From: Blastocystis sp. Blastoise
Lineage: Eukaryota > Protista > Bigyra: Opalinata
Assembly (NCBI GenBank): GCA_039096225.1
Contig: JBBPEB010000012.1
Span: 143,071 to 207,070, forward strand
Direction of reading: 5' to 3'
Length of the DNA stretch: 64,000 nt
This document shows, piece by piece, positions 1-64,000 of this stretch (position 1 is its first letter; each line of letters starts with the position of its first letter). The notes below the pieces were generated by a model. That model saw only the letters and a list, made by a program, of their open reading frames with translations. It ran no database searches and was not told the DNA's origin. The position numbers and the translations under genes were made by a program.

Positions 1-1099
1 TTTGTTTATATTTATTATTTTTTATTTTTATCTTATAAAAAAAACAATTTATTAAAACATTAATCTTTATATAAACATATATATATGTTATGTTATTAAT
101 GTTTATCTGTTTTAATATATCCTTTTATTTTTATTTTATTATATTTTTGATATAATTTATTTTATTTTTTAATTTCATTTTTTTAGTTTAATTTATTTTT
201 AATTATATATATAGATATTTTAATTATTTGGTAGATTTGTTTTAATTTAACTTATTTAATTTTATTCTTCTTTACTTGATATAATTTTAATAGTATAATT
301 TTCTTTGATTAATTTTTATATATTTCTTTTTTTTTGCATATAAGATTTATGATTATTTTAAGTTATAAAATATATTGTAATATCTGGCTGAAAATAGTGA
401 TTTGATAATATTTTAGTTTAATTTTTTAATTTTTTGAATATATGTTTGTGTATATTCTCCTCATTGCTTTATAAAAATAGCATATTTTATTTATTTATAT
501 ATACTAGAAATGCCTTTTCATTAGTTTTTTGCTATTTTATGTATGCAGTGTGTCTTTTCGTATTTATACTAATTCTCTTTTACATTTCGTTTTAGTTGTC
601 CACAAATGTGGTGGACCTATAGGTATATAATATGTCGTCATTTATGATATTATTATATATACTTTTTAAATATTTTTATTTAATACAAATTTGTTTTCTT
701 TTAAAATTCGTTCATTTTATAGTATTGTTTTGTTAAATAAATGATGTGTATAGAAATAGACATAAAACGAGGAGATATCCGTATAATTTCAAATGTTTTT
801 CAATATGGTATTGTTTTGACATTATTTTCTTCTTTTATATGTTGTTATCTTCACATATGTTATATAATAAATATTATGAGGAATTACTTTTCTTAATTAT
901 AAAAACATATAAATTGTTATGTGTATTAAGGGTCAAAGACATAAAAAAATATATACAATACAATTTAAAGAATATATAACAGTTGTTGATATATTTTGAG
1001 TGATAACAATAGAAAAAGGGAAATAGATTAATAAATAATGAAGATAGAACCAACTATATTAAATATAACACTATACGTTTTATATATATATTATTATTT

Positions 1100-1999
1100 T
1101 TAATGAATAGTTTCGGTATTTGAATCATCATCAGTAGTTACAGGAAATATCTACATATATGATAATAATAACGAAAAATATATATATATATTTATTTAAA
1201 AAAATGTATAATATATATATTTCATAGATCAATAATAATATATAAATAAATATATTTTTAATAATTTCACTCTTATTATTCTTTCTATGACGATAAGAAG
1301 AAGAAGGATCGGAACTTTCAGAAGGAGAAGTTAAAGAAGCTATTTTTTCTTCTAAAGATTGTTTATTTAATTTAGGTGCAATTAAATTATCATATAAAAT
1401 AACAGCTAACTATATATATAGAGGAAGATAGGACGTAATTATCCTAATAATCATATTAAGAGAAAAAAATAAAATTATATAAGCATAAGTAATTTATGAG
1501 TGAAGAAACATTATATATATATACATTAATAGAGTCCATATAACACATAGAAAATACAGCAACTTTAAAAGCATCATAAAGAGGGAACCTATATATATAT
1601 ATATTCATTATATTTTTAATAATAATATTAATTAATAATATATATATATATATACCAACGAATAAGTATAAAACGAACACTATCTAAAAGACAGAAACTA
1701 GCGTATAATATCCAATAAGTATATAATTTAGGAAGATCATTAGGATTTGGATTACAGAAATAGCGAAGGGTTTCATAAGTTGGATACACAGTACCAACAA
1801 GCGTAGCTATAAAATTAGATCCAAAGACTGCGTAGATAATGAGGAACAATAAAAATGAAGTAAACGAGACAATATAGATTCTTTTGACTCCAGTCTTTTC
1901 ACGAATCAAATCAATATAGGGAATTGATGAACACTTTTGATCATATCCATCGATCTGAGCATTAAAACGTTTCTTCAATTCTTCAAAATTAAAAGCCAT
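1100..1999 (-). CDS. YOP1: TB2/DP1/HVA22 family ER-shaping protein (YOP1/REEP5-like), multi-exon
   Basis: Exon 1 reads ...FIATLVGTVYPTYETLR...LYTYWILYASFCLLD, the family hallmark. A GT(AT)n donor lies at ~1654 and the next exon reads FPLYDAFK. Later exons read ...ILYDNLIAPKL... and IFPVTTDDDSNTETIH*, with the stop at 1100-1102. Internal exon boundaries are approximate. Confidence 0.85.
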
Positions 2000-3817
2000 A
2001 TTGAGTTACCAGTAAGTAATAAACAAATATTAAATAATAAAGTAATAAGCCTTAATAAAAACAAATAATCAATACCGTCAAACGTCCAGTTCTGTAGCCA
2101 TTTTCAGACTTTTCCCATGATTACATTCGTTTTCATTATGGGAATTATTTTTTGCCGCATTTTCTTTTCTATTCGTTTAGAGTATTCCTTGGAAAAAGTA
2201 TACAATCATGTTCACCTTTTCTTTAACTATTGATTTCTCTTTAATAATAAATATATTTTATGAGTTCATGTAGTTTCATTGTAGATGTATATTTTAATAT
2301 GCATATAAATATCTATAAAACAATTATTAGTTGCTCTTTTTGGTTAAACATAAAAGAAATATCAGACGCCTTTTTTATCGCTTTTTTTGTGGCTTTCATC
2401 TTTTCAGATGAATAATATATACTGTAAGATCTATAAATGTATTTAATAATACATTGAACAACAGATGAGAAACTCAAAAACATTTGACAAAGTGTTAAAC
2501 AATCATCAAAGATACATTACTGATATAAATTGATTTTCTGTCAAGCTCTAGACATTATCTACCAAAATTTACGTTCACGTCAAAATCAAATAATGAATAT
2601 CTTTGTCAATTCCTAAGGATGACCTTCAATTATTAGTGTTTGTTTTAAAAATATCAATTATTTATTAGAAATGGTAGGTCTTATTGTTATAATATAATAG
2701 TTTAATCCTAAACTAATTGGATTATGATATATTAATAAACATTCTTTATTTTATATAAACTCAATAAAGTTGAAGAGTATATATAGTTGTCATATTACTA
2801 TTTACTTTTAAAGTATCAAATAATGTTGATATTATAATATAGAAATAATTATCCAGCTATTAACAATACGATACTGTTGTGTTGTTAACTATTAAACAGA
2901 AACTATATCTATTTCTAAAGATGAAGAAATATGCATCTTTATAATATAAACAGAATCATATACGTTATACATAAATGAATATTATATTGTCAATATATTA
3001 ATGTTTCTTAATAAATAACAAATAGCAACCATTCCTTCACTATGTATATCACATAAATTATGTTCCAAGAATAATCATGAAATGTTTTTTGTATTAAAAC
3101 TAATATTACTGTATATATATATATATTGATAAAAGTTATATATTGTAAGAAAAATATATTAAATATATACATGAAAACAATAATAAAAAAGTTGTAATAA
3201 GTGTTCTTTTCATTTTATAAATCTTGAATGATAAATAGAATTAATAATCTATGTTTATTATAATAAAGATTATATTAGTTTATTATTCTATATCTGTTTG
3301 TGTTTTTCACCTTTTCTATGTTTATACATTATTTTGAAATCTAAAAAAGCATAGATTCTATAAATAATTAGTTATTTAGTTATTATTTTTTATTAGTGAT
3401 AAAATCAATCAAATGATGTAGATATCAAAGAATATAAAATTTCATTCTAATACAGTTTTTTCTTATTATATAAAAATATTAAAAATAGTTTTTTTGTTGA
3501 TATATATAAAATTGTTATATATGTATTAATAAAATAATGTATATTATTTCTATTCAATGCATTGTTTATATAGACTAGACTGTTAAGATTCTTTTAAATT
3601 TTTTATTAAATAACCATAAGACTACATACTTTAAGATACAATTACATATTGTATATAATAGTTATAGAGAAAAATAATAAATAACAATAATAAAATATTA
3701 AATTTACAACTATATAAAAAAATGAAAATGATTAAAATTTAAAAATACATATATATATATATATATTAAAAGAATATAATAAAACAATTTCTTATTCAAT
3801 ATATATATAATAATATG

Positions 3818-5389
3818 TTATGCTCTTCCCCATACTTCATAGTCATCCACAATAAATGAATTTGAACTATTTGCATTTCCAGTATTTACAAATAATGATG
3901 ACTTTTGAAGTGTATTTACTTCATTATAATAATATGCATGACAAGTAGATGATGAATTTTGATGGCATCCATCAGATATATTAATATCACCAACAAATAC
4001 TGGTCCATAAGAAGGATCACAATTGATAGCATAATCTTTATTATGAATAGTATATTGAGTAGGAGGAATACCATGTTCATTACTTAAAGTAAATATAAAC
4101 TCTTTAGAATATTGTTTATATGTCTCCATGTCACTACACATAGTGAAAGGAAATGATTCCCAACTTTGATCTGTATATCCTCCAAATATATTTATATGAT
4201 TATTATGACCTATATGTTTTATTAGAGTCACTGTTTCTCCTTGATTATCACAATAGTTATGAAATTCGTAAGCAGAATAATTATGCTCACTTGCTCTATA
4301 TATAATAGTTTATAAATTAAACAATTATTATAAATAATATATATAATAATGATACCTAAATAATAATTTCCATTTTTTGTCTTTTCCCAGCCAGTTCATT
4401 AAGGATCTTTTTAATTTTCTATTAATTATAGTAGATTCATCAAATATTCCTTTAATAATGCAGTCTTTCGCTTCATCTCTTCCTTGATCACCAAATAATT
4501 CAATCATTTCTTTCTCAAATGAATCTTGCTTAATATTACTAATTTTATCTTCTTCTATATCTATAATTTTATTCTTTACATATTCATTAATATATTCAAT
4601 ATATTCATATTCCTTATTCATATATAAACTATCATCTATATGATTATAATCAGCAAATCCATGATCATAATTCATTATATAATTCTTCCATAATCCATTC
4701 TGTACTAAATAATCTTTTATAATCTTATCTTTATTTCCATTAATAATCAATTCTATTTCTTCTTCTTTTTCTATTTTCTTCTTCTTTGTTTCTCTACGTT
4801 CACGTGCAAAGACTAAATCTCCAGGAATAATTATATTGCAATATTCAAATAAATCTAAGATTTCTAATTGGTCTTCGTATATAAAATTATAAAAATTAAT
4901 TGGCTTTTCATTCAAATAATCTAATAAATAATAAGCAGAAGCTTCATTTCCTATATAATCTAGATATATATTACCATAAATATCTCTTGATTCTTCTGAA
5001 GACGCTTCATATATATATGAGTAAGGAATTGATTGAATAATACTCTTTGATATTTGAAATAAAGAACCACTATTTGTGAAACGAATAAAATCTTCATCAT
5101 TATTCTTGTTTCTATAATGATTACCATTTTTAGTAACACTATTTCGACTAATTTCATCAAAAATATTTGACGAAATCGAAGATTCATTGATTTGATCATC
5201 ACTTTTTGTTTCATAATAATTACGAGAAATGTTCAGAATGCTCTTAATCAACGTATCGGAATGAATATAAAGTTTTGATATTGACGAACAACAATCAACA
5301 AAAGAATGCAATAGTTTTCCACGTATAACTATGTCTTCTTCTAGTTGCCTGAGACAATCTGTATTTATATTTATTTGTTCTATCAACAT
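3818..5389 (-). CDS. BTB-like + TLDc domain protein, 2 exons
   Basis: ORF 4328-5389 ends WLGKDKKWKLLFR and splices (GT ~4355, AG ~4296) into RASEHNYSAYEFHNYCDNQGETVTLIK...IFGGYT...FIFTL...GPVF...VDDYEVWGRA*, the canonical TLDc motifs. An N-terminal segment (NSGSLFQISKSII...IYLDY) is BTB/POZ-like. Confidence 0.88.
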
Positions 5390-5403
5390 TTTACGTGAAT
5401 ATT

Positions 5404-6050
5404 CACTATCAGGTCATTTTTAATTTTTAAAGCTTTTTGATTGGCTAATTTTCGTTCAAAACTTATTCAGCCAATAAAATTATAACAAAAAAAAGACTTA
5501 GGCAAAAAAAAACAAAATTTTCATAAAAATTTTAAGTCGACTTTTGATTTAGACACAAAAACCCTATTAAACATATTTTATTAAAGAATTGACAATATTT
5601 TTTATTTACAGAGGATCACACGATATCCAAACCGTTTTTATTTATTTTAAAGTCGCAATTCTGAAGAAAATGAGGGTCAATATTTTAAAATATTTTATAG
5701 TTGTGTTTAAAGTGAAGACCCTCTCAGAGTCACATATATGATTAAAAATGAATAAAAAGACCTCTATGGTTCGAAACCAAAATTCAGCCAAAAAGTCAAA
5801 AAATTATATTTTTTTTACACTGAAAAATTGAGCCGAGCCTATTTGTTCCATGGGCAGTCAGACCAGAGTTTTGAATTTTTAAAATATTTACGGGAATATT
5901 TTTCTCGTTCAAAACTGAGTCTATTTATATTTTATTGACTATCAGAGGATATAAGTGTTTTAGAAGAGTTTTTTCATTTGATTTTATTATGACTTAAAGT
6001 TCCGCATACAAAGAGTATGCCAAAACTTCTAAAAAAACTACTTTTCCTCA
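5404..6050 (+). repeat. CACTA long subterminal arm, diverged inverted homolog of ~25720-26384
   Basis: Shared blocks in inverted orientation include GACTTAGGCAAAA, AAACCGTTTTT, TTTTAAAGTC, GAAGAAAATG.GGGTCAAT.TTTTAAAATATTTTAT, AAAATTCAGCCAAAAA, CGAGCCTATTT, AGTCAGACCAGA.TTTTGAATT and TATTTACGGGAATATTTTT. Confidence 0.85.
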
Positions 6051-6411
6051 GAATCAAATAAAAGTCTTTTATAAAGTCACTTTTAGAGTTAATTATGTAA
6101 CATGCAATCGTTTTAAGTCAAAATTAATAGTTTTTAGACGAGTCAGTCAACAGATCAGAGAGTCAACAAAAATGAGTAATTTTTTAAAACTTGAAAGTAG
6201 TGAGATACAATAGTGTTGTGTCAATAGCTCAGTACATAACGTTTAAAACTTGTAATTTTAGTAGTGAGTCATAAAAAATTAAAAAAAAATATAAAAGCTA
6301 TTTTTACGAAAATTTTTAGTATTTGACTAACAAATTTTATTATATTAGTGAATTCATCTTTATTTTTAAATTATTATAACCAAACATATATAGATATTTT
6401 TATACTTATTT

Positions 6412-6870
6412 ATGGTGTTTTTTATACAGGTATGCACTTTATAAGTATTTATTTATTAGATATTTTCTACTTTTTTTCATAATTCTTTTTAGTTTTCCAT
6501 TGTGTAAATCCTTTTCCTGACAGATATTCTCCCAGGTCGGTTTCAAAGTGGTTCATCATGTGTACTTGTTGGGTTTTTTCTTATAAGGTATTTTATTACA
6601 TTTGTTTATTTTTAATTTTTTTAGGTTGTTTATTAGGTCTTGTCGGTACTTCAAATAATCAATTAACAAAGTCTAGAAGGTATATAATTATATATTTTTT
6701 TTTTCTTTGCATTTAGATATTTTTCTTTTTTCTCTTTTCCTATGTTACAATATTCTTTTATTCTTTTTTTAATTTACTCTATTTTTAGTATATGTTTATT
6801 ATATATTATATTATATAGGAAGGTGCTTTTTAGTTGCCATTGGTGAATTAGGTTGCTGGTGTGTTCTTTA
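6412..6870 (+). pseudogene. Degenerate short Gly-rich exons (same style as 11370-11812)
   Basis: Short exons are bounded by TTTAG/TATAG and AG|GTA, e.g. 6625-6679 (G)CLLGLVGTSNNQ...CTAGAAG|GTA and from 6819 ...IGELG. No continuous frame. Confidence 0.4.
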
Positions 6871-6935
6871 AAAATTAAAAAGACTGATTTTACAAAGGAT
6901 ATTGGTCTCTATATGTCTATTCATGTTAATGATAA

Positions 6936-6976
<41 letters not shown>

Positions 6977-7578
6977 AATATCTTTAGAATCACGGGAATA
7001 GTGCTTGATTTCTTTGAAGAGAGAGGTATATATAAGAATATATACAGAGTTTATTAAGATGGATATACACAAGCAGATATTTATGGATTAGAAGATATTC
7101 AAGTTGATATAGTAGAGCCATTTCCTTACCTGGAGCGTCATCTAGATGCGTCACTTGTACTAACCAATACATCTCATGATAAGAATTTACTTATTTATTA
7201 TCATCAGGACAAACAGATTTATACCATAATAGATCTTTCTTACTCCCCCATTTCTGATAAATATACATATTCACTACGAAATAGTGATAATAGAGCATTT
7301 ATTTTTGATTTATCTCAAGGTTCATATACGATTCTAAAAGAAATTCCAGCACGTGATCGTCTCGTGACTCCCCTCAATCCCCCTCCAACAGACCCCATTC
7401 TCAGTACGAAACTCAAATCATTTGTCGAGGAATATACAGATAAACGATATTATTGTAAACCCTATAGTTTTTTATATAAAGCTATTGAAACCTCTTTATA
7501 TGAATATATGAATGTATTACAATCATTATGGGCAGATATCGACTTTGGAAAAGATGTATATATATATATATATATATG

Positions 7579-7613
<35 letters not shown>

Positions 7614-8534
7614 GTTTGAATACTTATTCTCTATGTATAAATTAAGCATATATATTTATATACTTACTTCTCTTCCTTCACTTGTTACTATTTGTAATGA
7701 AATGTATATATATATAGTTTATAAAAATTTTTACCAAGTGATTTTCCCCGCCAAATTGATGTTGATGAATATACAAATACACTGAAATTTGCTGAAAAAC
7801 GAAAAATGTAATTATGATTTATTATATTATTAATATATATATATATATATATATAGTTATCAAGATCCTTATGATTATCAAAAATTATATATTAATATAT
7901 ATATATATAAGTTGATGAGATCAAACATGAAAAATAAAATTGATGTATATAATTATTATTATTATATATATATTTATATATAGGGAATAACGAATTTAAC
8001 TACATTATTTAATGATCTTCAAACGGTAAAGAAATCTGCTATTTATAAATCACTTGTTCAATATATACGAGACAGAGTATATATAACTATCTATATATAT
8101 TACTTATATATATGTTACTTATTATATATAGGATATATTAGATGTGTTATTCCGACAGTGTTTAAATACAGAAACGTTACGATTGTCTCTCTCTCTTCTT
8201 CAATATATATGCACTGTTATCCCTGTATTTACTTATTATTCTATTCTTATTATTATATATATACATATTCTTATTCTTATATATATAGTTAACAAATAAG
8301 GATATTGATATATTTTATGAAGCTGTTCATAATAGCAGTATATATGAATACATTCAAGCAACTACCATTATATGTCAACTACTCCCTTTCTTCCCTAATC
8401 AACGTATATATATATATAGTATTATGCTTTTTATTATTATATATTCTTATATATAGAACGTGAATATTTACAAAGTTTATTATTAAATACAAGTGTTGAT
8501 ATATGTACAGTACAAGTATATATTTATATATACT

Positions 8535-8565
<31 letters not shown>

Positions 8566-8849
8566 AATTATACATATATATATATACTTATATTCATATT
8601 ATTTATAGAGTATTAAAGTATTAAGTAAAATTGTTAGTTATATATATAAATGACATCCCTGAATCACAACCTATTCCTGATTCTATTCGAAATTCTATTG
8701 TATATATTATGTATTATAATAACATTCTTATTATTATTATAGAAAACAGTTGGTGAGTATATTTTCCGTTAAGGATGTATTTGTACTCCCGAATCAAATG
8801 AAGAAAAGCACGTGATATTCTCATTGATTCCACTTTATAAATCGGAGAG

Positions 8850-8903
<54 letters not shown>

Positions 8904-10560
8904 ATATATATATATTTTATTATTATTATATATTATTATTGTATATTATTATAGACTTCTTAACAACATGGTTAAAGAATGCAATATATTTATATAAGTG
9001 TTTTAAATTATTCTTCAGTTTATTATGCTTTTAAACCTTCCTTTGAAATCCATTTCAATTCATATACTGTACTATCTCGTTTCTTACTTATAATATTATA
9101 TCATATTATTATATATAATACAAAGAAGAGAAACAATATTAGTAAGTCTATATATATATGAATTGAATTATATTCCTCAAGATATGATATATACCTTATT
9201 AACAAGAATAGAAGAAATTATACAAATAGCTCGTTGTCCTTCTTCTTATATACCTCCTCAGTTACATACATTAAAAAGATTGATATTTATTCTATTTCCT
9301 TTTTTATGAGTCATAATAGTTTAAAAGAAGTCTATAGTCCTCCTTTTCCTCCTCCTCCTACTACTAATTATTTCACAGGTGCATATAAAGATACAGGAAA
9401 TGATTTGATGATTGATAATGATATGGAAGTACCTGAAGAAGAAGAAATAGGATTAATGAATACATATGAAGAGAAAGAAAGAGGAGAAGGAGAAGAAAAA
9501 CCTAGTGGAGAACTGATTTATGGATTAAGTCATATACTGAATACGGTTGAAATTGAAGGTGAAGAAGAAACAGGAAAGAAAAAAGAAAAAGAAATGATAG
9601 ATATGTTTACTTATATAGGAAAAAGAGAAGAAGATAATGATCATTGTATCTTTTGTATTTATTATGGTTTTATTATAGTTACATTATATTTATTGTATAT
9701 ATTATTGTGTGTATTATTATTATTATTATATTATATAATATATATAGCTATTGATGTTCAATATGTATATTCTCTTCGTAACCGACTGAAAACCGCGGAT
9801 AAGAAGATATATATGATATAAATATACTGGATGACTTTGTATATATATATATATATATATATTATTATTGTTATTATTATTATTATTATTATATAGAATA
9901 TATGTATTCTATGAATGTTTGAATCCCTCTATCAGCTACTTATGTCACATGATTTTCTTATTACATATTTTATAGGATATACTTAATTATCCCCGGTTAT
10001 ATACTGTTATCCTGTTATCTCCTACTTCATCTTCCCTACTAAGAGTAGCGTGTTGTCTTTATGAATTATAATCGTGGGAAATACTTATTCTAGAATTTCT
10101 CAAGTATATATATATATATACTTTATTGTTCTCGTGATATTATATATTTATATATATACTTTATTATTATATTTTGATATAATATATATATATATATATA
10201 TAGTTATTACAATTCCATACAAACTACAGAAAAAGGATCATTATCTATTTGAAGAATTACCACCATATAAAACATATATATACAACTATATACCTCCTAT
10301 AATACCCACGTTTTATGTTCCTTATTGATAACCATGATTATCAGAAACATGGTTATTATATATCTTGTATATATATATATATATATTATATACTTATTGT
10401 TATTACTATTATTATATTATTATTATTATATAAACTTTTGGATGATTCCTTTATGTATTAAGATAATGATAACTCTTGTATATATATATATTTATAATAC
10501 TATATCAATATATATATATATTTAAATTATATATGGTTTTATAATCATGTATATATAGAA
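6870..10560 (+). pseudogene. Captured multi-exon fragment of a USP9X/USP24/USP34-like deubiquitinase N-terminal helical (ARM-like) region, with in-frame stops and frameshifts
   Basis: Manual splicing of GT...AG exons gives YKLMRSNMKNKIDGITNLTTLFND...LVQYIRDRDILDVLFRQCLNTETLRLSLSLLQYICTVIPLTNKDIDIFYEA...ICQLLPFFPNQ.REYLQSLL. By eye this parallels my recollection of USP9X ...[21 protein letters not shown]...LTLQDLDNIWAA...LAWDFSPEQLDHLF. There are in-frame TAAs (~7055, ~8770) and no USP Cys-box is visible. Confidence 0.55.
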
Positions 10561-11369
10561 TAGAAAGGAGTTTAATAAATTATTCATATTATATATATTA
10601 TAATGATATATTACTATATATATACTATATATTATCTTTTTTATCTATCTTTTATTTTGTTTTATTTCTTTATATATTACTCTATTTGTTTTGTTGATAT
10701 TTAGGAATAAAATTATTTATAGAATTCTTTTGGAATAATAGAAAAAAGAGTAAATATTAATCTACTTTATACTTTAATAAATTACATTCTTTATTATGTC
10801 TTAAACAACTCACAAAGCTTTCAAACATTCTCGTTTTATTTATACATCTACAATAATCGATAAATTGTTGAAATAAATCATATTAGAAACAAAAGTTTAT
10901 AAATTTTGAATCATGTCTCTATAAGTGATTATACTAAATATTTCTCTTGATTATCTAGGACCTTCTTGTTATAAATAAAATACTATTATATAAAAATAGC
11001 AGACAAATATATTTAATTGTAATTAAAGATTTTTTAAATAACTATATTTTTGTTCTAATAAGTCTTAAACATGTTGTAATTAAATAATTTAGGTTCATAA
11101 ACACATATTACATTTATAAATCATTTTTATATTCAAATAGACTTTTTATTAGAGAAAAAGGGAAAATTTAAAAATGTTGTAACCCCTGGAAACCCAGATT
11201 TTGTAAAGAATTTTATTATACAAAAGAAAAATTGTAAGGGGGAATTTCTCTTTGTTTATAAGATTCAACTTTTTCGCATATTTATATTTATTTTTCTTTA
11301 ATTTACAACTATATTTTATATATTATTAAATGTATATATTATTTTTTTTATTTATCTTATTCTATATAG

Positions 11370-11812
11370 GCTTACTGGTGTGTCAAAATAGATTCTAATA
11401 GGTCCTAATTGGTCTTCTTTTTTAAAGGTATGCTTATTTTTCATTTCTTTTATTCTCTTTAGTTAGTTTATGAGTTTCCGGGCCTGAACGTATAGAAATC
11501 TGGTTGTATTAAAGGTATATATTTTTTAGCATTCTCTCTGCTATTATTATTTATTATCTTATATAGGTTCAACTATTGTCTCAGGTCTCCTTGGTCAACA
11601 AATCAATGCTTCTGAAGGTATTTAATTATATTTTATTTTTTTGAAATTAACTAATTTAATTTTTTATAGGTTCTAGGTACTCTCTGGTGTCCCTTTTGGT
11701 CTACACTGCTAGGATTTAGAAGGTATATTGTTATAATATATTTATTTTTTTACATTCTATTTTTATAGTTTTGGTTCTTGTTCAAGAGTTGGTCTAGAAG
11801 TGATGTTAGAAG
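11370..11812 (+). other. Array of five ~44-58-nt exons, each ending AAG|GTA; degenerate, possibly a Gly-X-Y repeat remnant or spliced ncRNA
   Basis: Exons lie at about 11370-11427, 11463-11514, 11567-11617, 11670-11722 and 11769-11812, separated by ~35-52-nt GT..AG introns. The first two have stops in all frames. The third is open: (G)STIVSGLLGQQINASE(G). Confidence 0.55.
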
Positions 11813-12105
11813 GTATGTATTCTATATTATCTATATTATTATTAGTTCTATCAATTTATATATATAGTCCTCAGATACAGTTGCCAATTTATCAAAACAA
11901 ATCAAAATAATTATTATTTTCTTATCTTTCTTGCTATTTTAATTATTATATATTATTTATTGTCTTTTGTTATATATATATATTGATTATCATTCACACA
12001 ACGATTAAATTAATAATAAAATGACGTTTCTAAAAGAATTCTGAACGAATGAAAAGAAAGACCATATTCGACAAAAATAACCTAGTTTTTGGCTACTCTT
12101 TTCGC

Positions 12106-13178
12106 GAGAAGTTGATTAGGGTCGTCCATTTTATCTATTTTGCCGTTAGGGGTTGTCCGCGGACAACCTGCGTCACGCACGATTTTCTTGTTCATCCAAT
12201 TATTCTCTTATTTTTCATACTATTTTTCAAAATAAATATTTAGGGGTTGTCCACAATATTATTTTATTATTTTATGTTATTTTCAATACTATGGCATTTA
12301 TTCTATTAATTCAGGATATATATTTTGTAAGAGTAATATATTCTTTGAGCAGAATGCAAAAATAATAAGACTAACCGTCAATGACCAACAAATTACGGCA
12401 TTGCCATTCAATTAAATAAAAGATAAAAGTCTATTTTATATGCTCAACCATTTATTAACTTATCTAAGTTTAAAATGATGTGTATTACTCTAAATATGTT
12501 ATAAAAAACAATAAAACAGAAAACAATTATTTTTTAAATTATTTTCTTTTTATACCTGTAATAACATAATATAAAATCAAACAAAAATCATTTTTAAAGT
12601 CAGTTAGGGCAAGTGATATAGTCATAGCAAACATATTTGTATAATAGGTGAGAATCCTATAAATCACAATTATCTTATTATAAATATTTAGTTAATGATA
12701 ATCACTTTCAAAAATATTTTGTAACTACTATTGCAATTGAATTATGCTTAAAACGAATTGTAATACCGCATTATGAATAAAATTCTTAATTAGACTTATA
12801 AATACCTTTAAGATATTCTTAATCGTGACAAGAGAATAGTTGTGTATTGTTAAACGAATTCTAACGGAAAAATCATTATTGTATTTACAGAATTGTGTTC
12901 ATTTGTGCAATGTATGCTGATTTCGATGCCTACACATTATTTAAGAAGTTCTTCTAAGCTATGTCTATCCTGAATTAATAGAATAAATGCCATAGTATTG
13001 AAAATAACATAAAATAATAAAATAATATTGTGGACAACCCCTAAATATTTATTTTGAAAAATAGTATGAAAAATAAGAGAATAATTGGATGAACAAGAAA
13101 ATCGTGCGTGACGCAGGTTGTCCGCGGACAACCCCTAACGGCAAAATAGATAAAATGGACGACCCTAATCAACTTCTC
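12106..13178. mobile_element. Non-autonomous Mutator-like element (MULE/MITE-like), 1073 bp, nested in CACTA element 1
   Basis: It has 213-bp apparently perfect TIRs (12106-12318 and 12966-13178) beginning GAGAAG. They are flanked by a 9-bp direct repeat TCTTTTCGC (12097-12105 and 13179-13187). Long TIRs plus a 9-bp TSD are characteristic of the Mutator superfamily. Confidence 0.88.
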
Positions 13179-13528
13179 TCTTTTCGCCTGACTGAAAATA
13201 GTCTTAAAAAGTAATTTAGTCATTTTTTGGCAAAACTCTCCAAAAAGTATCACGGGAATACCTGATAGTGATTGTAGATAATGTAGCAACTAAAAATTTG
13301 AAAATTTTTTAGAAAAGACTTTTTTTTTCACAGTAGGTGTCCCAAGTCACTATGAGGCATTCCCGTAAATATTATTTGCAGATCAACGCCAATTGTTGTA
13401 GAATTTTTTTTAAGATCAATTCAGACAAATTATTGGAATAAGAAATTTCTTTTGTTGTTAAAATTTGATTGGTGAAAACAAACAAATAAGGAAATAATAA
13501 ACATTTTTTTTCAATAAAACAATAAAAC

Positions 13529-13660
13529 AAGCCAATAATCTATTAATTAAAAAGAAAATAAGCCAATAATCAAATAAATAAAACAAGCCAATAGTCTATT
13601 CAATAAAACAAGTTAATAAGCCAATAATGTATTCATAAAAATAAAAAATAAGCCAATAAA
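13529..13660 (+). repeat. Subterminal repeats AAGCCAATA (x5) of CACTA element 2
   Basis: Copies lie at ~13529, 13560, 13585, 13618 and 13650. Related motifs (GATTGGCT, CAGCCAATA) occur near the element-1 end at 5439-5477. Confidence 0.7.
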
Positions 13661-13702
13661 AATAATAAAAATAATAGAAAAAGAAAATAAAATTTGGCCC
13701 AA

Positions 13703-14389
13703 TTATATTATTGACTTGTGTTTAATGTATGTGAATGGAAACCAAACACAACACTGCTGAAGCTTCAAAATCAGTTCATTATTCTTTTTGAATATTCTTT
13801 CATTTTTGTCTGGAAACGGAATCCTTTCAATCCATTCGCATGTAAATTGATAATTACTATTATTATTCACATTCTCAATCCATGTATTAAGAGGCTCAGA
13901 GATCTCAAAGCCAAAAAACTGGATTATTCTTCTTTTCTGTTTCCGATTTACTAGTGACTCTCTCACACATCTCATCACCTCTATCTTACTAACCATGACT
14001 TTATTATCATATTTCTTGAAATAAAGATAAATAATATTACAAATGTATAGATATAAAGGACTTTTTGTATCGACAACAGTGTTCTTTGCTTTTGTACAGA
14101 ATATGCTTCTAGCAAGTAGTCTAATTTCAGTGTTCAAACAAAAAGGAATCAACATAAATAGATTCTTCACTTTATACGACCACATCAATCCTTTTCTAAT
14201 AGCAACACCATTCATAATGGATACTTTACGAAGAAATTTCTCAACATATGTTGGAATAGTACATTCAGCTTTATCTAAAGGACATTTTTCTTCTATATCA
14301 TCAAAATATGCATTAACATAGTCAATCATTCTCGATCTTACATTAGTAACCAATTGTTTTCGTTTCTTGATAACTATCTTAGATTCCAT
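13703..14389 (-). CDS. Hypothetical 228-aa basic protein inside the CACTA element, divergent from the transposase (candidate accessory/TnpA-like factor)
   Basis: Uninterrupted 228-aa ORF with normal globular composition. It may have an upstream exon (TATATTAG acceptor just before the ATG). No family recognised with certainty. Confidence 0.6.
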   Translation of the reverse strand: MESKIVIKKRKQLVTNVRSRMIDYVNAYFDDIEEKCPLDKAECTIPTYVEKFLRKVSIMNGVAIRKGLMWSYKVKNLFMLIPFCLNTEIRLLARSIFCTKAKNTVVDTKSPLYLYICNIIYLYFKKYDNKVMVSKIEVMRCVRESLVNRKQKRRIIQFFGFEISEPLNTWIENVNNNSNYQFTCEWIERIPFPDKNERIFKKNNELILKLQQCCVWFPFTYIKHKSII

Positions 14390-14601
14390 TTAAGCTTCTA
14401 ATATATAAATATAAGATAATAATGTTTATTAATTATAATAAAAGATAAATATTTACAAATAATAATTGGAGGGAAATATTGTGGGAAAAAAGTACTAAAA
14501 CCAAAAAAATCATGATAAATACCTTGAATAAAAATATATTTGTTTCAAATGATAATTGGAGGGAAAAAACGCGGCATTAGAAGATGTATAAAAGAATAGC
14601 A

Positions 14602-17600
14602 ATGAGTAATAATGACTTGTATTTTTATAAGTCGAATGGAATCAAATCAACACTGAATCGTATTCTTAATCAACTATCTAATTGTTTAATACCATATACA
14701 CAAGACTAAACTACTATTATATATAGCAGATGATATTTTCAATTTTGACAATTTTGATTTTAAATCAAATTGCTGAAACTCCTGTTGATAATATTCAAGA
14801 AAATGACATAATGAATTCTTTGGTAAACTCATTTCTAAGTTCAACTGTATATATATAGTTAAAAATATATTATTATGTAAACTTTACTTAGAAATAATCG
14901 GATATAATTATTTTAATGAAATTCATTGATCTATTTATTTATATTATATATACACCTATATAGAAAAAAAAAGAAAAAGTAAAAACACTTACTGAAGATA
15001 TTGAAGAAGATATATTTGCTTGCTGGATTTTGCTTGGTATTAGTGAAGCTAAGATTATTTATCTATATACTTTAGCAAATAAAATAATTAAAAAGCTTAG
15101 AGATGACATTACTGCATTACCTATTCCACATAATGGACAAGATATTTTGAGAAAACGAACCAATAAATCTAATACAAAACTTATATATAGAAACATTTAC
15201 ACATGCAGTATATGTTACAACATAAACACGTTTAATAATGGAAGAAAGAATCCACTTCTATCAAACATTCAGTGTAGTAATCCTACATGTAATAAAAATA
15301 TTTGTATATATATACTATATATATAATATATACTATATATACTATTATAAAGAATTAAATATATATTTTATATATTAGTATTATATAAAAGTTATTATAT
15401 CTATATTTTTATATACATAATTATATATTTGTAAAATTTTGAATATTTTATAACTACTATCATCTATAGATAAAATATATTATTGATTATTAATATACAT
15501 AGGTGATAAGCAGGTAATCATACCATTAATTCCAAGAATAAAAGCACTTCTTGTTTCTTCACTGTTAACCAGGGATCTAACATATTATACTAAAGAGCAA
15601 ATAAAAGATGCTTTCAATAATAAAACCTATAAAGATTCTACAGGGTATAACTTACCTATTCCTCAATATATGTATGGATCAACCTATAAGCGACTAGTTA
15701 CTAATGTAATTAATAAGGGGGATATCTTCTTATTCTTTCAAGTTACGACAGATGGTATATCAGTATTCAACAAAGCAGTAGCAGCACAAAACAAATCAGC
15801 AAATCCAATTCTTGTGAGATTATTAAACTGTGTTGAAGAGAAACGTATAGAATCGTGCTTAAGTATACTGATAAACGAATTCTTAGTATTAGGTGATGGC
15901 ATAGATATGCCAGTTTTTGTAGGTGATACAGTTCAAACAAAGAGAGTGGTTGGAATACTTCTTGATGTTTTTGGTGATACTTTAGCAATCTCTCATGTGG
16001 GACATTTTCTAGGTCCAACTTCGACATTTCCATGTAGATTCTGTAATATGTCCAGTGATAGACATATAGATAATTTTCATCAAGGAATCAAGTGTTCATG
16101 TATTTATTCCTTCTATTCCTATTTCAGATACTTCCATTCTAAACCAATCATATAATAACTTTGATGAATCATTAATTCTTTATGAATCTATCCAAAGAGA
16201 CGAACATCATTTTGATGATGCATTTAATGCTAACATATATCATGAATTCACAAAAGATAAAATAAATGAAATAAGAATAAATAACTTACCGGAAATAACA
16301 TCAATAAATGGTATTAAATGTGATAAGAGTATTTTCGAAAAATTAAATTATTTTGATCCATCATGTAGCTTCCCAATAGACATAATGCATCTTTTTGGTA
16401 ACATTACAACATTAATTCTATCATTGATATTTGGATATAATAAAGCCTCCTATATAAAAAAATTAAAGAATAGTAATATGGATGAAAAGAAAGCAGCAGA
16501 AATTATTTCCTCATTTTCACTTGAACCATACAACCTGGACATCTTAGCTACAAGGTTGATATGGATAAACAGCTTCTATGGAAAATGTGAGTACCAATAC
16601 AGATATATTCTTGACGAAACTTCATTTCATAAACTTACCACACATACAAAAGTAATGTTTATTTCTAAGATATTACCTCTTATATTATATGATTTTACTT
16701 CCAACGACAGCACCTTAATACCACTTATAGAACTCTTTGCTAGTATAGTCCATGATTCTAATACTATTTCTGCTTTCTCTGTGATTTTTGTTTACCCAAA
16801 GAACTTATAAATTCTCAACTACATATGATTTGTCACATTCCACATTGCATAATATCTTCTGGATCGATGAAAGCTGTTTCAACATGGTCTTCTGAGTCTT
16901 ATTATTCTAAGTTGAAGAGAAGAACGTATAGTAGAAATGAGTTTAATATATCTACTTGCATAAACTGGATATATCAGGAATCTATTATGTTATCTACAGT
17001 AGAAGCAAAAAATATTAATGAGCCTATAGATACACAAATAGCCAGAGCAAACAATGATAGAGATATAAATATAAATAAATTTTTATATAAAAAATGTATA
17101 TACCACGAAGATCATAACACCAATCCTTCAGTATTTAGTGCTCAAGGAAGAGATGTAATAGAAGGAATAGAATTAAATGATGAAGATATAAAGAATTTGT
17201 TAGTTACAATATTAACGCATGGATCCAATAAAATTGTAGCCTTACTACTAGAAGAAAATCTTTTCAATACAAAATCAAAGAACCAAATTATACAGCTATT
17301 GAATAATCCTAATACACTAAATACCTATAAAAATAGATTAAATCAATTACATATAAATTACTATACAAAAATACTTGTTAATAATGAAATTATATTTGAT
17401 AGATCTGATATAAATTCAGGGGTGAATAGAATAGATAATTCTTACATTATATCGTACACATCAACTGGGATACCTCATCTATATAAGGCTTTACTATATG
17501 TTCAGGTTGAAGAAGAATTTTATATTCTTATGTGTGATTATGGCCCAGCAAAACCATCAAAGACTGGGCTGTACTTTATTATTCAAGGAACATCGTTTGA

Positions 17601-17874
17601 GAAGGTATTTAAAAAAATAACACTAGTTCTTCCTTCCAATATCATAGTGGCCGACGTCCATGTAGATAATTCTTGTGATGAATCTAATAGCAATAAGGTA
17701 ATAAATAAATATTATAAATTAATCTAAATATTTAAATATATACAGAAAAAACCAAAAAGAAAACGTCGTATCTCAGAAGAGGGACTGTTTGTACCATCCA
17801 GCAGTGTTATCACGTATACTGTGTTCACGCCTTCGGAGACAATGAAGAATCACGGTTATTCACCTGTACAATAA
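14602..17874 (+). CDS. CACTA/EnSpm DDE transposase (TnpD-like), multi-exon, with frameshifts (pseudogene or assembly indels)
   Basis: Motifs appear in the canonical order: N-terminal CxxC...C...C; VTTDGISVF; SANPILVRLLN; LINEFLVLGDG; DVFGDTLAISHVGHFLGPTSTFPCRFC; FPIDIMHLFGN; LHMICHIPHCIISSGSMKAVSTWSSESYYSKLKR (DUF4218-like, catalytic E). The last exon has an NLS-like KKPKRKRR. Frameshifts occur at ~14760 and ~16790, and ~16100 is either a frameshift or a 28-nt intron. Confidence 0.88.
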
Positions 17875-18780
17875 AATTCATAACATAAATATATACAATA
17901 TGTAAAAATATATACCTGTGTTTTATTATAATTCTTGTTTGAACCTCTTCTTGTAAGCCTTTACGGTCACCCGGTATTCTTCTGATTAAGATTTGTGTTG
18001 TTTCTAGAACAGATCAGTTGATCTTTATTCAAGTATCTAAAAAACATATATATATTTGACATAACACTGTAAAAATACATACACAAATTTATGAATTGAC
18101 TTGAATAACATTCTAGTTTGTATTTTTTGTTTTGTTGAAAATATGATTATTCAGTTCTTTTCTAAAATTCTATTTTAAAAAAAGAAAAAGATATTTTCAC
18201 GAATTTAAGGAATTCTTAGGTAAAATATTTGTTTAATCACGATTATGTTTAAAACGTTTGACAAAAATAGAGCATGGAAACATTGCACATTTCATTTTTA
18301 GTAGTTTATATAATCAAGTTATACAATGAAATATACGTCTTTATTTAGTGATTGATAGTCTCAAGTGGTGTTGAGCAGCCTCATATATATATCAAAATTA
18401 TTTAGAAGCTTTCTTGTATTGAAGAATACATTTAATCACTTTTCTATTCCTTTATGTGTCTTTATTCCTATATTAAATGGTCCTCGTATATATATATAGT
18501 CTGTCTTTGCGTTTTATTTGACAAGTCATTTTATTATCCTATATATTTGTCTTAAAATTATTTCACTGTTATAGTTTTTGCTTGTTTTCTTTCAATGAGT
18601 TTATTTATATTACTTTCAAGTGACAATCTTAGTATTTGAAATAATGCTTTAGTAAAAGTGTCAATTGTCGAAGAATGGATTATCTTCTGTTAATATTGGG
18701 TAAATTTCTATGTAGTTTAACTTGCCTCTTACACAACTAGTCATAAATAGGTTATAATGATATGCTTGTATATATAGTTC
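17760..18780 (-). pseudogene. Degenerate spliced gene convergent with, and overlapping, the transposase 3' end
   Basis: Minus-strand splice signals: TTTTTAG| at ~18037, CACAG|GTATA at ~17916 and TGTACAG|GTG at ~17864. A partial frame reads ETTQILIRRIPGDRKGLQEEVQTRIIIKH. Stops are present. Confidence 0.35.
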
Positions 18781-19220
18781 ATCATGTTATAATTTATTGT
18801 GTTTATATTTTGTATATTTTATTTATGTTGTTTTACATGTTCATGTTTTAAGTCGTTTTTCTAATATTAATATTTATTTTTTCAGCTTCTTTTTGTTAGA
18901 GTATTGATAGTTTTTCATTAGAACTTATACAAAGTACTTGCTAATAAACTCAGTTTAATCTAGCAAAAATAATAATGTAGTTTTAAAAATTGCTGTTGTT
19001 TTTTAAAAATAGAATTACATACATATTTAAAAACAAAAATAAAATAAAAACTTTTAAAATGCAATAACAAAATATAATATATGTATACATAAGTAATAAA
19101 TTTGTTAATAAATGAATATTGTCTAAATATTAATATATAAGCTAAGTTATTATTTATGATGTTACACATACTAATATAAGCTTAGATTTTATTATTTACT
19201 TATATAATAATTATATATAA

Positions 19221-19225
<5 letters not shown>

Positions 19226-19282
<57 letters not shown>

Positions 19283-19313
19283 TATATATATATATATATG
19301 TAAATATATATAT
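19226..19313. repeat. (TA)n microsatellite
   Basis: A long, slightly interrupted TA dinucleotide run is directly visible. Confidence 0.9.
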
Positions 19314-19649
19314 ATGTTGCTACTTAGATCTACATTAATTAAGAATTTGTGGTTTTATTCATTTGTAATTATACAATAAAACTAGAATAATTTGTTTTAG
19401 AATTCATATAATTGAAATTTTGAGAAACTTTTTGAGACCTTATAAGAATTGACTATATATTTCTATATATAGCATATATAATAAAATTAATAGGATTTAC
19501 TTTTTTCATTTTAAAATACACCAAATACATAATTCCTTTTGAATGTAGAATGGTATTTCATTCTTTTTATCTTTATATTTTATAAAATATTTAATAATAT
19601 GATAATAATAAGCCAATTACTTATTATAGAAGACTGAAACACTATTTTT

Positions 19650-22600
19650 TGATGATGATTAAATTGATTAGTTATTAAATAACTATTCTGGATATATATT
19701 GTTTTATGTGTTTTGATTTCAGAATATTTCATTAGAGTCGAATCACAAGGATTAATTTTTAAAATAAGCTGAATAATCGAAGTATATGAAATATTAAATG
19801 AATAGAAATAGATGATAGAAGCTGAATATACATGATATATAATAGAAATAAGATTCTTTTAAAAATAAGAATCAGGATTATTACTTGAATTAGAGCAACA
19901 ATAAATTATTCAAAGAATATATGTTCAAATGATACCTTTTATTAAAAGAGTGGGAAAAAAATAGTTTAAAAATACTATTTCAAATCAAAAATAAAAGGAG
20001 AATAAAAAGTTCATATTAGACGTAGTAAGAAAGGAGTTGATAATTTGAATAATGGAAAACATAAAAAGATAAAGCATTTGAAGTTGAATACCATGATTAA
20101 TTAATTAATAAAAATCTGTATTAAAATAGTTAAAGAAGAATTACAGCTAATAGAAGATAAATTAAAGAAGTTAATCGGAGTTTAAATTGAAATAATAATA
20201 ATAAAATAATGGTACTGCCAGCGTAGAAATGTAAATTAATATTTAAGAAATAGAATAAGAATATTCAGTAGTGAACAGAAGTAAAAAGAGCTAAATACAA
20301 TTAGATAAAAAAAGATATTTAAATTAGAAAAAGAAGAAAGAATTTGTGGATATAAATATATAAATATGAATAAAGAATAAGTAGAGGAGTAGAATCAGAA
20401 ATCAAATAACAGAAAAGAAAACTGGAATAAAGACTATGATTAGATTCAGTAGTTCATTATTTATATGCTAAATCGTAGAAGAATGAAAATAATAATATTT
20501 TTTGATACAAAAAGCTAAAATAAGAAGAGAATATTTGTGAATATAAAAGAATGCTAAAAAAATGTTTTTGACACATAATAGTTTAATAGCAATGAAAAAA
20601 AAATAGAACTAAATATATAGTTATATAATAGATACAGAAACAGGAGTACTAAAAGACAGAGTGGAATGATATGATATCATATAAAAAATTGAGGAACAAG
20701 AAGAATAAAAGAAAAAGAACATTAAAAAAAAGATGCTTTAAAACTATTAAGGTTAAAAAGAGCTAATGTAAACTAGAATGACAATTTTAATTATATGAAA
20801 ATAAAGAAGAATACTAGTATTAGAAAGAATTGCATAAACAAGATGTTAGAATTAAAGATATAGTACAGTATGCAAATAGAAAAAGAAAAAATAATAGTAT
20901 ATCAGTTTAGCATGAATATAGAAAGGAGAAAGAGTAAAAACATTATAAGTCTTTTACATTGTAAACAGAATTAGTCTGACTAAAATTAGTTTTTAGAAGA
21001 CTAATACAAATAAAAATAGTAGAAACACCCATGAAAACCTTAATATAAAAAAATAGATATATATTTGTAGAAAGAGTAGAATAATAAGAATAGTAGTTTT
21101 AATGAGAGAAAGACGAGAATGAATTACAATAGTAGAAAGAGTATGAATCTTATTACTAAGATTGACAAGAATATAGACATTAAAAAGTAGGAAGAAGAGT
21201 AATTTAGGATGAATAATATAATTAGAGATGATAATGTATTATTCATATTAAAAAAACTCCATAAGAATATATTATAAAATTAATTTCCTATAAAAGTATT
21301 AATAACAATAGGAAAATATGGAAAATAGAAAGACTAGCAGATAGTTATAAAGTGTAATGAAATTAACAGAGAGTAATAGAGAGTAGAAGATTTATATGAT
21401 AGTTATAACTAGTAGAAGAAAAGCTAAACAGAATAATTATAAGAAAGGTAGTTAGAGGATAATACAATGAAAACTATGAGAAGGAGTAAGAAGAGTAGAA
21501 AAAATAGAAAGGCTGAAATAATTGAGAGAGCAAAAGGAAAGAGGAAGAATAGTAACGAGAAAAAGAATGAATATAAAGTAAGAAGATTAGGAAGATTAAT
21601 GCCATTATAAGAAGTTGTAAGAATAGACATATAACTAATAGTTGATAAACTAGGAATATTATAAAGACTAAGAGTAACAAAAGTATAAGTAATAGAATTA
21701 ATAGGAATTTTTTGTTTTTTAGTAGAAGTAGTGGTTGAATGTGGAATATGAAGAATACGTATAATTAGTAGCACATCTAGGTAGTATGTCTAGAAAACAT
21801 AAAATACATAAAATACATGGAGTACAATAATATATATATTATATATATTATATAATACATAATATATATAATATAAAATGTATATATTATTTATTATATA
21901 ATATAAAACAATTAGTAGTATATAGAATGTATAATAGTATGAAGAATAGATATAATATGTATATATAAGAAATAAAGAGAAAATGCTACATTATGTAGAA
22001 TAAGTAATAGACAAACAATAGAATAGAAGAAGAAAGTGAAAAGATGATAATAGAAGACTAGAGAGAATCAGTAAAAAAAAAGACTAGCTAGAATTAGTTA
22101 TTGAGTGTAGAAAAACTACTTCTAGTTATAGAAACTATAGAAACTAGAATCTGTTGATAAGTACAATTATTAAATAAATACATTTGATATAATATGAAAA
22201 ATCGTTAGAATAGCTATAATAGGCCGAAAAAGAAGAATATCAAGTTCAAGTTTATTATTTATAAATAGAAAGATCAAGCATAATAAACATAATAAAAATT
22301 ATAGGAATGTTAGGAGATTGGAGAACATGTTGTAAAAATACAGCATACTTATTATATTTAATAAAAAAGACTAAGTGAAAAAGGAACTATAATAGTATAA
22401 GAAAGCAAAAATAATATTCAGAATCAACAGAACATGAGAATATATCTTATTACATAGAATACATATTATTTACAGAATACATAAAAATATATGTAAAGTG
22501 TAGTATAAATATAATGAGAGAATAATAAGTATTCTAGTGTTATGAGCATAATTAGCAATATTTTGTACAAATAGAATTATTAACATTGTAAAAAGTACGG

Positions 22601-24750
22601 TTATTATTATAAAGAATATGTATTAAGGTGGAATATAGAAAATAAATAGAATCGATGATGATAGACAGAATATGTAGAATAGATAGAATAATTGTTATAT
22701 ACATAATATTCAAAATCAGCTGAATAAGAACAGTAGATATGATATGTACTATTTGGTAGAACTGATAAAATAAAGAGCAGTAAGCAGAATAAAAAAAATA
22801 GAAGTATAGGTAGAATAAGATGAATAAGAATGGATAGAATAAAAATTAGCATGAAAAGAGTTTGAATAGAAAGAAATCGAACTATAGAAGAATAATAAAT
22901 AGTAGAGAGAATTTGACATAAGTTGAATAATCAAATTTATAAGTATAAGAAAAATAAGTAATGTTAAAGAGTATAAGTTAATAGTTGATTTTATGAGTAG
23001 ATTTGTAAAATAGACAAAATACTTGTGGAATATGTAGTAGTAATATAGAGTAAGTATATGAGAAAGAATAAAGAGAATTAATAGAATAAGTAATGAAATG
23101 AATAGATAGAATAACTAAAATGGGTAGTATTTGGTGATATAAATAAGAATAGGTAGAAAGAGTAAAATAGTTCAAAGTATTGGATAGTTAAATGGTTAGA
23201 ATACGTATAGAAGTTGAATAATTAGAAAATGGTACATTAATTAACATTGAAGAATATAATATATAGATAAAATGTTGTATCTTTGAATTAGTAAAATATA
23301 TAGTAATTTGATGAAAAAATAAATAGTATTATAAGTAGAATACGTAAAAAAAGTAGTAGTTCTAATTTCTCTAGAATAAATTATTTTATAGATATAACAG
23401 ATTTGATAGAATCATATTAAATGTATAAATAGGAGAAAAAACATTATTAGAAGAATAGGCAGAATACATACAATATGTAGAAAGAATATAGTAGATTTTA
23501 ATAGCTTTAATAGATAGAATCGATGGTATAGATTGAATAAGTGGAATATAATAAAAAAAAAATATGATAAATACATACAATAAAAACAGTAAAGAGTAAT
23601 AAGTAGAATGAATATAATAGGAATAATAAGTAGCAATACGTAGAAAGAGCAAAAAGGTAAAACAAATAATAACAGTTAAATAGATGGTATTTCTAATTAG
23701 AGGTAAAACACCAATAGATAAGTAGAACATATAACATATATAAAATATATAAAAACAATAGAATAGAGAAATAAATGGAAACAGTAGAAATAAATAGATT
23801 GAATAAAGAATAAAATAATAGAATATAAAATGTGTAGAATGCGCCAATAAGTAGAAAAGGATAATAGTTTTTAGGAGTAGCTATAGGTAAAATGTGTATA
23901 ATTCTAAGATTGTATCGGAATAAAATGAAATAAAAATGTAATCAATATAATGGATAATTTTGGTTAATAGATAAAATAAGTACTATTCAGTAGAATAGGT
24001 ATTACAAGAAGTATAGACAAAAATTAGTAGCTGTTATAAAGAAAAAAAAAAGATTTATAAGAAGAGAAGGTAGAATATGCAGATAATATAGAATTTATAG
24101 AATTTTGTAGATTATGTAGATAGTTATTATAGGTATTATAAACATAATAGATAGACTAATTTTTATAAGAAGAATAGATTTAAAATTTGTTGAAACCAGA
24201 ATAATTTGTAGTAAGTAAATAGATAGAACAAGTATTATAAGAAGAATATGTTGAATATCTAGAAAATACAGAATACATACAACGATAAAAGAAAATGAAT
24301 AATAATTGTTAGTCATACCAAGTGGAATAAGAAGAACAAAAGTAAATATTATCAGAAATAGAAATTAATAGAGAGGATTTAGAAGAGCAGTTACCATTGT
24401 AATAAGAATAGTACTAATAATTTAAGCAGTAAGAATGATACTATGAATAATTATAATAAAAGACATAAAAATAACATTAATTCTAAAAAGTAAGGTAAAG
24501 ATAAAATATGGGAAAAGAAGCCTAGTAATATAGGAAGAGAATCAACATTAAAAATGTTTTACTTAGAATAGAAGTAGTATAATAAAACGGATAACACTAA
24601 TAGGAATAATACTATGAAAAAAGATAAGAATATATGAGGAAGAATATTTCTGATACAAAACAGAAATAAAAGCAGTTTTACCATCTATATTGGGCTTAAC
24701 AATAATATGAGAAACCTAAATTAAAAGTATAGTAAATAAACATGATAACA
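19650..24750 (-). pseudogene. Heavily decayed captured gene, possibly a leucine-rich-repeat surface protein
   Basis: Minus-strand fragments read LYNIPSLSTIS, INLPNLLTLYS, RTFYNVNN, LINVPFSN and LSNLLYL. A minus-strand GT..AG intron lies at ~21988-21791. The plus strand is extremely C-poor and AG-rich. Boundaries are approximate. Confidence 0.4.
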
Positions 24751-25719
24751 AAGAATAATAAAATCATAATAATAAATATGTATATACATTTTAAATAATA
24801 GTTTTATATATATCGAAACATAAGTAAACAATTATTTTATATATCAGCAAATGAATTAATAGATCAATAAGTATCCATGAAAATGAATGAATCTTTCACA
24901 CGAAATTTTTTACCTATATTTAAAAAAATTATTGAATTAATAAAAATATAAAAAAATGAAATAAGAGATAAATATCAATTAGATAATAATATATACGTAA
25001 TAATAAAACATGATTAAGAATATAAATATAAAATATATAAACAGAATCAATTGATTCACTAAGGAATAATATATATATAAATACAACTTATATGAGTATT
25101 AAATAGTGTTTAAAGAAAGACGTGAAGAATAATAAACACAATATGAATAAAAAAGAAGATGTAAATATAAGAATATACCTTATAACAATATTTTGAGATT
25201 ATGCTTCAATTACAAGTTTCTGAACCTATTTGATATTCAAAACAGACGAATTTGAATCTAAATATAAATAAATCAAAATTACGATACAGATGAGTATAAC
25301 TAACAAGAAAAACATTGAGATAATTGATTAAGAATATAAATAATAAATGCAATGATCACACTAGATCTTTGTAATAGTGAGAAGCTGTTCACATAAAAAG
25401 CTTTTAAAACTGATGACTTTGGATGGATTATTTTTAAAACTCTTATAAATAAAATAAAATTTCCGTGAATTAAAAGTCATAAATTCTTCCTTTGTTTTAA
25501 AGTATAAATATTGATACTATAAACATTTAACAAGTCACAGCATACACTACTAAAGCTATTTTATTGTATCCAAACATTTTAAAGGTGGAATATGAAAATA
25601 GAATCATTTTGTCGAAATCACTAATTACTAGGCAGACTCATTTGTAAATATTTATTTGAAATAAGAACAGACCCTATTTGTATAAAAGGCATAAAATATG
25701 TCTATATTACGTGTTTTCT

Positions 25720-26384
25720 TTGAAAATGGAAAAGTAATTCTCAAATTTTAAACCCCTATAAAACTTTCCATTAAAACTGTTAGTTGACCATTCGCAACAA
25801 GTCATAAAATAAGTGTAGACTCTTTATAAGCCTCAATAAGCTGTCAAATATAAATAGACTCATTTTATAGTTAAAAAAATATTCCCGTAAATACTTACAG
25901 AATTCAAAAATCTGGTCTGACTCTCCGACAGACAAAATAGGCTCGTCTATTTTTTTCACTGTAAAAAAATAAAAAAATATATTTTTTTGGCTGAATTTTG
26001 ATATTGACCATTAGAGGTCATATAAATTATTTTTATTGATGTTTATGACTATTAAACAACATTTTCTTCAAACATAACGATAAAATATTTTAAAACATTG
26101 ACCCCCATTTTCTTCAAAATTGTGACTTTAAAATTTAAAAAAACGGTTTTGATGTCGTATGACCTTCTAAGACAAGAAAATAATGTCAATTTTATTATAT
26201 AATGTGTCTTATATAGTTTTTAGAGTCTTATAAAAATTTTACTGAAAAAAAGTGTCCAAATTTTGTTAAAATTCACGATTTTTGCCTAAGTCGCTGAAGT
26301 CAGTCTCTTTTCATTGGTGGAACAAGCTTTGAACCAAAATCAACCAATTATATGAATTTAAAAATAAAAAAGTGCCTCATAGTG
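25720..26384 (-). repeat. CACTA long subterminal arm of element 2 (inverted homolog of 5404-6050)
   Basis: Shares the blocks listed for 5404-6050. Confidence 0.85.
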
Positions 26385-26842
26385 AGTGTTTTTAAAAAAA
26401 TATTTTATCAAAAGAAAGTCAAATAATTATATGAAATTCGTTAAATAACTGTATTAATGTTCATTTTTTGTGGTTTTTATAATTATTAGAGTATAAATAA
26501 TATTCATTTATAGAAGCTTTATAGACATGCTATACATATATAAAACGAATAAAATATATAAAGTATATATATATCCTCATAAAAAATATAAAATCAATAT
26601 TGACCTAAATTATTTAATATATAGATATAGAATATATTCATTTTATCCTTTTACATCTAAGGATTCTAGATAAAATCAATTATGAATCACAGTAGCTATA
26701 AATATCTTATACACAATATATATATATATAACAATAAAAAAAAAACATAAAACAAACAAACAAAAAATAATACACATAAAATAACAACTATAGCTTTTCA
26801 TACTGAATAGATCACTTTGTTTACAATTATTAACCAAGTGAT

Positions 26843-27251
26843 TTACCATAATAAATCAGCATCAAATTCATCACCAAGACTTTCTTCAGTTTTCTTCACT
26901 TCATAACGTTTCTTCTTTCTGTCTTCTTCTTCTTTGATCTTATCTCTGATTTCTTGTAACTTATTCTTACCTTTAGACTTCACATCGGATAATTTTATCT
27001 TATCACCAATTTGTGAAACTGCTTTGTATGCAGCAATTGATTCTATGTTCTTCCCTATTTCTTTTGTGACTTTTTTGTCTGTTATAGAAAAAGCTACAGC
27101 TTCTGGCTTCTTTGCAGCAATTACATATTTTTTAGGAGCATGAACCTTACGTGGTTTCTTTGTTTTCACTAATTTCTCCTTCCCTCCAGTATCCTTACCT
27201 CCCTATATTCAATAAAATCAATACAAACTATACTAATAATACTTGAGCCAT
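26843..27251 (-). CDS. UPF0390/DUF2462 (C19orf53, Leydig cell tumor 10 kDa protein-like) small basic protein, 2 exons
   Basis: A 9-nt first exon ATGGCTCAA|GT splices to TAG|GGAGGT, giving MAQGGKDT...PRKVHAPKKYVIAAKK...KKVTKEIGKNIESIAAYKA. The MAQG start and the IAPKK / I..IE...A.KA pattern fit this family. Confidence 0.7.
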
Positions 27252-27402
27252 CGATTATTGGGAAAAAAATAAAATAAATTTTTTATGAGAATTCATGAAT
27301 AATATTCAGTTTCCTTCGATCAAAACAAAAATAAACAAGAATATTTATTTTTTAATAAAACTTTTTATATTCTATTATTATTCTGCTTATACACTGATAG
27401 AA

Positions 27403-27528
27403 ATGGCATCTGAGATATATAGCTACTCATCCTACGTTGTTGGAATAGTTATATTAGTTATTGGAGTTATTATACCTGTAGGATACATGTATGCTAAAAC
27501 TTCTTCAAGAATACTAAGAAAAGATTGA
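27403..27528 (+). CDS. 41-aa single-pass membrane micropeptide
   Basis: MASEIYSYSSYVVGIVILVIGVIIPVGYMYAKTSSRILRKD*, with one hydrophobic helix and a basic tail. GC content is above the flanks and the start context is AAAATGG. Confidence 0.55.
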   Translation: MASEIYSYSSYVVGIVILVIGVIIPVGYMYAKTSSRILRKD

Positions 27529-27745
27529 GTTTCTTATATGAATTCTATTTAATTTTGCTTGTATTTTCTTATTTTTCACTTTTTATATTGTTTCAATGGT
27601 TTTATTTAAATGTAATATATGTTTTTGTGAATATATCTTTTCTAATAACTATAACAAAAGTATGATTTTGAACAATTAATCAACAATAACAAAAAACAGA
27701 GAACAATGAAATTCAAACATATATAGAATACTGTGATTATTTATT

Positions 27746-30190
27746 TTAATTATCATGAATGATACTATCCCAAATTTCATTCAATTTATTAGAATAACGA
27801 GGAACAATCCATGATAAAATGTCAATTTTCAAGAAATTTGAAGAACTCTTCCATTTTAATAGTAATTGCTTTTTATTATTAATTTTATTAGACATTAACA
27901 TTTGAATAAGGATCAGTACTTTTTTAGAAGTAGAATTATCAATAATAATCTTAGGATTATTTATATAATAAGGTAGTAATGATTTAAAAGGTTCAATAAT
28001 AGAATCAGTTAATAATAAATATGCAAACCATTTATAATAATCTTGACCTTCAGGATATTCAATCTATAAGATATATATATTTTATAAATTCATAATAAGA
28101 TATATATATATAGTGTTATAATTAATTTCATATTCATAATAGTTTCTTATATATATATATGTAATCAGTGATTCTTATAGGATAAAGTGAGAATTTTAAT
28201 TACGAATGGTTCATTCCCAGATTTAAAAGAATTATTAATTGAATCTCTTAGTATATATTATATACATATTCAATGAATACATTAATACTAGTAATTTTTT
28301 TTATTTATATATAGTTGCATATATTCACTCTAATATCTGTCAATTGATTGAACAATATAAACAAATATAAAATCCATATTTAAAAATACTTGCATTTGAT
28401 GAAGACAATTCTAAGTAATCTTATTTGTATTCTATATATATTTATTAGTTTTTTATATTCATTGTATATCATTTTCATTTTTTCAATAATAAATATGATT
28501 TCATTTTTAAAAGAATTTGTTTTCAGAATATGATATTAGTGTATCGTTTAATGTATAATAACAAAATATTTTGATGAAAAGTAAATTAAAATAATAATTT
28601 TTTATTTTTTTAATATTTATTTTGAAGCAAAGAAGAATAAAATCTTATGATATAGGGAATGATGGATTAATAAAGATCTTCTAAATACACATATAATAAC
28701 ATAATTATCTTTGATATTAACTCGCAAGTCATAAAATCTCATTATATCGTGATATTATACCATAATATATATATATATATATATTTTCAATGAAAATGTA
28801 TGCTTTTTATGTATTTCTATATACATGATGAAAAATAAATATCTGGTATATCGATAGAGAACTGTTAATTGAATATAGAATAGTTTTTCAAGTAAAGTAA
28901 AACAAAATAAAAACAATATATTTTCACTTTTTTTAGAGTTTCTATTGAACCAATTTTTTTTTAATGAACATTTACTATTGATGTATATATAACTTAATAT
29001 ATAAATCAAATTATACTATATATATCATGAAAGACAATATTAGCATGAAAAGTATGAAAACAAATGTAATAATGAAGGTAAAATACATATATATATTTAA
29101 AAAACTATTTTTTCTTTAAATAAATTCATTATATAGTATTAATAATGATATAATCAGTTACATTAATAACTAATAAATTGATGAATAAAATGGTTTTAAT
29201 TCAATATATCCCTTCATTGAATTGTCAAAAGATAAAAACAGTATGAACAATACCAGAATAATTGATTCACTGGGATATCATTAGTTATATATATGTAAAA
29301 CAAATAATAAAGTTTATTAATAATCATATTTACATTTAAATGACTTTTGAATCATATAGTTTTTTAGAATAAATATTCTTATTAACTAAATTAAGTAGAA
29401 TTCTTTATTAGTATGTATTACTTATAAGAATATTTATAAGATTATATTGTTCAAATATATCAAATACCTATTTGATTTCTTCATCATGTATAGTATATCT
29501 AGCATATTCTAAAATGAATAGAGTTTCTACTACAGACCTCATTCTTTTATTTTAATATTTCTACAGATATATAAAGATTTTAATAGCTACAAAAAAACTA
29601 ATAATTATCATGTTATTAATATATATTAAGATAATGGAATCATGACTATTTTAGGAGAGGATGTTATCATTTATATAATCATATCGTAATATACTTACTC
29701 TACACAGAAAGTCAAATAGTCTTATATAAAATCAACCAATAAATAGTCAATGAATAAAAATTTAAAAATACATAAATAATGAATGAAGTTTAAAGCTTCA
29801 TAGCAAGTAAAAGAATATTGATAGTATATACATCTAAAATTCCATTATATATAATGATTTCTTTTCAAATTGAAGCATACATAATAAAGTATTCAATTCT
29901 CTATAGTTTCTCTTTGTTCTTATATAATTCTATGTACCTGATTTTGTTTTAATCTTTGAAGCCGAAAAATAAAAATGTTTTTCAAATTAGCAGAAGATAC
30001 TAGCACAAATCTTTCTTGTGATTATCTAGATTCATCAAATAGGCATAAAGAGCATGATTCTATACTTAAACAGAGGTTAAATTAAATACTAATATACATG
30101 AATTCAAAAAATATCTCACTTCTAAAAGAAATATACATTTTATAGGACATAGAGAACTCAGATTTATACATTATCACATTCATCTGCCAT
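27746..30190 (-). pseudogene. Multi-exon gene of unknown function; clean terminal exon, disrupted internal exons
   Basis: The start reads MADECDN|GT at 30190. The last exon IEYPEGQDYYKWFAYLLLTD...EIWDSIIHDN* is open for ~105 codons. Internal exons contain in-frame stops in my manual reading. Confidence 0.45.
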
Positions 30191-30338
30191 TAGTAATTGA
30201 ATAAAACAACAAAAACAAATCGAATTCGATTTCTGAAACGGGTTTAAAAAACTTTCAGTTTGGTTGTGTTTCTTTTCTAATTTTTGTCGACACATACGTA
30301 TTTCTCCTTAGATAATAATAGAAGAGACTAGAATAATA

Positions 30339-31338
30339 ATGTTTCAATCAAATAAGGTTGTGGATGATACAGTTCCGTTAGTAGAAAAGCCTCAAGATAC
30401 AAGAATTACATGTGATGAGTTGATGCAAGGTGACTGTGTAGTTTCTGGTGATCTTGAAAAGATGGGCTATTATTGGAATATGAGTTGTCTTCCTCAATGG
30501 AAGCCACGATTCTGTGTTGTGAAAGGTGGATATTTATGGAAATATCCTCATAGACATGTATATATTGCATCTATATTGTATTGTTCAATTATTGTTTCAT
30601 TTTTATAGGGAACTGGATTCAAAGGGTATTTTCATCATCATATTTTTTATATAATTATACTTCTCTCATTATATAGTTGTCCAATTCCTTTAGAACATGT
30701 TCAATATGAAATTGTAGATTCCGTTCCTGAACGAAATGTTTTAAAAGTATTTTTTTTATTTTCAATAAGATAAATATATATATGTTTTTCTTCTTAGATA
30801 TATATATGTTTTTCTTCTTAGATATATATATGTTTTTCTTCTTAGATATATATATGTTTTTCTTCTTAGATATATATGTTTTTTTCTTCTTAGATATATA
30901 CATTATCAAAAGAATGGTATTTCAGATTTTCCAATGAACATGATTTAAATCATTGGATAGATTGTATGAAGAAGTATATTTATTATTATTATTATATATA
31001 TAGAATTTATTTATTATTATATATAAAGTTTGTTTATTATTATATATAAAGTTTGTTTATTATTTTATTATATATAGAGTATGTTTATACATATATATAG
31101 AGAACGAGAAATGATGATTAAAGTGAGAATGGGTCATCTTCACGTAGATTCTATTACTGAAAAGGCTATGAATGTATATATATTATAATATATAAATATT
31201 ATTATATATTATTATCTAAATAATATCTTGTTTCTATTTTATTATTCTATATAGATAGGAGATAGAGAATATGAAAAACGATTAGAACACATGAAGAAAC
31301 AAGAACCAGATGTCTCTCAAGTACCTCAACTCTTCTAA
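30339..31338 (+). CDS. PH-domain protein, multi-exon
   Basis: Spliced reading: SGDLEKMGYYW...QWKPRFCVVKGGYLWKY...FKGCPIPLE...YFRFSNEHDLNHWIDCMKK (PH C-terminal helix Trp), ending QVPQLF*. Confidence 0.82.
30774..30900 (+). repeat. 24-bp tandem repeat (x5) of a splice-acceptor sequence within a PH-gene intron
   Basis: The unit is GTTTTTCTTCTTAGATATATATAT, with AGs ending at 30797, 30821, 30845, 30869 and 30893. Confidence 0.9.
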
Positions 31339-32241
31339 TTCTTATCTGATTTATAAATAAATAAAGAATTCAATATATATATATTATATCATTTATGACT
31401 CAAAACTTTTTCAATATTATTTATTATTCAAATTCTTATGCACTATAATATATGTTTTATCTCTGTAGTTGACCTTTGTTTTTCATATATTCTGTACTAT
31501 GTGAAGTATATTTTGTTTTGTTCTTATGAATGGTAATAGAAGATTCTATTATTTGTCATGTAGTTTCTTCATGTTATTTTCACTTATATATATATATTTT
31601 TTAAATTAATAATAAAATTTATTACACTTTGAAATGAATAATATTTATAACTTATTTATAGGCATTCATTTTGAAATATATTCTTTATAGAGTCAGTGTA
31701 AGTATCGCATTTGCATTATCTTTTATTTGAGTATGAATAACTCACAAAATATATTATTTGTAAACCCTTTATATTTAAATAATCAACAAAAATGCACGTA
31801 AATAGAAGATTTTACAAAACTTTTTCATTTCATAGAATCAGATCGTTGTCTTCTATCAGCTGCTATATTTGAAAAACTCTTCTTTATTATTCTAAGTTAT
31901 CATATAAGTATAAATATGACGTTCTTCAAATCATTTGACAATTAAAGTCAATACAATTGACTAATTTTATAATAAATCCTATCTGGCAGCTTTCATATTA
32001 CAATATTCATAATAAGTGAGCAATAATACTTGTATATAAAAACAATTTTGAATGTCAAAATATTTGGATAAAAGAAATGATCATTGAGTTGAACAGAGAA
32101 AGTACACTGAAAGTTAAAATTGATTTTTATAATCATTTTATAAAATATGTTCAGTTGGGAATGTAAAAATAACATAATTCTAAAACTAAAGAAATTCTTT
32201 TCGTTTTCTAAATTTCGATTTTCTATTAAATTACTTTTGAA

Positions 32242-33623
32242 ATGTCTACTACTTCTGAAAAGCAATTACTCTTTTCTATCATCAAATTCCTTGAAGATTT
32301 ATCTTTAAAGAACTCGGATAACACTGAGTCTATGAATGTTTGTATCCAATGCTTACAAGATCAATTCAATATCGATGTTCATGATCCTGAACAAGTTCGT
32401 CAACTTGGTGTTTGTCCTAGCTTATTAGAACTCTTTACGAAAGTATATGCTTTTTAATATTAAATAGTCATACTTTTACTTACATATATAGAATTATCCT
32501 GCTCAAGAAAGTGCTAATCCTGAACTTGCTGGTATTTTTACATATCTAAAAAATCTTCTAATTATTATAAAATGAATAACACTTTTTATAACTATTTTCT
32601 AAATCTCTAAAACGTTTTTTAGCTTTTTTTAAATATTTAATTTTTTTTATAGTTATTTCTAACATTTGATATAATCTATAGAACTTGAATCGGATTCTCG
32701 TTTCCAACAATTCATTAATAATCTATTAAATAAAGGATACTTTAAAGGAACTGATATTCACGATTTTATTAACAAAGAAAGATTAGAAAAGGCTATATTG
32801 AAATTCAAAGAGAAATATGGTAATACTACTACTTCTCCTGTTTCTATACCTACTCAAAATGAAGAAAAAACTGTTGTATATATATATATGTTCATATTAT
32901 TATAAATAATTATATGATTTCATATTGAGTCATTATTATATTTTATGTTTTTTTAAAAAAGAAAATAAATTTATATATGATTATTTATATATAGACTGAA
33001 GAAGAAGAAAATCAAGCTGAATCTCTTAAAGAACAAGGTAAATATATTATATATATATATATTAACATAATATATATATAGGTAATAATTGTTTAGTTCA
33101 AAAAGATTATGATGCTGCTATTAACTGTTATTCTCGTGCTATTTATATAAATCCCCGTGGGGAAAAGTCTCATATTTATTATGGTAATAGAGCTGCTGCT
33201 TATATGTATTTAAAACAATATGATAGTGCTATTGAAGGTATATATATATATACATTATTATATGGTTTATATACTTTAAAAAAATGTTTTTTAATTAGTA
33301 TATAATATGTATATAATAAATAAATGATATATTAATATATATTATGAATAGATTGTAAGACTTCTATTGAGCTTTGTCCCTCTTATATACGTGCATATAC
33401 TCGTTTAGCTACTATATATATAACAAATAAAGATACTTCAAAAGCAAGAGAAATGTAAATATATATAGTTTTTATTTCTTATTAATAATAGTCTATATAT
33501 TATTATGGTGATAACTATATTCTATGTATTCTCTATATATAGTATTTCAAAAGGACTTGAAATTGATCCTAATAACAAAGGTCTTCTTGACGGTCTTCAA
33601 ACAATCAATAATCAAGTATAGAG

Positions 33624-33663
<40 letters not shown>

Positions 33664-34630
33664 AATATTTTGTGACTTCGATATATATTCTTTTTTAATT
33701 AATATTATATGATTTCAATATGTGTATATAATCTATCTTTCTATCAATATATATATTATTTCTGTATAGTCTTCTTCATCTGATACTAATCCTTCTTCTA
33801 ATGCTTCTTCAAATGCTTCTTCAGGACTTGATTTCTCCAATATTGCAGGCATGCTTAGAGACCCTAATGTACAACAAGTATATATATATATTATTATTAT
33901 TATTTCTTTATTTTTTATTATCTTTTTTTATGTTAAATAAAAGTTTATTTTCTATTTTATATATATTTTTAATTTTTCCTTTTCTATTATATAATACCAT
34001 TTAAAGAATATGTAATATATAAAATGTTTTTTTAAATATGTTTTATATAAAATCTTCAAGGAATTGCCTCCTCTTTATTTGGTGGGAACTCTTCTTCAAA
34101 TCCCTCTTCGAATCCCTCTTCAGAAAATACATCTACGAATAGCACTAATAATACTCCTAATAATAACATGAATACTCCTAATAATAACCCTAATAACACA
34201 AATAGTAACCCTCTTGGAGGTCTTTCAGGTCTTCTGAATAATCCTGAAGTCATGAATATGTATATATATATTTATATATAGTATCAAATATTTATTTATA
34301 AATATTAACAACATATATATATAACAAATATTCACAATATATATATTAACAAATATATATTTATAAATATTAAAAATATATATAATTCTATAAGAATAAA
34401 ATGAGTATACTATTAATCTACTATATATATAGGGCTCAGAATTTAATGAGAGATCCTCAAGCTATGAATAATCTTATGGGAACATTCGGATCTCTCTTTG
34501 GAAGTAGAGGAGGCAATAGTAATAATAATAATAATAGTATATCTATATATTATCTTATACTATATTTTGTTGTTTTATTTTCAATTAAAAATAACAAAAC
34601 TGATTTTTATTATATATAGGTAATAATTAA
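32242..34630 (+). CDS. SGTA: Small glutamine-rich TPR co-chaperone (SGTA/Sgt2), multi-exon
   Basis: N-terminal dimerisation domain KQLLFSIIKFL...ESMNVCIQCLQDQF. TPRs AESLKEQGN...YDAAINCYSRAI...YYGNRAAAY...AIEDCK...YIRAYTRL...GLEIDPNN. STI1-like C-terminus LLNNPEVMNM...LMRDPQAMNNLM. Confidence 0.9.
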
Positions 34631-35037
34631 ATTTTAATAAAGGAATACTATATATCTATTGGCTGTCTCTATTTGATATTATCATAAATATTTTTAAAAG
34701 CAATCATTATATTGTTTCATTTGCATTTATATCTATATATTTTTTTTATATACTGATTGACAACATATTTTAAATGAATGCATTGATATATACTTTTTCT
34801 TGTTTGGTATTTACTAAAGTAGTGAAACATATTACTTATAAAACACAGAAAAAATAATAACAAAAAACAAATAAAAAGAACGCAGCAAGTCGATTCATTA
34901 CTCTATTTAAAAAAAATGCTATAAGTAATATGACTTTATAATGACAGTTATTAAAACTGATATAAAAACATATAGCAGAAGAAATAAAATAGAAGATAAA
35001 TATATATATATATATAATTAAGTGTTTATATATATAT

Positions 35038-35648
35038 TTATAATGTTTGACCATATTTATTTTGATAATAAAGTCGAACAGTAAAAGCTAATATTGAACA
35101 ACATATTTGTATAAATAATAATATAAATGTTAATTTACGCTCGGTACAGGGTCCAATATAATATAAAACTAAGTTTATTAAAGTATGATTAATATATTTT
35201 GGTGGATGATATTCAGTAGCATTCAGTTTTTTTTCAGATTTATCAGATTTAGTATCATCTTCTTTATATATAGAAGGAATCAGCTTTTTCATTTTTGCAT
35301 CATATCTATAATTATATATATAATAATAATTATTATAATATTAATATTAATATATATATATATATACCTGGGTAAACGATGTCTAGGACAGGGAATCGAA
35401 AATGGTAAAAATGAAAGAAGCTATATATATTTATATAGATAATATGTAATATAAAACATAAAATATAAAACATAAAATATATAATATATATATATAATAT
35501 ATACTTGAGGAAGTGAATAGATAAAGTTAATCACTTGAGGAAGGAAGAAAAGAAGAAGAGATTTTGAAAAATGACCAAATATGCCAACCTTTATAGAGAA
35601 GAATTATATATAAAATAAATAATAAATATAATAAATATATAGAATAAA

Positions 35649-35684
<36 letters not shown>

Positions 35685-36260
35685 ACTGCAAAAGTGACTC
35701 CAGCTGTATATGTATAAACATCTCCCACGAAACATTTGGCGGGATAAGAATTATATGCAAATAATGCGAGAGATAATGCTAAAAATGGGAGTAAAATAAC
35801 CGCGGAAAAGAGATGATTTTGTACATAAGCTATTTAAATACATATATAGAATGTAACTAAAATTATATTAGATATAAACTGAATTATAATTATATTAACA
35901 ATATATAATAAATATAATGTAATAGACTATAAATGAATAAAAAAAACATACGACTTTCTCCTCCTATATATATTTCATAGAGATTCATAAGAAGTATAGA
36001 AGCAGCAATAATGATACTCTTTATATATATATAATAGTTATCATATTAATAGTTATATATATATATAAAGAGTTCTTACTTGTCCTACTTCTAATCCGTT
36101 GATTCCAGCGTAAATATTGATAGCATTAGTACAGAAAATAGATAACATTAATATATAAATATAGTAACAATAACCTATTAGAAATATCGAAAAATTAAAA
36201 ACAGTAAAAAAATGAAATAGATGTTATAAACAATTATGTAATAATAATAATAATAATAAT

Positions 36261-36310
<50 letters not shown>

Positions 36311-36490
36311 TTAAATCAATATAAGTGCCAAAGGGTTCTCCATCGACAGTAAAAAAGAAAGAGACAAATTTTCCAAGGAGAGAAACAGAAGTAGAAGAAG
36401 ATCCTAATAAATGACCTAAAAACCTATAGGTATATATTATATATTATTTATACATATATAACTATACAATCAAAGATAAAAAAAAATACA

Positions 36491-36569
<79 letters not shown>

Positions 36570-37208
36570 ATATACTCTGGAAGAACAATAATAGTAGATC
36601 CATGTTGAAATATATATCCTTGTACGAGAGGTAAACATGCTAAAGCAGGTAAAACTAGTTTATATCTCCAACGTAATTCAATTACATCATCTACAAATCC
36701 AAGTAATACCATAAAACATATAGATAAACATGCAGAAGAAAATGTAGCAATCTAAAAAGAAAAATAAAAAAATTATTCTAAATAATAATGTACATCTTCT
36801 TGGGTTTTACCATAAATAATTTGCATAATGATTATAATCAAAACAAGAACAGTACCAACGACAACACCTAATGATTCAGGACTATTTACAAAAAAAACAT
36901 AATTTATAAGGAATAGATAACAAAATACACATGAACATCTTCTCGATCAGTACCTTTTTTACAGAGGTCTTTACCCCATAAGCCACTCTTTTCTGTCATA
37001 GGCATAAAAACTGGAATTAGTTGATAAGTAACTAAACCACCATAACAAGAAAGAATAAGCGATATCAATATTCTGTACAAACTCTTCAAATATATATAAT
37101 ATAGATATTTCTAGATAAAGAAGATACTTCATCAAAATATAATTGACTAACTAGTACCAAAACAGGTATCATTATAAGAATTGACAGAATGAGTGCATCT
37201 TGTTTCAT
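35038..37208 (-). CDS. DPAGT1: UDP-GlcNAc:dolichyl-phosphate GlcNAc-1-phosphotransferase, multi-exon
   Basis: Motifs [72 protein letters not shown] and NHTLINL. Confidence 0.95.
36490..36570. repeat. (TAAA)n microsatellite in a DPAGT1 intron
   Basis: About 20 perfect copies are directly visible. Confidence 0.9.
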
Positions 37209-38517
37209 TTTTATAAATGAATATCACGTATAAGAAAAGAAAAGTAAGAAATAATGAAAAAACAAAATTAAAGTCCTTAACGGAAGTAGAACTTAACCCT
37301 ATCAAGAAAGTCATATTCAAAGAATTTTTTTTCTTTGCATTCAATGGAATATAATTTTAAAATTCTTTAAATATATATATGTAAATACTTCCAGTATATA
37401 GAGTCATTATGGGAAGATTTAATAGAAGTAAAATAAGATAGTTTCTTGGTAAATGAGTAGTTCATTTGAATCAAAAGCTATTATGATGCTTCTAGAAACT
37501 ATTGGAAGATGCTATAGAAGATATATGAACTTGATTATTATCTAATTAATGTGTTCAGTGATTGATATTACACATTTCTATGTCAAATAAGCGATTTTAT
37601 ATTTCAGAAAGTATTTACATAATTGTCATCAATGAGAAAAATATATGATTATTTCAGAAAATGTATTTAAATTTTCTGAAATCATTTTTTTTAAGTATTT
37701 TTCTACTAATTTTATTTTTTTTTTATATTGCAGATATCTTCTAGTTTCAATAGAAACTTTATGTATCTCATGTAAGCAAAATCTTAAAAAATGGATGGTA
37801 AACAGAATTTATACTTTTTTAAATTTACATATATATAGTTCTTTTAATATCATTTTTTTATATGGTATTACTAGTATAAACTCAACTAATTAGCATGAAC
37901 TTAATTTCTTCATAAAGAATTTTTATTTTAAATGCTTTATAAATCCAAATTGTTTATAGTTCATAAATATCATAGTATTCTAAAGTTAAAAAACAAAACA
38001 GAAAAATGAACGAGGACGATAAAAAAAGCTTAGATAAATTGAAAACGATATATATAATTAAGTTAAAAGTAAAATTAAATTAAGAAAAAGAAATATATGA
38101 TTTTTCTTTTGAAAAGATTTTTAGAAATTAAAAGAAAAATATATTAAAATTATCGATAAAATAAATTAACGCGAGCTCATAAAAGAAGAATGCTTAAATG
38201 ATACACAAGGAGAGCTCTTTAAAGGGTAAAAAGAAATTTTTAAAATTATAAACAATTAAAAGAAAATAAGATGTATATATATAGAAATATATATTAAATA
38301 AAATTTTTTACACGAAATGAAAAATAATTTGGTAAAATATATATATAAAAATAAAATATACTGTGTGCATATAAAAATATAATTTACACAACAAAAAGAA
38401 ATATAAAAAGAAATATATATAAAAAAATTTATAAAATATATAAAATATTAAAAAAAAAAATTAAAATATATAAAATTATAAAAAATAATTATAAATATGT
38501 ATTAAGTAAAAAAAAAA

Positions 38518-41500
38518 TTAAAGTGAACGAAGTCTTCGTTTATTAGCATTAACAATATGAATAGAATTAGGTTCAAGAGAAATAGTAGTATCACTATAGA
38601 TTATTCCTTTGTTTTTAATAAAGAATGATTTGAGTGGATCTTCTAAAGAAGATAATATATCAACAGTAGTATCAGTATAAGAAGTAGGAACAGAAGCACG
38701 AATAGTAAAAGAAGTCTTAACATCTAAATTATCATTATTATATTCATGGAAATTATAAACATCCATAGAATAATAGAGTTGTTTTGTAGTTTGAAGAATA
38801 TATCTCTTAAGAAGAATCTTGATTTCACAAGTAAATTCTTGCATAAATATATCAGAAGCAGAATAAGTAATATCAATATAAGTAAGATCACTTCCAAAAG
38901 GAGGATTAATAGGTTTACATTGATGTTGACGTCTAGTATTATAAGAATCATAATGACGTTGTAAACATCTTTCACTTATTATACCCGTATAACCAGAAGG
39001 ACAAGATTCATAATGATATTCAGTAAGAGATACACTTGATAAATCATCATATTCACATATATCATTAAGAGACTTAGAGTCAATAATGCTGGGAACAGAA
39101 ATATAAATATAATTATGGAAAAGATAAGGATTAGTAGAATGTAAATTATCAATAATAGAATTAACAGAAACAGGAATATATTTTTCTAATGTTGTTAAAC
39201 TAATATAATTTGATTCAAAACGGAAATGAAGTGTCACAGTAAATATACCCTATAGATATATATTATAGATTTTTATTATTAAATTATATAAAGTTATATT
39301 GAATAAATAAAAAATAATTAAATAAATAATATATACATTTTCAAAAGTATAACTATAAGCATAATCACGAATAGATCCTAATTTATAAGCAAAAGAACGA
39401 ATTACACTTTGAGAAATAAGGAATTCAGCATCACTATCATAATCATATATAGCAAGATTATTAAATATATAATTAACATCAATAAGTGAATGACCAGCTT
39501 GAATATTTTTATCAACTATAAAAAGAAAATATTAATATTATAAAGTAAATAAATAATAATAAAATAAATAATAATAAAAAAAAAAACAATAAATAATAAA
39601 AAATATACCTAATCCAGAATAATCAGTTTGTTCAAATTGTGGACCATTAATAGTAGAAATACAATTCTTAGTAATATAACCTATATTAATATCATTATTA
39701 ATATATAAAGAAGCTCTATATCCAACAAGTGTTTCAGGCCATATTCCATCTTCATCTATTATACTAGAACAACTAGTCTTCTTTATACATTCAGATTCAT
39801 ATACATATTCATCAGATTTACATTCTGTACACATTGTATTACCATTTAATAATTTATTTGTATAACCATTTATACATAATTGACATATCTTAGATCCAGA
39901 TGTAGACCAATATTGACCATAACAACCTGTCATAGTTTCTATAGATCCATCAGGACATATCATACCAGAAGGACAAGTATCACATACTTTTGTTCCATCA
40001 TCAGGATTTATATATACAGGATATTGACCAGAATTACATTCAGTACAATTATTTTCTATTGTTTCATCCCATTCACCACTTATAGAACAGGATAACCATA
40101 TACCACCTTCATAACAATGCATTCCTGATTTATGACCAGCTGGTGTTTCGGGTATACTAAATTCTAATTCATGATAATTCACTATCTTTGAAGGACAATA
40201 TATTTGTTTACATGTATTTATTATAGGAGACCATAATTTATCAGATAAACAATTACGAATTATACTACCAGAATAACCATCTTCACATTTTAAGGATACT
40301 GATCCACCTACACTTGTATCAGGGAATATATAACCATTCTCTTCTATAGAATTACAATAAGTAGAACTACTTACTATTGATATTATTATATCTATACTAC
40401 CACCTTCATTTCTTAAAGTAATTGTATAAGATGATAAAGGAATAATAACAGTAGGAGTACCACTTATCATACCTGTATGAATATCAAAAATAAGATTCGA
40501 AGGTAAAGAAGGAGTTATAGAAAATTCAACATTTAATCCTTTATAAGTAGGAATAAGTGGAGTCATAGGTGTATTAATAGGAATAGAAATTTGATTTTGA
40601 GGATAAGAAACATCATAAGGAGCACGTAATTCACATGAATCTTCTATAATAGATCCCCATGTAGCAGGATATACATTATTACATATACGATGAGAATTAC
40701 CTATATAATACATAGGATCATTACAATTTATAATACTTTCTTCTCCAGCAATAGTTTTAGGCCACATACCATCACTTTCACAATATAATTCATTTATAGT
40801 TATGGATATAGTAAATGAATCATTATAAGGTTCAGATAAAGATATAGTATATATAGTAGTATCAAGTATAGTAGTAGAAGAACCAGAAATAATAGCAGTA
40901 TGAGTATCAAATGAAAGTCCATTAGGTAATAAAGGACTAATAGTAAATGATTGAATAGGTTTAGAACAAGGAATATCATATATAGGCATAGATTCTAATC
41001 TACTTATACTAAATATATTTTGAGAAGGAATACAAGATACAGTTGGTATATAACAATGATTTTCTACAGATTCCCATATACCTTCTGAATTACATTTTCT
41101 CATATAAACACCTTCATAAGGAGTAGAACAGGAAATACTCATACTTGTATTAATATCAATAGAATTCCATTCTAAATTATAAACAGAATCAATATCAGTC
41201 ATACATTGCTTTATAGAACATGTATTAATAGTATTAGACCATGTACCATCTAAATTACATTTCTTTGTTATACTACCTTCTAATCCTTCATCACATGATT
41301 TAGTTGATGTTGTATTTGTAGGAGTAATATCCCATATAACATCATCTTCAATTATACTATTACATGTATTTCTAGTACATGTATTAGTAATTTCACTCCA
41401 ATAACTATTATCATTATCAATACATTCACGAGATATTAAACCACTATATAATTCACTTTCAGGACAAGATAATTCTATCTTTGTACCAGCAACACTTTCT

Positions 41501-44500
41501 TCATATTTACCATCTTCAGTAGCATCACATATCTTATTAAGAATTGTAATAGCAATAATTACACTACCAGATTTATCTTCATTAATAGCAGTAATAGTAT
41601 ATTCAGTAATAGAAGAATAAATTAAAGGAATACCACTAATAGAACCATTTTCATTATTAAATATTAATCCAGATGGTAATTCAGGACTAATACTATAAGA
41701 TGATACATAATTTTCTATTATAGGCATTATATTTACATTAGATGTCTTTCTATACCAAATATAACTACTTTCATCATAATTAATTATAGGAATCTTATAT
41801 TTACATGTATTTTCTTCATCTTCCCATGTAGCAGGATATATATTATTACATACTCTAGTAATACTACCTTCTTTAAAAGAATCACATTCATGTGTAGATG
41901 TTGTACCACCAATAGCAAAATTCCAATCACCATCAACATTACAATATAATTCATTTATTATTACATTCATTTCATAACCACCAATTAATGGACTATTTAC
42001 ACTTATTATAAATTTAGTAGATGGTATTAATGTTGTTGTAGGAATACCAGATATTATACCAGTTTCACTATTAAATACTAATCCAGATGGTAATTCTGAA
42101 TTAATAGAATAAGATTCTATTATTTCACTATTACAACTAATACTATATTCAGGAACAGGTTGTAATCTAACTATATTAATTTCTGTTATACTAGGTATAC
42201 AAACAACATTAGTAGATGTACAATGATCAATTGGTTCAGACCATGTCTTATCTAAATTACAGAATCTTTCATAAGTACCAATAAATCCATCACCACATGA
42301 AATTGAAATTGATGTATTAGTAGGAATTGATTCATAAGTCTTACCATCATAAATATTTTCAGGACATTTCATTCTTATACAACTATCAGTTTCTGTACTC
42401 CAATAACTATTATCATTATCTATACATTCACGAGTAATACTACCTTCATATAATTCATTATTTTCACATGGAATACTAAATGAATTACCACTACTAGTTT
42501 CTTCATAACCATCTTCTGTAGCATCACATATCTTATTAAGAATTGTTATTGATATTATTGTACTATTAGATTTATCTTCATTATAAGCAGTAATTGTATA
42601 ATTATTTAATGATTTATATATTAAAGGAATACCACTTATAATACCATTCTCATTATTAAATATTAATCCAGATGGTAATGTAGGATTTATAACCCATTCT
42701 GTTACTATATTCTCTATATTTGGTATTATATTTACATTTGATGTCTTTCTATACCAAATATAATTTATTTCATTATAACTAATTATAGGAGATTTATAAA
42801 CACATGTATTAATTATTGATTCAGACCAACTAGCAGGATATTCATTATTACATAATCTTGTTATACTACCTTCTTTAAGAGAATCACATTCATGTGTAGC
42901 AATTGTACCAGCAACAGTTTCAGACCATTCACCATCAACATTACAATATAATTCATTTATAGTTATTGATAAAGATATACTACCAATATAACCAACAGGT
43001 TGAATAGTATATATTTGTTTAGACATTATAGAACTATAATATCCAGATATAATACCAGTTTCAGAATTAAATGATAATGTTTCAATATCAGAAATAATAG
43101 GATTAATAGTAAATGTAGTAATAGGTTTATTACAAGTAATAGTATAAGTAGGAATAGGTTGTAATCTTACAATAGTAATTTCTGATATATCTATAGTACA
43201 ATCAATAGAAGGTAATCCACAAGTATTAATAGTATTAGACCATGTACCATCTAAATTACATTTCTTTGTTATACTACCTTCTAATCCTTCATCACATGAT
43301 TTAGTTGATGTTGTATTTGTAGGAGTAATATCCCATATAACATCATCTTCAGTTATACTATTACATGTATTTCTAGTACATGTATTAATAATTTCACTCC
43401 AATAACTATTATCATTATCTATACATTCACGAGATATTAAACCATTATATAATTCATTTTCAGGACATAATAATTCTATCTTTGTACCAGCAACACTTTC
43501 TTCATATTTACCATCTTCACTAGCATCACATATCTTATTAAGAATTGTTATTGATATTATTACATTATTAGATTTATCTTCATTATAAGCAGTAATTGTA
43601 TATTCAGTAATAGTAGAATAAATTAAAGGAATACCACTAATAGAACCATTTTCATTATTAAATATTAATCCAGATGGTAATTCAGGACTAATACTATAAG
43701 ATGATACATAATTTTCTATTATAGGCATTATATTTACATTAGATGTCTTTCTATACCAAATATAACTACTTTCATCATAATTAATTATAGGAATCTTATA
43801 TTTACATGTATTTTCTTCATCTTCCCATGTAGCAGGATATATATTATTACATACTCTAGTAATACTACCTTCTTTAAAAGAATCACATTCATGTGTAGAT
43901 GTTGTACCACCAATAGCAAAATTCCAATCACCATCAACATTACAATATAATTCATTTATTATTACATTCATTTCATAACCACCAATTAATGGACTATTTA
44001 CACTTATTATAAATTTAGTAGATGGTATTAATGTTGTTGTAGGAATACCAGATATTATACCAGTTTCACTATTAAATACTAATCCAGATGGTAATTCTGA
44101 ATTAATAGAATAAGATTCTATTATTTCACTATTACAACTAATACTATATTCAGGAACAGGTTGTAATCTAACTATATTAATTTCTGTTATACTAGGTATA
44201 CAAACAACATTAGTAGATGTACAATGATCAATTGGTTCAGACCATGTCTTATCTAAATTACAGAATCTTTCATAAGTACCAATAAATCCATCACCACATG
44301 AAATTGAAATTGATGTATTAGTAGGAATTGATTCATAAGTCTTACCATCATAAATATTTTCAGGACATTTCATTCTTATACAACTATCAGTTTCTGTACT
44401 CCAATAACTATTATCATTATCTATACATTCACGAGTAATACTACCTTCATATAATTCATTATTTTCACATGGAATACTAAATGAATTACCACTACTAGTT

Positions 44501-47500
44501 TCTTCATAACCATCTTCTGTAGCATCACATATCTTATTAAGAATTGTTATTGATATTATTGTACTATTAGATTTATCTTCATTATAAGCAGTAATTGTAT
44601 AATTATTTAATGATTTATATATTAAAGGAATACCACTTATAATACCATTCTCATTATTAAATATTAATCCAGATGGTAATGTAGGATTTATAACCCATTC
44701 TGTTACTATATTCTCTATATTTGGTATTATATTTACATTTGATGTCTTTCTATACCAAATATAATTTATTTCATTATAACTAATTATAGGAGATTTATAA
44801 ACACATGTATTAATTATTGATTCAGACCAACTAGCAGGATATTCATTATTACATAATCTTGTTATACTACCTTCTTTAAGAGAATCACATTCATGTGTAG
44901 CAATTGTACCAGCAACAGTTTCAGACCATTCACCATCAACATTACAATATAATTCATTTATAGTTATTGATAAAGATATACTACCAATATAACCAACAGG
45001 TTGAATAGTATATATTTGTTTAGACATTATAGAACTATAATATCCAGATATAATACCAGTTTCAGAATTAAATGATAATGTTTCAATATCAGAAATAATA
45101 GGATTAATAGTAAATGTAGTAATAGGTTTATTACAAGTAATAGTATAAGTAGGAATAGGTTGTAATCTTACAATAGTAATTTCTGATATATCTATAGTAC
45201 AATCAATAGAAGGTAATCCACAAGTATTAATAGTATTAGACCATGTACCATCTAAATTACATTTCTTTGTTATACTACCTTCTAATCCTTCATCACATGA
45301 TTTAGTTGATGTTGTATTTGTAGGAGTAATATCCCATATAACATCATCTTCAGTTATACTATTACATGTATTTCTAGTACATGTATTAATAATTTCACTC
45401 CAATAACTATTATCATTATCTATACATTCACGAGATATTAAACCATTATATAATTCATTTTCAGGACATAATAATTCTATCTTTGTACCAGCAACACTTT
45501 CTTCATATTTACCATCTTCACTAGCATCACATATCTTATTAAGAATTGTTATTGATATTATTACATTATTAGATTTATCTTCATTATAAGCAGTAATTGT
45601 ATATTCAGTAATAGTAGAATAAATTAAAGGAATACCACTAATAGAACCATTTTCATTATTAAATATTAATCCAGATGGTAATTCAGGACTAATACTATAA
45701 GATGATACATAATTTTCTATTATAGGCATTATATTTACATTAGATGTCTTTCTATACCAAATATAACTACTTTCATCATAATTAATTATAGGAATCTTAT
45801 ATTTACATGTATTTTCTTCATCTTCCCATGTAGCAGGATATATATTATTACATACTCTAGTAATACTACCTTCTTTAAAAGAATCACATTCATGTGTAGA
45901 TGTTGTACCACCAATAGCAAAATTCCAATCACCATCAACATTACAATATAATTCATTTATTACTATATTCATTTCATAACCACCAATTAATGGACTATTT
46001 ACACTTATTATAAATTTATTTGATGGTATTAATGTTGTTGTAGGAATACCAGATATTATACCAGTTTCACTATTAAATATTAATCCAGATGGTAATTCTG
46101 AATTAATAGAATAAGATTCTATTATTTCACTATTACAACTAATACTATATTCAGGAACAGGTTGTAATCTAACTATATTTATTTCTGTTATACTTGGTAT
46201 ACAAACAACATTAGTAGATGTACAATGATCAATTGGTTCAGACCATGTCTTATCTAAATTACAGAATCTTTCATAAGTACCAATAAATCCATCACCACAT
46301 GAAATTGAAATTGATGTATTAGTAGGAATTGATTCATAAGTCTTATCATTATAAATATTTTCAGGACATTTCATTCTTATACAACTATCAGTTTCTGTAC
46401 TCCAATAACTATTATCATTATCTATACATTCACGAGTAATACTACCTTCATATAATTCATTATTTTCACATGGAATACTAAATGAATTACCACTACTAGT
46501 TTCTTCATAACCATCTTCTGTAGCATCACATATCTTATTAAGAATTGTTATTGATATTATTGTACTATTAGATTTATCTTCATTATAAGCAGTAATTGTA
46601 TAATTATTTAATGATTTATATATTAAAGGAATACCACTTATAATACCATTCTCATTATTAAATATTAATCCAGATGGTAATGTAGGATTTATAACCCATT
46701 CTGTTACTATATTCTCTATATTTGGTATTATATTTACATTTGATGTCTTTCTATACCAAATATAATTTATTTCATTATAACTAATTATAGGAGATTTATA
46801 AACACATGTATTAATTATTGATTCAGACCAACTAGCAGGATATTCATTATTACATAATCTTGTTATACTACCTTCTTTAAAAGAATCACATTCATGTGTA
46901 GCAATTGTACCAGCAACAGTTTCAGACCATTCACCATCAACATTACAATATAATTCATTTATAGTTATTGATAAAGATATACTACCAATATAACCAACAG
47001 GTTGAATAGTATATATTTGTTTAGACATTATAGAACTATAATATCCAGATATAATACCAGTTTCAGAATTAAATGATAATGTTTCAATATCAGAAATAAT
47101 AGGATTAATAGTAAATGTAGTAATAGGTTTATTACAAGTAATAGTATAAGTAGGAATAGGTTGTAATCTTACAATAGTAATTTCTGATATATCTATAGTA
47201 CAATCAATAGAAGGTAATCCACAAGTATTAATAGTATTAGACCATGTACCATCTAAATTACATTTCTTTGTTATACTACCTTCTAATCCTTCATCACATG
47301 ATTTAGTTACTGTTGTATTTGTAGGAGTAATATCCCATATAACATCATCTTCAGTTATACTATTACATGTATTTCTAGTACATGTATTAATAATTTCACT
47401 CCAATAACTATTATCATTATCTATACATTCACGAGATATTATACCATTATATAATTCATTTTCAGGACATAATAATTCTATCTTTGTACCAGCAACACTT

Positions 47501-48813
47501 TCTTCATATTTACCATCTTCTGTAGCATCACATATCTTATTAAGAATTGTTATTGATATTATTACATTATTAGATTTATCTTCATTATAAGCAGTAATTG
47601 TATATTCAGTAATATCAGAATAAATTAAAGGAATACCACTAATAGAACCATTTTCATTATTAAATATTAATCCAGATGGTAATTCAGGACTAATACTATA
47701 AGATGATACATAATTTTCTATTATAGGCATTATATTTATATTAGATGTCTTTCTATACCAAATATAATTATTATTTTCATAATTAATTATAGGAATCTTA
47801 TATTTACATGTATTTTCTTCATCTTCCCATGTAGCAGGATATACATTATTACATACTCTAGTAATACTACCTTCTTTAAAAGAATCACATTCATGTGTAA
47901 CAGTTGTACCACCAATAGCAAAATTCCAATCACCATCAACATTACAATATAATTCATTTATTACTATATTCATTTCATAACCACCAATTAATGGACTATT
48001 TACACTTATTATAAATTTATTTGATGGTATTAATGTTGTTGTAGGAATACCAGATATTATACCAGTTTCACTATTAAATATTAATCCAGATGGTAATTCT
48101 GAATTAATAGAATAAGATTCTATTATTTCACTATTACAACTAATACTATATTCAGGAACAGGTTGTAATCTAACTATATTTATTTCTGTTATACTTGGTA
48201 TACAAACAACATTAGTAGATGTACAATGATCAATTGGTTCAGACCATGTCTTATCTAAATTACAGAATCTTTCATAAGTACCAATAAATCCATCACCACA
48301 TGAAATTGAAATTGATGTATTAGTAGGAATTGATTCATAAGTCTTATCATTATAAATATTTTCAGGACATTTCATTCTTATACAACTATCAGTTTCTGTA
48401 CTCCAATAACTATTATCATTATCTATACATTCACGAGTAATAGAACCTTCATATAATTCATTATTTTCACAAGGAATACTAAATGAATTACCACTAGTAG
48501 TTTCTTCATAACCATCTTCTGTAGCATCACATATCTTATTAAGAATTGTTATTGATATTATTGTACTATTAGATTTATCTTCATTATAAGCAGTAATTGT
48601 ATAATTATTTAATGATTTATATATTAAAGGAATACCACTTATAATACCATTCTCATTATTAAATATTAATCCAGATGGTAATGTAGGATTTATAACCCAT
48701 TCTGTTACTATATTCTCTATATTTGGTATTATATTTACATTTGATGTCTTTCTATACCAAATATAATTTATTTCATTATAACTAATTATAGGAGATTTAT
48801 AAACAGATTGCAT
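38518..48813 (-). CDS. C-terminal part of a giant Cys-rich surface/secreted protein: alternating He_PIG (putative Ig) and hormone-receptor-like (HRM) Cys modules, TNFR/ephrin-like Cys region, two small 3' exons
   Basis: A 3091-aa ORF has repeated LPSGLIFNxxxGxISGxP and C..DG.W..T..G...C...G.I.R.C....W.....C modules. It splices (GT ~39608) to an exon at ~39337-39516 and a final exon 38518-39250 ending NANKRRLRSL*. Confidence 0.85.
41225..48805 (-). repeat. Near-identical coding tandem repeat, period 2001 bp (667 aa), ~3.8 copies
   Basis: The anchor GGAGATTTATAAACA occurs at 42788, 44789, 46790 and 48791. Confidence 0.95.
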
Positions 48814-49796
48814 GGGTATTGCTCTTGTTGGGGGGAATGGTGTGGTGTTTGGTGTATTTGTCGGTTGGTTGGTGTGTGTGGTTGTTGGTGGTGGGTGTTG
48901 TTTGTAATAATGGGTTGTTTGTTTTGTTTTTGTTATTTTGTGTTGGTTTGTGGAGTTCCCATATAAAACTTGTTATACTATTATGTTTCTAGTATGTTTA
49001 ATATTCATATAATTTATTTTTGGTTTTCTTTTTTTGGTTTTTGCTTTTACTGGCAATATTTTTAATGTTTGTTTTTATTTTGTTTTTGGTTTGGTGTTTA
49101 GGATACTTGAACCATTTTTTTTTTGTGTTTGGTTTGAGTTTTGTTTTTTGTTTTCTTTTTTTTTTTGGTTTTTTTAGTTTTTTTTCGGGTTTTTTATTTG
49201 TTCTTGGGTGTTTCTGTTAATAAATTATTTTTTTTTTTTCCCATTAATGGTTTTCTTTTAATTTTTGTGTTTGTTGTTGTGGATCAGATTTTCAGTTTCT
49301 ATTTTTTCGTGGTTTTGTTATGTGTTTTCTTTCTATCTTTTGGAGGTTGTAATTATTTTTGTTGTTAATTGTGTGTATGTTTGGTTGCTGTTTATTAGAT
49401 CTTTATAGTCTATTCCATGATTGATTGGTTTGTGGATTGATTATAAGTCTTATATTATTTTGGATTTTTTTTCACTTAGTTTTGTCTCCAATAACTATTA
49501 TATTTCTATATTAGGTTTCTTATTTTTTTTATGGAATATAGTTCCCTCTAGTTATTTTGTGTATTTTTGAATTGTTTTGATTTTGTCTTTAGATTTATTT
49601 CATTATAGGTATTGTTTTTTTTGTTTTTTTAAGGAATCATTATAATAATTTCTTTTAAATTTAATAGATGTATGTGTTTTATTATTGTAGTTATTATGGA
49701 TTAATATTTTTTACATAGAACAAATTTTTTTTATGTTTAAATTGTTAGTTATTATGATTTTTTTTTTAGTTGTTTTTGTGTGAATTATTCTTATGT

Positions 49797-49827
<31 letters not shown>

Positions 49828-51580
49828 GTAGTTTGTTTTTTTATTTTTTTTTTGTTTTTTTTTTTTCGAGTATTGGTGTTGTTCCTATTCTTGGTTTCTC
49901 TTTTTGTAATGGAAAAAAAGGAGAAAGAAGGAAAAAGAACTAGACAAAAATCCATCACCACAAAATAAATATATTAGAGAATATATAAGTTTATATTAGA
50001 AAGATTTTAGGAGAGTTTTTTTTATAAATTTTTTGGTTTTGTTTTAAGAATTATTATATTATTTATACATTGAGAGTATTTCTTTTATAGAATTTTTTTT
50101 TTTTGAGGGGGTATTAAATGATTTTTCTTTTTTGTTTTTTTTTTTTTTTTTGGGTTATTTTTTTTTTTTATTGGTGGTTGTTGTTTTTTTTTTTAATTTT
50201 TTTTTATTTATTTTTATTTATAAAAAAATATCCATAAATAAAGCATGTCTTTCTATACCAAATATAATTTATTTCATTATAACTAATTATAGGAGATTTA
50301 TAAGTACAATAATTATTTGTAAGTACCCATTCATAAGAATCACTACGTTGACAAGTATATTCAATATATCCTTCTTTATGTATTCTTGCAATCTGTTTTG
50401 CTATTATATTTTATAAATATAAATATCAATAATGTTTTATATAATTATCCATAGAACTAAATTAATTCTATTTTACTATTTTTCTTAGCTTGTTTGTTTT
50501 ATATCTACAGCGTAATAAATATGGTATATAATACGTGCCATTAATAAATATAAAAACCATTAAGAAGAAAAATACCATCTCATTGTATTAATTGTAACAT
50601 CTGGTCATGTAATATTAAATGATTGAAGAATATAAACGTATATTTGAGGTACTAATTATTAATTTTTTAAATAAAAATAAAAAAAATATTTTTATAATGT
50701 TTTAGTTTTTTTAGTGATTTTATTTTTTAAAGATAAGATTTTAAATATTTATTTTTTATATTTTTTTTTTTTTTGTTTTATGTTGCATTTTTATTTTTAT
50801 TCACATTTATGTTCACAATTCATTAAATAATATCTTAATTAAAAATTTATGATTTTTATATTGAAATAATGTTATTTAAAAATATTTTTTTTAATTTATT
50901 ATTTATTATATTATATTAATAATATAGTAGCTATTAAAATATTAAAGGGAGAGAATAAAAAAAATAAAAAAAGGGAAAGAAAATAACATATTCGTATTGT
51001 TATAATCAATTTTTATATAAGAACATTTCATAGATATTCTTTTTTAAATTAAATACCGCAAAAACATAATACTGATTATAAATATTTTATATTCTTATAT
51101 ACGTAGTTAGAGTTGCTAATTTTAAGCCATAAAAAGCAAAATTACTAATAGAATTGTAATACATCATTTTTATAAAATATTTAGTAGTAATTTCTTTATT
51201 GAGTTATAATGAAATGACACTTTTAAAACACCTATTCTTTTTAATTATTATAGGAAGCATAGTAAGTAAAATATTATATATTGAATATAATGCTTTTCTA
51301 AGAAATTTGTTATCGTTGTTAATGTTTAATTTAATAGAAAAGATTTATTTATATATAAGTTAGATATTATGAAAAATAAAAAAAATAAGTGTTGTAAATG
51401 CTATAAGGAAAATGTATTATTGGTTAAGAAGCCTCTACCAAAAAAATTTTAAAATTGGTGTTTTTAAATTATTGGATAATTTATGTTTAATAAAAAATAT
51501 AATTCTTGGTTAAAAGAAAGTTATACTTAGAAACCTTATGAGAAGATATATAAAAAATAAAAATAACCAAAAACGCGTCA
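48810..51580. other. Garbled low-quality sequence (probable long-read consensus artefact) inside the giant gene
   Basis: G/T-homopolymer noise contains remnants of the repeat unit (CTCCAATAACTATTA ~49486, AAATCCATCACCAC ~49948). An intact island at 50245-50395 encodes ...EYTCQRSDSYEWVLTNNYCTYKSPIISYNEINYIWYRKT. Confidence 0.75.
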
Positions 51581-54500
51581 TAATCGAGACAAAAACGCGT
51601 TAATTGTAGAAATAGGACTAAATGAAATAATAGCAGAAGTTGTAAATGGATTCAATGTGAATTGTATATTTTTTATGATATTAAGTTGATTTTGTGAATA
51701 GTTAAATTCAAAATCAGCAAAAGGAAAACATAAATATTCTTCATCTGTGTAATAGCCGTCAATACAAGTAGATTGTATATAACCAATTGTTCCAGAAGGG
51801 CAAGGCTTTGTTGATAAACCATTTTCATTTGCACTACCATAACCATCTTCATTTACAGAACAAGATCTAGGAAGATTACCTTTACAGTATCTTAATTCAG
51901 ATAATTGCAGAAATGTATTTTCATGTCATTGAATTATCAGTAAATAGACTTGTTTGGCATTTTGTAAATCTTATTAAATAATACCTATAAGCACCAGGTG
52001 TATCAACAACAAAACTAAGTGATTGATAAGTATGTGTAAATACATTACCATATACTCTATCTACAATAGTTTCAGTAATAAAATCATCATTAGAACCAAT
52101 TAATGTCCAATCAGAAGGATGTCGTCTACCACAATCATTAGCAGCAATTAATGTATAACGAGTAATTACAGTAGGTGCACTATAAGTATAACGTATATAA
52201 GAATTGACACTAGGGCAGCCATTAAAAAAGCATGCTTTTGTATATTTAGATCCATCAAATAAATTAGTTATTGGTTCATTTGAAATGGTAGAAAGATTAC
52301 TACTAGCATTAGAAGCATTCATATCACAATTACCATAAATAGGAACAATAGAATATTCAAGTTGAGTAGACATATCAGATTCAGGTAATTCATTACGTAT
52401 AGCTAAAGTATTAGTACCTGTATGTATAATATCATAAGTACTTAAAGTAAATGTATAAGTAGCAATAGTAAATGGTTTATTTTCAGTACTTATAAATACA
52501 CTTTGACCATTTATATAGACTTCAATACCACCAATAGTATTAATAGTAAATGTATATTGCATAGCTTCTTCATCATATATAGTAAAATGAGTTCTATAAT
52601 AAACAGTAGTTTCAGTATGAGTATTAGAAGCAAAAGTAATAGTATTCCAAGTAGAATCATCATAATTATATTGAGTCCATTCAGTAGTATCTTGAGAAAC
52701 AATACTTTCTTTCCAAGTATATTCTTTAGTAGTTGTGGAGACAGATAAAGTTAAAATAACAGTATTAGAACCTTCAGAATTACCAAATGTAACAGTATAT
52801 TCAGTAGAATCTAATGTTTCAGGAGCATTACCACGAATAACACCTACAGTATCTATAGATAAAGATCCAGGAAGAGCAGGAGAACAAGATATAGATTCAA
52901 CAATACCACTAACAGTAGGTATAAGATGTACTGATTCTCCTTTGTAGAATGAATAATTATTAGAATCAGAATAAGAAATATCATAAGGAATACGTTTAAC
53001 ACAACCATTAATAATAGGTCCAAATTCTATAGTACTCTTTAAACAAGTACGTGTATAATCACCAGTATAAAGAATAGGATCACAAGGTTTAGTAGCAATT
53101 TCACCAGGAACAGTTTGAGCAAAACCATCAACTTCTTCACAATAATGATCATATATATATAATTCATAAGTAAATTCAACAGAACCAGCAGCATTAGTAG
53201 CAGTAAGAGTATATATATAAGTACCTATAGTAGTAGCAGTACCTGAAATAACACCAGTTTCAGTATCAAACGTTAATCCAGAAGTAATAGGATCAGGAGT
53301 GATACTATAAGAATCAATAATACCAGTAGTAACAGGAGATTGCATAGGAATAGCACTATTAATATATAATGAATGATAAGCTATATCATAAGTATAATGT
53401 TCAATAGGATTAGCAGTACAATTAGTTAAAATTAAATCACTCCAAACACCATTACCTTCTACAAGTGTACATGTATAATAAGCATTACCAGAATAATACA
53501 TAGGACATTCTAAATCATAATTCATTTCAACATTAGTTTCAGGAAGAGTAATAGTATCATCATTAACAGTAGTACTAGCACAAGTAATACGTGTACAATC
53601 AGAAGTAATCTCACTCCATGTACCATCAACTTGGCATGTTCTATGTAATACACAACGATCTAAACCACCATCATAATAATCTATATCAATAACTTCTGTA
53701 GCTGTCTTAGTTTCCCAAGTTTGATTATAAATAGTATCCGTATCTTCAGAACAAGATCTTAATTCACAAGTAGATACAATTTCACTCCATGTAGCAGGAT
53801 ATTGAGGAAGACAAGTTCTAGAAGTATTACCATATTCAATAGGATTTTCACAAGGAAGTTCTTTAGATTCTCCAGCAATTACAGAACCATAAGATTCATC
53901 TTCACAATATAATTGATTAATAACAATAGAAACAGTAGTTTCATAAGAACCAGCACCATTAGTAACAGTAATAGCATAATCTTGAATATCTAAAAGAATA
54001 GCAGATGAACCAGAAATTACACCAGTAGTAGGATTAATAGAAATACCTTCAGGTAAAACAGTAGATTCAAAAGTATGTGCAATACCAACAATAGTAGGAG
54101 TTACTTCAATAGATTCATATCTATGAACAGAAATAGCAGGATAAGTAACAGAGGTAATAGGCATATCAACACAATTATTAACTAATTCACCCCAAGTAGT
54201 AACATTATCTATAAGTGTACATTGTCTATAAAGAGATCCACTTTGATATTGAGGACAATTAGCATAACGAATAGTATTAATTCCAGTGGCTAACCAAAAG
54301 AGATTATCAATTATTTGATGAGAACATTTCCTAATAATACAACTATTATCAACAATATCCCATAAACCATTTAATTTACAATATCTCTTAATAATACCAT
54401 TATAGTCAGATTCACAATTAAATGTAGAATAAGTACCAATAGGAGTCATAGGCCATTCAAATCCTTCACTAGTACCAGCATTACAATGAGTAGGACTATA

Positions 54501-57500
54501 ATAATACATAACAATATTAGACTTAGTATTATAAACACCTTCAGCATAACTAAGAATACCTTCAGGAAGATATATAGTTACAATATCAGAAGATTGAGCA
54601 GTTATACTTAATTTATATGTATTTTCATTAATAACTTCAGAATTTATTAAATCAGCATTAGTAATAGATAATAAACTTAATGAAGCTGTAGATAAAGGAA
54701 GTGAAGATACAAGATAAACGATAATTTCATTAGTAGATATATAGAAACCAGTAGATTCAGGAATTAACCATGAATTCAAAATTTTTATAGTATAAGAACC
54801 AATTATAGAATTAGAAGAAATAATAGCATGATTATACGTATCAATAATAGAATCTGGTAAATAAATAGAGAAATCATTTTGAGAAGATATAGAAACAGTT
54901 AATAGATAAACAGTATCAGATAAAGCTAAAACATTAGAAACAACACAGTTATTAACAGCAAAAGGAGAATAAATAGAAAGAGACACGCTTTGACTGAAAA
55001 CAGCGTAGACAGACACAACATTATGATTAACATTGTATTTAATAGCAGAGGTTAGAATAGAAGATGTTTTAGAAAAATTATTATATAGCTTAAAATCAGA
55101 ATATACACTTGATTTACCCATATTAACACTTTTTGTGATAAGGTTAAGACGAGTAGATATAGCTGAAGTTTGTGTATCATCTATATATTCAGATGACCAA
55201 AAACCACTACCAGGATACTTATATGAACAATAAAATATATTTTTAGCATCTCTTCTTAAACGAATAGATATATCTGTAACTGCGCCACCAATAGTAGTGT
55301 AGTAAGTACCACCAGTTTTATATGATTTATACACTAATCGAAGAGGATAATTTATCGAATAATAGTCAACAAGACATAAAGTAATTGGATATTGACCATC
55401 TTCAGAAGTAATAGCATAACCAGCAGCATGATTAGTTGTTCCTGTAGGGAAATGAATAGTAACTTCACTTGTAAATTCTTTAGGCATAGGTTTATACATG
55501 AAAGGAGCATTGTTTCTTTTTGTTTGAGTAATATCAGTATTAGCAGTAGTAGTAATAGTCATTTGACCATTAGCATAAGAAACACTAGCAATAGAAGGAT
55601 TCGGGAAATCTTGTTTCCATCCAGAAGTAGCAGAGAATGGTTCATTATAATAAAGAGTATTTGTTGTTGGAATAACATACATATTATCACTACCACCACA
55701 ATAAGATAAATTATCACCAGCACAAATAGTAGTACATAAAGAATTATCAACATGTTGAGTTAAATCATCATATGTAGGTATACAAACACATTTATTACCT
55801 TGAGTTAAACCATAATATTCAGAAGAAGCACATTCAACTAAACAATCTTCAGGAGACATATTATCAATAGTAATAATAGGAAGAGAAGAAGACATAGACA
55901 TACAGCCAAGAGTAGATTTAATTTGTTGATACGGAGTAATAGGTACAGTAGAAACAACTAAATGGGAGAAATAAGTCTTAGCTGAACGAGTAACAGCACT
56001 TCCATCTTCATCAAAGCCATGAATACATAATCTATCAACACCACTCATATCACTATTAGGAGAAGAAGAAAATTTAGTCCAAGAAGTATGAGCAGCAGTT
56101 GTATCTTGTTTGAAATAATAATCATATTGAGTATTAGATACTTTAACAAACTTGAAATCAACCCAATTAGTATAAGTACCAGAGAAAGCAGCATTAACAT
56201 TATAAGACCAACTACTTAATTTTCTTTGATGTTTTACAGAATATCCAGCATCCCAACGTTCAAGACAAATAGCATCAGCTAACCAACTTAAACTACTTGT
56301 TTTTGCTAAACCAATACAACCTTGTTGTTTTGAACCAGGATTTGAACTAAATTTCATACTAAATGTAAGTTCAGTCCAACCAGTAGGAAGAGTATGAGAG
56401 AAATAAATAACATTATTTCTACTACCCCATTCAACATTTCCTGATCCAAGATAACTTAATGTACCAACAGTTTCACCATCAACAGTTTCAGCAGCAAAAG
56501 AAGTACGAACAACACTTGAATAACCATCATTTGGCCAATCGTTTATACTACTAAAAGTGGTAGAATAAACAACAGAAAGATTATGAATATATAGAGTATG
56601 AACAGTATCTTTTGATGTTAAATATTCATCAGTAATAGAAGTACTAGCAGCAAATGTGAAATAAGTAGCATCAAGAGAAGAATCTAAAGGAATACTAACA
56701 TATACAGTACCTGTACTAGACTTTAAATAAATAGTTGTTGAATCAACTAATATTTCATAAGCAGCAGAAGTAGAACAATCAACAGGAGTACCTAAAACAG
56801 TAGAAACAGTTTCATCATTAATAATTGAGACAATCTTACTATTACCACAAACAGTTATTTCATATCTATTACTATTAAAAGTTTCTAAAGAATTACTAAA
56901 AGCAATCTTAAGATTATTATCATTAGTAGACATATAATTAAATTTGATAGATCCAAAATTAGTAGTAGGTAATTTCCATCCTGAAGATATATAATTATAA
57001 TAATTATTTTCTTGTACAGCAGGTAATATATAAGAAGTTAATCTAGAAGGAATAATATAAGAATAAACATTAGATTGAGCAGAAGTCATAGTAGAAGTCT
57101 TAACAACGCCTGAAGGTAAGAAGAAAGTAGAGATACCGTTAATATTAGGATAGAATAAATATTCATGATTATTTGTACCAGATAACATAACACCATTTCC
57201 TACAATCCATTGAGAAGGAAGAAGAGTAGCTCCTTCAGGTAATTCAACATTAATAACAATAGGAATATCAGTAGTACCAGAAGTAGTATCCGATACAGTT
57301 ATAGTAAGAGGAGTATAAATACTACTACTTGATCCAGAAGAAATAGAAAGATTCTTTATATAAGCAGGAGATTCACCAGTACTAAATGTAAAATATGTAG
57401 CTACAATAGTATTATATTCATAAGAAACAAGAGTAGATTCACTAGTTGATTCAATACCTGTGCCAATAGAAATAACATTATTTTTATAATTAACCCAATA

Positions 57501-60500
57501 AGTTTGATAATTATCACTTACTATAGTAATATCATGAGTTATAGTAGATAATACAGTACCAGCACCATTAGAAATAACAGTTTGAGTACCAGTAGATTTA
57601 CCGAAATTAATTATAAGACTATTATCATTAATCGATTGAGCAGTAGATAAAGCAATAATAATACCTTCTTTAGAAGATAAACTTAAAGTAAAGAATAATT
57701 CACCATTTGAAATAGCATATGTAGCAGGCCAAATTGGATAATTACTATTAGAATTAATATAAGGAATAATAGTAGCTGTTTCACTTCTATGAATATCAAG
57801 AGAAGCAGCAGGTGAAGAAGTACCACCAAGAGTAACTAAACCTTCAGGAATAGTAATAGTAATAGGAGTAATAGGAGCATTAATAGTAGCAATACAACCA
57901 TTACCTGTATTATATACATCAATTACTTGATATCCATCAGAAACTTGTATATCACTGCTATAAATAGTAACAGGTACATTAAATGTTAAAGTAACAGGAA
58001 CATAGATATATTGAGAAGCAGTTTCAGGATTCCATGTAAGAGATACAGTAATAGGAATAGATTCTCTAGACCATGTAGTAGCAGAATTACCTATAGTTGA
58101 TTCACCAACTTGAAGAGATACAGAATTTTCAGGAATAGTAATACTATGAACATTATCATTAATACCAGTATTTACTGATGATACTTTAAATGTATATTCA
58201 TCATTAGATACTTTAGTAAATTCAGATACTTCCATATTAACAGTTTGAACAGAAGAACTAACAAGTTCTGTAGTAGGTACACGAGTAAACTTTAATGTAG
58301 CACTATAAGGAGAAGAAGAAGTATCTATAGTAAGTTCAGGAACAGGAATTCTAGTATCATTATCAGTATTTAAACTTGTAATACGAACATTTCTATAATA
58401 AACAGGATTACCCCAGTTATCTAATACAGCTACAAAAGAAGTATATGTAAATTCAGGGAATGAAGCATAAGAAAGAGCAGCAGTAGCACCATCCGAATAA
58501 GTACCTTTACCAAGAGTAACAGTAGTACCAACTTTCTTTACCCACATAGGTACATAAGTACCACTTGTACACCAATTAGCTTGAGTACCTGTTGCAAGAT
58601 TTGTATTAGTAGAATCAACAGTCTTTCTTATAGTTAAACCACTATTACTACCACCACCTAAAACAAAAGTTAAATAAGTACTTGTAGTAGAAATAGGATA
58701 TTCACGAATACCAATAAGTGCATCATTTTGACAATTAGCTTCAAAAGTAATAACAAAATCTTTACTACCTGTATTCCAACGTAATTGTTGATAATATTCA
58801 GTATCAAATTTTTCTTTACCACCATCATCTGAAACAGTTCTTAAGTTTTCAGTTGCAGTTAAGAATGAAGCAAAAGGAATTTCAAATACACAAAGAGAAT
58901 TACCATCATCACCACAAATATTTCTATTTAAAGTAATAACACCAGGTTGAGATATATCTGTATTATCAGCTAATTTAAATATACCAGTATAAACATAACC
59001 AGAAACAGAAGATGATTTAATAGTACCATAACTAGCAGATATTTCAGAAGTAGCAATAGTAATACCTAAAGCACTAGTATCAATAGTAAAAGATACAATA
59101 GATGAAGTAACAGGAATAGCACTGTGAATAGTGAAAACTCTTAAATTATGTGAAATAGGTACAGAAAGAATATTTGTAATAGAAATAGTATTACTCATAG
59201 AATTATAGATTTTATTAGAATCAAAAGCAACTTTAGCTTTAACATGAAGAGAAATAGTACCTAAAGTAAGAGGAGTAATAGTATACGTAAAATGAGTAGC
59301 ATCAATAGGAGTAGGAAGATTAATAGTAACAGCATCCATAGGTACAGTACTAAATATAGTATTATCAATACCAGTAAGTTCTTTAGAAGTAGTTACAGAA
59401 ATAGTAAAAGGAGTAGAATCAGAAATAGAAGTAGTTTCACTAGAAATTGATATAGTAGGTACAGATTTTTGATTATATAAATTATCTACTATAGCATCAT
59501 TAATAGGAACACCATAAATACGTACTTGACTCATAGTAAAACTACCAGAACTACCAATATATAAAGGATTAGCTTCATTCTTGAAAACTTTACCGAAATC
59601 AAGAGATTTTATGTATACTTATTATCAATATAAATAGAAACATTAGAATTAGTTGTTGATGTTGCTTGTAAAGTATATACAATATGATGCCATTGATTAA
59701 CAGCAGGAGCTGTATAACTCATTAAATATAATCCAGTACGATCACCAGTATAAATATATAATTCATTTTTCTTTTATACCAATTTCATAATCTAAATGAT
59801 CATTATCAGCAAACATCTTCTTAATAAATGTAAATGTTTGAGAATTATCAGAAGTCTTATACCAGAAACTAATAGAAATACCACTATTAATAATAGGAGT
59901 AGAGAAAGTAATATCTTCAGTATTTTCACATTCCCAAGAAGGAGTAGTAGAAGTAAATGTATATGCAGAATTAGAAGTACTTGAAGAATCATAAGTCCAA
60001 GAACTAATAGTATTTTGATAAATACAATTCTTATTAGCTATTTCATCATTACCTGTATTCTTAAATGAATAATCACGTACAAGCGAATAAGCAGTAAAAG
60101 ATTCACTTATAATACTAGTAGAAGTAATAGCAGGAATAGAATAATCTTCAGCAACCTCAGAAGGTAATTCAATAGAAACATCAACAGATTCTAAAATTTC
60201 TGCTTCTGTTATAAATACAGGAGCAATACCAAAAGTAACAACATTCTTATTAATAGAAACAGTACTTAAAACAGCATTAGTTATAGAAATTAAAGAACTA
60301 TCAAATGTAGCTACTTGACGAGGATAAGTAATAGTATACATAATAAGAGAAGCATATTTATTATTTCCTTCAATAGATTTCACAACAGTACCAGTAAAAG
60401 GAGAATTAGTAGTAAATATCCAAGTATTTTCAGAAGAAACATTAGGACAAGGAGTACCATCTAAAGCAGTACATATATTACTATCCATAGAGAATTGAAT

Positions 60501-63500
60501 AGAACGTCCAAGAGCAAATCCACCAGGTAATATAATATATAAAGTAGTAAGAGATGATTCTAAAGAAGAAATAAGAATATCACCATTATATTCATCACTA
60601 TGTTCACTATCAAAATAATGAATAACACTATTACCATTAAAGAGAACTTCTTGACCAAAAGAGAAAGTAATAGGAGTATTAGAAGACATACTAGTAGAAG
60701 ATTCAGGATTAAATATAGGAATAAATGAACTAGATTCAGGATTCTCTATAATAGAATTATAAGTAATTATATATTCAGTATATTTATTATATATATCAGT
60801 AGTAGTAGATTGAATAAATTCAGTATCAAATATTAATTTTGTAGTTAAAGTACGAGTACCTGAAGAAATAGGGAAAGAAATATGAATAGAAGGAGAAGGT
60901 AAAGTAGTAGATGTCCAAGACATAATAGTATCTTTACCACCAATAGAATTCATAATAGATACTTTATTTATATTTATATTCTTTACAGATTCACTAAATT
61001 CAATAGGAATATCAATAATATTTGAAGTAGTAGTTAAAGGAACTGTAATACGAATAGAAGGAATAGCAAATGTATTATATAATTCAATCATTTCATTATT
61101 AGTTAATACATATTTATATAATTTGAAATCAGAAACAGTAATACCACCAGTTTCACCAAGAATAACAGGAGATTGACTAGATATATACATAGAAGAATAA
61201 GTACATGTAGTAGATTCACCATTAATATATATAGTTTTAGTACCAGAATAAGCACTAGTAGTTTTCATAGTAAAACCTATATGAGTCCAAGTATCTATAT
61301 TAAGAATTACATTAGTATTATAATAAGCACAAGTATCCATTTCATTACCAGTAGATATAATTAATTCATTATTATCATTTATAAAAATAGAATAATTATT
61401 ACCATTAGTACCAGCTTTAGTAAGAATATTCTTTGAACCTATAGAATCTATCTTAAACCATAAAGAAATAGACAATTCATCACCAATAGAAGAATAAGGA
61501 GAAGTTGATATTGAATAAGGAGTATTAATATCTTTATCTTCATAAGAAAGACCACCAGTAAGAAGTTGAATAGCTTCATTCTCTGTATTTCTTGAATCTA
61601 CTACATATTTATTTATACCTAATTCAGTAGCATAACCAATATGATTATTATAAGATTCATTAAGAACAGGTATAGGACGATAAGCAATAGTAAGTGTAGT
61701 AGAAAAAGGACTACGAGGAGTAAGAATTTGATTTTCAGTATTTAAAAGGAATCCAGTATTAAATGTAATTATACATTCAGAAGAACGACGAATAAGAATA
61801 GTATATTGAGGTAAAATAGAAATATCATTAATAGTTGATTCAATAGAACAACCTTCATTTAATAATATAGAATTTGTATCAATATGATAATTTTGACCAT
61901 AAAAATCAAAAGAAATAGGAATTTCTTTCATTACATGAGATGAAGTAGGAATAGATATATCTATATTAACAGGAGCTATCATACATTCACTACTATCAAT
62001 TATATTAGACCATTCACCTTGATTACTATCATTATTAGAAACATTACAAGATCGTTTACGATTCCCTTCAAGTCCTTCACCACAAGCAATAGAACGTATT
62101 GTATTTATTTCTGTAGCAGGCCATATATATCCTTCATATTCTTCTTGAATACATACTATCTTACCACAATTATTCTCTATATCACCCCAAGTCATATCTT
62201 TATTACAGAAACGAATGATACTACCATCATTATTAGGACAAGTAATAGAAGCATAACTATTTGTATTTGTAGTTTCAAATACCATAGAATCAGTTGTAAT
62301 AGAATTACATTGATTACGAATACAAGTATTTATTATATTAGTCCATATAGGAGGATATATAGATCCACAAGTAGCTGATTTTATACCTGTATATAAAGTA
62401 TTATCACCACAAGAACCAATAGCATTCTCACCAGTAGCAGTAGTAGGATAATTATCACCACTACAATAAGTTTCTTCTACTATAATAGTAATAATAATCT
62501 CTATAGAATTCTTAGAATTAGATACAGTCACAATATAATTAGTAGAACTTAATAATGAAGACATAGAACCAGATATAATACCAGTATTCTCATTAAATAA
62601 TAATCCATTAGGAAGAGAAGGAGATATATTAATAGAAGTAGCTATACCATTATAAGATAATATATTTCTTATAGATTCATAACGATGTAATCTTAACGCA
62701 TTATATTGATAAGTAACATCAGAAATAGGATTATAATAGCAAGTATCTCTTTGTTCAGTACTCCACATACCATAAGCAAATGGTTTATCATTAGGATTAG
62801 AACATAAATAATACGATTTACCACTATATCCAGAAGGACAATCGATTTCATATTTATTATTTAAATATGTATAAGGTAAAGTTAAAGAATCAACTTCACT
62901 TTGGAAACAACGAGAATAATCTTCTCTATACATATTAGAAGAAGGAATTAAGACTTTTTCAGTCATATCTGAAGATTTCCAATATAATTTTAATTTATGA
63001 GAAACACCATTTGTTCTATATTGTACAAAGAACATAACAGGTGTATTAGCTACAAGATCTAAATCAAAAGATCCAGTATATTCACCACAAACATTATTTG
63101 TAAGTTTAGTTACACCATCAACATTTATTTTAATACCATCAATAGCTTCTATACTAATAGTATAAGTATTTGTATTTGTAGGATATAAAATAAAAGTATA
63201 AGAAGCAAAGAAATTATCAGTTAAACTATTTCCAGAAGTACCAAATGTATTACCATTTTCATTAGATAAATCCATCATTAATTCACTTGTAAAGAATGTA
63301 TTCATAGTACTAGCATAATAATTAACAGTACAACCAGTAGATGTTTCTGTTTTATATTGAGCTAAAATACCATGAGTACTCATACGATATTGACCTGTTA
63401 TTTCTTTGAAACTACTATCATTAGGTCCTTTCATTTGTATTTCAATACCACCAGCACCACCACCATTATAATTTATAATATAAAGCATTATGCCAACCTT

Positions 63501-64000
63501 TTGTAAGTGTTTTAGGACTTACAGATGTCCAACTACCAAGATATGTATTTTGATTAATTACAGCATTATTTATATTTAAAGAATCAATTAAGAAATATAC
63601 TTGATCATCTACTTTATATTGGAAACTATAACTACCTGTAGTATCTGAATAAATCATAGAATGAAATGTAAAAATAGAATTTTCAGTAGTATCAACATTA
63701 TTTGGTGCTGATCTGCAGAACAATATGCTTGATTAATAGAATCATAGAAATATACTTGTCTTGGAAGAATAGGTACAATATCATTAACACTAATATAAGA
63801 AGAAAAAGAAGTATGATGTCTCATAATCCATTTATTAACTTCAACAAATGATTCTTCAGACTCACATATATTATTACAAGTAAATTCATCATGATTACAA
63901 GTAACTGCATTCATCTTTCTACCATCTTTACAAATACAATAACCAGATATAGTAGAAGGAATCATAGAAGAACAAGTATATACATTAGTAGTATCAATAA
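51580..64000 (-). CDS. N-terminal/central part of the same giant multidomain protein (PA14-like x2, LamG/ConA-like, Ig-like, FAMeT-like, WSC, He_PIG, HRM-like, F5/8C-like); continues beyond the window
   Basis: ORFs of 103, 85, 1241 and 2537 aa abut with frameshifts (~63720, 63470, 59760-59620, 51925). Motifs: YSFQYKVDDQV and YTISIEAIDGIKINVDG (PA14); ISLWFK...WTHIGFT...IYING (LamG); MSPEDCLVECAS.YYGLTQGNKCVC...CAGD..SYCGG (WSC); FVLGGGSNS...MWVK (FAMeT-like); YTLIAANDC..RHPSDWTLIGSND (F5/8C-like). Confidence 0.82.

Follow-up and report, generated by a model that had tools for sequence, protein, structure and literature searches.

Two neighbouring transposable elements in the genome of the tortoise gut protist Blastocystis sp. 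Blastoise, here called E1 and E2, belong to one large, recently active CACTA/EnSpm system that probably carries captured host-gene DNA and in which introns have probably been lost via repair from spliced RNA or cDNA. Membership of the CACTA system is shown by the ends, the 3-bp TSDs, the logic of empty sites and ~40 long open transposase frames elsewhere in the genome, many of them accompanied by a back-to-back second open reading frame (ORF2). The most unusual feature of these elements, as they stand in the assembly, is the precise, copy-specific loss of introns. E1 and E2 lie in the window, i.e. the whole stretch of 64,000 nucleotides that was analysed (Table 1). The main text of the genome paper does not mention CACTA and leaves this active transposon system undescribed. 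The initial annotation, made from the window alone, had rightly recognized both the pair, with its intact TIRs and TSDs, and a Blastocystis-like host; it had overlooked the transposase and ORF2 of E2 as well as the intron loss.

Table 1. Position of the features of E1 and E2 in the window
Feature	Position	Strand	Remarks
E1 left TSD (ATT)	5401..5403	.	14 bp upstream of start codon, minus-strand TLDc-domain gene
E1, non-autonomous CACTA element, subfamily A	5404..13270	+	11-bp TIR, TSD
E1 left arm	5404..6870	+	common to all subfamilies; initial 540 bp share homology with E2 outer arm
E1 cargo, intron-rich piece of host-type gene	6870..10430	+	arm-less match at G000:C14:183.9-190.2 kb
Fused exon in E1	7061..7555	+	introns at 7111, 7216 and 7303 precisely absent, present in siblings
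E1 right body	10430..12105	+	70-82% identity to other subfamilies, some adjoining a transposase
Nested Mutator-type MITE, 1,073 bp	12106..13178	.	213-bp perfect TIRs, 9-bp TSD (12097-12105, 13179-13187)
E1-E2 spacer, 77 bp	13271..13347	.	ATT (E1 right TSD), host promoter DNA, AGT (E2 left TSD)
E2, decayed autonomous CACTA element, single-copy	13348..26384	- (opposite to E1)	12-bp TIR, TSD
ORF2, 228 aa, intact	13703..14389	-	back to back with transposase
Upstream transposase exon of E2, cysteine cluster	14964..15323	+	36% identity to same exon in intact elements
E2 transposase main exon, three frames	15487..17724	+	breaks near 16080-16100 and 16765-16775
Purine-rich block, ~5 kb, single copy	19900..24700	.	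50% A, 16% G, 5.6% C
E2 outer arm	25846..26384	-	73% identity to left arm of E1
E2 right TSD (AGT)	26385..26387	.	

A genome-wide CACTA/EnSpm family

Both elements end in CACTA..TAGTG termini within short perfect TIRs, of 11 bp in E1 (7,867 bp, or 6,794 bp (~6.8 kb) minus the nested MITE; flanks ATT/ATT) and of 12 bp in E2 (13,037 bp; flanks AGT/AGT). Other copies of the termini with TSDs, for which the initial annotation proposed a search, do exist: the genome contains the terminus pattern 109 times, as against 44 times for a reversed control, and an exact 3-bp TSD flanks 16 of 17 paired elements (chance about 1e-22), namely 13 elements read singly, two 13-kb elements, E1 and E2. A terminus pair on C17 (743228-755254) was discarded as a chance pairing because a host ORF passes through the element end.

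The transposase motifs D-D-E, C(2)C and H(3)H, as defined for CACTA/EnSpm in PMC12730594, are invariant across 12 family members and are present in the pieces of E2. Transposase_21 exceeded the Pfam cut-off in one family member (28.8 vs 28.6) and came close to it in another, DUF4218 gave below-cut-off matches in 8 of the 12 family transposases, and neither domain was matched in Pfam by E2's own transposase pieces. A model of the family transposase (pLDDT 69) had RAG1 as its best Foldseek match (E 5e-7), followed by Transib, and a predicted RNase H-like core of RAG1/Transib type is thus supported. The transposase is very divergent: 23 matches were obtained among 1.84 billion representatives, the ten that were checked all coming from this organism, and no relatives were found in metagenome contigs. 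The family resembles known CACTA/EnSpm (CMC/CMCT) elements (PMC4158355, PMC12730594, PMC8978399) in its CACTA..TAGTG ends, its 3-bp TSD and a DDE transposase that bears C(2)C, H(3-4)H, Transposase_21 and DUF4218, and it has a conserved second ORF that may correspond to their TnpA/ORF2. Unlike theirs, however, this ORF2 is short, matches no Transposase_24 and is placed back to back with the transposase.

Independent insertion of E1 and E2 into one promoter

The inner ends of E1 and E2 are alignable over ~80 bp, and the outer arms, inverted relative to each other, can be aligned at 73% identity. The homology perceived in the initial annotation is thus real at both ends, although that of the outer arms extends over 529-543 bp and not over ~650 bp. 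Homologous ends only 77 bp apart, where ~0.03 such pairs would be expected by chance, could bring to mind one composite head-to-head mobile unit, a reading to which we attach almost no probability. It is largely refuted by the TSDs, as the outer flanks are ATT and AGT and each element has its own duplication; besides, E2 is single-copy, far older than E1 and absent beside the E1 siblings that were read. The several further close element pairs in the genome, moreover, are mostly in direct orientation. E1 and E2 are confirmed to be independent insertions into the promoter of one TLDc gene, since their TSDs differ. The head-to-head arrangement noted at the outset therefore holds as far as the opposite orientations are concerned and is a local clustering of separate insertions. 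That both elements reached this promoter may be due to local hopping or to a common preference for open, tolerant sites.

Host-gene DNA probably captured by E1 and its relatives

The evidence supports E1 as a recently multiplied non-autonomous Pack-CACTA, mobile together with its cargo. At least nine dispersed copies contain both arm and cargo, and those read carry different perfect TSDs. Four siblings (L001, L002, L003 and L005) are 95-99.6% identical to E1 across the whole length, and L001 shows the empty site of the nested MITE, which has two further copies (three in total) at 98-100% identity. No transposase match was obtained within E1 or its siblings; E1 would be mobilized by a transposase provided in trans. 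Its left arm contains small GT..AG-bounded exons, and a micro-exon array lies inside the right body at 11370-11880.

Sister subfamilies retain the left arm and the right body and hold different host-gene pieces in the slot between them. The intron-rich middle of E1, when compared among copies, is common to the whole subfamily (~25 copies) and is not copy-specific; the cargo-defined subfamilies comprise 9-18 copies. Because the slot pieces bear introns, capture was from DNA. The E1 cargo is 85-88% identical over most of its length to C14:183.9-190.2 kb, where coordinate searches scoring only the best ~40 candidates revealed neither a family-A arm nor a right-body match; this locus is the probable donor gene. 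The donor evidence is clearer for the middle of L004, which has PA14 and Ig domains at the Pfam cut-off and is clearly a host surface-protein piece. Its one other genomic match (C26:738.9-740.9 kb, 83-85%) likewise showed no arms or ends among the best ~40 candidates of such searches. The initial view of a gene-capturing, Pack-CACTA-like family is thus borne out by the different intron-bearing, host-like middles between common flanks and by the arm-less probable donors; it does not extend to E2, which is mainly a decayed autonomous element.

Alternatively, the middle of E1 may be a TnpA-like accessory gene encoded by the element itself, with divergence from one subfamily to the next. It is kept in ~25 copies, its exons are long and open in subfamily A, it matches no known host family, and its pN/pS of ~0.5 relative to L011 fits a weakly constrained element gene as well as a recent pseudogene. 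This explanation nevertheless seems improbable to us, given that the middles of sister subfamilies have no protein similarity to that of E1, that one of them is the surface-protein piece, that the accessory role is already filled by the separate conserved ORF2, that stops occur inside the matches in subfamily A2 and that the copy at C14 is arm-less. Captured host DNA, the reading we prefer, could have been acquired either by template switching during the repair of transposase-made breaks or by the fusion of two neighbouring copies. With regard to the cargo protein, the exons searched singly had no Pfam match and a PDB search with six exons was likewise negative. A USP9X-like identity was abandoned on these grounds; near 10075 there is only a putative, decayed Cys-box-like resemblance. 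An F-box reading of the subfamily C cargo was likewise dropped, as it found no Pfam support and no donor emerged.

Pack-CACTA and other Pack-TYPE elements are known from Arabidopsis, rice and maize (PMC6379663, PMC8903248), and we found no literature report of Pack-CACTA in a protist. The elements described here resemble those of plants in being non-autonomous, with conserved ends and genic DNA captured internally, and in their close-spaced, mostly direct insertions. They differ in that the host is a stramenopile gut protist, to which Pack-type gene capture by CACTA elements is hereby extended, that the cargo is 3-4 kb long and contains introns, that the flanks are common to transposase-bearing relatives, two of which (13 kb) carry host-like spliced DNA, and that copies, in the assembly, lose introns individually. 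Animal Pack-TIRs are also TIR transposons with duplicated host DNA, for which template-switch models of capture have been put forward and which include multicopy cases distant from the parent gene (PMC8277862). Most of them, however, are single-copy and near the parent gene, whereas here cargo defines whole subfamilies of 9-18 copies.

Probable precise intron loss among near-identical copies

In the assembly, the 99.6%-identical siblings of E1 differ mostly by exact removals of GT..AG introns. Sixteen intron positions account for ~29 absences in six copies, five of which are <0.5% diverged. These exact indels measure 35-102 bp with 0-3 bp of microhomology, for a random expectation of 0.26% per deletion. 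Besides the three introns missing from its fused exon, E1 lacks a fourth at 6881. The removals are all on one strand, are spread over arm, cargo and right body, and often affect runs of neighbouring introns; subfamily C shows the same pattern, as do two autonomous copies of 13 kb. Near-identical copies also exchange DNA tracts. L005 is identical to the diverged L011 over 7216-7555, two retained introns included, and both copies lack introns 7808 and 8077 and keep 7945. As the absences are incompatible with one tree, they call for recurrent loss or conversion, and exact removal among near-identical siblings is indicative of repair templated by spliced RNA or cDNA.

The differences might instead be gains (introner-like insertions) or DNA-only microhomology deletions, to which (TA)n-rich, fragile introns could be prone. 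This is very improbable: the introns are mutually unrelated, occupy the same sites in diverged copies and have no TSD, the microhomology amounts to 0-3 bp, and genuine slippage deletions within the same introns are imprecise. An assembly artefact is another alternative, which we consider unlikely. In that case, the elements and the capture would be real, and spliced RNA reads used in short-read polishing would have deleted introns randomly among copies. With RNA reads, too, splice boundaries would be exact and neighbouring introns would be missing in runs; the final polishing step is called only 'short-read' in the genome paper, whose results text cites DNA and RNA together. Yet the methods of that paper specify nanopore reads and Illumina DNA for the majority of the polishing steps, some removals measure 93 and 102 bp and others are triple, around exons of 60-90 bp, the lost-kept-lost pattern is seen both in L005 and in L011 (10% diverged) beside a shared DNA-level tract, and the probable donor at C14, judged by block lengths, retains the introns in question. 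Removals of such size, and triple ones, are hard for unspliced short-read mappers, and reads of 99.6%-identical copies map ambiguously.

Under repair from a spliced template, transcription and splicing of the element would run from the left arm through the cargo. Short tracts would be rewritten during break repair, with the spliced transcript or a cDNA copy of it as the template. Introns would then disappear patchily, because only short tracts are rewritten, and the absences would spread among copies by conversion. More tentatively, and with some doubt on our part, the spliced transcripts of cut-and-paste transposons may here routinely serve to rewrite the elements themselves in a break-and-repair cycle, the introns of captured pieces being stripped copy by copy at ~1 intron difference per 3 point substitutions. 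If true, this would constitute a hybrid DNA/RNA pathway that yields processed and shuffled gene fragments and needs no retrotransposition.

Precise intron loss in plant CACTA transposases has been ascribed to spliced RNA/cDNA and reverse transcriptase (PMC4158355). That loss, however, was deduced for the transposase gene by comparing the consensus sequences of families across deep time, whereas here it separates copies <0.5% diverged and concerns cargo and non-coding parts. The mechanism of intron loss is a long-standing question that has been examined almost solely through deep comparisons. Should raw DNA reads confirm the absences, intron loss would have been caught in the act between near-identical copies, and ~29 cases at 16 introns in a culturable organism would make the RNA-template model directly testable.

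E2, a decayed autonomous element

E2 is mainly an autonomous element that is now broken, its DDE transposase being frameshifted and accompanied by ORF2. It thus falls outside Pack-CACTA, defined by having no transposase of its own. The transposase residues are found at 15751 (D), 15976 (D), 16033 (C(2)C), 16822 (H(3)H) and 16894 (E). At the DNA level, only the ends and the ORF2 region of E2 have matches elsewhere, and E2 may be an older self-encoding copy that has since decayed. Relatives of ORF2 occupy the same position in ~20 other transposase-bearing elements; Atlas and Pfam searches with ORF2 were blank, and a BEN-like or other fold was set aside, the single-sequence model (pLDDT 38) being unusable. 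The purine-rich block is probably decayed cargo, for which no donor was found; an alternative genetic code or hidden frame was rejected after neither periodicity nor a frame appeared on either strand. ARAGORN and Rfam detected no tRNA-like element in E1 or E2, and a non-canonical mimic would escape both. No subterminal repeat array was seen at the inner end of E1. Near the inner end of E2, AGCCAAT is present five times, and GAGTC is scattered in both outer arms.

Termini, transposase and family of E1 and E2

The initial annotation had recognised two CACTA transposons, E1 and E2, and its coordinates and terminal motifs for them were correct, each element having a matching target site duplication. 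The elements, in opposite orientation, are separated by 77 bp; their inner ends can be aligned across ~80 bp, and their outer arms are indeed homologous in inverted orientation, albeit over ~540 bp (73% identity) rather than the proposed ~650 bp. Across the 33.3-Mb assembly, 109 instances of the terminus pattern were counted as compared with 44 for a reversed control, and exact 3-bp duplications flank 16 of the 17 paired elements read (chance probability ~1e-22). The main text of the genome paper on the tortoise isolate Rus-B (PMC12129017) does not mention CACTA elements.

Positions of the two elements and associated features
Feature	Position	Strand	Characteristics
TLDc-domain gene	3818–5389	minus	promoter hit by both insertions
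E1	5404–13270	plus	ATT on both sides; perfect 11-bp terminal repeat
Nested Mutator-type MITE in E1	12106–13178		1,073 bp; 213-bp repeats, 9-bp duplication; one sibling has the empty site; three copies
E2	13348–26384	minus	AGT on both sides; perfect 12-bp terminal repeat
E2 ORF2	13703–14389		intact, 228 aa; back to back with transposase
E2 upstream transposase exon	14964–15323		aligns with intact 820–890-aa open frames
E2 transposase	15487–17724		three overlapping frames; aligns with intact 820–890-aa open frames

Both elements had been read as cargo-loaded, gene-capturing transposons. E1 is a cargo-bearing non-autonomous copy of 6,794 bp without its nested MITE; E2 is mainly an autonomous element in decay and carries transposase frames. 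The two frameshifts of E2 could in part be sequencing errors. Transposase frames of at least 750 aa are found at ~40 loci of the genome. Of two Pfam domains of plant CACTA transposases (PMC8978399), Transposase_21 exceeded its cut-off in one family member and DUF4218 was weakly matched by 8 of 12; the structure predicted for the transposase is nearest to RAG1 and Transib. A search of 1.84 billion representatives returned 23 matches, and the ten looked up, the most distant included, all belong to this organism. Relatives of ORF2 are kept at the same position in ~20 other elements, and it is therefore an element gene; it probably encodes the ORF2 helper. Everything else in E2 occurs once in the genome, and this single-copy part contains a 5-kb purine-rich block (19900–24700) in which no clear reading frame was found. 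The plus strand of this block contains 5.6% C and 16% G, with 208 TAG versus 40 CAG, for which strand-biased C loss and decayed purine-rich cargo are candidate readings.

E1 would be mobilised in trans. A second, more divergent, Transposase_21-positive transposase clade (C19:220.5, C23:205.6 and C5:500.5 kb) lies 7–20 kb from 81–82% matches to the E1 right body and is a candidate mobiliser of its subfamily. Nine transposase copies (on C3, C4 (three), C8, C13, C14 and C34 (two)) score identically, have frames of 889 aa and arms ~10 kb downstream, and represent a very young autonomous family. At another CACTA locus, L020, two tyrosine-recombinase-like ORFs (L020:3209–4398; C15 ~648.2–649.4 kb) lie ~2.5 kb inside the element end; their Phage_integrase matches (E 4e-4 and 0.012) are below the Pfam cut-off, and they are possibly a nested Crypton-type element. 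At the protein level, the DNA beside them matches the 2.7-kb insert in locus L013 over short stretches.

Cargo and its probable donors

The E1 arm is present at 89–100% identity in nine copies, and the E1 middle also occurs in 16 more distant ones. The assembly reveals a slot architecture: other subfamilies retain the flanks (1.45 kb on the left, 1.7–2.3 kb on the right) around middles that are unrelated at both DNA and protein level. In L004, a copy of a sister subfamily, PA14 and Ig domains, typical of surface proteins in this host, reach the Pfam cut-off in the middle. The 1.9 kb coding for these domains match the genome at exactly one other place (C26:738.9–740.9 kb, 83–85%), beside which no element part was scored among the best candidates of the genome searches. 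Similarly, C14:183.9–190.2 kb matches only the E1 middle, mostly at 85–88%, is stop-free in the exon tested, and is not among the best-candidate matches of the arm and right-body searches. On this sequence comparison, the C14 and C26 loci are probable donors for E1 and L004, respectively. Since the E1 cargo still bears introns, its probable capture was from DNA, possibly via template switching or fusion of neighbours. Searched one exon at a time, its protein gave no match. In the middle of another subfamily, L007:3400–3852 weakly matches alanyl-tRNA synthetase (Pfam E 0.001) and is probably cargo as well. Pack-TYPE elements have been described from plants (PMC8903248) and Pack-TIRs from animals (PMC8277862); a literature search, thin on subscription journals, found no report of Pack-type capture in a protist.

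Precise intron differences between siblings

E1 differs from four siblings by just 22–30 substitutions per ~6.4 kb. In the assembly, almost all large indels among these copies are exact GT..AG introns of 35–102 bp with 0–3 bp of microhomology, an appearance expected of 0.26% of random deletions. By our tally, 16 intron positions vary, with ~29 absences in six copies; E1 and sibling L002 are 10 introns and 30 substitutions apart. E1 lacks the introns at 6881, 7111, 7216 and 7303, hence its long 'exon' 7061–7555. The lost introns lie on one strand throughout, are spread over arm, cargo and right body, and frequently form runs. Exact intron differences also occur in subfamily C and in two 13-kb autonomous copies. 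Judged by block lengths, the C14 locus retains the variable introns, indicating loss rather than gain. The non-cargo parts of E1 contain arrays of 45–60-bp micro-exons with clean GT..AG introns (6410–6900 and 11370–11880), conserved across subfamilies without a clear reading frame; introns are precisely lost there too.

The copies have exchanged DNA tracts and are mosaics at the DNA level: sibling L005 is identical to the 10%-diverged L011 over 7216–7555, a tract with two retained introns, and both copies have the intron at 7945 but not those at 7808 and 8077. This shared lost-kept-lost pattern argues against the main rival explanation, an assembly artefact from polishing with RNA reads, as do the length and multiplicity of the removals. 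The assembly was made with nanopore reads and Illumina DNA according to its methods, but one polishing step is described there only as 'short-read'. We consider such an artefact unlikely. We favour intron loss in which a spliced transcript would extend from the left arm across the cargo and, itself or as cDNA, template short-tract repair, and conversion would afterwards spread the intron-less tracts. For plant CACTA transposases, intron loss mediated by reverse transcriptase has been proposed on deep time scales (PMC4158355); the literature searched contained no such report for near-identical copies of a DNA transposon.

Insertion site and clustering

Both elements lie in the TLDc gene promoter, 14 and ~88 bp upstream of the start codon. 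As each has its own duplication and their outer flanks are unlike, they did not arrive as a unit. A gap below 100 bp would be expected ~0.03 times genome-wide, assuming 100 random elements. Genome-match coordinates reveal at least five further pairs whose members lie within ~1.2 kb of each other, most of them directly oriented, as well as a copy located in the transposase gene of another; clustering is therefore a habit of the family, as it is of Arabidopsis Pack-CACTA, in which close direct pairs are the proposed capture substrate (PMC6379663). By analogy, the inverted E1/E2 pair would be a less likely substrate. Two more CACTA elements (L020:6934 and 7582) lie 647 bp apart in the direct orientation proposed to seed gene capture.

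Further along the window (39538–63488), three giant minus-strand ORFs of 3,091, 2,537 and 1,241 aa look like Ig-repeat surface proteins, the longest having alternating 999/1,002-bp repeats that form 2,001-bp units 96–100% identical.
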